DNA from: an uncultured Gemmatimonadales bacterium
Lineage (GTDB): Bacteria > Gemmatimonadota > Gemmatimonadetes > Gemmatimonadales > GWC2-71-9
Reading direction: 5' to 3'
Assembly: GCA_963748815.1 (NCBI GenBank)
Contig: CAVVKJ010000007.1
Location: 1 to 64,000 of the forward strand
Length of the DNA: 64,000 bases
This document shows, in pieces, positions 1 to 64,000 of this stretch. A program made the translations under genes and the position numbers. The notes below the pieces were generated by a model that did no database searches, was not told where the DNA came from, and saw only the letters and a program-made list of their open reading frames with translations. Within the stretch, counting starts at the first letter, position 1, and every line of letters starts with the position of its first letter.

Positions 1-27
1 AGACTACTTCAAGGCTCTGGAGCCGCC

Positions 28-1602
28 GTGACCCGCGTGATCTCGGGAATGCTGGTGATCGGAGGACTGCTGTCGCTGCCCGCTGTCGGGGTTGCCCAGG
101 TGGTCGATGCCGACGCAGCGTGGAACCAGGGGCGCTACGGCGAGGCGCGGGAGGCCTATCTCCGTGCCCTGACACAGGACCCGGCGTCCGTCCGCTCCAG
201 CTACCGACTCGGCGTGCTGGCGGCCTGGGACGGCAACCTCGATTCCGCGCTCACGTACCTCGCGCAGGCGCGCGCCGCCGATCCCGCCGATCCCGATGTG
301 CGGGTCATGCAGGCGACCGTCCTCAGCTGGGCCGGGGACTACGCACAGTCGCTGGTGAAGTGGGACAGCGTCATCGCGCTCTATCCCAACCGGCTCGACG
401 GACTCACTGGAAAGGCGCGGACGCTCTCTTGGGACGGCCGTGCAGCGGAGGCCGACTCCCTGTACCGGGACGTGCTCGAGCGGGACCCGACCAATGCCGA
501 CGCACTCAACGGGACGGCGCAACTGGCGTACTGGAGCGGCAAGGCGGCGGAGGCCATCGCCGGCTATCAGCGGGCACTTTCCTACAGGCCAGACGACGTG
601 ACGGCGCATCTCGGATTGTCCCAGGTGTACCGGTCGGTCGGACGGCAGCGGGACGCACTGGCCGAGGCGGACAGCGCCGTGGCGCTCGCCCCAGCGAGCA
701 AGGAAGCGCTCCGGGTGCGTACGGATATCGTGCGTTCGGTGCAGGCGGCCGCGGACGTCACCCTGGGGTGGAGCGAGGACAGCGACCAAAACGAGATGTG
801 GTGGCAGGTGGTCTCCGCCTCGACGCCTCTCGCGAACAGGGTGCGCGGCTTCGGCTCGGTGGGGGCCTACGAGGGGAGCAGCGCGCCCGACGTCACCGCC
901 TCCCGGGGCGTTGCGGAGTTTGGCGCCCGGTATACCCAGGACAACTGGCAGCTCACCGGCGCCTTTGGCGTGCAGGGACTCTGGCCCGACTCGGGCCTCT
1001 CCCGCACTTCGCTGACGGGCCGGTTGGGTGCCTCCTACCGGATCCAGCCGGCCATCGGCATCGGCGTGAGCTACGCCCACTTCCCGTTTGCAGAAACGGC
1101 GTACCTGATCGGCGCAGGCATCGACATCGACGCGGCCGACGTGACGGTCGACGTCACCGCAGGCGACGGGCTGTCGCTCGGCACCGGTGGGGGAGCCGCC
1201 TGGTTCAGCGACGGCAACGAGCGGACCTCCGTCGTGCTCGGCGCGACGAAAGAGCTGCCGCGCCACTTGTTCGTGGGTGGGCTGGTCCGGATGGTCTGGT
1301 TCCGGGAGACGGTGCCGAGCTACTTCTCTCCCGACCGCTTCGCGGTGGTGGAGGCGCGCGGCGGGTACGCCCGGACGGGAGTGGACTGGGAGACGCGGGT
1401 GAGTGCCGGCGCGGGAGTCCAGCAGATCGGCAACACCGGACCGTGGCAGTTCGAGGGCCACATCGAGGGACGTGCGGCGTGGTGGTTTTCCCAGCGCAAT
1501 CGTCTCGAGGCGTTTGCGGGGGTGACCAACAGCGCCTACCTGTCGGCGACCGGCGCCTACCGGTGGGGAACGGCGGGACTGGTGATTCGACTCGGACTTT
1601 GA
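28..1602 (+). CDS. Secreted tetratricopeptide-repeat protein with C-terminal outer-membrane beta-barrel-like region
   Basis: Signal peptide (MTRVISGMLVIGGLLSLPAVGVAQ), several TPR-like helical repeats (YLRALTQDP, YRDVLERDPTNADAL, YQRALSYRPDDVTAHLGL), then alternating beta-strand pattern to the C-terminus. GTG start overlaps an upstream TGA. Confidence 0.75.
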   Translation: MTRVISGMLVIGGLLSLPAVGVAQVVDADAAWNQGRYGEAREAYLRALTQDPASVRSSYRLGVLAAWDGNLDSALTYLAQARAADPADPDVRVMQATVLSWAGDYAQSLVKWDSVIALYPNRLDGLTGKARTLSWDGRAAEADSLYRDVLERDPTNADALNGTAQLAYWSGKAAEAIAGYQRALSYRPDDVTAHLGLSQVYRSVGRQRDALAEADSAVALAPASKEALRVRTDIVRSVQAAADVTLGWSEDSDQNEMWWQVVSASTPLANRVRGFGSVGAYEGSSAPDVTASRGVAEFGARYTQDNWQLTGAFGVQGLWPDSGLSRTSLTGRLGASYRIQPAIGIGVSYAHFPFAETAYLIGAGIDIDAADVTVDVTAGDGLSLGTGGGAAWFSDGNERTSVVLGATKELPRHLFVGGLVRMVWFRETVPSYFSPDRFAVVEARGGYARTGVDWETRVSAGAGVQQIGNTGPWQFEGHIEGRAAWWFSQRNRLEAFAGVTNSAYLSATGAYRWGTAGLVIRLGL

Positions 1603-1614
1603 TCGCCTGCAGGT

Positions 1615-2364
1615 CTAGTCCACGTCGGTCGGACCGAATGGATGTTCGATGGACAGATAGACGAGCCACTGGTCTTCCTCGCGGTTCGTGAGGTTGAGCG
1701 GCCGTGCGAGCCCAGGCACGAGTTGCACCGCCCCGAAATTCACGGCCCAGCGCACGCCGGGGCTGATCACGTAGGTCGGCGCGTCTCCCGCGACGCCCAG
1801 ATAGAGGCCCTCCACCAAGAAGTTCATCCAGGGCGTGGTGAGCCAAACGAGACTTCCTCCCACGTTGGCAACCGCCGGGCCTAACCCCACCGTCGCCCCC
1901 AGATTCCAGTGCGTGACCACTGCCGAATTCAGCACCGCCGTCAGTGGGAGGTTGGCCTGCATCGCGAGCCCACCGGCCGCGCTGGTCCCCACGTCCGCGA
2001 TGAGGGTGACGCGCGGCGACAAGATGAGCGCGGCGTTCGGGTGTCCGATCATCTGGCGTCGATAGTTGAGCGAGAGCGTTCCGTACTCCGCGCCAGCCCC
2101 GTTGTCGAGGATGGTCAGGCCGGCACTTACCTGGTCCCGGAGCCCGCCGGCAGGCCATTCGTCAGTCAGGTTGAATACCCAGCGAGCGCCCTGCCCGCTC
2201 GTGAAGACGCCGATATGTTGCACGACACCGCGGTCCTGGTTGTAGGCTTCCTCGATGAGGAAGCTGTTGTCGCGAATTGGCGCGGGAGATTCCTGAGCAA
2301 CCGCGATCTTCACCGCGCCGAGGCAGATCACGACGCCGAGCGGCGCCAGCCGCGTCAGAGCCAC
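1615..2364 (-). CDS. Putative outer-membrane beta-barrel protein, last gene of the mntR-mntH operon
   Basis: GTG at 2364 overlaps the mntH 3' end. Signal peptide ends ...IAVAQ, followed by [12 protein letters not shown] and amphipathic beta strands ending YLSIEHPF. Confidence 0.6.
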
Positions 2365-3710
2365 CCGCGGAAGGTCTCGATCAGCAGCCAGAGGTTGAGC
2401 GCCCCGATGACGCCGGCGATCACCCAGGCGAGCACCTTCAGCCACCGCGGACTCACGAACACACCCATCTTGGCCCGGTCACTGGTGAAGATCACCAGCG
2501 GCACGACGGCGAACGACAGCTGCATGCTCAGGATGACCTGGCTCAGGATCAGCAGCTGGCCGCTGCCCCGCTCACCCGAAATGGCCGTGACGATCACGGC
2601 AGGGACGATGGCGATGAGCCGGGTGATGAGCCGCCGGAGCCACGCCGGCAGGCGAATGTTGAGGAACCCCTCCATCACGATTTGCCCGGCGAGCGTGCCG
2701 GTAATCGTCGAATTCTGCCCCGACGCCAGCAGCGCCACCGCAAAGAGGACGCTCGCCATGGTGGTGCCCAGCAACGGCGTCAGGAGTTGATGCGCATCGC
2801 CGATGTCCGCCACGCCCTGGTTGCCCGTGGTGTGGAAGGTGGCCGCCGCAAGAATCAGAATGGCGGCGTTGATGAAGAAGGCGAAGAAGAGCGCCAGGGT
2901 CGAGTCGATCGTGGCGAACTTGATGGCCTCCCGCTTGCCCGCCACCGTGTCACCGAAATTCCGGGTCTGCACGATGGAGCTGTGGAGGTAGAGGTTGTGC
3001 GGCATGACGGTGGCGCCGAGGATGCCGATCGCAATGTAGAGCTTGGCCGAGTCGGAGATGATCTCCGTGGTGGGGATCAGTCCGCGGAACAGTTCGCCGA
3101 GCGCCGGCTGCGCCAGCACCAGCTCAATGGCGAAGCAGGCGCCGATGGTGGCCACCAGCACGATGACGAAGGCTTCAAGCCAGCGAAACCCGCGGTGCTG
3201 CAACAGCAGGATGAGCAGGACGTCCACTGCGGTGATACAGACGCCCCACAGCAGCGGAATGCCGAAGAGGAGGTTCAGGGCGATGGCGGACCCGATGACT
3301 TCCGCCAGGTCGCAGGCGGCGATGGCAATTTCGCAGAGCACCCAGAGCACGAAGTTCACCGGACGCGAATAGTGATCGCGGCAGGCCTGGGCCAGGTCGC
3401 GGCCGGTGGCAATGCCGAGCCGGAGCGCCAGGGCCTGGAGGACGATGGCCATCAGGTTCGAGAGGAGGATGACGCTGAGCAGGGTGTAGCCGAAGCGCGA
3501 GCCACCGGCGAGGTCGGTCGCCCAATTGCCGGGGTCCATGTACCCCACCGCGACCATGTACCCGGGCCCGGCAAACGCGAGCATCTTCCGCCACCAGGGG
3601 GCGCCCGCCGGGATGTTCACGCTGCGGAACGACTCCGGGAGGCTGGGCGAGGTCCGCTTGTGTCGCCACCCCTCGGTGAGTTCCTCGATCGGGGGACCGC
3701 TGGCGCTCAT
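2355..3710 (-). CDS. mntH: Nramp-family divalent metal (Mn2+) transporter
   Basis: Nramp motifs [10 protein letters not shown] and [13 protein letters not shown], plus [19 protein letters not shown]. Confidence 0.95.
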
Positions 3711-4390
3711 CGAGCCTCCGACCTGGAGCAGAGGAGCACCCCCGCCAGTTCGGCACCGAGCAGCTGTTCGTGTCCACCCGCCCGCACCGTGATCGGTCCG
3801 CCGAAGGGCTGTCGGCTGGTGACCGTGACCGCCGCCCCTGGTACCAGCCCGTGGTCGGCGAAATACCGCAGTCGATCGGCCTGCCCCGTTTCCACCCGCC
3901 GAACCTCGACCGACTCCCCGACCGGAATCTCCGAGAGCGGGGTGTAGACCAGTTCCACCATCGATCCGTCAGGGGCCGGGATTGGGTCGCCGTGGGGGTC
4001 CACGCTTGGGTTGCCCAGCGCGGTGGCCATACGCTCGATCAGGGCGTCAGACACGGCGTGCTCCAGGCGCTCCGCCTCTTCGTGGACGGTGTCCCAGGTG
4101 TAGTCGAGGAAGGCCACAAGATAGGACTCGAGGATGCGGTGCCTCCGCACCATCTGGAGGGCCGCCCGCCGGCCCGAGGCGCTGAGTTCAACCCCCTTGT
4201 ATGGCACGTGCTCGACCAGCCCCTGCTCGGAGAGGCGCTTGACCATCCCGGTGACGGAAGCAGGGGCCAGGTCGAGGAGGTGTGCGATTTCGGTGGTGCC
4301 TGCGGGACTGCCCCCCAGGGAGAGGTGGTAGATGGCCTTGAGATAGTCCTCGACCGAACGAGTCAGGGTCGGCGACGGGTAGGGCGGCAT
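3707..4390 (-). CDS. mntR: DtxR/MntR-family metal-dependent repressor with C-terminal FeoA domain
   Basis: [28 protein letters not shown] and DPHGDPIP motifs. 4-nt overlap with mntH. Confidence 0.92.
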
Positions 4391-4400
4391 GGTCAGAGCC

Positions 4401-4446
4401 AGAATTAGGGTTGCCTAATTCTATTTTACTGACAGCCTAAAAGCAA
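4401..4446 (-). promoter_or_regulatory. Sigma70 promoter of mntR-mntH with two DtxR/MntR-type operators
   Basis: Minus strand reads TTGCTT-N17-TAGAAT. Perfect inverted repeat AGAATTAGG-gttg-CCTAATTCT at 4401-4422; second imperfect site TTTTAGGCTGTCAGTAAAA at 4424-4442 (minus strand). Confidence 0.85.
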
Positions 4447-4562
4447 GACACCCCTCTCTCAAAGCTGGGGGTGCGGCGGCTTGGTGCCCGTGGCGTCTTC
4501 GAGCTGCGAACCCTTGGCGCAAGGGGGCGAAGGGGTGCAAAGGAGCCGCCAGGACGTGGGGG

Positions 4563-5135
4563 CTATCGGTCGGAGAGAGCGGAGACCAGTGGGGCGAGGA
4601 TTCGCTCTGTCATCCCCCAGACGGGCACTGGGCTCACGTGGTAGGCGGGAAATTCCCGGATGGCATCGCCGAGGCGAATGCTGAACGGCCGGTAGGATTC
4701 GGGATGAATGAGCGACTCCCACTCCACCCAGATGTAGTCGGCTACTTCGTGGTTCGGCACGACGGCGGGCCGGTTCGGAAGGAGGAACAGAAATGGCCGC
4801 ACCATGAGGGGCGGCAGGTGGGGGGACCTGGGAGCGACATCGTCAAGCGCACCGGCGAACTCCGCCACCGAGAGCGTGATACCCACTTCTTCCCGCGTTT
4901 CGCGGATGGCGGTCTGCAGCAAGTCCAGATCCGATTCGCCGCTGCGCCCGCCGGGGAGGCCCATCTGCCCCGACCAGGGGTCACCGGATCGTTCCGCTCG
5001 CCGAATGAGCAATATCGCGTCGGGATCAGGAACCACGAGCAGCGCCACCGCGGCCCGCGCGAGAGCGGAGTCCTCGACGATCATCGGCGTGCGACGCGTG
5101 AGGTGTTCGGCGATCCGCGCCTGCAGCGGTGTCAT
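4563..5135 (-). CDS. Nudix hydrolase, CoA pyrophosphatase type
   Basis: LLIRRA..WSGQMGLPGG, Nudix box TAIRETREEVG and VWGMT motif. Confidence 0.88.
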   Translation of the reverse strand: MTPLQARIAEHLTRRTPMIVEDSALARAAVALLVVPDPDAILLIRRAERSGDPWSGQMGLPGGRSGESDLDLLQTAIRETREEVGITLSVAEFAGALDDVAPRSPHLPPLMVRPFLFLLPNRPAVVPNHEVADYIWVEWESLIHPESYRPFSIRLGDAIREFPAYHVSPVPVWGMTERILAPLVSALSDR

Positions 5136-5142
5136 GAGCCGC

Positions 5143-5628
5143 CTACAGGTTGCCCAGTTTCGGCGACGAGTCCGGATTTCCCCCGTCGAAGACCACCTTC
5201 CAGCCCCCGTCGGCCTGTCGCCGCCAGATCGTCACGTACTTGCCGGTGGCGATCGCGGCGTCGCCGGCGGCATTGTAGTGCCGGCTCTGCCAGGAGCCGA
5301 GGGTGTAGCCGAGATCGCCGCCAGCGCTGGCGAAGGCCATGGTGGGTTGCCAGGTCAGCCGGAAGGTCGTGTCCGCGAAGGCCGGCGCCATCGCCGCCCG
5401 GATATTCTCAATTCCGGGCCTGAAAGGGCGGTCGGGTTCCATCTGGATGGCCGAGCTGTCGAAGGCGGCAAGCCACCCTTCGAGGCCTTGTTCGGCGGTG
5501 GCGGCCGCGAAGGCCTCGTCCGCGGCAATGAGCGACGCGCGCACGGCATCGGGGTCGGGACGCTCCGGAGCCCCCGGGGCGCAGGCGGCGATGGCAAGCG
5601 CGACAGCCAGCGTGAGTTCGATGCGCAT
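5143..5628 (-). CDS. NTF2-like (DUF4440/SnoaL-like) lipoprotein
   Basis: ATG at 5628 with AGAGGA RBS. Lipobox IAAC, GDLGYTLG and GKYVTIWRRQADGGWKV. Confidence 0.8.
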   Translation of the reverse strand: MRIELTLAVALAIAACAPGAPERPDPDAVRASLIAADEAFAAATAEQGLEGWLAAFDSSAIQMEPDRPFRPGIENIRAAMAPAFADTTFRLTWQPTMAFASAGGDLGYTLGSWQSRHYNAAGDAAIATGKYVTIWRRQADGGWKVVFDGGNPDSSPKLGNL

Positions 5629-5635
5629 GATTCCT

Positions 5636-6490
5636 CTACGGTGTTGGGCCCAGCACAAGCAGGTGTTTCGCGAAAAAAGTGAGGGAGGCGTCGGCGACGG
5701 CTGTAAAGGCGGACGTTGGACCTTGCCAGGGGTGCACAGCCTCGAAGGTGTGTCCGGCATCCGGCACGGTCATCAGCTCCGCGTCCGGCCCGCCGGCGGC
5801 GTGCAGCGCCTCCGCCTCGGCCAGCGGGACCACGGCATCGGACGCTCCGTGGGCAATCAACCAGGGAGCGGCGAGGCGCGCGGCGGCTCCCTGGATATTC
5901 AGCGACGTCTTCCCGTGCGCGATCGCATCGTCCAGGGCATCGGTGTACATCGGCAACACCAGCCCGGTGCGTGAATTTACGATGTCTATCTTGCCACTGG
6001 CCCGCCACGCCGCGACTTCCTCCAGCGAGTACCGGTTCACGTGGCTGATGGCGGCCCACGTCACGAGCGCCTGGATCCGGGGATCGGCTGCGGCGGCGAG
6101 GACGCCGAGTCCGCCGCCCCGTGAATGACCAAGAAATCCCACTGAGGTGGGTGCGGGGAAACCGAGGGCATCGCCCGCCACGGCGTCGATGACCGTTGCC
6201 ACGTCGCCCAGATCGCCGCTGAAGGTCGCCCGCGCGAACCGGTCGGGATAGGTGAACTCCCCCGCGTCGTCCACGCCGCTGCCACTCAGGTTGAAGGTGA
6301 CGACGGTGAAGCCCGCCCTCGACAGTCGCTCGGCCAGCGGCGGAAACATCCCCCAGTCCTTGAACCCCTTGAAGCCGTGGAGCACCAGCACGGCGGGTCG
6401 CGGGCGGCCGCGATCGCCGGTCCGCACATCGACGAGGATGTCGCCGAGATAGCCGGGAAGGCGGTGCCGGGTCAGGGAGGGCGTGGCCAT
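5636..6490 (-). CDS. Alpha/beta hydrolase
   Basis: HGFKGFKDWG, nucleophile elbow GHSRGG, HGASDAVVP and catalytic His in AGHTF. Confidence 0.85.
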   Translation of the reverse strand: MATPSLTRHRLPGYLGDILVDVRTGDRGRPRPAVLVLHGFKGFKDWGMFPPLAERLSRAGFTVVTFNLSGSGVDDAGEFTYPDRFARATFSGDLGDVATVIDAVAGDALGFPAPTSVGFLGHSRGGGLGVLAAAADPRIQALVTWAAISHVNRYSLEEVAAWRASGKIDIVNSRTGLVLPMYTDALDDAIAHGKTSLNIQGAAARLAAPWLIAHGASDAVVPLAEAEALHAAGGPDAELMTVPDAGHTFEAVHPWQGPTSAFTAVADASLTFFAKHLLVLGPTP

Positions 6491-6493
6491 CGG

Positions 6494-7456
6494 CTACCGC
6501 ACCGCCCCGTCGAGGACTTCCACTTCCCCGGCCGTCGCATCGAGCCGGACGGATACGCCCAGGGGGAGGGTCCATTGATCGTCGACGTGCCCGATCGGAA
6601 AACCGTAGGCCACGGGCACGCGGAGGGGCGCGAAGTATGTCCTGAGTACTTCGTCGAATCCGAGGGCGCCGTCGCCCGTTCCGCGCTTCAGTTCGGTAAA
6701 CTGCCCTACGATGATGCCGGCCACCTTCTGGAGCGCGCCGATCGACCGGAGTTGGGCCAGCATCCGGTCGACGGAGTAGAGGTCCTCCCCGACATCCTCG
6801 ATGAAGAGAATCGTGCCATCGAGCCTCGGGAAGTACCGGGTGCCGGCGAGACACTGCAGCAGCGTCAGGTTGCCGCCGACGAGGGGGCCGGTGGCCTGCC
6901 CAGGCACGAGGGTGACGATCCGATGATCGGTGGGGACGAGGACATCGGCGGGGGGCGCCATTCGGCCGAGACGGCCGGCGGCGTTGACAGCGGTGAGGAC
7001 CCGGTCGAAGTGCCAGCGACTGAACGGGGTGAGCGGGGACCGCGCCATCGGGCCATGGAAGGTGACCAGGCCCGCCTCCAGCTGCGCCGCGATGAGCAGC
7101 GCGGTGATGTCGGAAAAACCGATGATGGCCTTGGGCCGCTTCTTCAAGGGGGCGAAGTCGACGCCGTCGAGGATGCGCGTCATGCCGTAGCCGCCGCGGA
7201 GGCACCAGACGGCGTCGATGCGCGGGTCGGCAATGGCGGCGTTCAAGTCGCCGAGGCGCTGTTCGTCGGTGCCGGCGAGGTAACCGTAGTGCCGGTACGC
7301 GTTTGGACCGAGGACGGGCTCGAAGCCGAGGGCGCGACAGAGTTCCTCGCCCCTGAGGAGGTCGTCGTGTTCAAGGAGGGGGCCGGCCGGGGCCACGAGG
7401 GCGACGCGACTTCCCGCGGCGAGTGCCGGCGGCCGGACAAATTCTTTTGACCCCAT
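6494..7456 (-). CDS. ldcA: LD-carboxypeptidase (peptidase S66)
   Basis: RGGYG, GFSDIT, FHGPM, GGNL, LFIEDVGE and PIGH motifs. ATG at 7456. Confidence 0.9.
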   Translation of the reverse strand: MGSKEFVRPPALAAGSRVALVAPAGPLLEHDDLLRGEELCRALGFEPVLGPNAYRHYGYLAGTDEQRLGDLNAAIADPRIDAVWCLRGGYGMTRILDGVDFAPLKKRPKAIIGFSDITALLIAAQLEAGLVTFHGPMARSPLTPFSRWHFDRVLTAVNAAGRLGRMAPPADVLVPTDHRIVTLVPGQATGPLVGGNLTLLQCLAGTRYFPRLDGTILFIEDVGEDLYSVDRMLAQLRSIGALQKVAGIIVGQFTELKRGTGDGALGFDEVLRTYFAPLRVPVAYGFPIGHVDDQWTLPLGVSVRLDATAGEVEVLDGAVR

Positions 7457-7527
7457 TCGGGCTCCCGTACTAGATTGAAGGCGACACTTCCAGGAGAAAC
7501 GCACTGCGCGCTTCCCATCCGGCCCTC

Positions 7528-8061
7528 TTGGCCGCCAGCCGTGTGATCTTCGACCTGCGGGACGAGATGGTTTCCCAGTGGGCCGACTGGCTCGGCGACC
7601 GCATGCAGACCTCCACCACAATACCTCGCCCGGTCATCGAGCGGGAGTTGCGGCTGATCATCGAGCTGCTCGGCGAGATGGTGGGGCCGGTGCGGCGGGA
7701 AACCAAGCCGGTGTGGTTCCACGCCTGTGAGCACTTCGGGCGATTGGCGGCGGCGCGCGGCCTGGCCGCCGGTGAAATCGTCGACGAGATGCAGTACCTG
7801 CGCGAGCTCCTGATCCGGAGCCTGGCCCCGATTCTGGCCGCCATGCGGCCTCGGCGGGCCATGGCCATCATGCTGGAACTGAACCGGGTGCTGGACAAGG
7901 GCATCAGCGTGGCCGTCGTGGGGTATACCGATGCCCTGGTGGCCACCATCTTTGCGCAGAACGGCGTGCCCAGCGAGGGCACGGCGGTGGATGCGGAGGA
8001 GGTCGGCCGGCAACTCGAGCAGCTCGAAGGCGAGCTCGCCGCCGTCACCCGCAACCGGTAG
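7528..8061 (+). CDS. Hypothetical all-helical protein, possibly RsbRD N-terminal/globin-like
   Basis: Strong GC3 codon bias; the HFGRLAAARGL..GEIVDEMQYLRE pattern resembles RsbRD_N. Start uncertain. Confidence 0.55.
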   Translation: MAASRVIFDLRDEMVSQWADWLGDRMQTSTTIPRPVIERELRLIIELLGEMVGPVRRETKPVWFHACEHFGRLAAARGLAAGEIVDEMQYLRELLIRSLAPILAAMRPRRAMAIMLELNRVLDKGISVAVVGYTDALVATIFAQNGVPSEGTAVDAEEVGRQLEQLEGELAAVTRNR

Positions 8062-8066
8062 CCCCC

Positions 8067-9212
8067 GTGGTCAATATCCCCGCGTGGTGGACCGCCCTCC
8101 CCTGGGCGGTGCCCTTCCTTGCCTTCGTTCGCCTTGCGCGTCAGCACCCGAGCCTCAGCCAGGCGCCCCTGGCGAGTGGCGAGCTGGTGTCGGTGATCGT
8201 CCCGGCGCGCAACGAAGCGGAGAATCTCCCTACCCTGCTCGACTCGCTGCTCCTCACCGACTACGACGCGGTCGAGATCATCGTCGTGGACGATCGGTCC
8301 ACCGACCGGACGGCCGCTGTTGTCCGTCGGTACGCCGCGGCGGACCCGCGCGTGCGGCTCATCGACGGCGAGGACCTACCAGCCGGGTGGTTCGGGAAAC
8401 CATGGGCGTGCGTGCAGGGCTACCGCGCGGCCAAGGGGGATCTCCTCCTGTTTACCGACGCCGACACGAAGCACGCGCCGGAGCTGCTTGGGCGGGCAGT
8501 GGGAGCGCTTCAGTCGGAGCATCGGGACCTGGTGACGGTCCTCGGCCGCCTGGTGTGCGGGTCGTTCTGGGAGCGGGTGATCATGCCGATCATCGGCGCC
8601 CTGCTGGGAATCCGCTTTCATCCGACGGCAGTGAACCGGGCGCGGAAGGCGAGCGAGGTGATCGCCAACGGCCAGTTCATCCTGGTGACCCGGGAGAGCT
8701 ATGAGGCGGTGGGTACCCACGAGGCGGTGAAGCACGAGGTGGCCGAGGACCTGGCGATGGCACAGCTCTATTTTCGCGCCGGCCGGCCGCAGCTCTTCAC
8801 CTTCGGGTTGAACCTGCTGGGAACCCGGATGTACTCCAGCCTGGCAGGGCTGATCGAGGGATGGTCGAAGAACGTGTATGTCGGCGGGCGCCGCTCCTAC
8901 CCCGACGAGCCGATGCTGCGGGCGCTGATTCCCGTGATGTTCCTCCTTGGCGCGCTCTTCTGGCTGCTGCCGCCAGTGGTGCTGCTCCTGGCGCTGGCCG
9001 GCGTCCTGCCGGGCCTCCTGGCGCCGGCGATCTGGGCCACCGGGCTCAGTGCGCTGTTCTGGGTGGGGTTCGACGCGGGGTTCGGGGTCAACCCGTTCTA
9101 CGGGCTGAGCTATCCCTTGGGCGTCCTGATGACGGGCTGGATCTTCGCCCGCTCCACGCAGCGCGCCGAGCGCCGGATCGAGTGGCGGGGCCGCACCTAT
9201 TCCACCGACTGA
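8067..9212 (+). CDS. Family 2 glycosyltransferase with C-terminal membrane helices (carotenoid/hopanoid-lipid GT-like)
   Basis: VSVIVPARNE, VVDDRSTD, GWFGKPWA, FTDAD, NGQF and EDL motifs. Confidence 0.85.
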   Translation: MVNIPAWWTALPWAVPFLAFVRLARQHPSLSQAPLASGELVSVIVPARNEAENLPTLLDSLLLTDYDAVEIIVVDDRSTDRTAAVVRRYAAADPRVRLIDGEDLPAGWFGKPWACVQGYRAAKGDLLLFTDADTKHAPELLGRAVGALQSEHRDLVTVLGRLVCGSFWERVIMPIIGALLGIRFHPTAVNRARKASEVIANGQFILVTRESYEAVGTHEAVKHEVAEDLAMAQLYFRAGRPQLFTFGLNLLGTRMYSSLAGLIEGWSKNVYVGGRRSYPDEPMLRALIPVMFLLGALFWLLPPVVLLLALAGVLPGLLAPAIWATGLSALFWVGFDAGFGVNPFYGLSYPLGVLMTGWIFARSTQRAERRIEWRGRTYSTD

Positions 9213-9276
9213 CCGCGCGGTTGCGCGAATGCGCCACCGCACGAATCTTTAGCCGACACCCTCTCTCGGAGATGGC

Positions 9277-9528
9277 ATGCGCCTGACGATCACGGAAGCG
9301 ATGCTGGCCGCCCTGGAGCAGGCCTCGGACAAGCCGGACTGGCTCATCGAGCAGGTGAGTCGCATGCGCGCCGAAGGGGCTCCCTACATCCTCCCCCTCG
9401 GCTCCCAGCAGAGCACCGCACTCGAGGAGCTCTGCGCGATGAACATCCGCTTCACGCCCGACGGGAAGGTGAAGCCGGAGCACCAGGCGCTGGATGCGCT
9501 GTCGAACCTGGTGCTGGAGAACTACTGA
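9277..9528 (+). CDS. Small hypothetical protein
   Basis: 83-aa ORF with GGAG RBS and host-like codon usage; fills an intergenic gap. Confidence 0.6.
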   Translation: MRLTITEAMLAALEQASDKPDWLIEQVSRMRAEGAPYILPLGSQQSTALEELCAMNIRFTPDGKVKPEHQALDALSNLVLENY

Positions 9529-9540
9529 CCGCGTAGCGGC

Positions 9541-10833
9541 CTATTGCACCACTAGCGTCCCAGTGGCGAACGGCCAGTACGGGTCTTCATAGAGGTAGAC
9601 ACCCGGCGTTGTGAACGTCACCGAGAGCCCGTGAACGTCCGCACCGTACCCGAGAGACCCTCCGACAAAAGATGGAACCCCAACCGACGCAATGGCGTGA
9701 TCCTCAAGATCGGAAAACGAGAGCAGCCACGTCATCGTTCCACCGACCGGCAAGGTATCGACCGCGGGGGAGGTGCCATTGCTACGACTGACGAAGCCGA
9801 ACTGCGGACCGGATACATCCAGAATGACGACTGGGATTGGTGGACTGACCGTGAGCGTGAACTCCACGAATGGTGCGCCACCGGAGATCGCTGCCCGCAA
9901 CACTCCCACCCCAGCGGTAGCACCCGGAGCCACCCGCGCGTAGCTCGCCCCTGCCGCCGAAGTCATTGGGGTTCGCGTGGTGATGGACAGTGGGCCACTT
10001 TCAACGGTCCATGTCACCTCCTGACCCTCCACCGGGTTGCCGAATTCATCCGTGACCACAACGCTGACAAAATCGAACAATGGGAGATTGGCGGGTAGAG
10101 TCTGGCTGTCTCCCGCTTCCCTGGTGATTGCCCATCCCGGGAGAGGAAGCGCCGTTGCGGTCAAGATGGCCGGCGGTCCCATTATCCCGGCCGTCGTGGC
10201 TCGGATGGTAGCCGCCCCAGCCAGAGCAGTCAGCGTTCCGGTCGTGGTGGCGATGCCACTGAGATCGGTCACACTTGCGGCAGGGGCCAGCGTCACGTTC
10301 TGCCCGACCCAGTAGACAGTAGCACCCGGAGATGGCACGCCCTCCGAGAGGACGGTCACACTCAGTGGCGTGTCGAGGGTGGAACCGACCAAGGCGGACT
10401 GTCCGTTCGTCAGGGAATCGATCACGATGACGACCAGTGGGAGGGCGGTCGCTGCGAACCTGATCGGCGAACCATCCGTACCTTCGACCGTGGCGTCGAC
10501 CGTCATCGAGCCCGGCGTCGATCCGAGAGTCCAGTAGGCTGTGGCGACGCCTGTCTCGTCGGTGAGGTTCGACGCGATCTGGACACTCCCCGCCGATGCA
10601 ACCCAGCTGACGTTGACCCCGGGCACCGGGACGCCGCCGGAGTCGACCCGGACCTGGAGTGGCCGGGAAAGGGCCAGGCCCCGAAGGGCGGACTGGCCCG
10701 TGCCGCCGGGAATCGCCGTGGCGGTCAGTGCTGGACCGGCGGTGGTGCCGGGGCCGTTGTCGTCCACTCCGGCGGAGTCGGCGCAGGCGGCGAGCAAAGC
10801 CACAAGGCCAAGCACCATCTGAGTCGCTTTCAT
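9541..10833 (-). CDS. Lipoprotein with bacterial Ig-like (invasin/Big-1-like) repeats and C-terminal cupredoxin-like domain
   Basis: MKATQMVLGLVALLAAC signal; three GxxQS..L..PL.V.V....TD..G.A...WTLG repeats; ends SVTFTTPGVYLY...GTLVVQ. Confidence 0.75.
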   Translation of the reverse strand: MKATQMVLGLVALLAACADSAGVDDNGPGTTAGPALTATAIPGGTGQSALRGLALSRPLQVRVDSGGVPVPGVNVSWVASAGSVQIASNLTDETGVATAYWTLGSTPGSMTVDATVEGTDGSPIRFAATALPLVVIVIDSLTNGQSALVGSTLDTPLSVTVLSEGVPSPGATVYWVGQNVTLAPAASVTDLSGIATTTGTLTALAGAATIRATTAGIMGPPAILTATALPLPGWAITREAGDSQTLPANLPLFDFVSVVVTDEFGNPVEGQEVTWTVESGPLSITTRTPMTSAAGASYARVAPGATAGVGVLRAAISGGAPFVEFTLTVSPPIPVVILDVSGPQFGFVSRSNGTSPAVDTLPVGGTMTWLLSFSDLEDHAIASVGVPSFVGGSLGYGADVHGLSVTFTTPGVYLYEDPYWPFATGTLVVQ

Positions 10834-10885
10834 CCGGCAGCTCCTTGGGCTGACACAATTGGTATCGACAACTTGCGATCGCAGA

Positions 10886-12113
10886 TCATCGCACCACGAC
10901 GGTGCCCGAATCGGCCGGGCCGTACAACGCGGTGTAGCGGTACTCGCCCGGCGCGGGAAAGATCGCGCTGTAGGTCGCGGGGGAGTAACCGAACAGGCCT
11001 CCAGCGAAGGAGGGAGTTCCGATGGAGAGAATGCCCTGTTCGTCATAGTTGTAGTCATTGCTCAACCAGAGCCAAGCCATGCTGCCTCCCACCGAGATGG
11101 TATCGACTGCCGGGACAGAGCCGTTCCGCGCACTCGAGAACTCCCCGCTCCGCTGATCGAGGACTGCAAATGGCAGCGGCGGAGTCGAAGTCAGCGCAAA
11201 GTCCACCGACAACGGCCCGGCGGTGGTGGCACGCACGACGGCACTCCCGGGCACGCCGGTCGGCACCACGCGCCCCCAGACGGTGCCTTGCGATTGCGGC
11301 AACACGCTCACTGGACCGCTGACTACTGACCAGGCGATATCGGAGGGGTACACATCGTTTCCGAACCGGTCGGACCCGTGTACCCGCAACGTTCCGAATT
11401 CCGGGAAGTTCGCTGGAAGCGACTGGCCGTCCCCCCACAGCCCGACAAAGTCCACCGCTGGACCAGGACGTGCGGTCGCATGAAAGACCAGCGGTGGACC
11501 CACCGTACGGTCCACCGTCGCCATGGCGGCCGCCTGTCCCGCGCCGTGGGGCATCGTCCAGTATGTCGATGTCCGGCCGGCTGCATCGGTGACGCTGGAA
11601 CGGGGGGTGATCGCGCCGTCGGTCGTGCTCCACCGGACGGTGACGCCTTCCGCGGGGCGGCCGGAGGCGTACGCCTGGATGCTCAGTTCGGTCGGCAATG
11701 CTGCCCCGACCTCGCCACTCTGGTTGTCGGTGCTGGCAATGACGGAGGCCGTCACCCAGCCGAGCGCGGTCGCAGCGAATACCACAGGCGAGCCCTGCGC
11801 ACCTCGGACCGACGCGGTGACGGTCACCGGCCCGGGTGCGTTGCCGAGTGTCCAGCGCGCAGACGCAACGCCGTCGGAATCGGTGGTGCTCGAGGTAATT
11901 GTCAAGGCACCCGAGGTGGTCGCCCAGAGCACCGCGGCTCCGGCCACGGCGGTGTCAGCCGAGCGCACCTGCACCCGAAGCGCCCGCGGCAACGTTGTAC
12001 CGACGAGGGCACTCTGACCGTCGCCATCGGGCACGGCCACCGCGGTGATGACCGGGTTGCTGTCGGTCGAGTCGGCGCAGGCCGCGCCAGAGGAGGATGG
12101 CGAAAACCGACAT
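10886..12113 (-). CDS. Paralogous Ig-like repeat lipoprotein; signal peptide separated from the body by an apparent +1 frameshift near 12089
   Basis: MSVFAILL in one frame continues as GAACADSTDSNPVITAVAVPDGDGQSA in the +1 frame. Shares motifs with 9541..10833. Confidence 0.7.
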
Positions 12114-12143
12114 CACCGTACGCCCATTGTCTGCTGTTCGCAA

Positions 12144-13697
12144 TCATGGCAGACCTCGATAGACGAATGGCGGCGGGGCTCCGGCCTCTTGTCGCACTGG
12201 GGATGGGCAGTAGTAGCTCAACAAGCCAGGGCCCGCCCAGTGGCCGCAACCAGGGGTATAGGTGGTCGGCGGTGTGCCGGTGATGATCGGCCCGGTGATG
12301 GTTGATGCATAGATGTGCCCGGAGATGTCACGAAATGTCAGTTTGACGGTCGCCTCGGTGCCCGTGGCCCGATGTCCATCCGCAGCAAAACTATAGAACT
12401 CGTATTCTCCAAAGACTTCGACAAACAAGGGAGTGTCCTGCCCTTCTGGAACTGAGACGCCGTAGGCGAAGGCCCGAGGAAACGGAGATTGCAGGCCGGG
12501 AACAGTCAGAATCTCGAACCCCACGACTTGGAGGCCTCCTCCACCGGGGGCCTCGGCAACAACGAGTTGCGGCGCGTACCCCCAATACCCGGATCCTGGT
12601 GCGAACTCAAATTCAGTCACCGAGAACGACCTGACGATGACGCGGGGCTGAGTATCTGGTTCGACAAAGGTGATCTGGAGTGTGTCCGACACCCCAATCC
12701 GTCCTGCAGTGTCCGAGACGGTCATCTGGATCGAATAGGTAGAGGGCCCCAGCCACGGCGGGTAACTGTTGAAGTCGAGCGGACGCCCGAGCAGCCACGA
12801 CAGGTCGCCATCCACCCCGGTGAATTCAAACGGAGGATCAACTCCTGTCTCGTCGATGAGAAGGAGACCCAGATGCTCAAGCCCTGCGTCAGAGGTGACC
12901 CGAAAATGAAACTGAGGGAATTCGTAAGGCACCGAATCCCCCGACCTCGGAGTGAAGATCGTCACCACCGGTGGCTGGGGCGGCGGCGGAATCGGCGTGG
13001 CAAGCGTATCAGTGCTGAAATCGGCCAGGAACGACGTCCGCAGCGAATCGCCGCCGAGATCCCTCGCCCCGCGACCGATGCGTATTTGGTGAATCGAGAG
13101 GGGTGCGAGCGTGTCCGCCGGCACGAAGGAAGCGCGCAGTACGAGTCCGGTGTCGGGGAGCAGGCGAATGGTGCCCGAGACCGGCGCGCCTCCCTTCGTC
13201 AAGGCGAAGGCGCCACCCAATGTCGACCGATCCATCGGTTCGCTGAACGCGACCTCGATGGTGTCGGTGGGCGCAACATTTAGCTGATGATCCAGCGGAG
13301 TGGTGCGCACCACGACCGGCGAGGCAGAGCCCGGCACCAGGAGAGTGTAGGAGCTCGAGCCAGCTGATCCTGGCACCACTGCCACGATGGTATCGCCGGC
13401 AACCGCAGCCACCGGAACGGGATCGAAGCCGCCATCGACCAGGTTCACATTGACCGTCGCTCCCGTTCGCACCACGTGCAGGGTGACCGCCGCAGCTGCG
13501 AATGCCCCCGGCGACAGCGAGACATAGGAGGCGGCGGGCCCGCCGGGCGAGGCAGCCACCGGATCAGACACCACGAAGGGAGTGGGGGGCAGCGAAGGCG
13601 GCGGAATCGGCCCCGGGTCCGCCGGCCCCTGGCTGTCTGCGCACCCCGACAGGAGGCCAAGGAGGAGCAGCGCCGGGAGTGCGGGATTGGAATGCAT
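12144..13697 (-). CDS. Lipoprotein with SbsA/Big-5-like Ig domain
   Basis: Lipobox LSGC; PVVVRTTP..NV....IEVAFSEPMD..T....F.P...L motif typical of Big_5; Pro-rich linkers. Confidence 0.7.
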   Translation of the reverse strand: MHSNPALPALLLLGLLSGCADSQGPADPGPIPPPSLPPTPFVVSDPVAASPGGPAASYVSLSPGAFAAAAVTLHVVRTGATVNVNLVDGGFDPVPVAAVAGDTIVAVVPGSAGSSSYTLLVPGSASPVVVRTTPLDHQLNVAPTDTIEVAFSEPMDRSTLGGAFALTKGGAPVSGTIRLLPDTGLVLRASFVPADTLAPLSIHQIRIGRGARDLGGDSLRTSFLADFSTDTLATPIPPPPQPPVVTIFTPRSGDSVPYEFPQFHFRVTSDAGLEHLGLLLIDETGVDPPFEFTGVDGDLSWLLGRPLDFNSYPPWLGPSTYSIQMTVSDTAGRIGVSDTLQITFVEPDTQPRVIVRSFSVTEFEFAPGSGYWGYAPQLVVAEAPGGGGLQVVGFEILTVPGLQSPFPRAFAYGVSVPEGQDTPLFVEVFGEYEFYSFAADGHRATGTEATVKLTFRDISGHIYASTITGPIITGTPPTTYTPGCGHWAGPGLLSYYCPSPVRQEAGAPPPFVYRGLP

Positions 13698-13771
13698 GGC
13701 AATCGACCTCAGGCTGAGTGGAACGACGCGTCGAGGCCAAGTATCGGGGTTCCGTGTGAGCGGGCTGTCCC

Positions 13772-13800
13772 TCGAGCGTCACCTGAGCGTTAATTGAGGG
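13772..13800. promoter_or_regulatory. Putative SARP-binding direct repeats
   Basis: TCGAGCGT, CTGAGCGT and TTGAGGG with GAG cores at 13774, 13785 and 13796 (11-bp period), between the divergent SARP and lipoprotein genes. Confidence 0.5.
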
Positions 13801-13912
13801 AATCGGGTCTCCGAATCGCCGGTCTTGCCCCGATGCGATCCAGGGGCATACTTCAGCGGGTCACTCGATAGCCGTCCGGACCCGCCACTCACCCCTTCAA
13901 TTCCGGTCGCCG

Positions 13913-15091
13913 ATGATCCGATTCAAGCTCCTCGGAGAAATCGACTTACGCGGCGACGGCGGCGCCCAACTCGATCAGCTCCTGCGGCAGCCAAAGCGGC
14001 TGTCGCTGCTGGCCTACCTCGTGGCACCCACACCTGGCACCTGGCACCGCCGGGATACCCTGCTGGGCCTGTTCTGGCCCGAGCAGGACACCACCCACGC
14101 CCGCACTTCGCTCCGTAACGCCCTTTATGTCCTCCGCCAGGCACTCGGCGAGCGGGTCCTTCGGACCCGCGGCGACGAGGAGGTGTCGATCGACCCCGCA
14201 GAGTTGGAGACCGACCTAGCGGAACTGGGGGAGGCGCTCCGGACCGGACGCACCGCCGAGGGACTGGCGCTCTACCAGGGTGACCTCCTCCCCGGGCTCT
14301 TTCCCCCAGACAGCGACGGCTTTCAGCGCTGGCTGGACACCGAGCGCGCCCGACTCAGGATCGAAGTTGCGAAGGCGGGGGTAGAGTGGGCGGCGATCCT
14401 GGAGGGTGAGGGCGGGCTGGAGGAGGCGCGGGATGTTGCACGGCGCATGCTCGAGATCCACCCGGACGACGAGCCCGCCGTCCGCCGGCTGATGGAATTG
14501 CATCGCGCGATGGGAGACCAGGCGGGAGCGCTGGCGGCCTACGAGGAATACCGGAGTCGGCTGGCGCGCGAATACGATGCGGAACCGGCGCCGTCCACAA
14601 GTGCGTTGGCCGAGCAGATGCGGGGGCCGATTGACTCCGGGGCATTTCGTCAGAAACTGCGAAACGATGACCCCGCACCTGGTGATGAACCAATTCTCGC
14701 CCGCGGTGATGATTCAGCGTCCGCGACGGGAACTGGACACCGGAGGCGCACGACCGATTCACGACATCCGGGGCTGCGGCGCGCGCTCATCATCGTCGTC
14801 GGCGTGGTGGCCGTCGCGGTCGTCGGATGGCGGCTCACCCGAACCGACCAGGTGCCCGCGATCGGCAAGACCAGCCCCGTCACCATTGACGAAGGACTGC
14901 AGATCGAACCGGCCATCTCCCCGAATGGTCGATTGGTCGCGTACGCGAGCGGGTCCTCGCAACGGATGCGGATATTCATTCACCGACTGGGCGGCGGCAC
15001 CCCATGGGCCGGCACCACCGCCATGCACTCCACCTCCGTCCGCGCTCCAAGCACCAATCCGCTGCTCCCCAGGGCGCTCCGCGCCGGGTAG
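13913..15091 (+). pseudogene. SARP/BTAD transcriptional regulator with membrane helix and start of a TolB-like propeller; apparently truncated near 15008
   Basis: LLGEIDL..QPKRLSLLAYL..RDTLLGLFWPE winged helix, BTAD (DEPAVRRLM), TM helix and one PD40-like repeat (PAISPNGRLVAY). The frame then runs into the antisense of ridA. Confidence 0.7.
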
Positions 15092-15480
15092 GGCGGCGCG
15101 AACACCTCCTTATATACGGTGTTGAAGGCGCCCCACTCGCCGATGTCGGCGAGGAAGATGGTGCACTTCACCACGTCCCTCAGCGACGCACCGTGCCGCT
15201 CGAGGATCGCGCGGATGTTCTCCAGGACCTGGCGCGACTCGGGTCCGATGCCCCCGGGCACCAGTTCCAGCTTGCCAGGCACATTCCCGATCTGCCCCGA
15301 GACAATCAGCAGATTCCCGACCTGCACCGCCTCCGAAAACGGCATCCCCTTCAGGGCGGAGTCGCCCGCGAGAAAGAACTGCGGAGCCGCGGCCGACGGC
15401 AGGGGCGGAGGCGGCGCCTCACAGCCCAGGGAGACCGCGGTGAGGACGACGAGCGAGAGGACGCGAGTAGCACGACGCAT
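14980..15480 (-). CDS. ridA: RidA/YjgF/UK114-family protein with lipoprotein signal peptide
   Basis: PFSEAV, VSGQIG, VVKCTIFL, FNTVY, YPARS and VEC motifs. N-terminus MRRATRVLSLVVLTAVSLGC with AAAGGAGAG RBS. Confidence 0.88.
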   Translation of the reverse strand: MRRATRVLSLVVLTAVSLGCEAPPPPLPSAAAPQFFLAGDSALKGMPFSEAVQVGNLLIVSGQIGNVPGKLELVPGGIGPESRQVLENIRAILERHGASLRDVVKCTIFLADIGEWGAFNTVYKEVFAPPYPARSALGSSGLVLGARTEVECMAVVPAHGVPPPSR

Positions 15481-15637
15481 GGATGACTCTCCTTTCATGG
15501 CAAATAGACCACCGGATCTGGTGGTGCGCCAGCGGCCCCGCGGAGTCAGCCTCAATTCGGCCAGCCCGCCGTTCGAATGATGTCCCTGCTCTCCTGACTT
15601 CACCGCATCCTGTGGAACCCATTCCCGGGATGCGCTC

Positions 15638-18600
15638 GTGCTCACTGGCAATGTTCTGCAGTCCATTCTCGCCTTGCATGATCTGCCACACTTCGTGGCC
15701 TCCCTCGGCCACGAGCCTCTCTGGGAACCGCTGGATGTCGACGCCCTCGACCTCGGCCGTCGATCCGACCCGCCCCTGGACGCCGCGATCGTGGGCCGCC
15801 TCGGCGGATTCACCTGGTACGCGGTAGCGTCCGAGGACCCGACCCACCAAGCCCCCAGAATTGCCCGGCGGCTGGCCGAGCGCGGGCGCCAGTGCGGCGT
15901 GTTCGGGCTGGACCTTGCAGGGCGGCGATTGGCGGTTTCCGTGGCGTTCGACGGCGCACCGACCCTGACCGTGGACCTCGCGCACCCGAGCCAGCTCGCG
16001 ACGAGTTGTCTCGCACGCATCGGCAGCGCCCAGTCCGGAGGCTCACTCGGCATCGCCTCCCGGACGGCAGAGGCGCTCTCGGGCGCCGGGCTCGGGCGCC
16101 AGTTCTTCGCCGCGTTTCGCGCGACCCTCGACCGGTTCACTGGTGCGCTGCCCGCGGAAATGCCCGAGCGGCACCGCCACGAGTTGGGCTTGCTGCAACT
16201 CACCCGCGTCCTCTTTCTCTACTTCGTCCAGGCAAAGGGGTGGCTCGACGGCTCCGACCACTTTCTGCGTAGCCACGTGGACGACTGTCTCTTCCACCGG
16301 CGGGCCATCCACCGGCACCTCCTCCTCCCGCTCTTCTTCGGCACCCTGAATGAGCCCCCCCAGCGACGGCACGCCGCCGCCCGTGCCTTCGGCGAGATCC
16401 CCTTCCTGAACGGCGGACTGTTCGAACCGCATCCCCTGGAGCGCCGGCATCGACCCGACATTCCCGACGCCACCTGGCGAGACGCCTTCGACACCCTGTT
16501 CGAGCGATACCACTTCACGATCTCGGAGGGCGCACCAGGCAGCATCGCCCCCGACATGCTGGGGCGGGTGTTTGAAGGAGTGATGGAACCGGGCGCCCGG
16601 AAGCAGAGCGGAACGTTCTACACCCCTCGGGCGCTGGTCCGTGGCGTGCTGGACGCAGCGCTGGCGGGTTTCGTCGGCGGGCAGCTCAATATCCCGGAGG
16701 CGGAAGCGGTCCGCCGCCTGGAGGCCGGCGAGGCAAGAGCGGTCCGACTCCTCGAGGATGTCGCCATTCTCGACCCTGCCGCCGGCTCGGGCGCCTTCCT
16801 TCTCGGCGCCCTGGAGCGACTGACCGCGATTCACGCTGCGGCGGGTCGGGCAGTCTCTCCGAGGCAGATCGTCGCGCGCAACCTGTTCGGCGTCGACCTC
16901 AATCCGGCAGCGGTTCGCCTCTGTGAGCTCCGGCTCTGGCTGGCAATCCTCGGCGCAGAGCCCGCCGGCCCACCGGATCATGTGGAGCCGCTCCCGAATC
17001 TCGATGCGTACGTCCGCCAGGGGGACAGCCTCGCCGACCCGCTCCGCCTGGTGTTGCGGCATCCGCTGCGGGCCCCCCGTCATGGAGCCGCGCTCGAGGC
17101 CGCGCGCCGCGCGGCGGCCGTGGCCAGCGGGGTCCCGAAGCGCGAAGCCTTTCGATTGCTCCGCCGCATCGAACTCGACGCTGCGTTGGAGCGACTCGAC
17201 GAGGCGATTCTCGAACGCGAGCGGGACGTCCGCGGTATTCTGGCGGCGGGAAAGGACCCCACCCTCTTCGGTGAACGGCGTGGACTGAACGCGCGCGCAC
17301 GGAGCCTGCTCCGCGTTGCGCGTGGCGAGCTCGCCGCCCTCCGCCGGTCGAGGCGGCAGTTGCGGGAAGAGGGAGTCTCCCCATCGTTTGATTTTGACAT
17401 CCACTTCGGCGAGGTGACGGCGCGGGGCGGATTCGACCTCGTAGTCGGCAACCCGCCGTGGGTTCGCGCCGAGGCGCTGTCGGCAGGGACCCGCGCGGGG
17501 CTCCGGGAGCGGTTCCGCTGGTGGCGCCCAGGGCGCGGGCGCGGGTACAGCCATCAGCCGGACCTCGCGGTGGCCTTCCTGGAGCGGGGGTGGGAATTGA
17601 CCCGGCCCGGCGGGGTCCTGGCCATGCTGGTACCGGCGAAGGTTGCAACGTCCGCCTATGGATCGGCTGCGCGCGCGGCGCTGAGCGAGCGCGGCACCCT
17701 GCTCTCGGTGACTGATCTCACCCGGGATCCGACGGCGGCATTCGAGGCGACGACCTATCCCCTGGCCATCGTCGTCCGGTCGAGTCCGCCACCCGCCGGC
17801 CACCGACCCCACCTTGGACTCAACCCCGCGGCCCGGAGCCAATCGCGCCTCCCTGACAGCCCGGGGGCACCCTGGATCCTCCAATCTGGGGCACTCCAAC
17901 GATCGCTGGCGCTCCTGCGCGGGGTGCCCCGGCTCTCGGAAGCGGTTTCCATTCGACTGGGCGCCAAGACCGGTGCGAACCACCTCTTCCTTTCTCCCGG
18001 GGCGGAGATCGAACCGGAGCTGGTGAGGCCGGTCCTGCGCGGCAAGGACCTCCGTGCATTCAGGGGGAGGCCTTCCAATCGCATCATCTGGACACATGAC
18101 GCGAACGGCGCCGTGCTCACCACGCTTCCGCCCAACGCCAGCCGCCATTTCCACCGTCATCTCGAAACGCTGCGTGCCCGCCGCGACCACGGCGGCCTGG
18201 TGCCGTGGTCGCTCTTTCGCGTCTCGGCCGGCGAACGAGGGCCGCGAGTGGTGTGGCCCGACCTCGCCCAGCGCCTCGAGGCGGTTGCTCTCGTGGAGGC
18301 GGAAGAACTCGAGTGGGTGCCGCTCAACAGTTGCTACGTGGTGTTGACCAGGTCCGCGAATGAAGCACTGGCGCTCTGCGCCTGGCTCAACTCCACATGG
18401 GTCCGGGCGGCGGCTCGCGCAACCGCCGACCCTGCCAGCGGTGGTTACGCCCGATTCAACGCGCGCGCCGTCGGCGGGGTGCCGCTGCCGCCGGACGCGC
18501 TGGCGGACGAACGACTGGTGGCCCTCGCGCACCGCGGCCGCGCCGGGGAGGGAATCCAGGATGAACTCGACGATGTCGTGGGGACGTGGCTCCAGCTCGG

Positions 18601-18682
18601 CGAGCGGGACCGCCGCGTGCTCTCCGAAGTGGTGGGCGTGGGCACCGCGCGTCGTCGCGGAAGGGCTGCGACTGCTCGCTGA
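15638..18682 (+). CDS. Large N6-adenine DNA methyltransferase, Eco57I/Type IIG-like architecture
   Basis: FLNGGLF, LGRVFE, GTFYTP, motif I ILDPAAGSGAFL, motif IV GNPPW and a C-terminal TRD-like region. Confidence 0.88.
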   Translation: MLTGNVLQSILALHDLPHFVASLGHEPLWEPLDVDALDLGRRSDPPLDAAIVGRLGGFTWYAVASEDPTHQAPRIARRLAERGRQCGVFGLDLAGRRLAVSVAFDGAPTLTVDLAHPSQLATSCLARIGSAQSGGSLGIASRTAEALSGAGLGRQFFAAFRATLDRFTGALPAEMPERHRHELGLLQLTRVLFLYFVQAKGWLDGSDHFLRSHVDDCLFHRRAIHRHLLLPLFFGTLNEPPQRRHAAARAFGEIPFLNGGLFEPHPLERRHRPDIPDATWRDAFDTLFERYHFTISEGAPGSIAPDMLGRVFEGVMEPGARKQSGTFYTPRALVRGVLDAALAGFVGGQLNIPEAEAVRRLEAGEARAVRLLEDVAILDPAAGSGAFLLGALERLTAIHAAAGRAVSPRQIVARNLFGVDLNPAAVRLCELRLWLAILGAEPAGPPDHVEPLPNLDAYVRQGDSLADPLRLVLRHPLRAPRHGAALEAARRAAAVASGVPKREAFRLLRRIELDAALERLDEAILERERDVRGILAAGKDPTLFGERRGLNARARSLLRVARGELAALRRSRRQLREEGVSPSFDFDIHFGEVTARGGFDLVVGNPPWVRAEALSAGTRAGLRERFRWWRPGRGRGYSHQPDLAVAFLERGWELTRPGGVLAMLVPAKVATSAYGSAARAALSERGTLLSVTDLTRDPTAAFEATTYPLAIVVRSSPPPAGHRPHLGLNPAARSQSRLPDSPGAPWILQSGALQRSLALLRGVPRLSEAVSIRLGAKTGANHLFLSPGAEIEPELVRPVLRGKDLRAFRGRPSNRIIWTHDANGAVLTTLPPNASRHFHRHLETLRARRDHGGLVPWSLFRVSAGERGPRVVWPDLAQRLEAVALVEAEELEWVPLNSCYVVLTRSANEALALCAWLNSTWVRAAARATADPASGGYARFNARAVGGVPLPPDALADERLVALAHRGRAGEGIQDELDDVVGTWLQLGERDRRVLSEVVGVGTARRRGRAATAR

Positions 18683-20892
18683 CTCGCTTCCCGGCCTGTT
18701 CGCCCCGGGACCTTCGGCCCGCCCCGACGCCGTCGCGCGGGCCATCGCGGCGACACTCGCCCCCCCACGGGCCTCGGACGCGGCGCCATCGTGGCTGGAC
18801 CCGTCGCAGGCGGATGCCTTCGGGGTGCTGCTCCACGCCCTGAGACAGCATGGCGCCGTGCTCTGCGCCGATCCTGTCGGCAGCGGGAAGACCTTCCTGG
18901 CGCTGGCCCTCGCGCAGGCGTTTCCCGGCGACCCGACCGTGTGCATCGTCCCGCCAGCGCTGCAGCAGCAATGGAGGGACACAGCGCGGCGATTGGGCGT
19001 CGAGATCTCCGTCTGGTCGCATGCCCGACTCTCCCGAGGCCACCGCCCGACGGGCGACCCCCCACTCGTCGTCATTGATGAGAGCCACCACTTTCGACAC
19101 CCCGCCATTCGGCGGTATCGCACGCTGGCGCCCTGGCTGATCGGCCGGCACGTCCTGCTGCTGAGCGCCACGCCGATCGTCAATCGGCCGGCCGACCTCT
19201 ACCACCAGCTGCACCTCGGCCTCCGGGACGATGCCCTGACCGATGACGGAGCCGCATCGCTCCGGGCGGCGTTCGACCGTGATGCGGTCCCCGCTGCGCT
19301 CGGGCGGTTCGTCATCCAGCGGACGGTCCCCGACTGCTTGCCCCTGCGGCGCGAGCGGGCCGAGGTCGTGGCGAGTGGGGCCACCCGCTTTCTCCCTGCG
19401 CTCGACGCACTCGGACTTTCCGGTCATCCGGAGGTCGCCGCGCTGGTGCGGGGCGTCCTCCTGCACGCCGCCGCGTCGAGTCCCGCCGCGCTGCATGCGT
19501 CGCTGCGCCGATACCGACTCCTGCTCCTCCAGGCGCACGACGCGCTCACGGCCGGCATCCCTCCGGATCGGCGGACGTTGCGGCGGTTCGCCGGCAGGTC
19601 GCCCGAACAGCTCGTGATGTGGTCGCTCCTGCCGGGCGCCGACTCCGATGCGGAGCTCCGCCTCGACGACCTGCCCGCGGTCGAAGCCCTCCTTGCCGAG
19701 GCGCGACAGGCCGTTGATCGACCCGACCCCAAGTCGATCCGCCTCAGGGAAGTGCTCAGCGATCAAGCGCGGACCCTGGTCTATGTCACCGCTCGCGAGA
19801 CGGTCACTCTACCTGCGCAGACACCTCCCCGACCGATGGCTGGCCTGGTGCAGCGGCCAGGGTGCCGGGATCGGGAGTACATACCTGCCGCGGGAGGATG
19901 TCCTCCGATGGTTCCGGCCGAACGCGCCAGACTACCCTCCCGGCATACCCGGGCGGCCCACGACGCTGTTGACGACCGACGTGACCGCCGAGGGGCTCGA
20001 CCTGCAAGGGGCGGGACGAGTGGTTCACTACGACCTCCCGTGGACGGAGGTCCGGATCGCGCAACGAGATGGCCGCGCCGTGCGCCGTGGCTCGACACGG
20101 CCGGTGGTGGATATCGTGCGATTCCTTCCGGAGAGCGGCCTTGAAGCGCGGCTTCATCAACTTGAGATGTTGAGGGACAAGGCAGCGCTTCCACACCGGT
20201 ACGGTCTCGGCACGAACGGGCGACCAATGTGGCGATGGCGTCGGGAACTGGCCGAGGAACTGGGCAGCGCCGAATCAGGAGGGCACTGCTGCGTGGCATC
20301 CGACTGGGAGGGGGCGTTGGCAGGGGTCGCGCTGGACCGGGACGGCATGTCGGTGTTGTCCACGGTCTTCTTGCGGGAAGGTGGAGGCGCATGGGAGACC
20401 GACCCCGAGGCGATCCGACAGCGCCTTCGCGAGGCCGCGCAGGCCGCATCCTGCCCGCTTCCCTGCAGTGCCGAACTGGATCTGGCGGTCGCGTCGCTGG
20501 TCCCGGTCGTCCGGTCGCTGCTTCGGACGGCCTCGTCGGCTCGGGCTTCCGGCGTCCCTCCGAAGCCCGCCGCGCTTGCACTTGGGCGACGACTTCGACG
20601 GATCGCCGTCAGCGCGGCGCGGAAGCGAGACACCGCTCTCCTGAGTCTTCTGGAGGCTGCGCTCCGCTTCACCACAGGGGGCCACACGGCGGGGGAAGAA
20701 ATGCTAGTCGAGTCTCTTTCGGCCTGCGTCGACGCCGACCTGGTCCCGCGCTTGGCCCAGCTGCCCACAGCGCCACCATTGGCCGCGCCCCTTCGGGCCC
20801 GGTTGACGGGAGTCGTCCTCTTCCGGCCCGAGGGCACGGCCCCCGCGCCCCCGCTCCCCGTCGCGGCTTGCGGCGCCATGAACTTCGGGTAG
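18573..20892 (+). CDS. SNF2-like superfamily 2 helicase; apparent +1 frameshift near 19806, start uncertain
   Basis: First frame: ADPVGSGKT, VIDESHH and LLLSATPIVN. Second frame: TDVTAEGLDLQ, VHYDLPW and QRDGRAVR. Overlaps the methyltransferase 3' end. Confidence 0.8.
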
Positions 20893-20958
20893 GTTGGCGC
20901 GTGGGTGAGCGCATCCGCGCACCGCCCGATCCCGCACACACCACTTTCGGAGGAACCG

Positions 20959-21402
20959 ATGCGTCGAGTCGCGATGGTGTACGCCCTCGTCCTGATGGCT
21001 GCCTGTTCGAAGCCCGAGACACCACCGGCGGCGGAGATGCCCGCGGCTCCGGCCCTCAACCTGGCCGATCTGGCCGGCACATGGACGTCCCAGACAACGT
21101 CTCCGGGAAGTGACAGCGTGCTGGTCACCTCGACGATCGTGGCCTCCGCGGACCCACTGGCCTGGACCATCACGTTGCCTGGCCGCGAGGCGATGCCAAT
21201 GAACGTCACCGTGTCGGGCGACAGCCTCCTGACCGCTGCCGGGCCGTACGAGAGCGTGCTGCGCGCTGGCGTCCAGGTCTCCACCTCCGGCGTGCTTCGT
21301 CTGGTCAACGGCCAGCTTACCGGCCCGATGGTCGCCCACTACACCACGGCGGGCGCCGATTCGGTGCTTAACCTCTGGACCACGGCCACCCGGGCGCCGT
21401 AG
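20959..21402 (+). CDS. Hypothetical lipoprotein
   Basis: GGAGGA RBS, MRRVAMVYALVLMAAC lipobox, beta-rich body. Confidence 0.7.
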   Translation: MRRVAMVYALVLMAACSKPETPPAAEMPAAPALNLADLAGTWTSQTTSPGSDSVLVTSTIVASADPLAWTITLPGREAMPMNVTVSGDSLLTAAGPYESVLRAGVQVSTSGVLRLVNGQLTGPMVAHYTTAGADSVLNLWTTATRAP

Positions 21403-21486
21403 GGGCCACACAGACCGATGAGGTCAGCGGGGGCGCGCCGGTGTACCGGTGCGCCCCCTGAGTTTCGACCACCCGAGGAGTCCCGG

Positions 21487-21864
21487 ATGCCGAGTCTCCG
21501 TGCCTGCGCTGCACCGCTGCTTGCCGCGAGCCTGGCGGCGTGCACGTACTGGCAGACGGTGACGACGCCGCTTCCCGAACTGACGGGCGGCGACAACCCG
21601 CCAGCCCTCGTTCGGGTCATGACGGTCTTTGACGAGGAATTTGAGCTGACCGACCCCCGGGTCCACAACGACACGCTGATCGGCGGGTCGATACCGGAGG
21701 AGATCTGGACCTACATCGCCCTGTCGGATATCACCAGCGTGTCCATCAAGAAGAAGAGCGTGCTGCGCGCGGCGGGGGCGGTGGTGCTGGTGGCGGGAAT
21801 CGTCACCGCCATTGTCCTCCTCTGCGAGGATCCGGAGGCGTGCACCGACGCGCTGGAGGAGTAG
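21487..21864 (+). CDS. Hypothetical lipoprotein with C-terminal membrane helix
   Basis: GAGGAG RBS, LAAC lipobox, hydrophobic C-terminal segment. Confidence 0.65.
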   Translation: MPSLRACAAPLLAASLAACTYWQTVTTPLPELTGGDNPPALVRVMTVFDEEFELTDPRVHNDTLIGGSIPEEIWTYIALSDITSVSIKKKSVLRAAGAVVLVAGIVTAIVLLCEDPEACTDALEE

Positions 21865-21896
21865 TCTCTCCCCGCCGCCCCTGCTACTTTCTCCCC

Positions 21897-22544
21897 ATGC
21901 CACCACTCAAGACCGTCCTGTTCGACCTCGACGGGACCCTCATCGACTCGATCCAGCTGATCATCGACTCCTACCACCACACGCTCGAAGTGCACGGCAT
22001 TCCGCCGCGCACGGACAAGGAGTGGCTCGATGGCATCGGTACCCCGCTCCGGGTACAGTTTGCCGAGTGGGCGCACGACGAGCCGCAGATGGAGGCCATG
22101 ATCGCCACCTACCGCGACTACAACATCCACCACCACGACAGTCGCGTGACCGTGTATCCGGGCGTCGTGGAGATGGTCCAGGCCGTGCGAGCGGCCGGGT
22201 GCCGGACCGGGATCGTCACGAGCAAGAACCGGGTCGGCGCCTACCGCGGCCTCCGGCTGGCCGGGCTGGACCAGGCGATGGATGTCGTGATCGGTGCCGA
22301 CGACGTGGTCAACCCCAAGCCCCACCGGGAACCGGTGGACCTTGCGGTGGCGCACCTCGGGGCTAACCCCGCCACGACGGTGTACGTGGGCGACAGCATC
22401 CACGACATGCACTCCGGAAAGAGCGCCGGTGTGCGGACCGCCGCCGTCCTCTGGGGGCCGTTCGGGCGCCCTGAGCTCGAGCCGGCCGATCCGGATCACT
22501 GGCTCGACCACCCCCGGGAATTGGTAACTCTTCTCACCACTTAG
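21897..22544 (+). CDS. HAD-family hydrolase (PpaX/phosphoglycolate phosphatase-like)
   Basis: FDLDGTLIDS, IVTSK, KPHREP and YVGDSIHD motifs. Confidence 0.88.
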   Translation: MPPLKTVLFDLDGTLIDSIQLIIDSYHHTLEVHGIPPRTDKEWLDGIGTPLRVQFAEWAHDEPQMEAMIATYRDYNIHHHDSRVTVYPGVVEMVQAVRAAGCRTGIVTSKNRVGAYRGLRLAGLDQAMDVVIGADDVVNPKPHREPVDLAVAHLGANPATTVYVGDSIHDMHSGKSAGVRTAAVLWGPFGRPELEPADPDHWLDHPRELVTLLTT

Positions 22545-22655
22545 CCTTACCGCTCAGCCGAAAATCCGGTGGCCGCGGATCATCTTGCGGCGGTCGCCGG
22601 CCGCCTTATCTTCCGCCCGGGCAGTTCGTTACCAGAACTTTACCGGGATGTTGCA

Positions 22656-23276
22656 ATGCGCCTCCTGCCGCGGGACGAACGGTTCTTCGACCTCTTCACC
22701 AGGGTCGCCACCCTCAACGTCGAAGCCGCCAAGCAGCTGAAGGTCCTGCTGGGCACCGAAATGGACCGGCGCCTCCCGATCGTGGAGTCCATCAAGCGGC
22801 TGGAGCATGAGGCCGACCTCATCACCCACGAGGTGGTGACCCGGCTCGACCGATCCTTCATCACCCCCCTCGATCGCGAAGACATCCACACCCTGGCTTC
22901 CCGGCTCGACGACGTGATGGACCTGATGGACGGGTGCGCCCGCAAGGTGCAGGTGTTCCACGCCGGCGATGCGCCCAAGGGGGCCATCCTCCTGGCCGAG
23001 ACGATCGTGGGCGCCACCGAGAAGCTGCTGGTCGGGGTGCAGCACCTGGACAAGTCGAAGAACAATGAAGTGCTCGAGGCCTGCATCGCCGTGAAGGGGA
23101 TGGAGGAAGATGGCGACGCCATCTACCACCACTGGGTCGGCGAGCTGTTCAAGGGCAACCCCGATCCGCTCCTCGTCATCCGCTGGAAGGAGATCTACGA
23201 CACGCTGGAGAAGACCCTCGACTACGCCGAGGATGTCGCCAACGTGCTCGAGTCCATCTTCATCAAGCACGCCTGA
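22656..23276 (+). CDS. DUF47 Pit accessory/phosphate transport regulator
   Basis: LEHEAD, FITPLDREDI and EEDGD motifs; directly upstream of pit. Confidence 0.9.
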   Translation: MRLLPRDERFFDLFTRVATLNVEAAKQLKVLLGTEMDRRLPIVESIKRLEHEADLITHEVVTRLDRSFITPLDREDIHTLASRLDDVMDLMDGCARKVQVFHAGDAPKGAILLAETIVGATEKLLVGVQHLDKSKNNEVLEACIAVKGMEEDGDAIYHHWVGELFKGNPDPLLVIRWKEIYDTLEKTLDYAEDVANVLESIFIKHA

Positions 23277-23278
23277 CC

Positions 23279-24307
23279 GTGGAAGCCTCCATCGGGTTCG
23301 TCATCGCCATTATCGGGGTGGCGCTGGTCTTCGACTTCATCAACGGCTTCCACGACAGCGCCAATTCCATCGCGACCGTCGTGTCGACCCGGGTGCTCAC
23401 GCCTGGCGTGGCCGTGGTCTGGGCTGCATTCTTCAACTTCATCGCCGCCTTCGTGGTCGGAACCGCCGTCGCCAAGACCATCGGCAAGGGCCTCATCCAC
23501 CCCTCGGCGGTGGACGCCAACGTCATCCTCGCCGCGCTGCTCGGCGCCATCGTCTGGAACCTCATTACCTGGTGGCTGGGACTTCCGAGTTCGTCGAGCC
23601 ACGCACTTCTCGGCGGCTATGGCGGCGCGGCGGTGGCCAAGGCCGGCGCCGGCGCCATCATCGCCTCGGGGTGGGTCAAGCCGATTCTCTTCATCGTCAT
23701 CTCCCCGATGCTGGGCATGGCGCTTGGCCTCGGGCTCACCGTGGCGCTCTCCTGGGCCTTGCGCAACCAGAGTCCCGGCCCGATGGACAAGCTCTTCCGG
23801 CGATTGCAGCTGGTGTCCGCCGCGCTCTACTCGCTGAGCCACGGCGCCAACGACGCCCAGAAGACGATGGGTATCATCGTGGGACTCCTCGTGGCCACCC
23901 AGGCGCTCTTCCTGGAGCAGACCGGCTGGTTGCATCATCTCTACCTTCCCAATGCCGACCACATCCCGATGTGGATCGTCCTCATCGCGCATACCGCCAT
24001 CGCGCTCGGGACCGGGATGGGTGGCTGGCGGATCGTCAAGACGATGGGCACACGCATCACCAAGCTCCGTCCCTTCGGCGGCTTCTGTGCGGAAACGGCG
24101 GGCGGCATCTCCGTCATGCTCGCGTCGTCGATGGGCATCCCGGTCAGCACCACGCACACCATCACCGGCGCCATCGTCGGCGTCGGCTCGGCCAGCCGGC
24201 TCAGCGCGGTGCGCTGGGGGGTGGCCGGCACCATCGTCTGGGCCTGGATTCTCACCATCCCGATGAGCGCCGCCATCGCCGGGCTGACCTACCTCGCACT
24301 GCGCTGA
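23279..24307 (+). CDS. pit: Inorganic phosphate transporter (PiT family)
   Basis: NGFHDSAN, GLPSSSSH, HGANDAQK and PVSTTH signatures. Confidence 0.93.
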   Translation: MEASIGFVIAIIGVALVFDFINGFHDSANSIATVVSTRVLTPGVAVVWAAFFNFIAAFVVGTAVAKTIGKGLIHPSAVDANVILAALLGAIVWNLITWWLGLPSSSSHALLGGYGGAAVAKAGAGAIIASGWVKPILFIVISPMLGMALGLGLTVALSWALRNQSPGPMDKLFRRLQLVSAALYSLSHGANDAQKTMGIIVGLLVATQALFLEQTGWLHHLYLPNADHIPMWIVLIAHTAIALGTGMGGWRIVKTMGTRITKLRPFGGFCAETAGGISVMLASSMGIPVSTTHTITGAIVGVGSASRLSAVRWGVAGTIVWAWILTIPMSAAIAGLTYLALR

Positions 24308-24350
24308 GCGGCGCCGCGCGAGATCGCGCGGCTCCCGACTATTCTTCTGC

Positions 24351-24965
24351 ATGCGTCCGCATGCGCTTCTCCTCGCGGCAGGCTCCTCCACCCGGTTCGG
24401 CAGCAACAAGCTGCTCGCGCTCTGGCGCGGCCGCCCGCTGCTCAGCCACGTGATCGGCACCGTCACGACGCTGCGCGACCGGGGCGTGGTTTCCGGCGCC
24501 ACCGCCGTGGTCCAGGACGGGGATGAGCCGGCCGCCGCGCTGCTCCGGCAGGCAGGGATCCGGGTGATCTGGAACGAGCACGCCGACCAGGGGATGGCCG
24601 GCTCCCTCCAGCTTGGCCTCCGAGCCCTCTCAATTCTCACCCCGCAGCCCGAGGCGGCCCTCATCTTCCTGGCCGACCAGCCCGCCGCGCCCGCCGAAGC
24701 GGCGGAGGAAGTCGTGCGCGCCTGGGAACTGGGTGGCAGCGCCGTCGTCCGACCCCGATACGCTTGCTCGCCGGACGAACCGGGCCATCCGGTGCTCCTG
24801 GACCGGGACGCCTGGGGACTCGCCGAGCGGATCACCGGCGACCAGGGCCTGGGCCGCGCCCTCTCCGGCACGCCCGCGATGGTGCTCCACGTGGACGTCG
24901 ACGGGGCGAACCCCGACGTGGACATTCCGGCCGACCTCTCCCGCCTCGACGCGCCGCCGCGATGA
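24351..24965 (+). CDS. mocA: Molybdenum cofactor cytidylyltransferase-like nucleotidyltransferase
   Basis: LLAAGSSTRFGSNKLL, GMAGSL, LADQP, GHPVL, GDQG and DVDIPAD motifs. Confidence 0.8.
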   Translation: MRPHALLLAAGSSTRFGSNKLLALWRGRPLLSHVIGTVTTLRDRGVVSGATAVVQDGDEPAAALLRQAGIRVIWNEHADQGMAGSLQLGLRALSILTPQPEAALIFLADQPAAPAEAAEEVVRAWELGGSAVVRPRYACSPDEPGHPVLLDRDAWGLAERITGDQGLGRALSGTPAMVLHVDVDGANPDVDIPADLSRLDAPPR

Positions 24966-26488
24966 TCTTCGAGTTTGGCGGCACGCCGGAGCTGGCCTCT
25001 CCACGCGAGGCGGTCTGGCGTCACCTGCAGGATGGCGACCTGATGGCGGCGTGCACGCCCGGCGCCGAGGCGTTCGAGGTGCGCGGCCCGGGCAGGTATT
25101 CGGTCACATGCAGCGTGGGATCCGGGCTGGTGCGGGTGCATGTCGTGCTCGAAGCCGAATTGCACGACCTCCAGCATCCCGAGAGCCTCCGACTCCGCGC
25201 CACCGGCACCGCGCCCGGCTCGACCCTGGACGTGGAGACCCTCGTGCGGCTCGAGTCGCTCGAGGCCGAGCGCACCCGCCTCAGTTGGAGTTCGGTGACC
25301 GGAGTCCACGGCATGCTCGCCGGATTCGGGCGGGGCATGGTGGAGGAGGTGCTCCGGCAGTTCACAGAAAAGTTCTGGACGAACGTCGCGGCCCACATCG
25401 CGGCCGCTCCCCGAAGCGGCGCGTACCTGTTGGATGCAGACGCGCTGCGCGCACTGCGAAGCGAGACGATCGAGGGAGCAGTCCTGCTGGCGGGCTGCGA
25501 GGTTGGAGGTCGCCCCCTGCCCAAGGGGCACCGGCTCAGCCTTGAAGAAGCGACCGCCCTGCGGGCAGCCGCCGAATCAGGGCTGATCGGGCCGGTGCGG
25601 ATGGCCTGGATTGGGGCGCACGAGCTCCACGAGGCGGACGCCGCCGACCTGCTCGCGCGGGCGGCCGCCGGAGATGGGATCGCTCTCGGGCCGGCGCACC
25701 AGGGACGCGTCGACCTGACTGCCGCCCACCGGGGTGTCCTGACCATTGCTCACGAGGGGCTGGAGCGCATCAACGCGATCGACCCGATCGAGCTCTTTAC
25801 CCGATGGAACCACCAGCCGGTCGAGTCCGGCGATCTGGTGGCGAGCGTCAAGACTGCTCCTCACGTCGTCCAGCGATGCGTCGTCGACGAGGGCGTGCGC
25901 CTGGCTGCGGAACATCGGCCCCTTATCTCGGTGCGACCGTATGCCGGCGTGGCCGTGGCCGCGATCGCCGCGGAGGCGCTCCCTGCCGCGGCCCTCGATC
26001 GGTTCGTGGCGGCCGCCCGGATTCGTGCGGAATCGCTGGGTGGAGGCTTTCTCGGCTTCGAAGAGATCGCCTCGGACGGCCCGACCCCCGTCCTTGAGCG
26101 CGCCCGGGCCGCCCTGGAGGAGTTCGCCCTGCGGAGGCAAGCCGGCCTGCTGTTGATTGGCGGGGTCTCTGCCGGTGACCCCTTGGCACCCCTCTTCGCA
26201 GCGATCGAGGTGCTGGGCGGCGAAGTCTTCCGTCGAGGCGTCCCCGCTCATCCCGGGTCGATGCTCTGGCTGGGCCGCCTCGGCGCCACCCAGTTGCTCG
26301 GACTCCCCCGCTGCGGCGCCTTCAGCATGGCGACCGCCGCCGACCTGCTGCTGCCGCGGCTCATGACCGGCGAGCAATTGACCGCGGCGTCGATCGCCTC
26401 CCTGGGGCACGGGGGGATCCTCGGGCGGGAAATGCGGTCCCGCTTCCCGGCATATGCGCGAGACCTGCCCGAGCCGGTCGCCTCTTGA
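24962..26488 (+). CDS. CoxG (SRPBCC) domain fused to molybdopterin-binding (MoeA/MoCF_biosynth-like) domain
   Basis: First ~140 aa CoxG-like (REAVWRHLQD..MAACTPG). Remainder has KGHRL, LHEADAA, GRVDL.A...G and GVPAHPGSMLWLG..LGLPRCG..LLLPRL. ATGA overlap with mocA. Confidence 0.75.
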   Translation: MIFEFGGTPELASPREAVWRHLQDGDLMAACTPGAEAFEVRGPGRYSVTCSVGSGLVRVHVVLEAELHDLQHPESLRLRATGTAPGSTLDVETLVRLESLEAERTRLSWSSVTGVHGMLAGFGRGMVEEVLRQFTEKFWTNVAAHIAAAPRSGAYLLDADALRALRSETIEGAVLLAGCEVGGRPLPKGHRLSLEEATALRAAAESGLIGPVRMAWIGAHELHEADAADLLARAAAGDGIALGPAHQGRVDLTAAHRGVLTIAHEGLERINAIDPIELFTRWNHQPVESGDLVASVKTAPHVVQRCVVDEGVRLAAEHRPLISVRPYAGVAVAAIAAEALPAAALDRFVAAARIRAESLGGGFLGFEEIASDGPTPVLERARAALEEFALRRQAGLLLIGGVSAGDPLAPLFAAIEVLGGEVFRRGVPAHPGSMLWLGRLGATQLLGLPRCGAFSMATAADLLLPRLMTGEQLTAASIASLGHGGILGREMRSRFPAYARDLPEPVAS

Positions 26489-26521
26489 CCTCCCCCTCGT
26501 GAAGCGGGTTATTAGAGCCTG

Positions 26522-28204
26522 ATGTCGCCTTCCTCCGTCGCTGACGAGCCCCGAACCGTCACCTCCTTCGAGGTGTACCAGACCCTGCCCCGGCAGAGTC
26601 TCTTCCGGCGCTTCCTGACAACCCAGCGGCACCTGTTCGGTCTGGTGTTCGGTGCCCTGTCGGTGGACATCGACCAGCGGAAAGGCACGCCGCGGGGACG
26701 GGGCCTGGGATTCTTCCTGGCCCGCCTGCTCAACCTCTTTACGCGCCCCTTCCTCGATCGCAAGCTCCGGGATCTACCGTTCCCGGTGCAGTTGCGCCGA
26801 CGGCTGGAGATGCTCGGCCCGACCTACATCAAGCTCGGCCAGATCCTCAGCCTGCGCGAAGACATCCTGCCGAAGTCGATCACCCATGAGCTGAAGCACC
26901 TGCTGGCGACCCTGCCGGCGGTTCCGTACCCGGCGTTCTGCGAATTGATCGTGCGCGGCCTCGGCCGGCCGCTCGACGAGATGTTCCTGAGCATCGACGA
27001 GGTCCCGCTGGGGTCCGCGTCCATCGGGCAGGTCCACCGCGCCACCACCCGGGACGGCGACCCCGTCATCATCAAGGTCGTCAAGCCCGGCATTCCGGCC
27101 ATCCTGCGCCGCGACGCGAAGCTGCTCGCGATGGCGGGGTGGATGCTGGAGCTTGCCTTCCCCCAGTACGGCCCGAAGCGGATCATCCGCGAATTTTCCG
27201 AGTACACGCTGCGCGAAGTGGACCTGCGCCGGGAAGCCGACAACGCCGAGACGTTTGCGGCCAACTTCTCGGACGAGCGCGACATCGTCTTCCCAAGGAT
27301 CTACCGGGAATTCAGCGACGAGCGGGTCCTGACGATGGAGTTCTTCGACGGGGGCCGGCCCGATTCGCGAAAGGTGCAAGCGATGTCGCTGGAGGACCGC
27401 GAGCGCCTCGTGGACCTGGGTGCCGAAGCGATCATCCGAATGATCTACAAGGACGGGTTCTTTCACGCCGACTTGCATCCCGGCAACCTGATCGTCTTGC
27501 CGGGGCCGCAGGCGGGGTTCATCGACCTCGGCATGGTGGGGCGGATGCACGACGAACTCCGCCGCACCCTCCTCTATTACTACTACGCGCTCGTCATGGG
27601 CGACGCGGAGAACGCGGCGCGATACCTCTCGGCGGCCGCCGAGCCGGGTCGCGGGGGCGACCCGGCCGGATTCCGCCGGGATGTGGCGGAAATCTCCACG
27701 CGCTGGCGCCGGAACTCGAATTTCGACAGCTTCTCCCTGGGCCAGCTGATCCTGGAGTCGGTCAGCCGGGGCGCGGAATACCGGATGTTCTTCCCGGTGG
27801 AAATGGTGCTGATGGTCAAGGCACTGGTCACCTTCGAGGGCGTCGGGCAGATGCTGCTGCCCGGCTTCGACGTGGCGGAGGTGTCCAAGAAGCACGTCCG
27901 GCGGGTGTTCATCCAGCAGTTCAGCCCGGTGCGGCTGGCGCAGGAGGGGCTCCGCGGCGCGCCGGACCTGGTGGACGCGCTGGTCAAGATGCCGCTCCTG
28001 ATCACCGAAGGCCTCCGGGTCATGGAGAAGACAGCGAAGCGGAGCAGCGAGAATCCGTTCGCGGGACTCCGCGGCACCCTGATTGCCGGGTTTTCTCTGG
28101 TGGCCGGCGCAATCATTCTCGGCTTCGTGGGTCCGCAGGCCTGGATGCTGTACGTGCCGTTCTTCGTGATCGCGCTGGTACTCGCGGTCCGCAAGGGGAA
28201 TTGA
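26522..28204 (+). CDS. ABC1/AarF/UbiB-family atypical kinase
   Basis: LGPTYIKLGQ, ASIGQVH, FFHADLHPGN and IDLGMVG motifs; C-terminal TM helices. Confidence 0.9.
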   Translation: MSPSSVADEPRTVTSFEVYQTLPRQSLFRRFLTTQRHLFGLVFGALSVDIDQRKGTPRGRGLGFFLARLLNLFTRPFLDRKLRDLPFPVQLRRRLEMLGPTYIKLGQILSLREDILPKSITHELKHLLATLPAVPYPAFCELIVRGLGRPLDEMFLSIDEVPLGSASIGQVHRATTRDGDPVIIKVVKPGIPAILRRDAKLLAMAGWMLELAFPQYGPKRIIREFSEYTLREVDLRREADNAETFAANFSDERDIVFPRIYREFSDERVLTMEFFDGGRPDSRKVQAMSLEDRERLVDLGAEAIIRMIYKDGFFHADLHPGNLIVLPGPQAGFIDLGMVGRMHDELRRTLLYYYYALVMGDAENAARYLSAAAEPGRGGDPAGFRRDVAEISTRWRRNSNFDSFSLGQLILESVSRGAEYRMFFPVEMVLMVKALVTFEGVGQMLLPGFDVAEVSKKHVRRVFIQQFSPVRLAQEGLRGAPDLVDALVKMPLLITEGLRVMEKTAKRSSENPFAGLRGTLIAGFSLVAGAIILGFVGPQAWMLYVPFFVIALVLAVRKGN

Positions 28205-28208
28205 CGCG

Positions 28209-29408
28209 ATGCGCCGACCCGTGCCTTCGCCCGCCGAACCGCCGATCGAGCCTCCAGAACCGTGGGAGCCCTTCGAGCCTGAGTTCAGCCGGATGATGAT
28301 GGACGAGGTGCTCGGCCCGATGCTGGACCATTACTTCCGGCCGGCCATCTTCGGGCGGGACAATCTCCCCGACGCGGGGCCGGTCGTGCTCGCCGCCAAC
28401 CACAGCGGCAACGCCTTCCCCTACGACGCGATCATCCTCGACGCGACGCTCTGGCGGGAAGACGGCTACGAGCCCAGCCGCAAGCTCCGGTCGGTGTACG
28501 AAAAGGAACTCTCCTACACCTGGTGGATGCGGCCGTTCGGGCTGGACAATTTTTGGCGCCGGGGCGGCGGCGTGGACATGCTGTTCGACAACTTCGACCG
28601 CCTCCTCGCGCGCCGCGACCGGATTCTCTACTTCCCCGAGGGCGTCCCCGGAATCGGCAAGGGATTCAACCGCCGGTACCAGCTCCAGCGGTTCAGCACC
28701 AGCTTCGTGCTCCTGGCCGCCCGGCACCAGGCGCCCGTCGTGCCGGTCTACATGATCAACGCGGAATGGATCAATCCGTTCGGGTACGTCTTTCCACCGC
28801 TCGACCGGCTCATGCAGCGCTTCTTCGGGGTCCCCTTCCTGCCGCTTCCCGCGGGCATCCTCGCCATCATCTTCCCGTGGATCTGGTACCTCGCCTTTCC
28901 GGCGCGGACGATTTTCGTGCTCGGCGAGCCGCTCGACATGCGGGAGTACCTCCGGCAAGCCGGGATGACGAACCTCGAGGAGCCGGACCGGCCCACGCTT
29001 CAGCGGACAGCCGAACGAGTGCGGCAGGAGATGCAGGAGCAGCTGGACGCCCTGGTCGAGATTCACGGCCGCCGCCCCTATGACGCAGCGGGCCTGTGGG
29101 AAGCGCTGAAGGCGGGATGGGGAAAGTTGCGGTGGGTGTTGCCGACTGGCTGGCCGATTTCGTTTGTCCGGCGGTCGCGCGACCTGCATCGGCCCCCCGC
29201 GCGAAACGCCCTGCACCGTATTCTTCGCGACTGGGACCTGGTCGGATTCTATCTGCCGTTCGGCTGGCCCTTCCTGACGCTGACCCGCATGTTCCGGCGG
29301 CCCCCGTACGGCTATCGCGGGGTCCCGCGGGCACGGCGCGCGGAACTCCAGGGGGCGTTCATGTGGCGGCTGTCGGACCGACCCCTACCCCCGCGCCCGC
29401 CGGCCTGA
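28209..29408 (+). CDS. PlsC-like (lyso)phospholipid/glycerol acyltransferase
   Basis: ANHSG..PYD catalytic motif, YFPEG and PVVPV. Confidence 0.8.
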   Translation: MRRPVPSPAEPPIEPPEPWEPFEPEFSRMMMDEVLGPMLDHYFRPAIFGRDNLPDAGPVVLAANHSGNAFPYDAIILDATLWREDGYEPSRKLRSVYEKELSYTWWMRPFGLDNFWRRGGGVDMLFDNFDRLLARRDRILYFPEGVPGIGKGFNRRYQLQRFSTSFVLLAARHQAPVVPVYMINAEWINPFGYVFPPLDRLMQRFFGVPFLPLPAGILAIIFPWIWYLAFPARTIFVLGEPLDMREYLRQAGMTNLEEPDRPTLQRTAERVRQEMQEQLDALVEIHGRRPYDAAGLWEALKAGWGKLRWVLPTGWPISFVRRSRDLHRPPARNALHRILRDWDLVGFYLPFGWPFLTLTRMFRRPPYGYRGVPRARRAELQGAFMWRLSDRPLPPRPPA

Positions 29409-30641
29409 GGCCGGCGCCACCGGCATCTCGCTTGTTACGGCAACCTCGAGGTCGTCGAGCGCGGTCGAAAACTCGCTGGTGACCGGATCCCGCTCGCTGA
29501 ACTGGTCCAGCCCCACGCTCGTCCAGATGTCCCTCGGCTCATCCAGCACATCCTCCCGGAGCGTGATGCCGTACGGCTTCAGCATCGGCCCGATGGTCTT
29601 GCGTCGCGCCCGCAGGTTGCGTCGTGTGGCGTCATACGCGAGCTCGCACACCCGGCGGCGGGAGCGGAAGCTGAAGATGTTGCTGAAGAACAGGTCGAAC
29701 TCGTTCCGGTCGGGCTGGAAGAGCAGAACCTCGGAGTCGGGGAATCGAGTGGTGTAGGCCGCCATCCCGACTTCCAGGCGTGAATTGATGAGCGTGCGCA
29801 CCGTTTGGCTCAACACCGTGGCGAGCCCCTTCTTGAGCAGCGCCCCCTCCTTCAGCTGACCGGCACTCACGGCGTCTCGCAGGTCGGCCGGCACCAGCGT
29901 GTTGATGCACAGCAACAAATCCACCCCGTCCTTGAGCGCCACCGACGCGTGCAGCGTTTTCAGCAGGATCCCGTCGACACAGTACCGGCCGTTGATCTTG
30001 ACCGGCGGATAGAAGCCCGGCACGGCCGTGCTGGCCTGCACGGCCGTGGAGATGGGCACGTGGTCCCAGCCAGGGGCGCCGAAGAGGATGGGCCGGCCGC
30101 TCTCGAGGTCCGTGGACACGACGATGAGTCGCTGGCGGAGCTCCCGGAAGTCATTGCTTCGGCCCTTGATACTGAAACTGTGCTCCAGAAAGCGCCGGAT
30201 GGGCTCGTTGTCGAAGAGTCCGACCGGAAGCGCCTTCGACAGCTTGGTGAGCGACTCGAACAGCGTCTGCTCTTCGGGGCCACGCCCGAACTCCAACATG
30301 GCGTCGGCAAAGAGCCGGGGGAGCATCAGGCTCCGCTTGGCCCATTCGCGATAATTGGGAGTAAAGAACGTCTGGGGGACGAAGGGGTGTTCGCCGGGCT
30401 CGTGCTTGACCAGGGCGCGCACCATCTGCGCGGTGGTCAAGTCGTTGGTGAGCGACGCGGCGATGAACGCCCCGGCGCTCACGCCGACGTAGATGTCCAG
30501 GTCGTGCAGGTTGAGGCCGTCGAGCGCCTCGTCGAGCGCCCGGAGCGCGCCGATTTCATAGACGGCGCCCTCCGGGCCGCCGCCGGCCAGCGCGAGGCCG
30601 ATCCGGCGGCGTTTCCTGCTGCGCCGTGCCTTGGGGGGCAT
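29385..30641 (-). CDS. Patatin-like phospholipase/esterase
   Basis: LALAGGG, GVSAG, ASTAVPG and VDG motifs. Confidence 0.9.
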   Translation of the reverse strand: MPPKARRSRKRRRIGLALAGGGPEGAVYEIGALRALDEALDGLNLHDLDIYVGVSAGAFIAASLTNDLTTAQMVRALVKHEPGEHPFVPQTFFTPNYREWAKRSLMLPRLFADAMLEFGRGPEEQTLFESLTKLSKALPVGLFDNEPIRRFLEHSFSIKGRSNDFRELRQRLIVVSTDLESGRPILFGAPGWDHVPISTAVQASTAVPGFYPPVKINGRYCVDGILLKTLHASVALKDGVDLLLCINTLVPADLRDAVSAGQLKEGALLKKGLATVLSQTVRTLINSRLEVGMAAYTTRFPDSEVLLFQPDRNEFDLFFSNIFSFRSRRRVCELAYDATRRNLRARRKTIGPMLKPYGITLREDVLDEPRDIWTSVGLDQFSERDPVTSEFSTALDDLEVAVTSEMPVAPASGRRARG

Positions 30642-30652
30642 GGCGCGATCCC

Positions 30653-31078
30653 TTACTTGGCCGCCCGGCGGGTGGCCTTCTTGGCGCTCCGCTTCTTCGC
30701 GGGCGTCTTCTTCGCACTCTGGACCGTGCGGGTCAACTCTTCGACCCGGCGGGTCAGCGCAAGGATTTCCTTGCGGGTCGGGATGCCGAGCTTGTTGAGC
30801 GCGGTCGAGACACCGGCGTCGATCGGGGCCGACACGCGGCCGATGGCGCCTTCCGCCTCGCCACGCAGGCTGCGGGCGCGGCCCTGCGCCTTGGTGAGCA
30901 CCTTCTCGAGGCGCGCGCGGCCGGTCTTCTCCAGCTTGGCGCCCTTCTCCACCAGGTCTTCGAAGACCCGGTTGCCCTCTTCGCCCGCGGTGGCCAGCGC
31001 GCCGAGGCCGGCGAGCCAGATGTGCTGCGCGTTGTCCTTGACCATCAGGGCCGTGTTGCTGCGATTGTTGCGTGCCAT
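30653..31078 (-). CDS. Phasin, PhaF/PhaI-type granule-associated protein
   Basis: IWLAGLGA, FEDLVEKG and LGIPTRKEI..L..RVEEL motifs; Lys/Ala-rich histone-like tail; AGGAGG RBS. Confidence 0.88.
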   Translation of the reverse strand: MARNNRSNTALMVKDNAQHIWLAGLGALATAGEEGNRVFEDLVEKGAKLEKTGRARLEKVLTKAQGRARSLRGEAEGAIGRVSAPIDAGVSTALNKLGIPTRKEILALTRRVEELTRTVQSAKKTPAKKRSAKKATRRAAK

Positions 31079-31145
31079 AACTTCCTCCTGGGTTCAGACC
31101 GCGGAGCGGCCCGTTGGTTCGCGTGATGTCCTGCCTGCCTGCACT

Positions 31146-31625
31146 CTATCCTTCAGCCCGGCGGCGCCGGGCGGTGTTGCCTGCGCTGCGCTGTTTCTTC
31201 GGCCTGGCGGCCGCGCCCTCCAATTCCCGGAGCGCCTGCTCCAGCCCTTCGATCCCGTCTCGGAGCGCCTCCATCTCGTCCCGCGCTCCCCGGACTGGCG
31301 GGAGGTGGTCGACCGACGCCTTGACCAGCCGGTCGACCCCTTCCTGCAGCTGCTCCACCCGGGCGTGGAGGGCCGCCTCGCCGCGGCGGATCACGTCGTG
31401 GAAGAGGTCGACCGAGAGCAGCGACTTGCCCTGCTTTTCGCCGTCGAGGATGATTTGCGCCAGCACCTGCCGCGTGACGTCCTCGCCGCTTCCGCTGTCC
31501 AGCACCTGCACCTCCTGGCCCTCGCGCACCCACCCCGCCACCTCGTCGAGCGAGACGTACCGGCTCTCCTCGGTGTCGTAGAGTTTGCGGCTTCCGCCGC
31601 CGTAGCGCTTGACCAGTCGGACCAC
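31146..31625 (-). CDS. phaR: PHA synthesis regulator, PhaR-type DNA-binding domain
   Basis: VKRY..SRKLYDTEESRYVSL..V.D..SGEDVTRQVLAQII. GTG at 31625 with AGGAGG RBS. Confidence 0.85.
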   Translation of the reverse strand: MVRLVKRYGGGSRKLYDTEESRYVSLDEVAGWVREGQEVQVLDSGSGEDVTRQVLAQIILDGEKQGKSLLSVDLFHDVIRRGEAALHARVEQLQEGVDRLVKASVDHLPPVRGARDEMEALRDGIEGLEQALRELEGAAARPKKQRSAGNTARRRRAEG

Positions 31626-31648
31626 GTGTCGCCTCCTGAAGTGACCGG

Positions 31649-31700
31649 AATATACCGCACTGCGGCAAAATGTCAACCCCGTGTTGCCGCACCGCGGCAA
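31649..31700 (-). promoter_or_regulatory. phaR promoter with two palindromic operators
   Basis: Minus strand reads TTGACA-N16-TATATT. Motif TTGCCGCRGTGCGGYA occurs twice: in the spacer (about 31653-31668) and at 31684-31700, the latter a perfect TTGCCGC-N3-GCGGCAA palindrome. Confidence 0.75.
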
Positions 31701-31845
31701 TACGCCCACTTCCTGCGGCCCCCCTGCCCCGCTGCCCCCCGGCCCCGCCCCCGAAGGACCGCTGGCGAAGTTGTTGATTTCGTGATAGATAGAAGGTGTT
31801 CACCAGCCTGTTCGCGTACGGCCCAGACCCCGGAGACCTCCCCGC

Positions 31846-33387
31846 ATGTTCATCCCGACCCTCCTGCTCAAGAAGCTCTACACCCTCGGCAGCCTGACCA
31901 ACGTCGAGCAGGGCGTCCGGTTCGGCATCAAGAACCGCCTCAGCAACGTCGACATCACCGCCGTGCTGTCCGTTGCGATCGACGGGGCGACGGTGCCGCT
32001 CGACCAGGTTGCCATCCACCTGCCCGGCGGCAGGATTCTCACCGCGGACACGATCGCCGGGGGCGCCCCCATCGAGTTCCCGGTCGGGATGATCCTCTCC
32101 CTGGTGGCCAAGTACCCGCCGGTCGCGGCCGGCAAGCACACCATCGCCCTGGCGGTCAAGACCAAGACCTTCGGCAAGCTCAGCTTCGACGTCGAGGACT
32201 CGATCCAGGAGGGGACCCACACCCTCGTCCGGATCCCCCGCGACGCGGAGGACGACTACAGCGATGCCGCCATCGGGGCGCGCCAGGCCTTTCTCGAGAA
32301 GGAGACCGGCGCAAAGCTGGTCCACATCGGGAAGCACTCCTTCGACGCGCACCTGACCAAGGGGAATTGCGAGCACTTCATCGGGGTGGCGCAGGTGCCG
32401 ATGGGGATCGCGGGCCCGATCACCATCAACGGCGAGCACGCGAAGGGGGACTTCCTGGTGCCGATGGCAACCTCCGAAGGCACCCTGGTCGCCTCCTACA
32501 ATCGTGGCATCAAGGTGATCAACCTTTCCGGCGGCGCCCGATGCACCGTGGTCGGCGATGCGATGCAGCGCGCCCCAGTGTTCGTGTTCGAGGACGCCCG
32601 GGGCGGTCGTGAATTCGTGCAGTGGGTGGCGGAACAGATGCCGAAGATTCGCGAGGAGGCCGAGGCCACCTCCAGCGTGGCCAAGCTCCAGTACGTGGAC
32701 CCCTACCAGTCGAACAAGTTCGTCTTCCTGCGGTTCAACTACAGCACCGGCGACGCCGCCGGCCAGAACATGGTGGGGCGCGCCACCTTCGCCGCGTGCA
32801 GCTGGATCCTGGACAATTACGCCGGCATCGTGCACTTCTACCTGGAATCGAACTTCGCCACCGACAAGAAGGCCTCCCAGATCAACGTCATGCGCACCCG
32901 GGGGAAGCGGGTCACCGCCGAGGTCACCGTGCCGCGCGACGTGCTGATCCAGCAGATGCGGGTGGAGCCGGAGAGCCTCGTGTACCACCATGGCGTCGCC
33001 AATGTCGGCGCCTTCATCAGCGGGGCCAACAACAACGGCGCCCATTCCGCCAACGGCATCACCGCCCTCTTCATCGCCACCGGACAGGATGTGGCCAACG
33101 TGGCGGAATCGTCCGCCGCCATCCTGTACGCGGAGCTGACGAAGAACCGCGACATGTACCTGTCCATCACCATTCCCTCGTTGATCATCGCCACGCACGG
33201 CGGCGGAACCGGCCTGCCGACCCAGGGGGAGTCGCTCGACATCCTTGGCTGTCGCGGGCGGGGCAAGGTCAACAAGCTCGCCGAGATCATCGCGGGGGTC
33301 GTCCTGGCCGGGGAAATTTCGCTCGCGTCGGCGATCTCCTCCTCGGACTGGGTGTCCAGTCACGAGCAGTACGGCCGGAACCGGTAG
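31846..33387 (+). CDS. Class I-like HMG-CoA reductase with extra ~120-aa N-terminal domain
   Basis: PMATSEGTLVAS, TGDAAGQNM, TDKK, ATGQDVANV, GGGT, GEISL and C-terminal catalytic His (SHEQYGR). Confidence 0.88.
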   Translation: MFIPTLLLKKLYTLGSLTNVEQGVRFGIKNRLSNVDITAVLSVAIDGATVPLDQVAIHLPGGRILTADTIAGGAPIEFPVGMILSLVAKYPPVAAGKHTIALAVKTKTFGKLSFDVEDSIQEGTHTLVRIPRDAEDDYSDAAIGARQAFLEKETGAKLVHIGKHSFDAHLTKGNCEHFIGVAQVPMGIAGPITINGEHAKGDFLVPMATSEGTLVASYNRGIKVINLSGGARCTVVGDAMQRAPVFVFEDARGGREFVQWVAEQMPKIREEAEATSSVAKLQYVDPYQSNKFVFLRFNYSTGDAAGQNMVGRATFAACSWILDNYAGIVHFYLESNFATDKKASQINVMRTRGKRVTAEVTVPRDVLIQQMRVEPESLVYHHGVANVGAFISGANNNGAHSANGITALFIATGQDVANVAESSAAILYAELTKNRDMYLSITIPSLIIATHGGGTGLPTQGESLDILGCRGRGKVNKLAEIIAGVVLAGEISLASAISSSDWVSSHEQYGRNR

Positions 33388-33394
33388 CCGGTCG

Positions 33395-34411
33395 ATGCGC
33401 GCGCTCCTGCCCGAGTACGCCCGGATGCGGGAGCGCGAGCCGGTCGGCCGCGCGGTGGTGGTCTCGGTGTGGGGCTCGGCGCCCCAGGCCGAAGGCGCCG
33501 CCATGCTGGTATCGGCGAGCGGCGCCATGGCGGGATCGGTGTCGGGGGGGTGCGTCGAGACGGCGGCGGCCGAGGCGGTGCAGGCAGCGATCGCCGCCGG
33601 GGTCCCGCAGCTCATTCGCTACGGCATCAGCGACGCGCGGGCCTGGGAGGTCGGACTCTCCTGCGGAGGCACGCTGGAGCTGCTGGTGGAACCGGAGGTC
33701 GCCGCGGAAGTGCTCGACGCCGCGGCCGGGCCGGGCGGCGTGGTCGTGGCCACGGTGCTCGATGGCCCCGCCATCGGCCGGCGCCTCACCGTGGTCGACC
33801 CGGCGCGCGGAGACGACTCCGAGCTCGCCACCTTGGCGTTCGAAGCGCTCCGGACCGGACGCTCGCGGAAGGCGACCGTTCCGCTCGACGGACAGGACGC
33901 CACGGTCTTCCTCGAGGCGTTCTGCCGACCTCCGCGCCTCGTCGTCTTCGGCGGGGTCCACGTGGCCGCCGAACTGGTCCCGCTGGCCCGTGCCCTCGGC
34001 TACCGGACGATGGTGGCCGACGGGCGCCCGGCGTTTCTCACGCGAGATCGATTTCCCCTCGCGGACGAACTGATCGTCGGCTGGCCCGACGAGGCCTTCG
34101 CGCAGGCGGGCCTCGATTCCGCCACCGCGGTTGCCGTGCTGACGCACGATCCGAAATTTGACGACCCCGCGCTCCTGATCGCGCTCCGGTCCCCGGCGAT
34201 GTACGTCGGCGCGATCGGATCGAGGAAGACACAAGCGGCCCGCCGCGAACGGTTGCGCGCGGCCGGACTGACGGAAGTGGAGTTGGGGAGGCTGTTCGGG
34301 CCGATCGGGCTGGACCTGGGGGGGCGATCGCCTGCGGAAACGGCGCTGGCGATTCTCGCGGAGATCACGGCGGCCCGCTACGGCGCGGGAGTCACCCGAG
34401 GCGCGGGGTAG
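33395..34411 (+). CDS. xdhC: XdhC/CoxI-family molybdoenzyme maturation factor
   Basis: WGSAP, GSVSGGCVE, GLSCGG, LTHDPKFD, YVGAIGS and PIGLDLG..PAETALAILAE motifs. Confidence 0.9.
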   Translation: MRALLPEYARMREREPVGRAVVVSVWGSAPQAEGAAMLVSASGAMAGSVSGGCVETAAAEAVQAAIAAGVPQLIRYGISDARAWEVGLSCGGTLELLVEPEVAAEVLDAAAGPGGVVVATVLDGPAIGRRLTVVDPARGDDSELATLAFEALRTGRSRKATVPLDGQDATVFLEAFCRPPRLVVFGGVHVAAELVPLARALGYRTMVADGRPAFLTRDRFPLADELIVGWPDEAFAQAGLDSATAVAVLTHDPKFDDPALLIALRSPAMYVGAIGSRKTQAARRERLRAAGLTEVELGRLFGPIGLDLGGRSPAETALAILAEITAARYGAGVTRGAG

Positions 34412-34415
34412 GACG

Positions 34416-34781
34416 TCAGCTCTGCGTAATCAGGAATTCCTTCGCCGCCTCGAGGTCGCTGAAGGCGGGGATGCTCCGCTTGGAAAACCGCATGACCGTG
34501 GTGTAGACCACCTTCTGCAATCCTGACAGCCCCACCACCGCACCGGCGATGACGTACGGCCTGTTGTTCACGGCCAGCCGCTTGATCGCCTCCAGCACCT
34601 CGCCGTTGAACCGGCTCCCCGCCACATAGGTCAGGGTGCGGACGCTTCGGAACGGCTGCGCCTGCACCAGCCGCCCTGCGTCCTCGATGGCGGTCAGCGC
34701 CTCCTCGGTGGTCTGGACATTGGCGAAGTCCAGAAAGGCGAGCTGGACCCCCTTGTGCTCGATGAACGTCGTGCTGGCCAT
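34416..34781 (-). CDS. Hypothetical STAS/SEC14 (SpoIIAA-like) protein
   Basis: 121 aa with GGAG RBS; FIEHKG..DF and GAVVGLSG, ending F.DLEAAKEFL. Confidence 0.6.
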   Translation of the reverse strand: MASTTFIEHKGVQLAFLDFANVQTTEEALTAIEDAGRLVQAQPFRSVRTLTYVAGSRFNGEVLEAIKRLAVNNRPYVIAGAVVGLSGLQKVVYTTVMRFSKRSIPAFSDLEAAKEFLITQS

Positions 34782-34812
34782 CACGTCTCCAGTCGGTTCA
34801 TTGACTTGCCAC

Positions 34813-35265
34813 TCAGGGCAGCGCGGCGACCTTGCGAAGCTCCCGCAGCACCGCGCGCTGGGCGGCGGCGTCCCGCACCGCCACAAAGATAGTGTCGTCT
34901 CCTGCGATCGTGCCGACCACCCCGGCCCATGACAGCCGATCGAGCGCGGCACCGACGGGGCTTGCCTCGCCCGGCGGCGTTCGGAGGACGACCAGCGCGT
35001 CGCCCGCGGTCTCCACGCCGATAAGGGCCTCGGCGATCCGCCGCAGGTCGGGATCGTCCACCGGGCGCGCCACCACCACCGGGCGACGATAGACGCCGTT
35101 CACCTTGACGAGCCGCAGCGCCGCGATATCCCGGCTCACCGACGACTGGGTGACGGACCACCCCTCCGCCGCCAGCGCCGCCGCCACCTCCTCCTGCGTG
35201 CGCAGCGCCTGGGTGCTGATCAACTCCAGAATTTTCAGGTGACGCTTCCGCCGGTCGGTGCTCAC
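34813..35265 (-). CDS. argR: Arginine repressor
   Basis: R...ILELI, TQEE, VTQSSVSRDI and GTIAGDDTIF motifs. GTGA overlap with argH. Confidence 0.93.
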   Translation of the reverse strand: MSTDRRKRHLKILELISTQALRTQEEVAAALAAEGWSVTQSSVSRDIAALRLVKVNGVYRRPVVVARPVDDPDLRRIAEALIGVETAGDALVVLRTPPGEASPVGAALDRLSWAGVVGTIAGDDTIFVAVRDAAAQRAVLRELRKVAALP

Positions 35266-36661
35266 AACTTCCTCTCCGGGCCCCGTCCGGCCAGCCGCCG
35301 GAGCGCCCTCTCGAAGCGTTGCCGCTCGCGCCCGCTCCACTGGTGCCGGGCCCGGACGCGGGCGCGCGCCGCGGGGAGCCCGAGGTTGCCCAGCCCTCCG
35401 GTCGACCGGCGCCGGGCGAGCAGCTCCCGCCGGGTCGGCGCCGGGAAATGCGCACCTGCCTTCAGCTCGACCGCCACGTCGCGATAGGCGCGCCGGAAGG
35501 GCACCCCCTCCTCCACCCGTCGCATCACCTCGTCGGTGGCCAGCGCGTCACCCGCGATGGCCGCGGTACACCGGTCCGCATTCACGCCGAGCGAGGGAAT
35601 GGCCACCGCCAGCATCGACAGCATCTCGCGCGTCCGCTGCAGCCCGCGAAAGAGGGGCTCCTTCAGCAGCTGGAAATCGCGATGGTACCCGCCGGTGAGG
35701 CGGGATGCCACGTGCAGCAGCGCGGCATGATCGCCGTGCACGGTGGCGGCGCGGGCACGCGTCAGTTCGAAGAGGTCGGGATTGCGTTTGTGCGGCATGA
35801 TGCTGGAGCCGGTGGCGAGCCGCGCCGGGAGCTCGGAGGTAGCCGTACTCCTCCGCGCTGAAGAGGATGACGTCGGAGCTGAAGCGGGCCAGGTCGTGCC
35901 CCAGCTCTCCGCACCACGCGAGCACGGCGGCTTCGAGCTTTCCCCGTCCGAGCTGCACCGCGGCCACATTGTGTTCCACGGACCCGAACCCCAGCGCCCG
36001 CGCCGTCGCCTCCCGATCGAGCGGCAACGGGACACCATACCCTGCGGCGCTTCCGAGCGGCGATCGGTCCACCCGCGCCCACAAGCGCGGGAAGCGACTC
36101 CAGGGTATCGAGCAACCCCTCGGCGTATGCCGCGGCCCAGAGCCCGATGGACGACGGCATCGCCTTCCGGGAATGGGTGTACCCGGGCCAGAGCTGGTCG
36201 CGATGGCGCGCGGCAAAGGCAAGGAGCGCCTGCGCCACGTCCTCGGCGGTCTCGTGCAACTCCAGCAGCTGGTTCTTCAGGTAGAGCCGGAGGTCGCACG
36301 CCACCTGGTCGTTGCGCGACCGACCGGTATGCAGCTGCTCGCCGACGACTCCGTGCCGCCGGGTGATCCAGTCCTCCACGGCGCTGTGCGCGTCCTCATG
36401 GACGAGATCGATCACGAGCACTCCTGCCTCGACCTCCCGGAGCGCGCGGCGGAGCGCTGTCCGGAGCTTCCCGTGCGCGTTCGCCGACAGGAGCTTCGAT
36501 GCGCGCAGTCCTTCCACGTGTCCCAGGCTCCCGTACACGTCCCAGGGAAGGAGGCGCATGTCCCAGAGCCGGTCCTCGCCAACCGTGTAGTCGAGCATCA
36601 GGCGATCAGGGTCGTCGGAGGGCGACCAGAGCGTTCGCGGCGACGTGCGACGAGGGGTCAT
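35262..36661 (-). CDS. argH: Argininosuccinate lyase; two apparent +1 frameshifts near 36084 and 35836
   Basis: HTGRSRNDQV and PGYTH in the first frame, SPLGSAAGYG in the second, GSSIMPHKRNPD and GYHRD in the third. Confidence 0.88.
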
Positions 36662-37737
36662 TGCAGATACTCCCCTGCAAGATCGGCATAGAACCGGCGG
36701 GCGGCGGATACCTGCCCCAAATCTACGCATTCGTCGGGGGTGTGGGAGCGCTGGCTCGTGCCCGGCCCGCACTTCACCGCATCGAGGTGCCGCAGGAAGA
36801 CCCAGTCGCTGCAGGTGGGGCTGCCGTAGCGCGAGGCCGCGGGACGAAGCGATGCGCAGGCCGCGAGCAAGCGGGACCCAGGCGGCGTTTCGCAGGGGAC
36901 CAGCCGATCGGAGGTAACAATCACCTCGCCGGAGAGGGCGCTCCGAAGCCCCTCGGCGAGCTCCTCGTGCGTCCACGCCGGTGTGCTGCGGATGTCGAGG
37001 ACCGCCTTGGCCGAGGGGGGCGTCACGTTCCGGCTCACGCCGGCGCTGACCATCGTCGCCGTCACGGTCGGGTGCCCGAGGATCGGGTGAGGACGACCGG
37101 TGAAGAGGGTCTCGAGCTGGAGAAGGTCGCGCGCCAGCGCCGTCAGGGCGTTGGTGAATGGACCATCCTCATTGACCCGACCGGCGTGGCGCTGGTCGCC
37201 GTGGGCGATCAGCTCGGCCATCATCAGGCCGCGCTGGGCGACGGCGACATCGAGATCGGTGGGTTCGCCGACAACGGCGGCGTCGATCCTCCCGGCGCGG
37301 GCCACCAGGTCGGGCATCGAGGTGTTGCGGGTCTCTTCGCCGAGGCCAAAGAGGAGCAGCAGGTCGCCTCGCGCCGGCCCTCCGCCTTCGGCAACGTCGC
37401 GCGCGGCCGTCAGCATCGCCGCGACGGAGGCCTTCGCGTCGCCGGAACCGCGTCCGAAGAGCTGGCCGCCTTCGATGACGGGGGTGAACGGGTCGCGCGT
37501 CCACCCTGACCCGGGCGGCACGACGTCGAGGTGCGACACCAGCGCAAGCGTCGGGCCGGCCCCCTTCCCGCTGAGGCGCACGGACACGCCCGCCGTATCC
37601 AGGACGACGGGGAGGCCCCAGCGACGGGCGGTTTCCTCGACGAGGCTCGCCACCGCCGCCTCCTCGCCGCTCACGGAGGGAACGGCGACGAGTTCCCGGA
37701 GGAGCTCGACTTCAGTCGGCCAGGTCGACGCCGAGAT
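36658..37737 (-). CDS. argE: M20 family acyl-ornithine/acyl-citrulline deacylase; start uncertain
   Basis: LLRELVAVPSVSG, SHLDVV, GRGSGDAK, GEE, VGEPT and SHTPDE motifs. Located between argB and argH. Confidence 0.85.
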   Translation of the reverse strand: MSASTWPTEVELLRELVAVPSVSGEEAAVASLVEETARRWGLPVVLDTAGVSVRLSGKGAGPTLALVSHLDVVPPGSGWTRDPFTPVIEGGQLFGRGSGDAKASVAAMLTAARDVAEGGGPARGDLLLLFGLGEETRNTSMPDLVARAGRIDAAVVGEPTDLDVAVAQRGLMMAELIAHGDQRHAGRVNEDGPFTNALTALARDLLQLETLFTGRPHPILGHPTVTATMVSAGVSRNVTPPSAKAVLDIRSTPAWTHEELAEGLRSALSGEVIVTSDRLVPCETPPGSRLLAACASLRPAASRYGSPTCSDWVFLRHLDAVKCGPGTSQRSHTPDECVDLGQVSAARRFYADLAGEYLQ

Positions 37738-38647
37738 AGGTCGCCTTCTCCTTCCGGCCGACGATCATGGTGCCGCATCCGGCCCCGGTGAACACCTCGA
37801 GCAGGAGCGCGTCCGCCACGCGCCCGTCGATGATGTGGGTCCGCTCGACGCCGCCGGTGGCCGCGCGGATGCACGCCTCCACCTTGGGGCGCATCCCGCC
37901 GGCCACTGCCCCGCTGGCGAGGAGTCCGGCCAGGTCGTCGGGGTCGGCGAAGGCGATGAGGCTTGACGGGTCTTCGCGGTCGCGGAGGACGCCGGGCGCC
38001 CCGGTCAGGAAGATCAGCTTCTGCGCCCGGAGCGCGACCGCGAGCGATTCCGCGACGGTATCGGCGTTGACGTTGAAGACGTTGCCGTCACCGTCCCCCG
38101 CGAGGCTCGCCACCACCGGCACGAACCGCGCGTCGAGCAGTGTGCGGAGCACGCGCGGGTCCACGCGGTCGAGGTCTCCGACGTGCCCGTAGTCCACCGT
38201 TTGGGACTTGCCATCGTCATCCACCACCTTGACGGGGGGCCGGCGGTGGGCGGTGATGAGGTCGGCGTCCACACCGCTCAAGCCGACCCCCTGCGCCTCG
38301 TGGGCGCGAAGCGAGGCGAGGAGGTCGACGTTGAGCTGTCCCGCATAGACCATTTTCGCCACGGCCAGCGCATCGTCATCGGTGACCCGCCGGCCCGCCA
38401 CGATCCGTGGCTCCGCACCCATCCGACGGCTGAGGGCGGTGGCCTGGGGACCGCCGCCGTGCACCACCACCAGCTGGATGCCGAGGCTGGACAGGAGCGA
38501 CACCTGCGCGGCGATGCCGTCCACGGCGCGCGGATCCGCGAGGACCTCCCCGCCCAGCTTGACCACGAAGACCTGGTCGCGATAGGCGCGCACGTACCGC
38601 AGCGCGCCCTTGAGGCCCGTGATGCCCTTCGTCGTGTCAATGCTCAC
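37712..38647 (-). CDS. argB: N-acylglutamate kinase
   Basis: VVKLGG, VVHGGG, GRRVTD, NVNAD and GGMRPK motifs. No fused NAT/ArgA domain. Confidence 0.93.
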   Translation of the reverse strand: MSIDTTKGITGLKGALRYVRAYRDQVFVVKLGGEVLADPRAVDGIAAQVSLLSSLGIQLVVVHGGGPQATALSRRMGAEPRIVAGRRVTDDDALAVAKMVYAGQLNVDLLASLRAHEAQGVGLSGVDADLITAHRRPPVKVVDDDGKSQTVDYGHVGDLDRVDPRVLRTLLDARFVPVVASLAGDGDGNVFNVNADTVAESLAVALRAQKLIFLTGAPGVLRDREDPSSLIAFADPDDLAGLLASGAVAGGMRPKVEACIRAATGGVERTHIIDGRVADALLLEVFTGAGCGTMIVGRKEKATYLGVDLAD

Positions 38648-39663
38648 TGAGTGCTCCCGATCATCGTGAGGAGGAGCGCCCGCTGCACATGCAGCCGGTT
38701 CTCCGCCTCGTCCACCACTGCCGAGTGCGGCCCGTCGAGCACCGCGTCGTCGACCTCGACGTTTCGACGTACCGGCAGGCAGTGCATCGCGATGCCCTTG
38801 CCGTGGCGCGTCGTGGCCATCTGCGCCGCCGTGAGCCGCCAACCACGGTGCACGTCGAACAACGCCCGCTGCGCCTCGGGCTGCCCATACATCGAGACCG
38901 GTCCCCACGACTTGGCGTAGACCGCGTCGGCGCCGGCGATGGCGGCGTCCTGGTCATGGGCCAATGACACCTTGCCTCCGCCAGCCTCGGCGCCCAACTC
39001 TCCGATGCGCCGCACGTCCTCGGGATCGAGGTCGCAGCCTTCGGGCGCGGCGATCGTGATGTCCATGCCCAGCCGCGCCGCCGCCAGGGCGGCGCTCACC
39101 GGCACCGCCGTCGGGAGCGCCTTCGGGTGCCAGGCCCAGGTCAGCACGAACTTCTTGCCGCGGGTCTCCCCGAGTTTTTCCCGGAGGGTGAACGCGTCCG
39201 CCAGTTCCTGGCAGGGATGGCGGCGCGAGGACTCGAGATTGATGACCGGCTTCTCACAGTGGCGGGCGAACTGCCGCAGGACGGTGTCCTGCCGCGCGGT
39301 GGCCCATGCACCGCCCCGGGGAAAGGAGCGGACGGCCAGCGCGTCGGCGTAGCGGCCGAGGACGCGGGCCGCTTCAGTGACATGCTCCACGGTTTCGCGG
39401 TCCATCACCACACCCTCTTCGGTCTCGAGCGCCCAGCTGCCCTTCCCAGGTTCAAGGACCACCGCGTGACCGCCATGGAGAAACATCCCGGCTTCAAAGC
39501 TGGTCCGCGTGCGCAGGCTCGGATCGAGGAAGATCATCGCCAGCACCTTCCGCTCCAGCCCACCGGAAACCTCGCCCCGCTTGATCCGGGCGGCGAGGGC
39601 GAGCAGCGCCTCGATCTCGGCAAACGACCAGTCTTCCACAGCGAGGAAGTCACGCTTGGTCAC
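38644..39663 (-). CDS. argF: N-acyl-ornithine transcarbamylase (ArgF' type; predicted succinyl-preferring)
   Basis: SLRT, HPCQELAD, TWAWHPKALPTAV (AOTCase/SOTCase loop) and HCLPVRR motifs. Confidence 0.9.
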   Translation of the reverse strand: MTKRDFLAVEDWSFAEIEALLALAARIKRGEVSGGLERKVLAMIFLDPSLRTRTSFEAGMFLHGGHAVVLEPGKGSWALETEEGVVMDRETVEHVTEAARVLGRYADALAVRSFPRGGAWATARQDTVLRQFARHCEKPVINLESSRRHPCQELADAFTLREKLGETRGKKFVLTWAWHPKALPTAVPVSAALAAARLGMDITIAAPEGCDLDPEDVRRIGELGAEAGGGKVSLAHDQDAAIAGADAVYAKSWGPVSMYGQPEAQRALFDVHRGWRLTAAQMATTRHGKGIAMHCLPVRRNVEVDDAVLDGPHSAVVDEAENRLHVQRALLLTMIGSTQ

Positions 39664-40808
39664 GTCAGCACCTCGCGGAGGCCGGCCAGGAGCACGTCGG
39701 CCTCCTGGACCGAGAGGGTGAGCGGCGGCATGATCCGGAGGACCTGGGGGTCGGAGGAGGTCCCCGTCAGGATGCGACGGGCAAAGAGGGCCTGCTGGAG
39801 TTCCTTCGCCGGCCGGCCGAAGTCGAGGCCAAGCAGCAAGCCCCGCCCCCACACCTTTCGCGCGCCGAGCGCGCGGGCTCCCACGGCGATGTGGGCGCCG
39901 ACCCGCATGGCATTCCCGGCCAGGTCCTCGTCGGCGATGACGGCCAGCGTGGCCAGGGCGGCTGCGCAGGCGAGCGGCCCTCCGCCGAACGTGCTGCCCA
40001 GATCGCCAACGCCGACCCCCTCCGCCAGCATTGAACCGGCGACGAGTGCCCCGATCGGATAGCCCGAGCCGAGTCCCTTGGCCATGGTCAGGCCGTCGGG
40101 CACGACACCGTAGCCTTCCGCCGCCGTGAATGTGCCGCTCCGCGCGACGCCGCACTGCACCTCGTCGAAGAGGAGTGCGATGCCCCGTTCCGTGCAGATC
40201 CGGCGCGCTGCCACGAGGAACTCGACGCTGCACTCCCGGGCTCCGGCCATGCCCTGCACCGGTTCCACGAGGAGCGCCGCCATCGAGTCATCGAGGACCG
40301 CATCGAGGGAGGCCACGTCGTTGTAGGTGACCCGGGAGGAGAGTGCCATCCCGGCCCGCAGCGCGCCGGCCTCGTAGGAGGCGCCGTCGCAGCACGCGAG
40401 GGTCGCCACCGTGCGTCCGTGCCAACCGCCGGTCACCGAGGCGACGCCCGACCGTCCCGTCGCCTTGCGCGCCAGCTGAAGTGCGTTCTCGTTGGCCTCC
40501 GCGCCCGAATTGCAGAAAAACACCCGGCCGAGGGTGCCTGGGCACCGGGCGGCGAGCTCCGACGCCAACGCGAGACGCAGGGGATGGGGCACGGCCGTGG
40601 AATAGAATACCAGGCGCTTCGCCTGGGCGGTGATCGCCTCGACCACGCGCGGGTGGCTGTGCCCGGTGGAGGCCACGGCGTGGCCACCGTAGGCGTCGAG
40701 CCATTCCGCGCCGTCCTCGTCCACCAGCCAGGCGCCGCGGCCAGAGACCGGCCGGATCGGCATCTGTGCGTACACGGGCAGGAGGGCCTCCGCTCCCGCG
40801 CTCAGCAT
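39660..40808 (-). CDS. argD: Acylornithine aminotransferase (class III PLP)
   Basis: CNSGAEANE, HGRT, EPVQG, FDEVQCG, AKGLG and STFGG motifs. Confidence 0.92.
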   Translation of the reverse strand: MLSAGAEALLPVYAQMPIRPVSGRGAWLVDEDGAEWLDAYGGHAVASTGHSHPRVVEAITAQAKRLVFYSTAVPHPLRLALASELAARCPGTLGRVFFCNSGAEANENALQLARKATGRSGVASVTGGWHGRTVATLACCDGASYEAGALRAGMALSSRVTYNDVASLDAVLDDSMAALLVEPVQGMAGARECSVEFLVAARRICTERGIALLFDEVQCGVARSGTFTAAEGYGVVPDGLTMAKGLGSGYPIGALVAGSMLAEGVGVGDLGSTFGGGPLACAAALATLAVIADEDLAGNAMRVGAHIAVGARALGARKVWGRGLLLGLDFGRPAKELQQALFARRILTGTSSDPQVLRIMPPLTLSVQEADVLLAGLREVLT

Positions 40809-41830
40809 GGAAAAGGCCCCGCCAGCCGAAGTCCGGCGGTCTCATCGAGCCCGAGGGCGAGGTTCATCCCCTGGACCGCCTGCCCTCCGGCACCCTTGAT
40901 GAGATTGTCGAGCGCCACCATCACCTGTACCTCGCCGGTCGAGGCGTCGCCGACCGCGTGCATCAGCGCGAGGTTGGTGCCGACCGCGTGCGTGAGCTGC
41001 GGCGGCTCGTCGGTGAGGCGCACGAACGGGCGCCCCACGTAGGCGGCCGCGCAGAGCTCACCCACCCGCGCCGCCGCGTCGGGCGCGACGGTGGCGTGGA
41101 GGGTCAGGTGGATGCCCCGCACAAATGGGCCGGAGTGGGCCATCAACCGAGCCGTCGCGGCCGCCGCTCCCGTCCAACCCCGCCACGCCTGCAACACCTC
41201 GGCGTCGTGTCGATGACGCAGCGCCGAATAGGCGAAGAGGTTGTTCGCACGGGCGGGATGGTGGGTGGTGGGCTTCGGGTGGACACCGGCGCCGCTCGAT
41301 CCGGTCACGCCGAACAGCGCCGGAACGCCGACGACGCCGGCTGACCGGAGCGGGTAGAGCGCCAGCTGCGCCGCCGTGGCGAAACAACCGGGCGCCGCGA
41401 GCGCCTCGACGCCGCGGAGTTCGGCGCCGCGCACGTCGGCCAGGCCGTAGGCGAACCGCGTTACCAGGTCGGGCGCCGGATGAGCCCCGTAGTACTGCTC
41501 ATAGAGGCGGAGATCGCGCACCCGGAAGTCGGCCGCGAGGTCAATCACCAGCCCGGGCCCGGCGTCGAAGACGTCTCCCGCCACCTTCGACGACTCGCCG
41601 TGTTCCAGCGAGAGAAACACGACGTCCTGGTCCCGGGCGGCCTCGCCGGCCGTCAGCCCCGCAAATCGCGCCTCGGTGAGTGCGGCGAGCGCCGGGTGCA
41701 CCTCGGCGATCGGTCGGCCGGCCTGGCTCCGGCTGGTCGCGATGACCTCGGTGATGTCCGGGTGCTGGAGCAGGAGCCGGAGCAATTCGCCACCGACATA
41801 CCCGGCGGCCCCGACCACCGCGACCTTCAC
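40802..41830 (-). CDS. argC: N-acyl-gamma-glutamyl-phosphate reductase
   Basis: GAAGYVG, PGCFAT, GSSGAG, HRH and DNLIKGAGGQA motifs. Confidence 0.93.
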   Translation of the reverse strand: MKVAVVGAAGYVGGELLRLLLQHPDITEVIATSRSQAGRPIAEVHPALAALTEARFAGLTAGEAARDQDVVFLSLEHGESSKVAGDVFDAGPGLVIDLAADFRVRDLRLYEQYYGAHPAPDLVTRFAYGLADVRGAELRGVEALAAPGCFATAAQLALYPLRSAGVVGVPALFGVTGSSGAGVHPKPTTHHPARANNLFAYSALRHRHDAEVLQAWRGWTGAAAATARLMAHSGPFVRGIHLTLHATVAPDAAARVGELCAAAYVGRPFVRLTDEPPQLTHAVGTNLALMHAVGDASTGEVQVMVALDNLIKGAGGQAVQGMNLALGLDETAGLRLAGPFPC

Positions 41831-42885
41831 GTCGGCTCCAACGCCGCGACCACGACGGCGAGCAGTCCATCGGCGTCGCGCAACGCATTGTGCGCCGGAA
41901 TCCCGAGCGAGGCGCTGATGTAGTCGCGGCCGACCTGGTTGTCGGTGGCCGGACCGGTGAGCACGGTGATGGGCAGGCCGTACGTCCCCCGCATGAGCTG
42001 GTCCGCACCCCAGCAGCCCACGGGGTCAGGAGCGGCCATGACCCAGGCGCGTCCGGCGCCCGAGAGTTCGGGATCCCGGAGGATGTCCTGCACGCCGTAC
42101 TCTCCGAGGATGCCATCGCCGAGTTCCGCCACGATCACGTCGGGGCGGACGGTCTGCTGCAGGCGATTGAAGAGCCCCTTGGCCACCGCGACGGTCATCC
42201 CGGCGTGGGTGCTCGCGGCGCCGGCGTCGTTGAACGTCATCGCCGCCACGGCACCTGCGTCCTGCATGGCGAGCGTGTCGCGCATGAGGCTGACGCCGGT
42301 CAGCTTCGTCGCCGCGACCCGCAGGCCGCGGCGCGCGAGGCCGCGGACCAACTCGGTGGCCGCCACGGTCTTGCCGGCATTCATGCAGGTCCCCGCCACG
42401 TAGATGACCGGAGCCTCAAGCTCCAGCGATTCGCTGGTGGGGATGGCCCCGTCCCGGATGTGCGCGGGACGGCCGACCCGGTCTCCCAGGGCGGGAAAAG
42501 CGAGCACGGCGCCGAGGACCTCCGCCGCGAACGGCGGACCGATGTCGGGATTGGCCGAGGTGCAGCGGCCGAGCACGCCGCCGAGATTGAGCACGTCGAT
42601 CGTGTCACCCACGGCGATGTGACTCGGCACCTCGCCGGCGTATCCGCGGAGGGCGCGCCGGCTTCCGAGCGTGCCGGCGAGGACATCCCCCTTCCGGAGC
42701 GAGACCAGCCTGCCTGCCAGGTCTTCCACCGTGTTGTAGGAGGACTTGTCGGTGAGCAGTCGCACGGCCAGCACGTAGCCTTCGGCGGCCACGATCTCCT
42801 GGCCGACGATTACCTCGGTCGAAAGGTGGGCGTTGCGGGTGGAGGAGCTGATGCGGTCCAGGCGAATCCGGGTCGTGGTCACCAT
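41827..42885 (-). CDS. DUF1611/BioD-superfamily P-loop protein inside the arg operon; candidate N-acylglutamate synthase
   Basis: Walker A GTCMNAGKT, KLTG and Walker B-like DVIVAELGDG. TGATG overlap with argG and GTGA overlap with argC. Confidence 0.8.
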   Translation of the reverse strand: MVTTTRIRLDRISSSTRNAHLSTEVIVGQEIVAAEGYVLAVRLLTDKSSYNTVEDLAGRLVSLRKGDVLAGTLGSRRALRGYAGEVPSHIAVGDTIDVLNLGGVLGRCTSANPDIGPPFAAEVLGAVLAFPALGDRVGRPAHIRDGAIPTSESLELEAPVIYVAGTCMNAGKTVAATELVRGLARRGLRVAATKLTGVSLMRDTLAMQDAGAVAAMTFNDAGAASTHAGMTVAVAKGLFNRLQQTVRPDVIVAELGDGILGEYGVQDILRDPELSGAGRAWVMAAPDPVGCWGADQLMRGTYGLPITVLTGPATDNQVGRDYISASLGIPAHNALRDADGLLAVVVAALEPT

Positions 42886-44081
42886 CAGTCCGCCCCTCCG
42901 GCGCGCGCGGCGAGCAGCGCGGGAATTGCCGCCACACGGGCAAAGGCGCGCGCCTCGTCGCCGGTCCAGAGGCGATTCTCCTCGCCGTAGGTGGCGACAC
43001 GCGGGTCCATCATCGAATGCGGGCTCCGCGCGCCGACGACCTGGAACCGGCCGGGCGCGAGACGGACCCGCGTCTCGCCCGCCACGCGGTGCTGCGAATG
43101 GGTCAAGAGCGCCTCGATGTCGCGGAGGGCGGGATCGAAGTACTGCCCTTCGTGCAGTCGGTCGCCATAGAAGGTCGAGAGCTGGTCCTTCCAGAACGCC
43201 TGCCACTTGGTCAGGACGAGCTTCTCCAGCTCGCGGTGCGCGGCGATGAGCACGAGTGCGGCTCCCGCCTCGAAGCCGATCCGGCCCTTGATGCCGAGGG
43301 CGGTCTCGCCGACATGGATGCCGCGGCCAAACCCGTAGGCGGCCGCGAGGTCGTTGAGCGACTGGACCAGGTCGACCCCGGCGAGCTGATTGCCGTCGAG
43401 TGCGACCGGGAGCCCGCCGTCCCATGCAATGACGATGTCGCGGGGTGCCGGGGCGTCGGCGGGCGGCTCGAGCAGTTCTGCCGGCGGGCCCGCCCAGGTG
43501 TCGTGGGTCCAGCCCCCTCCCCAGGTGGTGCCCCACAGCCCGGCATTGATCGAGTAGGCCCCGGCCTTCGCCGGCACCGGCAGGTGGCGACTTTCGAGGT
43601 ACGCAATCGCCTGGGTGCGGGAGAGACCCTCGTCGCGGATGGGGGTGAGGATGGCGAGGTCGGCCGCGAGGACGCGCAGAGTCACGTCGAACCGGACCTG
43701 GTCGTTCCCGGCCCCGGTGGAGCCGTGCGCGACGGCAACCGCCCCGATGCTGCGGGCCACGTCAAGGACGGACATCGCCTGCTGGGTCCGCTCGGCGGCC
43801 ACGCTGAGCGGATAGACGCCGCCCCGCAGCACGTTGCCCTGGATCAGGTACCGGACGAACCGATCGAAGACCAGGGCGCGGGCATCCACCTCATGGTGGG
43901 CGACCGACCCCACCACCTCCGCCTGGCGCCGAATGGCGGCCCGCTCCTCCGGGGAGGCGCCGCCGGTGTTGACATAGACCGTATGGACCGCCCAGCCCTG
44001 CTCGGCGAGGCGCGGGACGCAGTAGGACGTGTCGAGTCCGCCCGAGAAGGCCAGGGCGACGACGCCGGGTGAAGTTTGCAT
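42885..44081 (-). CDS. argG: Argininosuccinate synthase
   Basis: LAFSGGLDTS, HGSTGAGNDQVRF, YSIN.GLWG and GIKGR..FE motifs. Confidence 0.95.
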   Translation of the reverse strand: MQTSPGVVALAFSGGLDTSYCVPRLAEQGWAVHTVYVNTGGASPEERAAIRRQAEVVGSVAHHEVDARALVFDRFVRYLIQGNVLRGGVYPLSVAAERTQQAMSVLDVARSIGAVAVAHGSTGAGNDQVRFDVTLRVLAADLAILTPIRDEGLSRTQAIAYLESRHLPVPAKAGAYSINAGLWGTTWGGGWTHDTWAGPPAELLEPPADAPAPRDIVIAWDGGLPVALDGNQLAGVDLVQSLNDLAAAYGFGRGIHVGETALGIKGRIGFEAGAALVLIAAHRELEKLVLTKWQAFWKDQLSTFYGDRLHEGQYFDPALRDIEALLTHSQHRVAGETRVRLAPGRFQVVGARSPHSMMDPRVATYGEENRLWTGDEARAFARVAAIPALLAARAGGAD

Positions 44082-44099
44082 AATGGATAAATATGCAAT
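44082..44099 (-). promoter_or_regulatory. ARG box abutting the argG start codon
   Basis: ATTGCATATTTATCCATT matches the 18-bp ArgR consensus WNTGMATWWWWATKCANW with one mismatch; AT-rich patch in high-GC DNA. Confidence 0.8.
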
Positions 44100-44126
44100 A
44101 CGGAAATGGCCGTGCGCAAGGGGGGG

Positions 44127-45959
44127 TCAGTCGGCGCGCCCTGCCCGTTCCTCCGGAAACCGCAGACGATAGGAGAGGGTCGCGAGTTCCTGGTCGACCG
44201 CTGCCTCGTATTCCGGACCCTCCACCGCCTGGCGGAGTTTCGCGGAAACCGGGATGACCATCGGCGCCGGCTCCCACTCGACCACGGCCCCGGTGGCGGC
44301 ATCGACCACCCTCCCCTCCTCCACCGCCCGGGTTGCCTCCACCAACCGGAGACTCGAGAGCGCCCGGCGCATTGCCTCGAGGCGCGCCTGATGCGCCGGA
44401 TCGACGAAGCGGCTGCCGAAGGTGGCCACGAAGTACCCGGCCGGCATGTACAACAGGCCGTCGAACCCGAGCTCACCGCAGAGCACCACGAGCCAGGCCA
44501 TGACGTCGCGGAGCAGGCCGAGCCCGGGATGCTTCTGACCGGGCATCGAGTGCTTGCCCGACGCGAAGTGGCGTCGCGGATTCTGGAGCAGGACCCAGTC
44601 GAGAAAGAGCATCTCCATCCCCGGCAGGCTGGTGCGATCGCGGCGGAATCGGATCTCCATGAGGAGTTCCGTCCGCGCCGCGTCGCCGAAGAGGCGAACG
44701 GTGTCGGAATCGGCCAGATGGAAGTCCAGCTCCAGCGTCGGCTGGGCGAACCCGAGGGCGCGCACCTGCGCCAGCACTCCCAGGCGCTCGAGCAGCAGCT
44801 CCACCCCCTGGGCGGTGTATCGGCCGAGGAGCCGGCGGGGCGCCATCCCCCCACCCGGATCGAACGCCGCCAGGTCCTCAGCGGTGAGGGCCCAATCGGC
44901 GGCCGGCGGCAGCCGTCGGGCGCCGTCGTGGAGCAACCGATGGAGTTCCTGCGCGCGCCTGATCAGCATGTCGGTATTGGTCGGGGGCTCGACCGTCCGT
45001 CCCGCCGCGAGCCACCCGAGGAAGCGTGCTGTATAGCGCCACGCGTTGCCCCCATACCCGCCGCCGAGCGTAATGACGAGCGGGATCTCGGCGCCCTCCG
45101 GACGCACCTGCCCGATCACGAACTGGTCCCGGGCCAGCATCCCGTCGGCGGTGATGTTCCAGTCGCCGACCATGTCGTCGGAGGCGGGATCCACCCCCGC
45201 GACGTAGAACACCAGCCCTGGGCGCACCTGCCGGATGACGGGCGGAAGCGCCTCCTTGAGCGTCTTGAGATAGGTCGCGTCGTTCACGGCCGTGCCGAGC
45301 GCGATCACGGTGGCGGCAGCGGCCTCGCGCGGCGCCCAGTCCTGGTTGTGGATCGTGAACGTGTGCACGGTGGGATCTTCCTCGAAGAGCACTCGCGTCC
45401 CGTTGCCGTCGTGGATGTCGAGGTCGACGATCAGGATCGGCGCCTCGAACCCTTGCGCCCGCACGCGGGCCACGGCAATGGCAAGGTCGTTGAGGGCACA
45501 GAAGCCCATCCCCCGGTTCGACGCGGCATGATGAAAACCGCCGCCGAGGTTGACGGCGACCCGTCCTGTCCGGAGCGCGACGGCCGCGGCGAGGACCGTG
45601 CCCCCCGCCGCAAGTCGCTGGAACTCGACGAGTCCCTGGGCCTCGGTGTCGGTGAGCTGCGCGCCGACGATCTGTTCGATCACCTCGGTACGCTCCAGCG
45701 ACTCGAGGTACTTGTCGGTATGCACCCGACGGAGGTTCTTCATCGACGCCGACTGCGGCCGGAGGAGCTCCCGCTGGCGGATGAGCCCTTCGTCGGTGAG
45801 GAAGGCGAGCACCATCTCGGCGCGCAGTGGATCCATCGGGATGGAGCCGAGCTGGACGACGTAGCGGGGATCGTAGATGAGCACCAGCCCCGAGGAGCGG
45901 AGACTGCGACGAATCGCGCCCCACACCCACCGGCCCATCCGCCGTCCTACCGACATCAT
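44127..45959 (-). CDS. Histone-deacetylase (HDAC/AcuC) family Zn deacylase with ~250-aa C-terminal domain
   Basis: GGGFHHA, GFC..ND, DLDIHDGNGT, GVDP and GGGY motifs. Start approximate. Confidence 0.85.
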   Translation of the reverse strand: MMSVGRRMGRWVWGAIRRSLRSSGLVLIYDPRYVVQLGSIPMDPLRAEMVLAFLTDEGLIRQRELLRPQSASMKNLRRVHTDKYLESLERTEVIEQIVGAQLTDTEAQGLVEFQRLAAGGTVLAAAVALRTGRVAVNLGGGFHHAASNRGMGFCALNDLAIAVARVRAQGFEAPILIVDLDIHDGNGTRVLFEEDPTVHTFTIHNQDWAPREAAAATVIALGTAVNDATYLKTLKEALPPVIRQVRPGLVFYVAGVDPASDDMVGDWNITADGMLARDQFVIGQVRPEGAEIPLVITLGGGYGGNAWRYTARFLGWLAAGRTVEPPTNTDMLIRRAQELHRLLHDGARRLPPAADWALTAEDLAAFDPGGGMAPRRLLGRYTAQGVELLLERLGVLAQVRALGFAQPTLELDFHLADSDTVRLFGDAARTELLMEIRFRRDRTSLPGMEMLFLDWVLLQNPRRHFASGKHSMPGQKHPGLGLLRDVMAWLVVLCGELGFDGLLYMPAGYFVATFGSRFVDPAHQARLEAMRRALSSLRLVEATRAVEEGRVVDAATGAVVEWEPAPMVIPVSAKLRQAVEGPEYEAAVDQELATLSYRLRFPEERAGRAD

Positions 45960-46073
45960 TCCCGGCCCACTCACGCGATCGGCCTCCCTCTGTGCCCAGG
46001 ACGACGGTTGCCCGGCAACGGTGCGGCCCGTCGACCCCGCCGCCACCACCGGAGTATACTATTGGGACTGCCC

Positions 46074-46805
46074 ATGACCGCATCCCCTCCGCCCGGCCTC
46101 CCCGAACGACGACGCCCGTCCCTGACGGCACGCTGGAGCAATCTCGCCCTCCTCACCTTCGACGTGGACCCGTCGCTGCTCGAGCCATGGCTGCCGACGG
46201 ACGTGGAAGTCGACCTCGTCGATGGACGGGCGCTCGTCTCCCTGATCGCCTTCGATTTCCTGGATACGAGGGTGCGGGGCCGCCGGATCCCCGGCTTCGT
46301 GGACTTCCCGGAGATCAACTTCCGCACCTATGTGCGGCAGGGTGACCGCCTGGGCGTCGTGGCGATTCGGGAACTGGTGCCCAGCCCGCTGGCTGCCGCC
46401 GTCGGGCGGCTGCGATTCAACGAGCCGTTCCGGTCCACCCCGATCGAGAGCCGGACCGCGAGCATGGGCGACGAGCTGGTGGTGGAGCACCGATGGCGAT
46501 GGAAGGACCGGCGCTACTTTCTCCGGATGACGGCGGACCAGAACTCCGCCCCTGCCTCGGCCGATGCACCCGCGCACCACCTGCTGGGACGGCGCTGGGC
46601 CTACGGCAAGAGCCGACGGGGCCAGCCGAACGCCCTTCGCGTCGAACACCCCGAATGGGCGCTCCGCCGGGTCCGCACCCTCGACTTCGACGTGGACTAC
46701 GGGGACTTGTACGGGCCGGAATGGGCCGTGCTCAATGGGCGCCAACCAGCGATGACCCACCTCGCCGTCGGGTCGGCGGTGTCGATCTTCCCCTCGGGGC
46801 GCTAG
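46074..46805 (+). CDS. DUF2071 (YqjF-like) protein
   Basis: LTARWSNL, FPEINFRTYV and VEHPEW motifs. Confidence 0.8.
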   Translation: MTASPPPGLPERRRPSLTARWSNLALLTFDVDPSLLEPWLPTDVEVDLVDGRALVSLIAFDFLDTRVRGRRIPGFVDFPEINFRTYVRQGDRLGVVAIRELVPSPLAAAVGRLRFNEPFRSTPIESRTASMGDELVVEHRWRWKDRRYFLRMTADQNSAPASADAPAHHLLGRRWAYGKSRRGQPNALRVEHPEWALRRVRTLDFDVDYGDLYGPEWAVLNGRQPAMTHLAVGSAVSIFPSGR

Positions 46806-46820
46806 CGCCGGGCGATCTTC

Positions 46821-47825
46821 TCACGGCCTGACCGGCCCCTCTCCCGCCCCGGTCTCCCGGATGATCCCAGCGATCTCCTCGAGATCCTCTTCTGACAGGC
46901 GCAACCTCGCCGCACCGATCCATCCGTCCACCTGCGCCGCCGCACGCGCCCCCACGATGGCCCCCGTTACCGCCGGCCACGCGAGCACCCAGGCGATGGC
47001 AATTTCGCCGGTGGACACGCCGTGCCGCTCCGCAACAGGACGCAGCCCGTCACGCAGGGTCAGGTTGGCGGCGAACCGCGGCCCCGTGAACTCCGAGCCG
47101 CGATGGCGGTAGTCGTCGGGGGGTAGGGCGGCGAGTCGCGCCGCGGAGAACCGATCGGTCAGCAGGCCTGACTGCATCGGGCTATACGCGATGACGCCGA
47201 CATCGTGCGCGCGGCACCAGGGGAGCTCCGCGGCCGCGACCTTGCGCCGGATGAGCGAGAACGGGGGCTGGAGCGACGCCACCGGCCCGCGCGCGGCGCA
47301 CCGGTCGAGGAGCGGCACGTCGAAATTGCAGACGCCTGCCCACCGGACCTTCCCCTCAGCGATCAGCCGCAGCATCGTCTCCCACGAGTCCTCGACGGCG
47401 GTGCCCGTCTCGTCGGGCCAGTGGAACTGGTACAGGTCGATGCGCTCCACGCCGAGCCGGCCCAGCGACGCCTCGCACTCCTGCCGGATGGAGGCGGGCC
47501 GGAGGACGCGCCGTGGCTCCGCCATGCGATCGCCTGGATCCCAGACGAGGCCGCACTTGGTGAAGAGGAGGGGACGCTCGGCCAACGGCAGCGACGCCAC
47601 CGCCCGCCCCACCACTTCCTCGGAGTGGCCGAGGCCATACACGGCGGCAGTGTCGATCCAGTTGATGCCCAGCTCGACCGCGCGGTGAATGGCGCCCACC
47701 GATGCCTCGTCGTCCTGCGGCCCCCATCCGAAGGCCCAGGGGCCGCCGATTGCCCAGGTGCCCAGGCCGAGCGCCGTGATGTCCAGATCGGTCCGCCCAA
47801 GGCGGCGACGCGGCAGTGCGGCCAT
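46821..47825 (-). CDS. Aldo/keto reductase
   Basis: GLGTWAIGG, IDTAAVYG, IDLYQFHWPD and AYSPM.SGLL motifs. Confidence 0.92.
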   Translation of the reverse strand: MAALPRRRLGRTDLDITALGLGTWAIGGPWAFGWGPQDDEASVGAIHRAVELGINWIDTAAVYGLGHSEEVVGRAVASLPLAERPLLFTKCGLVWDPGDRMAEPRRVLRPASIRQECEASLGRLGVERIDLYQFHWPDETGTAVEDSWETMLRLIAEGKVRWAGVCNFDVPLLDRCAARGPVASLQPPFSLIRRKVAAAELPWCRAHDVGVIAYSPMQSGLLTDRFSAARLAALPPDDYRHRGSEFTGPRFAANLTLRDGLRPVAERHGVSTGEIAIAWVLAWPAVTGAIVGARAAAQVDGWIGAARLRLSEEDLEEIAGIIRETGAGEGPVRP

Positions 47826-48388
47826 CAGTAGATCACCCCGCCCGCGGCCTGGTACGCGGTGAAGAGCGCCCGCGCCTCCTCCCGCATCACGTTCCGCCGG
47901 ACCGTGACACCCTTCCGCTCCAGGTGGGCATAGCTCTCCGGGAAGACGGGGCCTTCGTCGTACCCGATGGCCTCGGCGTCTCCCTTGGTGGCGCCGGTCA
48001 CCAGGGAGGCGGCACCGCTCCAGAAGACGGCGCCGAGGCACATCGCGCACGGTTCGCAGGAGGAGACCAGCTCGTGGGGCGGCATTCCCTCCGCACCCAA
48101 CGAGTGACTGTGCAGCCGGGCCCCCGCCATCATGAGGGCGACGACTTCCGCATGGAGCACGCAGTTGTGGGAGGGGACGGCCATGTTCACGCCAACGGCC
48201 ACGAGTCGTCCGCCATCGCGCTCGAAGACCGCCGCGGCGAACGGGCCGCCGGTCGCGCGGCGCACCTGTTCATGCCCCAGCGCGATGACGAGAGCCATCC
48301 GGTCCTCGACCCGCGCGTACCGGCGCTGCCAGTCGACGAGCCCGTCGACCCAGGAAGGGAGTTCGATTTGCAGTCGGGGAGATGGCAT
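47825..48388 (-). CDS. Zn-dependent nucleoside/nucleobase deaminase (guanine deaminase-like)
   Basis: GGPFAA, HAE and EPCAMC motifs. Confidence 0.85.
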   Translation of the reverse strand: MPSPRLQIELPSWVDGLVDWQRRYARVEDRMALVIALGHEQVRRATGGPFAAAVFERDGGRLVAVGVNMAVPSHNCVLHAEVVALMMAGARLHSHSLGAEGMPPHELVSSCEPCAMCLGAVFWSGAASLVTGATKGDAEAIGYDEGPVFPESYAHLERKGVTVRRNVMREEARALFTAYQAAGGVIY

Positions 48389-48425
48389 GGAGTCGTCCTC
48401 TCGCGTGGCACGGTGCAGGTCGTGT

Positions 48426-49343
48426 TCAGGTGCCCGGGCGCATCCGTGTCGTGGTGATGAGTCCAACAGCGAAGAGAATCACCGCCGCCGCGATGAGGAT
48501 GCGGAGGCTCAACGCCTCGCCCGCCAGGGCCCACCCGAGGATGACCGCCACGAGCGGGTTGACATAGGAGATGGTCGCGAGCCGGTCCGGCGTGGTGTGC
48601 CGGATGAGCCAGAAGTAGGCCGAATAGGAGATCAGCGAGCCAAAAATGGCGAGGTACAGGTAGGCCGTGGCCGAGCTGGCGGAGACGCCCGCCCAGGTGA
48701 AGTGCTGGAAGTCACCGGCCAGCGCCGCAATCACGAGGAGCGTCACCCCCGCCACGATCATCTGCTGGGACACGAAGAGCGTGGGGTATTTCGGGCGGGC
48801 CAGCTTGATGGCGTAGATCGAGCCGACTGACCAGCTCAGCGCGGCCCCCGTGAGGACGATGGCACCGATCGGATCGACGTGCTCGCTGCCCGCGAAGTTG
48901 CCCGGGACGACCAGGAGGGCGACGCCCCCGAATCCGGTGATGAGTCCCGCCACGGTGCGGGCGCCCGGGCGCCGGGCGCCGAGCCAGAGCCAGTTGAGGA
49001 GGACGAGCCAAAGGGCTGAAGTGCAGACGATCAGGGCGGTCAGCCCGCTCGGGACGAGCTGTTCGGCCCAGGTGGTGGCGCCGTTGGCGGTCACCAGCAT
49101 GAGGACGCCGAGGCCGGCGGCGCGAATCCAGTCCTGTCGCGACGGGCTCGGCACCCCCTGTCGCACCCTGCTCCAGGCAAAGAGCAGGAGGCCGGCGAGC
49201 AGGTGCCGCGACCCCGCCATCAGGAAGGGCGGGATCGACTCGATGGCGAACCGGATGCCGAGGTAGGTGGACCCCCAGATGAGGTAGACGGCCGCCCATG
49301 CCAGCACGAGCCGACTGGTCGCGGGGCGCTCCAGGTCGGTCAA
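48426..49343 (-). CDS. EamA/DMT-family transporter (YedA-like)
   Basis: VYLIWGSTYLGIR, about ten TM helices, SYVNPLVAVILG. Confidence 0.9.
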   Translation of the reverse strand: MTDLERPATSRLVLAWAAVYLIWGSTYLGIRFAIESIPPFLMAGSRHLLAGLLLFAWSRVRQGVPSPSRQDWIRAAGLGVLMLVTANGATTWAEQLVPSGLTALIVCTSALWLVLLNWLWLGARRPGARTVAGLITGFGGVALLVVPGNFAGSEHVDPIGAIVLTGAALSWSVGSIYAIKLARPKYPTLFVSQQMIVAGVTLLVIAALAGDFQHFTWAGVSASSATAYLYLAIFGSLISYSAYFWLIRHTTPDRLATISYVNPLVAVILGWALAGEALSLRILIAAAVILFAVGLITTTRMRPGT

Positions 49344-50368
49344 GCGGCTGGCGACGGCGGCGCGGGCGCGTCGCCGCTGAGGCTCACGTACTCCTCGTTG
49401 TACATCCGGACCAGTTCAAAGAAGTAGGAGAGCGCGAGCGGGCCGATCAGCAATCCCAGCAACCCGAGGTAGCGAACGCCGGCGAACGCACCGAGGATGG
49501 TGATGAGGGGATGCGTCTGGGCCCAGCGACGGAAGACGATGGGCCGGATGACGTTATCGACGTTGCCGACGATCAGCGCGCCGAAGGCCAGCATCCCGAG
49601 AGCGGCGAGGTGCGAACCTTCCAGGTAGAGGACGACCGCCGCCGGAATCCAGACGAGCCCGCTGCCGACCACGGGGAGGATGGCGAAGACGATGGTCACC
49701 ACACCCCAGAACGCCGCGTTGGGGAGGCCGGCCAGCGCGATGGCCACGCCCACCATGAGGCCCTGGATGCTGGCCGTCACGCCGGTTCCGATGACGGTCG
49801 AAATCGTCACGGCCCGAAACCGCTCGCGCAGCAGTTCGGCGCTGGCGGCGCTGAACGGGATATAGGGACGGATGGCGAGCCAGGCCGTGCCTTCCGTGAC
49901 CAGCATGAAGTACAGCACGAAGAACGCGATGGCCAGATTGAAGCCCATGAGCGTGACGGTCCCCACCGCGGCGAACGCGCCGCGCCCAATGCCGCCGATC
50001 ACCGTCTGGCCCACCTTGACGAGTTCGGGACCCACCGCGTATCCGGCCACCGTGAGCGACCGCAGCTTGGCCAGCGAGGGGTTCTGCACCAGGTGGGACA
50101 CCACATCCTGGGCCTGCCCGACGATCATCGTGAGGAGCCAGGAACCGGGGACGATGATGAGCAGGACCGCCACGAGCACGGTCAGTCCCGACGCCAGCGC
50201 CGGGCTCAGGCGCCTGGTGAACCGCTTGTAGACCGGCTCGAAGATGACGTAGAAGACCGGCGCGGCGAGGAGTCCGGAGACAAACGGCGCCAGCGCCACG
50301 AGGATGCCGACGCCCAGCAACAGGATCAGAATCGCGGCTCGTCCCTGACGGGTACTGACGTTGATCAT
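49340..50368 (-). CDS. AI-2E family transporter
   Basis: LPVVGSGLVWIP, DNVIRP, HPL and GLLIGP motifs. Confidence 0.88.
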   Translation of the reverse strand: MINVSTRQGRAAILILLLGVGILVALAPFVSGLLAAPVFYVIFEPVYKRFTRRLSPALASGLTVLVAVLLIIVPGSWLLTMIVGQAQDVVSHLVQNPSLAKLRSLTVAGYAVGPELVKVGQTVIGGIGRGAFAAVGTVTLMGFNLAIAFFVLYFMLVTEGTAWLAIRPYIPFSAASAELLRERFRAVTISTVIGTGVTASIQGLMVGVAIALAGLPNAAFWGVVTIVFAILPVVGSGLVWIPAAVVLYLEGSHLAALGMLAFGALIVGNVDNVIRPIVFRRWAQTHPLITILGAFAGVRYLGLLGLLIGPLALSYFFELVRMYNEEYVSLSGDAPAPPSPAA

Positions 50369-50459
50369 CGCAAGGCTCCCTGGGGCTCGGCGGAACAAGG
50401 CCGTAATCTAGCGCCACGTTCCGTGGCCTGCCCACCCGGTGGGGCGGTATCTTACCGAG

Positions 50460-51749
50460 ATGACACGCACGCCCGGGCGCGTCCTCCTTGTCGCCATCGC
50501 CATGATGGCCGGCGCCGTGCCCGCCGCCTCGGCGCAGCGCGGCGGCACCGTCGAACTCGTTCCGCTCGGCCGCTACGCCTTCTTTCCCGACTCCCTGGCG
50601 CTCACGAGCGGCTTCGGCGTCGGCGCCGAGGTCGGTCTCTTCGTCACCAAGAAGCTGAGCCTGGAGATCGGCGGCAGCTTCGCCGCCACGAGCCTCCCCG
50701 ACTCGACCACCGTGCAGGTGCGTTCGCTGACCGGTCGGTTCCTGGTTCACCTTCCCCTGCAGGGAGGGACCAGCGCGCTGTTCGGCCTCGGGTACACGCG
50801 CACCCGCTACGCCCAGGGGCTCGATCTCGACCAGGAGGGCGCGGGCGGGCTGGTCGGATTCCGCTTCGGCCTCGGACCGCGGCTGGGACTCCGGGTGGAG
50901 GCGACCGCCGACTACGTCGCCCCGCCCGGCGCACAGAACGACCGGGAATGGGACCTGGCGCTGCAGGTGGGGCTGTCGATGTTCGCCGGCCCCCTCGGTG
51001 CGCGGGACAGCGATCGTGACGGCGTGCCCAACAAGGAGGACCGCTGTCCGGGAACTTCCGCGGGCGAGCCCGTCGATCCGACCGGGTGCCCGCTCGCGAA
51101 AGACGCCGATGCCGACGGGGTGCTCGACGGTGGGGATCGCTGCCCCGGAACACCGCGGGGGCAGCGGGTGGACCTGACCGGCTGCAACGCAGACCTCGAC
51201 GGGGACGGCGTGGCGAACGCCATCGACAGGTGCCCCGCGACGCCCCCCGGCACCGCGGCCGACCAGTTCGGGTGCCCCCCACCGGCCGCCCCCTCCGACT
51301 CCGACCTCGACGGCGTGCCCGACATGCGGGACCGCTGCCCGGGGACTCCCGCGGGGACTCCGGTCGACGCCCTCGGCTGTCCGACGCCCGCCGTCGTGAG
51401 GGACACCACACCTCGCCTGATCCTGCACGGCGTGACCTTCGCGACGGGGAGCGCCACGCTCACGCCGGGGGCGCAGTCATCCCTTCGCGTCACGGCGGCG
51501 TCGCTGCTCGGCCAACCGGCCGTGCGCCTCGAGGTGGCCGGGTACACGGATGACACCGGCTCACGCGCCGTGAACGAGCGCCTGTCGCAGGCCCGCGCGG
51601 AATCGGTACGCGCCTTTCTCGTCTCGTCGGGTGTCCCGTCGGACCGGTTGACGGCACGCGGATACGGCCCAGCCGATCCGCTCGCGAGCAACGCCACCGC
51701 CGAAGGGAGAGCACTCAACCGGCGCGTGGAATTGCGCCGCCTCGACTGA
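50460..51749 (+). CDS. OmpA-family outer-membrane protein with Ca-binding thrombospondin-3-like repeats
   Basis: Signal peptide, beta-barrel, four DxDxDGV..DRCP repeats, then GYTD, N.RLSQARA and NRRVE. Confidence 0.9.
   Translation: MTRTPGRVLLVAIAMMAGAVPAASAQRGGTVELVPLGRYAFFPDSLALTSGFGVGAEVGLFVTKKLSLEIGGSFAATSLPDSTTVQVRSLTGRFLVHLPLQGGTSALFGLGYTRTRYAQGLDLDQEGAGGLVGFRFGLGPRLGLRVEATADYVAPPGAQNDREWDLALQVGLSMFAGPLGARDSDRDGVPNKEDRCPGTSAGEPVDPTGCPLAKDADADGVLDGGDRCPGTPRGQRVDLTGCNADLDGDGVANAIDRCPATPPGTAADQFGCPPPAAPSDSDLDGVPDMRDRCPGTPAGTPVDALGCPTPAVVRDTTPRLILHGVTFATGSATLTPGAQSSLRVTAASLLGQPAVRLEVAGYTDDTGSRAVNERLSQARAESVRAFLVSSGVPSDRLTARGYGPADPLASNATAEGRALNRRVELRRLD
51006..51385 (+). repeat. Four intragenic TSP3-like repeats
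   Basis: DSDRDGVPNKEDRCPGT, DADADGVLDGGDRCPGT, DLDGDGVANAIDRCPAT and DSDLDGVPDMRDRCPGT. Confidence 0.8.
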
Positions 51750-51899
51750 CCGGGCCGCGGGCCACACCGCTCCCGCAGGAGATTTCTTCAACTCGCGTTC
51801 CGTTTCCCTTCATAGTTGGTAGGCAATTCTTCGCCAGTGGTCTGCGGCGTTCCCCTGCGGGGCCGCCGGCACGACGCCTGAAACTTCAGGAGGAAGACG

Positions 51900-53105
51900 A
51901 TGTCAGTTCGCACTGCCTCGCTCGCTGGCGCCTTCGTGGCGGTCCTCGCCCTTTCTCTGCCCAGCGAGGCCTCGGCCATCCCCGCATTCGCCCGCAAGTA
52001 CCGGGTGAGCTGCAGCCTCTGCCACAATCCCTTCCCCGCCCTGACGGCGTTCGGGGAGCAGTTTGCCGGCAACGGATTCCGGATGGCCATCGACGAGGAA
52101 CCGAGGGATACGATCGCCACCGGCGACGACCTCCTGACGCTGCCCTCCAGCCTCCCCCTCGCGCTGCGACTGGACGCCTACGCCCAGCTCTACTCCGACG
52201 GCAAGGCGGCCACCGACTTCCAGATGCCGTGGAACCTGAAGCTGCTCTCCGGCGGAACGCTCGGGAAGAAGCTGTCATACTACGTCTACTTCCTGCTGGC
52301 TGAGCGGGGAGAGGTGGCGGGCGTCGAGGACGCGTTCATCTACTGGAATGACATCGGCGGCGCGCCGGTGGACCTCGCGGTCGGACAGTTCCAGGTCTCC
52401 GACCCGATGTTCAAGCGGGAGCTCCGGCTGGAAGTCATGGACTACGCCATCTACAAGGTGCTTGTCGGCCTGCAGCCCGCGAACCTGACCTACGACCGCG
52501 GCTTCATGGCCTCGGCGGACCTGGCGGGGTTCACGATCACCGGCACCCTGGTGAACGGGGACGGCATTCCGGCCATCAATCCGGCGTTCAAGTACGACAA
52601 CGACGCGAACAAGAATCTCTTCGGGCACATCTCCCGCGACCTCGGCAGCCACGCCCGCCTCGGCCTGATGGGGTACACCGGGCGGCAGAACGGCGACATC
52701 TACGGATTCCCGGACCAGAACAACGACATCTCGATGTGGGGAGCGGACGCGACCTTTGGCGCGGGCATCTTCCAGCTCAACCTCCAGTACGTCGCCAGGA
52801 CGGACACGGAGGCGGAGTTCATCCCCGATGAGCCGACGGTGGACACCAAGGGGGGGTTCGCCGAGGTCCTGGTGCGGCCGGTGGGAAGCCGCTGGTACGG
52901 GTATGGGCTGTACAACTACATCGAGGCCAACGCGCCGGTCCTGAACGTCAAGATGTTCGTGCCGATCGACGTGTCCGAGTACGAGTCGATCGCGGTCGGC
53001 GGCGGCTACCTGGTCTACCGGAACTTCAGGGTGTACGGCGAGTACGGGTATGACTTCAACAACGAGCTCAATCGGTTGACCGCCGGTTTCACCACGGCAT
53101 TCTGA
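51900..53105 (+). CDS. Cyc2-like fused monoheme cytochrome c-porin
   Basis: Signal peptide, then IPAFARKYRVSCSLCHNPFPALTAFG..F..NGF, then a beta-barrel ending in Phe. Confidence 0.8.
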   Translation: MSVRTASLAGAFVAVLALSLPSEASAIPAFARKYRVSCSLCHNPFPALTAFGEQFAGNGFRMAIDEEPRDTIATGDDLLTLPSSLPLALRLDAYAQLYSDGKAATDFQMPWNLKLLSGGTLGKKLSYYVYFLLAERGEVAGVEDAFIYWNDIGGAPVDLAVGQFQVSDPMFKRELRLEVMDYAIYKVLVGLQPANLTYDRGFMASADLAGFTITGTLVNGDGIPAINPAFKYDNDANKNLFGHISRDLGSHARLGLMGYTGRQNGDIYGFPDQNNDISMWGADATFGAGIFQLNLQYVARTDTEAEFIPDEPTVDTKGGFAEVLVRPVGSRWYGYGLYNYIEANAPVLNVKMFVPIDVSEYESIAVGGGYLVYRNFRVYGEYGYDFNNELNRLTAGFTTAF

Positions 53106-53116
53106 GGAAGGGCCAC

Positions 53117-53521
53117 ATGTCTACCTATCGCGCCATCGGTGCCGCGGCCATCCTCCTGGGATGCACCGCCATCCGCGCCGGTGCGCAGGCCCAGGCACCG
53201 ACACCGACACCGCTCCCCGAAGGCGTCACGCCGGCCATGGTCACCCAGGGCGCCTCGATCTTCAAAGGCCCGGGGATGTGTTCTGTCTGTCACGGGATCG
53301 ACGGGAAGGGAGGAGTGGGACCCAACCTCACTGATACCACGTGGATTCATTCGAAGGGAAGCTACGAGGAGATCGTCCAGCAGATCACGACCGGTGTCCC
53401 GACCAAGGAATCGAAGAGCGGGATTCCCATGCCGCCCAAGGGGGGCAGTGGGATCAATGAGTCGCAGGTGAAGGCGGTGGCCGCGTACGTCTGGACGCTG
53501 AGCCATCCGGGCGCGAAGTAG
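53117..53521 (+). CDS. Periplasmic monoheme cytochrome c
   Basis: Signal peptide, CSVCH, GPNLTD and axial Met in MPPKGG. Confidence 0.9.
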   Translation: MSTYRAIGAAAILLGCTAIRAGAQAQAPTPTPLPEGVTPAMVTQGASIFKGPGMCSVCHGIDGKGGVGPNLTDTTWIHSKGSYEEIVQQITTGVPTKESKSGIPMPPKGGSGINESQVKAVAAYVWTLSHPGAK

Positions 53522-53524
53522 GCA

Positions 53525-54682
53525 CTACCGCACCTGCCTGCGCCCGCCGAACCAGAGAACTCCCCCGAGCGCGATGCCCAGGATGCCGAGCGCCGAGGGC
53601 CAGTACGGCGTGCGGCGGGGCTCTGGCAATCCCGCGTCGCGGATCTGCCGCCGCAGCTGCCCCTGAAACCACGCGCCCAGCGACATCCCGGCCACTGCCT
53701 GAAAGGCCTCCGGGACGGGGCGGGTGCTCGTCCAGAACTCGGCAAAGCGCGCCGCCCCGAGGTCCTCCAACATCATCGCGAGAAGGCCCTGCACCGCCAT
53801 GCTGGGAAGGTCGAACTGGCCCTCAATCCCCCGCCGCATCACCCATTCATTGCCGACCACCCCACTCGGCAGCCAGTTGGAGGCTTCGGCCGGCGCCTCC
53901 AGGAACACCGCCTCACAGAGCTGCGGCCGATCGAAGACGCAGGCCTCGAGCATCATCGATTCGCCGTAAAACGAGCCGCGCATTTGCCCGAGGAGGCGAT
54001 ACTGCCATCCCGGCGCCTCCACCGCGTCCGGCAACGAGATGAGCGGCTGGTAGTTGGGCGGGACGCTGGCCGCCACGTCCCAGAGGCGGGCGTCGAGCCA
54101 GGCGCGTACCTTCGGCCCCGGCGCCCCGAAGCGCGATTGGAACCAGCACGGACCCACGGCGCCAAGCCAGGGCGCCTGCCTCCAGGTGAACTGCTCGTAG
54201 CGGTTGAGCGCACTGTCCCCGGGCGAGACGATGTGCACTGTGGTGCAGACTTCTTCCGCATCACGGCGCGAAAAGAGCGCAAAGGAGGACAATGTTCCGG
54301 TGGGGAGGCTGGAGTCGTTCGGCCACTGGATGACCGCGAGGCGCACGGGAGCCCCCTGGAGTGCCGGTTCGGTGAGGGTGGAAAAGAGACTCTCCGCCAC
54401 CTCGACCGCTGCCGACGCGCCCTCACCGAGAATGAGGACCGCGGGCGCAGCACCGACGGGATAGGTCGCGAACGCGGAATCGACTCTGTCCCGCAATGCA
54501 CCTGTCCGCACCTGCCACCCGAGGTGCCGGATGGAGTCCCTGAGCTCCCTTTGTGCCGTCCTGTCCGCCGCCAGCAGTCGGCGGGCGCGGCGGCTGCCGA
54601 CGTTGCCACCGAAGACGGACCAGGCGGAGAGCACGACGGCCATCGCCGCGAGCGTGCCGAGCACGCGATTGCTCACCGCCAT
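53525..54682 (-). CDS. Hypothetical membrane-anchored extracytoplasmic protein of the ABC locus
   Basis: N- and C-terminal hydrophobic helices; overlaps the upstream stop codon. Start at 54682 or 54676. Confidence 0.6.
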   Translation of the reverse strand: MAVSNRVLGTLAAMAVVLSAWSVFGGNVGSRRARRLLAADRTAQRELRDSIRHLGWQVRTGALRDRVDSAFATYPVGAAPAVLILGEGASAAVEVAESLFSTLTEPALQGAPVRLAVIQWPNDSSLPTGTLSSFALFSRRDAEEVCTTVHIVSPGDSALNRYEQFTWRQAPWLGAVGPCWFQSRFGAPGPKVRAWLDARLWDVAASVPPNYQPLISLPDAVEAPGWQYRLLGQMRGSFYGESMMLEACVFDRPQLCEAVFLEAPAEASNWLPSGVVGNEWVMRRGIEGQFDLPSMAVQGLLAMMLEDLGAARFAEFWTSTRPVPEAFQAVAGMSLGAWFQGQLRRQIRDAGLPEPRRTPYWPSALGILGIALGGVLWFGGRRQVR

Positions 54683-55710
54683 CGGGGGCCTCGCAGGAGG
54701 AGGATCAGAATCGACGCCGACCAGAGCAGGCTGATCAGGAGTTCCGACGACGGATGGAGCGGACCGCGCGGCGAGGCATGCCGGACCTCGGCGATCCAGC
54801 GAACGAGCAGGGCGTCGAGCGGCACCCCAGCGGCCGCGGCGAGGCGGGATTCGAGCGGGAGTGACCGGTCGCGGACGAGCCGCTGAAAGGCGGAATCGCC
54901 GCCGGCGTCCAGCGCCAGCTCGACCAGGTACCTCCGCCCCTCGGCTCCGACGGGAGGAAGCAGCCGGAGGGGAGTCAACACCGCGCGACACGCCGACAAG
55001 TCGTTGCGACTCATGCACGACTGGCGATTCGCCAGGTCCGCCCCGTTGAGTTCTCCCTCGATCAGTTCCGCCAGCCGCGGCCAGGTGGAGGCGGAATACC
55101 ACTCCCCGAGCGTGTCGGCCGCCAGGCCAAGCCCGATCGAGACGGCACACTTCGATGCGACACCCTCGAGACACGCCACATTGGAGCGCGCCGGCCGTCG
55201 GGCGAGCTGGACCACGACGTCCTTCAGGGCGCCTCTATCGACAAGGAGCCCGGGCACGTTGCCCCGCAGCCAGCCGGTGAGGACAGGGTCCTCGTGCTGC
55301 CAGATGGCGCGGGCGCTCGTCCGCATGAACATGCCCGCAAGCTCGCGCACCGCCGAGGAATCGCTGCGCGTCGTTCCGGTGGGACCCCATTGCACCACCG
55401 GCACGTCGACCGATCCCACCACGGCAATCCCGAACTGCGCAATGAGCCCGCGCCACGCTTCCTCCGCCGCCTGCTGTACCAGCGGGCGATACGGCGCCGA
55501 GGTGGCGACGCGCAACCCTCCGACCACCACCGTGTCATTGGTCCTGGCTCGGCTGGCCGCGCTCTCGCGCGCGGCAATGGCGCGGTTGAGCGAATCGAGC
55601 CGGACCTCCATCCGCGCCAGGTTGGCGGCCGGATCCTGGGCGGCGGCCGGCGTCGTACCGGCCAGCCCCACCAGCAGAGCGATCCATCCGCGACGTCCCT
55701 TACACATCAA
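54673..55710 (-). CDS. Hypothetical exported protein with C-terminal membrane helix
   Basis: Signal peptide ending ...PAAAQ, Cys pairs, C-terminal TM helix with basic tail; coupled to the permease gene. Confidence 0.65.
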   Translation of the reverse strand: MMCKGRRGWIALLVGLAGTTPAAAQDPAANLARMEVRLDSLNRAIAARESAASRARTNDTVVVGGLRVATSAPYRPLVQQAAEEAWRGLIAQFGIAVVGSVDVPVVQWGPTGTTRSDSSAVRELAGMFMRTSARAIWQHEDPVLTGWLRGNVPGLLVDRGALKDVVVQLARRPARSNVACLEGVASKCAVSIGLGLAADTLGEWYSASTWPRLAELIEGELNGADLANRQSCMSRNDLSACRAVLTPLRLLPPVGAEGRRYLVELALDAGGDSAFQRLVRDRSLPLESRLAAAAGVPLDALLVRWIAEVRHASPRGPLHPSSELLISLLWSASILILLLRGPRWR

Positions 55711-56356
55711 TCAGCATCCAGCGAGACCGAAAGATGGCCAGCGGGCTGTAGGGGCTGAGGAGGGCATCCGCGACCGCCCCCATGGGACTCCACCCCAGCG
55801 AGACGAGGTCCGCGAGCAGGGAGGCCACGATCAGCAGCAGGAACAGCGCGACGACGCCTCGCGCGGCGCGCGGGGTCAGTCCGTTGAGCGCAAAGAGAAT
55901 GGTGTATGCCGAGAGTCCGGCGAGGAAGAACCGGAGGCTGATCCCGAAGGGATAGCCGTGCAGCAACGGCGGCAGGGAGAGGCGGCTCGTGGCGACCAGC
56001 GCCGACAGGTTCATCGCCACGGTCACGACGAGGAGGAGGCACACCCCGGCCGCGTAGCGGAGCAACAGGTAGCGGTGGCGCGCAATCGGCAGGGTCAGGG
56101 CGTAAACATGCCTGGTGCGGTGGTCGGGCCACCATGCTCCCGCCGAGAGCAGCAGGGCCGCGAGCAACGCGATGATCGGATACGCTGCACCCCACTGGGC
56201 TGTCGACGCGAGGAGCTCCCAGGCGGCCCACGGGTTGCCCGGCGACCAGCTCCCCCGCAGCGAGAGGAGCGGGACGGCAACGGCCGCTGCCGCCAGGACC
56301 AGCACGGCCAGGCGGCTCTCGCGCCACTGGGTGAAGAGCATCATCCGGAACATCAT
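55700..56356 (-). CDS. ABC-2 type permease
   Basis: Five to six TM helices, YALTLPIAR..YLLLRY motif; coupled to the ATPase gene. Confidence 0.75.
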   Translation of the reverse strand: MMFRMMLFTQWRESRLAVLVLAAAAVAVPLLSLRGSWSPGNPWAAWELLASTAQWGAAYPIIALLAALLLSAGAWWPDHRTRHVYALTLPIARHRYLLLRYAAGVCLLLVVTVAMNLSALVATSRLSLPPLLHGYPFGISLRFFLAGLSAYTILFALNGLTPRAARGVVALFLLLIVASLLADLVSLGWSPMGAVADALLSPYSPLAIFRSRWMLIDV

Positions 56357-57249
56357 GCCTCCCGGTCTGAGGGGTGGCGAGCGCTGCGCAGCAGTTCCAC
56401 GAAAGCCTCCTCGAGGTCCAGGTCCACGACCTCCCTGAGCGGGTGGGCTTCGCCAAACCAGGAGGACATTTCGGGCTGCCATCCGCGCACGGTCCACACC
56501 TCGCCGCCGAGGCCGGCGTCGCCCCGCGCAATCACGGAGAAGGGCGCTGCCGCCGACGACGCCCCCGCGGTCACCCGCAGGCGCTTGAGCCCCGACTTGA
56601 ATTCCTGCATCGGCAGCTGGGCCACGACGGTGCCCTGGTCGAGGACGCCGATCCAGTCACAAAACCGTTCGAGTTCGTGCACCAGGTGGCTCGAGATGAG
56701 CACGGTCGCGCCCGATTCGGTCACGTAGTCGAGGATCGCGTGCAGCGCCTCCCGCCGCACCACCGGGTCGAGACCGTCGGTCGGCTCGTCGAGGAGAAGC
56801 AGGTCGGGCCGTTGCGCCAGCGCGAGCAGGATCATCGCCTTGCCCATCTCTCCTTTCGAGAGCCGGGAGAGCAGGCGGTTCATCGGCAGCCCGAACCGGT
56901 TGGCGAGTTCCCCGGACATTGCGTGGTCGAAGCGATGGTGGAAGGCGGCGTGAAGACTGATTGCCTCGGCCACCGTGAGATTGGGGTAGAGCTGCGGCCG
57001 TTCGGGGACGTAGCCGACCCGGCCAAGGATCGACACGATGTCGGCCGGAACGTCCTCGCCGAGCACCTGGATCGACCCACCGGACGGGCGGAGGAGTCCG
57101 AGGAGCAGCCGGATGGTCGTCGTCTTGCCGGCGCCGTTGGGGCCGAGGAAGCCGTAGACCGCACCGGCGGGCACGGAGAGGTTCAGGTCGCGGAGTGCGA
57201 ACCCCTCAATGTCGTATGAGAGTTCCCGGATGTGGATCGCGTCGGTCAT
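56353..57249 (-). CDS. ABC transporter ATP-binding protein (YtrB-like)
   Basis: GPNGAGKTT, LSKGE, LLLDEP and SSH motifs. Confidence 0.92.
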   Translation of the reverse strand: MTDAIHIRELSYDIEGFALRDLNLSVPAGAVYGFLGPNGAGKTTTIRLLLGLLRPSGGSIQVLGEDVPADIVSILGRVGYVPERPQLYPNLTVAEAISLHAAFHHRFDHAMSGELANRFGLPMNRLLSRLSKGEMGKAMILLALAQRPDLLLLDEPTDGLDPVVRREALHAILDYVTESGATVLISSHLVHELERFCDWIGVLDQGTVVAQLPMQEFKSGLKRLRVTAGASSAAAPFSVIARGDAGLGGEVWTVRGWQPEMSSWFGEAHPLREVVDLDLEEAFVELLRSARHPSDREA

Positions 57250-57626
57250 GACCGTGCCTCCCCAAGCGCGTTTCGCAGTGCACTGAGCAGATCCTCACCC
57301 GTCAATCCCAATCCGACGGCGCGCGCGAGCATCTCGTTGGCCAGGCGAGTGCTCACCGCCGCCTGTTCCTCCGCCCGCCGACTCGTGGTGAGCTCGCGGA
57401 CGTAGGTGCCAGAGCCTTGCCGGAGTTCCACCAGGCCGCTCCGCTCGAGGTCCCGATAGGCCTGGACCACCGTCCCCGGATTGAGCCGCAGCTTCACGGC
57501 GAGCTGCCGCACCGAAGGGAGCGCCTCGCCCGGGGCGAGGTCGCCGGCCGCAATGGCGGCGCGAAGCCGCTCCGCGAGCTGGGCGTACAGCGGGGTTGGA
57601 AGTGCCGGATCAAGGTGTTCGAACAT
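57246..57626 (-). CDS. GntR-family regulator, YtrA subfamily
   Basis: 126 aa; PLYAQL, LPSVRQLA, NPGTV.QAY..LE and G.GTYV motifs; upstream of an ABC ATPase. Confidence 0.9.
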   Translation of the reverse strand: MFEHLDPALPTPLYAQLAERLRAAIAAGDLAPGEALPSVRQLAVKLRLNPGTVVQAYRDLERSGLVELRQGSGTYVRELTTSRRAEEQAAVSTRLANEMLARAVGLGLTGEDLLSALRNALGEARS

Positions 57627-57631
57627 GGCCC

Positions 57632-57680
57632 TAGTGTGTTGGTGTTGCAATACACTAAGTCTTTGGTCGGCTACTGTCAA
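57632..57680 (-). promoter_or_regulatory. Promoter and YtrA-type operator
   Basis: Minus strand reads TTGACA-N17-TAGTGT. Inverted repeat TAGTGTGTTG-N6-CAATACACTA at 57632-57657 overlaps the -10 element. Confidence 0.82.
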
Positions 57681-57761
57681 TAGGTCGACAGCCGACCCGC
57701 CGGCGGCCACCTTCCCTGGGCGGTCCAAACCCTCAACCCTCGAGCGGCGTCTGAGCCTGCA

Positions 57762-58277
57762 GTGACCGACCCCATTCAGCGCGCCAAAGCTGGCGACCCG
57801 GATGCCTTTCGCATCCTGTACGAAGGCCACGTGGGGCGCATCTACGCCCTCTGCCTTCGGCTTGCCGGTGACCCGGGCAAGGCGGAGGAACTGGTGCAGG
57901 ACACCTTCATTCTGGCGTGGGAAAAGCTGCCGGGATTTCGAGGGGAGAGCGCCTTCGGCACCTGGATCTTCCGGATCGCCGTCAACGTGGCCCTCTCCGA
58001 CCGCCGGGCGACCGGCCGCCGCGAGGCTCGGCTCGCGCCGATTGCCGACCCCGGGGCATTGCCCGTTTCGGGGCGGCCGGCCGACCCCGGAGACCGGATG
58101 GACATGGAGGACGCGATCGCCGGCCTGCCGCCGAAGGCACGGGCGGTGTTCCTCCTCTACGATGTCGAGGGGTACCAGCACGCCGAAATCGCCGAGATGA
58201 CCGGCATCGCCGAGGGGACCTCCAAGACGCAACTCTTTCGAGCCCGCCGACTGCTGCGGGAGGCATTGTCCCGATGA
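57762..58277 (+). CDS. ECF sigma-70 factor
   Basis: GDPDAF, AEELVQDTF, FRGESAFGTWIFRIAVN and EIAEM.G..EGTSKTQLFRAR motifs. Confidence 0.92.
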   Translation: MTDPIQRAKAGDPDAFRILYEGHVGRIYALCLRLAGDPGKAEELVQDTFILAWEKLPGFRGESAFGTWIFRIAVNVALSDRRATGRREARLAPIADPGALPVSGRPADPGDRMDMEDAIAGLPPKARAVFLLYDVEGYQHAEIAEMTGIAEGTSKTQLFRARRLLREALSR

Positions 58278-58915
58278 CCTGCGACCAATTCGATCAGTGG
58301 CTCGACGCCTACCTGGATGGGGGACTCACCTCCGTCCAGCAGGGGAGCATGGACGCGCACCTGGCGGAGTGCGCTGCATGCCGCACCCACGCAGGGGAGA
58401 TGCGCACCGTCCTCGCGGCGGCGACGTCGCTCCCCCGCAGCGTGGCCCCACCTCGGGACCTCTGGCCGGACATCGCGGCGCGGCTTCCAGCCCGGCGCCC
58501 GATCGCCGCCGTCCGGCCCGCCGCCTGGGCTCGGTGGGCGCCGCTGGCGGCGGCAGCGCTGGTCCTGGTGACGGTGACGGCCACCGTCACCTATCGGCTC
58601 TCCCGTCCGCGGGGACCCGACCCCGTCGTGGCCGTCGCGGAGCCTGCTCCCCTCGTCGGCTTCGCCGCCGATCGCGAGTACGTGCTCGCCGCGGCGGACC
58701 TCGAGCGGGTGCTCGCAGAGGGTCGCGCGCACCTGGCACCGGCCACCGTCGCGATCATCGAACAGAACCTGGCGGTCATTGACGCCGCCATCGCCGAAGC
58801 GCGCGCCGCCCTCGCCGCCGATCCAGCCAACGCCGACCTTCGCGCGCTGCTCTGGGGCGCACACCGACAGAAACTCGACCTGCTCGACCGGGCCACGCGC
58901 CTGACACGGAGCTGA
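58274..58915 (+). CDS. Zinc-binding anti-sigma factor (zf-HC2)
   Basis: C...AYLDG.L and HLAECAAC motifs, one TM helix; ATGA overlap with the sigma gene. Confidence 0.88.
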   Translation: MTCDQFDQWLDAYLDGGLTSVQQGSMDAHLAECAACRTHAGEMRTVLAAATSLPRSVAPPRDLWPDIAARLPARRPIAAVRPAAWARWAPLAAAALVLVTVTATVTYRLSRPRGPDPVVAVAEPAPLVGFAADREYVLAAADLERVLAEGRAHLAPATVAIIEQNLAVIDAAIAEARAALAADPANADLRALLWGAHRQKLDLLDRATRLTRS

Positions 58916-58918
58916 CGC

Positions 58919-59809
58919 ATGCGACGACTTGCCCTCCACCTCTTTCTCCTCGGACTCGCCCTCCCCTCCAGCGGGCGCGCCCAGGCGCCGGCCCACTACG
59001 GCCGTGCCATCGCGCCGGACGCCTCGATCCGGATCTTCAACCTCGCCGGCACCGTCCGCGTCACAGGCTGGGACCGCGACAGCGTCGACGTCTCCGCGAT
59101 CGTTCCCGACGGGGGCGGCCGCCTCGTCTTCGGGGGCGGATCGATGGGGGTCAAGCTGGGCATCGACCCGCCGCCGGCGGCCACCAACTATCCCGGATCG
59201 CTGGTGGAGGTTCGCGTCTCGGCCCGGGCGCGCGTCTGGATCAAGACGGAGAGCGCCGAGATTCTCGTGACCGGACTCACCTCCTCGGCGGATGTGTCGA
59301 GCGTGAGCGGCCGTGTCGTGGTGACGGGGGAGATTGCCCAGCTCTCCGCGGAATCGATGGACGGCGGCATCGACGTCGAGGTCAACGCCGGCATCGTCCG
59401 GTTGAAGACGGCGGGGGGCGCCATCGCGCTGCGCGGGACCGCGACTGACGCGACCCTGAGCACGGTGAGCGGCGCGGCGACGATGGTGGTTGCCGGCACG
59501 GAGCGCGCCCGGATGGAAACGGTCAGCGGGCACCTCACCTTCGATGCGGCGCTCCTCCCCGGCGGCAACTACACGCTCGAGAGCCATTCGGGCGACATCA
59601 GCATCCGCCTGCCCGCTGACTTCAATGGAGCGATCCAGTTGACCGCGCTCGAAGGCCGCGTGACCAACCGACTCACCAAGAGTCCCGTCAACCGCACCAA
59701 CCAGGGACGGGGGGAGCTGCTCGCGACGGGTGGCGGGAGGACGACGGCGGAGCTGGTGGCCCGGACGTTCAAGGGGGCGATCGTGCTGGAGGCCCAAACC
59801 AAACGGTAG
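58919..59809 (+). CDS. DUF4097 beta-strand repeat exported protein
   Basis: Signal peptide, G.VRVTGWDR, repeated T/S.SG.I/V motifs. Confidence 0.8.
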   Translation: MRRLALHLFLLGLALPSSGRAQAPAHYGRAIAPDASIRIFNLAGTVRVTGWDRDSVDVSAIVPDGGGRLVFGGGSMGVKLGIDPPPAATNYPGSLVEVRVSARARVWIKTESAEILVTGLTSSADVSSVSGRVVVTGEIAQLSAESMDGGIDVEVNAGIVRLKTAGGAIALRGTATDATLSTVSGAATMVVAGTERARMETVSGHLTFDAALLPGGNYTLESHSGDISIRLPADFNGAIQLTALEGRVTNRLTKSPVNRTNQGRGELLATGGGRTTAELVARTFKGAIVLEAQTKR

Positions 59810-59869
59810 GACGCGGCATCGAAGGTGGCGTGACCGCAATGCACGCCACTCCCAACGAAGGAGCTTTTC

Positions 59870-60451
59870 ATGCCCAGCCACCGCCTCCTCGCCGCCGCCG
59901 TCCTCGTCCTCTCCGCCTCCGCAGGGTCGGCCGCCCCGGCGTACGCCGGACCACCCTGGATTTCCATCGAGCTGCCGGCCAATCCGCTCGACCCGACCAC
60001 GCGGGGCGCCTTCCTCCTGGTGCACACTTTCCATCATGACGATGCCGTGGCCGAGGCGCTCACCGGCCGGGCCGAGGGGCTGGTGAACGGCCGTCGCCAG
60101 ACGATTGCGCTCACCTTCGAGAGCACCTCGCGGTCCGGGGTGCGGGCGCTCCGCAAGTCGTGGCCGGACGGCGGCACGTGGGTGCTCGTGCTCACGACCG
60201 GACAGCACGGCGAGGCCACCGCGCTGGTCGGCATCGGGAGCGACGGCACCGTCCACTCCATCCAGGTGCCGAGCGAGCGCCGGGACGGCCACACCATCCC
60301 AAGCAAGGTGTCGCAGCGAGATGTGGATGCGCTCCTCTCGCGACTCGCCTCCAGAGGCAGCGGCACGACATTCCTGCCCGAGCTGGCGCTGGCGCTCGGC
60401 GGGCTGCTCGTATTCCCGGCCGGCCTGTTCGCCTTTCGCCGCCGCGGCTGA
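59870..60451 (+). CDS. Hypothetical exported protein with C-terminal anchor
   Basis: AAGGAG RBS, signal peptide, GPPWISIELPANP, C-terminal TM helix followed by RRR. Confidence 0.7.
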   Translation: MPSHRLLAAAVLVLSASAGSAAPAYAGPPWISIELPANPLDPTTRGAFLLVHTFHHDDAVAEALTGRAEGLVNGRRQTIALTFESTSRSGVRALRKSWPDGGTWVLVLTTGQHGEATALVGIGSDGTVHSIQVPSERRDGHTIPSKVSQRDVDALLSRLASRGSGTTFLPELALALGGLLVFPAGLFAFRRRG

Positions 60452-60604
60452 CCCTCCCTCACCTCCACGGCGCCGCCTCCCGCCCGGGTGGCGGCGCTGC
60501 CGCCGTCCAGGCAGCCGCTTGACGCGCTCCCCGGCAGCCTCAACATTATCCGAATCCCCTGAACACTCCCGAGTCAGCGTTCCTCACGACTCTCCCGAGG
60601 CGTC

Positions 60605-63443
60605 TTGGACGACCCACTGCTGGAACGTTTGCGGCGGGCCCTGGCACCCGAATTCGACGTGGACCGCCGGCTCGCCGTCGGCGGAATGGGCATCGTCTTT
60701 CGGGGACGAGAAGTTGCGCTCGACCGGCCGGTCGCTATCAAGGTGTTGCGTCCCGAATTGGCCACCGCCTCGGCCCGCGAACGGTTTCTCCGCGAGGCGC
60801 GCCTGCTCGCCCGCCATCAGCACCCGAACATCGTGCCGGTGCACCGGGCCGCCGAGCGCGACGGACTCTCCTACTATGTCATGGACTTTATCGAGGGGCA
60901 GACCCTCGCCGATAGGCTGGCCACCGGTCGGTTGCCCGCCGAGCAGGTCCTCCGCCTCGCGCGCGACCTGATCGAAGCGCTCGCGGCGGCCCACGCCGAC
61001 GGGATCATCCACCGCGACGTGAAACCTCACAACATCTTCTTCATCGGACATCGCGCGCTCCTCGGCGATTTCGGCATCGCCCACGATGCCTCCAGCGACG
61101 CGCTCGAGCTCACCGAAGAGGGGGCACTGATCGGGACGCGGGGCTACATGGCCCCGGAGCAGCTGCGGGGCGAACCGGCGACCGAACGATCCGACCAGTA
61201 CTCGGCCGCGGCCGTCCTGTTCGAGGCGGCGACCGGTCGGCGCTGGAAGGCGGTCGACGCGCCGGCGGACGCCAACTGGCGCGGCATCCCAAGGCCGATG
61301 GTCCACCTGCTGCGGCGTGGGCTCGCGATTGATCCCGCCAGACGCTGGAGTTCCATGCGGGAGGCGCGCCGCGTTTTCGACCGGGCGCGATTCCGCCGCC
61401 AGCGCCTCCTTCCGGCGGTTGGACTGGTTGCCGCGGCCGTCCTGCTCGGCAGGGTCGTGTGGTGGGGTCTCCTCACGCCGGCGCTCCCTGTCCAGCAGTA
61501 CGCGCTTGCCATCCTCCCCTTCACCGCGGTCCTGCCGGCCGACGACTCGCTCGGCATCCAGGTCGCCGAGGTCACGAGCATCGCGCTCTCCGCCTACCCG
61601 TCGTTTCCCCAGGCGCCCTTTCTGCGATCGGCCGCCTGGCATCGAGACCACCGGACAGATGCCACGGCCGCCGCTTTGGTGGAGCTGAATGCGCGCCGGG
61701 TGATCTCGGGTCGTCTCGAACGGCGGGGCCCAGTCGTGCGGCTGCATCTCGACCTGACCGATTCGGCCGGCAGCACGCCACTGCGGCCCATCGAGATCGA
61801 TACCGCGGGCGCAGAGCCGGGAGCGCTCGGCGACTCTGCCGCCTTCGTGATCGCCATCCGGCTTGGCCGCCGACCCGGGACCGACCTCGGCAACCTGGCG
61901 AGCCGGAGCCCGGATGCGTTTCTCCCCTTCCTGCAGGGCGAGCTGTACTTCGCCGACGACGCCTGGGAGGCCGCGGCGGAACAGTACGCCAAGGCGGTCG
62001 CCGCCGATTCGACCTTTGTGCTCGCCCGGTGGCGCCAGCTGGTCGCGCAGATCTGGTCGCGGGACTTCTCCTGGGATTCGGCGATCGCGTTGGCCTCCTG
62101 CTGCGCCGACCGCCTGCAACCCCTCGATGCCGGCCTCCTCCGGGCGATGGGCGACACCAACCTGCCCCGGCGCTTCGCCGCGTTTGACGCACTGCACGCG
62201 CGCTTCGGCGAGACGGGGCTCCTCCCCCTCCTCTTTGCCAGCGACCTCTTTCACCGGGGACCGCTGGTCGGGAGGGGATTGCCGGTGTCGCTCGCCATGT
62301 TCGAGGAGGCCATCCACGCAAGTCCTGGTGGCATACCGGCGCCGGCCTACGATCAGACCGTCTGGGGAAAGACCCGCCTTGGAGAGCGCGCCGAGGCGAA
62401 ACGGTGGCTCCGCGACCGCAAACGGCTCGAGACGGATCAGCAGGGCGACCTGATCGTGCAATTCCTGCAGCTCGGCTACGACCTCCGCTGGGTCCACTGG
62501 CGGGCCCGCCTCAAGCTCTGGTATTTCGAACGCTTCGAGAGCGACGAGTCCATCAGGGAGCTCGCCAAGTTCTATCGCTTCAGCGCGGCGTGGGACCTGC
62601 CATGGGGCCAGAACGCCGTCGGCAGCGTCATCGCGTCGCGGCTGCTCGCCGACGACCGGGCGAACGGGCTGGAGGCGCAGGGACTCGCCCACTTCACGTG
62701 GGGCCGCGCGACCGAGGGGCTGGCCTTCATCGATTCCGCGGCGAAGTACTTCGGCACGGACGAGGCGCAGCTGCAGCGCCGGCAATGGCGCCTGCTGCTG
62801 CCGCTCCTGGGGGCGGGGCGGGTGGGCGAACCGGAGGAGGCGTCGGCGCGACTCTGGCTCGAGGAACGGGCCGCCGTCGAACCGTACGCCGCGCGGGCGC
62901 GCTGGACGCTGGCCCTCGACGCGCTGCGTCGGGCCGACACCGCCGCCGCCATGGGCTGGATCGATGCGCTCGCGCAGCTTCGGACGGCGGACAGCGCCTC
63001 GGCCCGGCTGGCCGTGCTGGCCACGGCGATCGTCGAGGGAGGGCGCGACCCTCGCGGCGCGCTCGCGACCACCGAGCCGCTCCTGCGGTTCGACTCTCCG
63101 GCCCCGGGCCAGGACATTTTCACCCGCAGCCTGCTGCACCTCTCGCGAGCGCACTGGTTCGAGGCATCCGGCGACCCCGACGGCGCCCAGCGCGAAATCC
63201 TCTGGTACGAAAACTCCGACACCTACGCATTTCCGGTCCGGGAGGCGCAGAAGATGGAGGTCGACGCCGTCGCGAGCGTGGCGGCCCGCGTGACCCGTGC
63301 CCGCCTCCTCCTCGACGCCGGGAGACCCCGAGGTCGCCTGCCGCATGCTGGCCCGGGTGCGGCAGCTCTGGGGCAGGGCGGACGCCTCGCTCCGATCCGC
63401 GCAGGATCGCGCGGACTCCCTGTACCGCGTGGGGTGCCGATGA
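60605..63443 (+). CDS. Hanks-type Ser/Thr kinase with TM segment and TPR-like C-terminus; apparent +1 frameshift near 63321
   Basis: Not in the ORF track because the frame stays open to the window end. My translation from TTG 60605 gives GGMGIVF, VAIKVL, HPNIV, IIHRDVKPHN, DFGIA and GTRGYMAPEQ. Confidence 0.85.
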
Positions 63444-64000
63444 TTGCCCTCCGACTGCTCGGCGTGGTGGAGGTGACGGTGGACGGCGGTGCGCCGCCTG
63501 CCGAGCTCCTGTGGAAGAAGAACCTCGCCCTGCTCGTGTACCTCGCGCTCTCGCCGCGGCACACCCGCACGCGGGAGCACCTGACCGGCCTCCTCTGGGG
63601 CGACAAGCCGGAATCGGCCGCGCGCCACTCCCTGAACGAGGCGCTGCGCATCCTGCGTCGCGCCCTCGGCGAGGAGGCGCTCCAGACCGATGCCGCCTCC
63701 GTCCGGCTCGATGCCAGCGCGGTCGCGCTCGACGTAGAGGCGTTCGCGCGACACGAATCCGCCAGGGAATGGACGCCGGCGGCGGCGCTGGTCGGCGGCA
63801 GCTTCCTGGAGGGCTTCGCGGTACCCGGCGAGTCGGAGTTCGAAGACTGGCTGGTGGCGGAACGCAGCCAGTGGGAACGCCGGTCGGTGGCCGCGCTGGT
63901 ACAGGCCGCGGAATCGGAACTGGCACGGGGTGAGGTGGCGGCCACGCTCACCGCCGCGGAACGCGCCGTGGCCCTGGCGCCCACCTCGGGGCCGGCGATC
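63440..64000 (+). CDS. SARP/BTAD transcriptional regulator, N-terminal part (runs off the window)
   Basis: MIALRLLG..KNLALLVYLAL..REHLTGLLWGD..ARHSLNEALRILRRALG..FLEGF..FEDWL..ER. Confidence 0.85.
   Translation, partial: MIALRLLGVVEVTVDGGAPPAELLWKKNLALLVYLALSPRHTRTREHLTGLLWGDKPESAARHSLNEALRILRRALGEEALQTDAASVRLDASAVALDVEAFARHESAREWTPAAALVGGSFLEGFAVPGESEFEDWLVAERSQWERRSVAALVQAAESELARGEVAATLTAAERAVALAPTSGPAI

Follow-up and report, generated by a model that had tools for sequence, protein, structure and literature searches.

The arginine operon in the analysed stretch of DNA, a window of 64,000 nucleotides from a Gemmatimonadales genome, contains an additional gene, here named gene X, whose product, judged from sequence comparisons, very probably forms N-succinyl-glutamate as first-step enzyme of arginine synthesis. 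An earlier note had read the gene as a non-GNAT enzyme filling the missing first step. This role was supported by the position in the operon, the exclusion of ArgJ and ArgA, the control by an ARG box and a valine at position 92 of ArgF'. If the role is true, the first step of arginine synthesis would no longer be missing in many bacteria. It has already been predicted independently in print, and the gene itself is no discovery. New are the placement of X outside the DUF1611/DgcN family, an N-terminal domain without a solved match, the invariance of residues known from dethiobiotin synthetase (DTBS) and a sister clade outside arg operons. Gene, operon, exclusion pattern, fold and residue conservation are direct observations. 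That X is both the first-step enzyme and an ATP-dependent succinate:glutamate ligase is, on the sequence comparisons, nearly an even call, on the lower side of it. The ligase reaction, if true, would be a new chemistry for the first step of arginine synthesis.

The arginine operon and its control

The neighbours of X were identified with NCBIfam models and confirmed the proposed ArgR-linked operon with argG, C, D, F', B, E, H and R; the gene order is argG-X-argC-argD-argF'-argB-argE-argH-argR (Table 1). The claim that ArgB has no NAT domain held in the Pfam search. The reading frame of X has no internal stops and is translated into 352 amino acids, with a coding-type GC content by codon position of 0.71/0.51/0.88. 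Coordinates and translation bore out an extra gene that overlaps both arg neighbours, with one base shared with argG and four with argC, and that carries the motifs GTCMNAGKT (residues 165-173), KLTG (194-197) and VAELGDG (252-258).

Table 1 Features of the arginine operon in the window
Feature	Position	Strand	Remarks
ARG-box-like operator	44084..44097	-	just upstream of argG start codon; seen in sequence
argG, argininosuccinate synthase	42885..44081	-	PRK04527 317 bits, TIGR00032 267 bits, both under cut-off
gene X, predicted alternative ArgA	41827..42885	-	two-domain protein; all-beta N-domain 1-150, SIMIBI P-loop C-domain 155-352
argC, N-acyl-glutamyl-phosphate reductase	40802..41830	-	TIGR01850 312.7 bits, over cut-off
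argD, acylornithine aminotransferase	39660..40808	-	PRK03244 311.6 bits, under cut-off
argF', N-acylornithine carbamoyltransferase	38644..39663	-	PRK04523 428.8 bits (cut-off 288); Val at 92 (succinyl type)
argB, acylglutamate kinase	37712..38647	-	TIGR00761 214.8 bits; Pfam AA_kinase only, no fused NAT
argE-like M20 deacylase, acylcitrulline hydrolase by position	36658..37674	-	TIGR01910 140.9 bits, under cut-off
argH, argininosuccinate lyase	35262..36661	-	spread over three frames, two out-of-frame points in this assembly
argR, arginine repressor	34813..35265	-	TIGR01529 113.5 bits, under cut-off

The frame changes in argH were traced to one additional base each near 36084 and 35836 in comparison with five of five relatives with an open frame. 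They are likely an assembly error, because argH is intact in the relatives, with both halves in one frame in 54 of the 56 loci that cover them. The start of the argE-like gene may lie slightly further upstream. With two mismatches allowed, an ARG-box consensus pattern occurred before argG in 66 of 68 related loci, compared to 62 of 11426 background windows. On the minus strand, positions 44079-44119 contain a conserved TTGCGC-like -35 element and an AT-rich -10/ARG box that ends only ~8 bases before the argG ATG; a Shine-Dalgarno sequence was not evident at the argG start. The arrangement suggests a leaderless argG transcript that is repressed at its start. Directly upstream of argG (44127-46049, minus strand) is the gene of a 640-aa histone-deacetylase-family protein whose C-terminal half is without annotation; among the 80 loci, only 11 have it at this place, all of them from the closest relatives.

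Previous prediction of the gene function

The earlier note had allowed for an existing comparative-genomics proposal, and there is one for the same family, GapMind 2024-2026. GapMind 2026 (PLoS Genet, PMC13759103) predicted ACG33_RS14135 of Steroidobacter as an alternative N-succinylglutamate synthase. In the accessible part of this article, operon context, argA exclusion and the argument from ArgF' residue 92 are the same as for X, 109 genera with this first-step gap are counted, and S. denitrificans is reported to be without ArgE as well. Donor and mechanism are addressed there only by the likeness to DgcN, and the comparison is drawn with Pseudomonas ArgA, not with ArgJ. Its Table 1 states 'no' as evidence for the role of ACG33_RS14135, and among the plasmids of supplementary file 4 are pALF12, which carries this gene, and an E. 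coli argA plasmid; an outcome for the two plasmids was not found in the accessible text of PMC13759103. An unreported failure is possible.

The insert of pALF12, translated by eye, has 357 codons and GTCMEAGKT, KATGVSLRRD, ELGDG and GPATDN from end to end. Compared by eye, it resembles the homologue P0130, whose identity to X is 47%. The plasmid label A0A127FTC3 was taken as a typo for A0A127FCT3. Because the insert has the family motifs throughout and resembles P0130, X is placed by sequence in the A0A127FCT3 family predicted by GapMind. A protein named from Steroidobacter was not among the results of the homologue searches or the cluster look-ups (20 proteins). A literature collection without most subscription journals yielded no paper on an ATP-dependent acylglutamate ligase, only unrelated papers for DUF1611 and none for DgcN.

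Domain structure and active site

The label DUF1611 given to X in the earlier note was appropriate for the fold of the P-loop domain and not for family membership. The Pfam model DUF1611 (PF07755) scored 23.3 bits, against a gathering cut-off of 25, and covered profile positions 7-62, the Walker A region only; 13 of 72 members of the X family were matched at E<=0.001. The DgcN model NF041892 had no match to X in the NCBIfam search. X is, on these profile scores, best regarded as not a member of DUF1611/DgcN. The source genome possesses a DUF1611/DgcN-type gene proper at L099:1459-2520 (G000 C10), with 247 bits. For the BioD model TIGR00347 the score of X was 16.1 bits against a cut-off of 83.3, GNAT, ArgA or ArgJ models of Pfam and NCBIfam did not match it, and a sequence search of the PDB with X alone gave nothing meaningful (best E 0.77).

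The AlphaFold2 model of X, computed with a 72-sequence alignment (pLDDT 96.5), combines an all-beta N-domain with a P-loop C-domain, and its best matches were P-loop proteins and not the GNAT or ArgJ fold. The C-domain matched the DUF1611 proteins 2G0T (Z 17.5) and 2OBN (Z 16.6) and DgcN 7XRJ (Z 15.5), with an rmsd of ~3 Å over 180-185 residues; in Foldseek, 2obn had an E of 3.2e-6. Among the ligases, dethiobiotin synthetase 1A82 reached Z 15.9, CTP synthase 15.3 and FTHFS 13.1. ApbC had Z 15.5 and belongs with FtsY, HypB and MeaB to other SIMIBI neighbours at Z 14-15.5. The all-beta N-domain (pLDDT 95.8) had, on its own, a best Z of 3.2 against solved folds, no Foldseek match at E<=0.001 and no DUF1611 chain among the 34 matches at Z>=2; a domain without match is no proof of a new fold.

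A profile alignment of X and BioD (probability 89.5 over 140 columns, with a BioD profile of three proteins only) paired K172/K15, T173/T16, K194/K37, D203/D51 and E254/E111. In DTBS these residues have roles towards Mg and the acyl-phosphate. None of the 351 full-length homologues, a set of close relatives, deviated from X at the five residues; a more diverse alignment of 72 rows had K172, K194 and E254 invariant and T173 and D203 conserved in at least 90%. In the accessible description of the M. tuberculosis DTBS, the matching residues belong to the active site (PMC9932657). Two of the five are absent from DgcN-type proteins, whose Walker A reads GK-M/K/R and whose second loop is ATGQTG. ATGQTG and EGQG were invariant in six of six DgcN-type rows and are present in 7XRJ, 2OBN and 2G0T, in contrast to KLTG and ELGDG in X. 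The profile alignment of X with the six DgcN-type proteins extended over 53 columns only (probability 50.6).

An ATP-dependent ligase is favoured over an acyl-CoA transferase because the five DTBS residues are invariant in X and two of them are missing in DgcN-type proteins. The idea of ATP dependence put forward in the earlier note gains from this conservation; the ATP route itself, like catalysis and substrates, we infer. The same P-loop residues would also be compatible with a plain NTPase. X shares with DgcN/DUF1611 the SIMIBI P-loop C-domain, a similar length, the GT-x-C/M-x-x-GK loop and, if the prediction for X is right, glutamate N-acylation; it differs in the retention of GKT and K194 and probably in the N-domain. 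BioD and the SIMIBI C-N ligases CTP synthase, formyl-THF synthetase and CobQ are like X in fold, and BioD has the five aligned active-site residues in common with it. X differs from BioD by the extra N-terminal beta-domain, with a structural identity of 16%, and by its arginine instead of biotin context.

Tentatively, we read X from its sequence as a succinate:L-glutamate ligase that depends on ATP and not on CoA, belongs to the dethiobiotin-synthetase lineage and has an unmatched N-terminal beta-domain. The P-loop domain would bind Mg-ATP with K172, T173, D203 and E254, and the carboxylate of succinate would be phosphorylated. K194 would stabilise the acyl-phosphate, which the alpha-amine of glutamate would attack under release of ADP and Pi. 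The beta-domain with the invariant residues Y50, E54 and R76 probably supplies the substrate pocket. The resulting pathway would be linear and succinylated: glutamate would be converted by X to N-succinyl-glutamate and via ArgB, ArgC and ArgD to N-succinylornithine, ArgF' would form N-succinylcitrulline, and ArgE, ArgG and ArgH would follow, with control by ArgR. An assay with acyl-CoA only or a complementation of E. coli with its acetyl pathway could miss the activity if X needs succinate and ATP as well as succinyl-specific downstream enzymes.

A doubtful, but still serious, alternative is a DgcN-like first-step enzyme that transfers the acyl group from succinyl-CoA to glutamate and holds the CoA phosphates with its P-loop. 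Several of the top structural matches of X are DUF1611/DgcN chains, and a transferase would be supported just as well by the genomic evidence for the role. DgcN is named an N-acetyltransferase, and a transferase is the reading implied in the accessible text of GapMind. Bacteroides has a known succinyl ArgA, BT3761, described in the accessible part of PMC8121099 as a GNAT-family acyltransferase. This enzyme, canonical ArgA and ArgJ have the same proposed step as X and unrelated folds. Against a transferase, the match to DUF1611/DgcN is essentially confined to the C-domain, the all-beta N-domain finding no close counterpart, and X keeps the Walker A threonine and the second lysine, both absent in DgcN-type proteins.

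First-step enzymes in the source genome and exclusion among Gemmatimonadota

Neither argA nor argJ, whose presence elsewhere in the genome the earlier note wanted checked, was found in the source genome, which is 86% complete. ArgJ had no match, and the ArgA model matched only the kinase domain of argB, with a score below cut-off. The DUF619/NAT model (PF04768) had no match in the source genome, and the same search was silent in every control genome. Twelve GNAT reading frames were present, five of them without any NCBIfam match; none of the twelve matched an NAGS model at E<=1e-5. The LysW/LysX carrier route was rejected as a candidate: LysX was not found over cut-off in the source genome, and a simple pattern detected no LysW-like reading frame in seven loci.

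X adjoined argG (78 loci) and/or argC (79 loci) in all 80 fetched loci. Close homologues were named Gemmatimonadales; homologues of 43-53% identity were named from Myxococcales, Phycisphaerae, Holophaga, Eisenbacteria and Delta- and Gammaproteobacteria, and Verrucomicrobiota are also among the taxa naming X homologues. A survey of 301 genomes of the phylum Gemmatimonadota with the X-family profile obtained matches in 136: 84 genomes with at least 300 bits (arg type), 10 with 187-247 bits (sister clade, counted apart) and 42 with weak Walker-A matches below 40 bits, which were dropped. The arg type is thus defined by score, and the genomic context was checked for the source genome and 10 others. 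The counts include the unpublished genomes G053 (X, ArgF'), G153 and G178 (both ArgJ).

ArgJ was detected in 97 of the 301 genomes, among them 3 of the 10 sister-clade genomes and none of the 84 with arg-type X. About 27 genomes with both would be expected if the two were independent, which related genomes are not. With canonical ArgA (model match over E 1e-58) in none of the 301 genomes, the mutual exclusion that the earlier note had proposed to look for was apparent. The arg operon and the absence of canonical ArgA, which characterise the GapMind family, were found in 80 of 80 loci and 301 of 301 genomes, respectively. Neither arg-type X nor ArgJ was present in 120 of the 301 genomes. ArgF' occurred in 70 genomes, of which 69 had X, and 15 of the 84 genomes with arg-type X were without an ArgF' match.

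Five inspected loci revealed a second operon type in the order argR-X-argC-argD-argB(-argG-argH), with no match to ArgF' and without ArgJ (L140-L144, in the genomes G197, G137, G057, G123 and G039). X operons without ArgF' are an addition to the earlier prediction. The X proteins of L140-L142 cluster in the tree with the Steroidobacter-like P0130. Five X genomes without ArgF', four of them single-contig, had only canonical OTC and ATCase, and their M20 homologues were distant from the argE of the window (32-36%).

A stray GNAT could perform the first step, with X as an accessory or regulatory NTPase that would activate or chaperone another Arg enzyme. The fold neighbours FtsY, HypB, ApbC and MeaB and the dozen GNAT reading frames in an incomplete genome would agree with this. 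It is nevertheless improbable, as it leaves unexplained both the exclusion of X and ArgJ within one family and the location of X between argR and argC, directly behind argR, in the second operon type. Still less probable is that X acts in another step, e.g., in supply or recycling of the acyl group or as a replacement of the deacylase. The lack of ArgE that GapMind reports for S. denitrificans and the distant M20 homologues in the five genomes without ArgF' speak for such a step; genes for all remaining steps are already in the operon, however, and neither a hydrolase motif nor a hydrolase fold was seen in X.

Acyl group of the pathway

The ArgF' of the window has a valine at residue 92, as has its best PDB match 3L06; in other entries the residue is A, P, S or E. 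Residue 92 was V in 68 of the 68 loci that cover the site, out of 80 loci. According to the accessible text of GapMind, which cites Shi 2007, A, P, S or V at this position switches the specificity to succinylornithine (PMC13759103). The succinyl specificity regarded as possible in the earlier note was in this way backed by the window and its relatives. In 15 of the 84 X genomes an ArgF' match, and with it this diagnostic residue, is missing. That X instead forms N-acetyl-glutamate, or both acyl forms, is the least probable of the alternatives: the five genomes with only canonical OTC and ATCase, as in acetyl pathways, and the acetyltransferase activity of the nearest characterised fold relative are outweighed by the valine in ArgF' of the window and all readable close loci.

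Sister clades and distant homologues

A sister clade of X is located outside arg operons, either near M20 deacylases and an enolase of the OSBS/N-succinylamino-acid-racemase type (TIGR01928 347-350 bits) or near PGA_cap genes. By analogy, this context may be seen as indirect support for an amino-acid N-acyl chemistry, while a weak GNAT in one of the clusters could do the acylation there instead. Should the ligase reading of X be true, a wider family of amino-acid N-acyl ligases, as yet uncharacterised, would have its best-anchored member in X.

The clusters in L131, L133, L137, L138 and L139 look catabolic, with genes for M20 peptidase, flavin reductase, Fe-S/CCG oxidoreductase and aldehyde dehydrogenase, and an enolase-family racemase lies beside the sister-clade homologue in L133, L137 and L139. 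The other sister group was beside PGA_cap (CapA) genes in L130 and L132, with an ABC transporter in L130. Similar proteins on plasmids were encoded next to ABC/HlyD exporters, one of these proteins being annotated as 'dethiobiotin synthase' (L151). A full-length homologue with 27% identity to X is encoded on the Priestia megaterium plasmid NZ_CP085446.1 (L150:7974-9035), in a likely phosphonate cluster of PEP mutase-family, TPP-dependent, two ATP-grasp, OTCase, M20 and LLM genes that is flanked by IS6 elements. The homologue P0224 has tryptophan at several conserved glycine positions of the motif table, a pattern as expected if TGA was read as Trp in the sequence of an organism using TGA for Gly.
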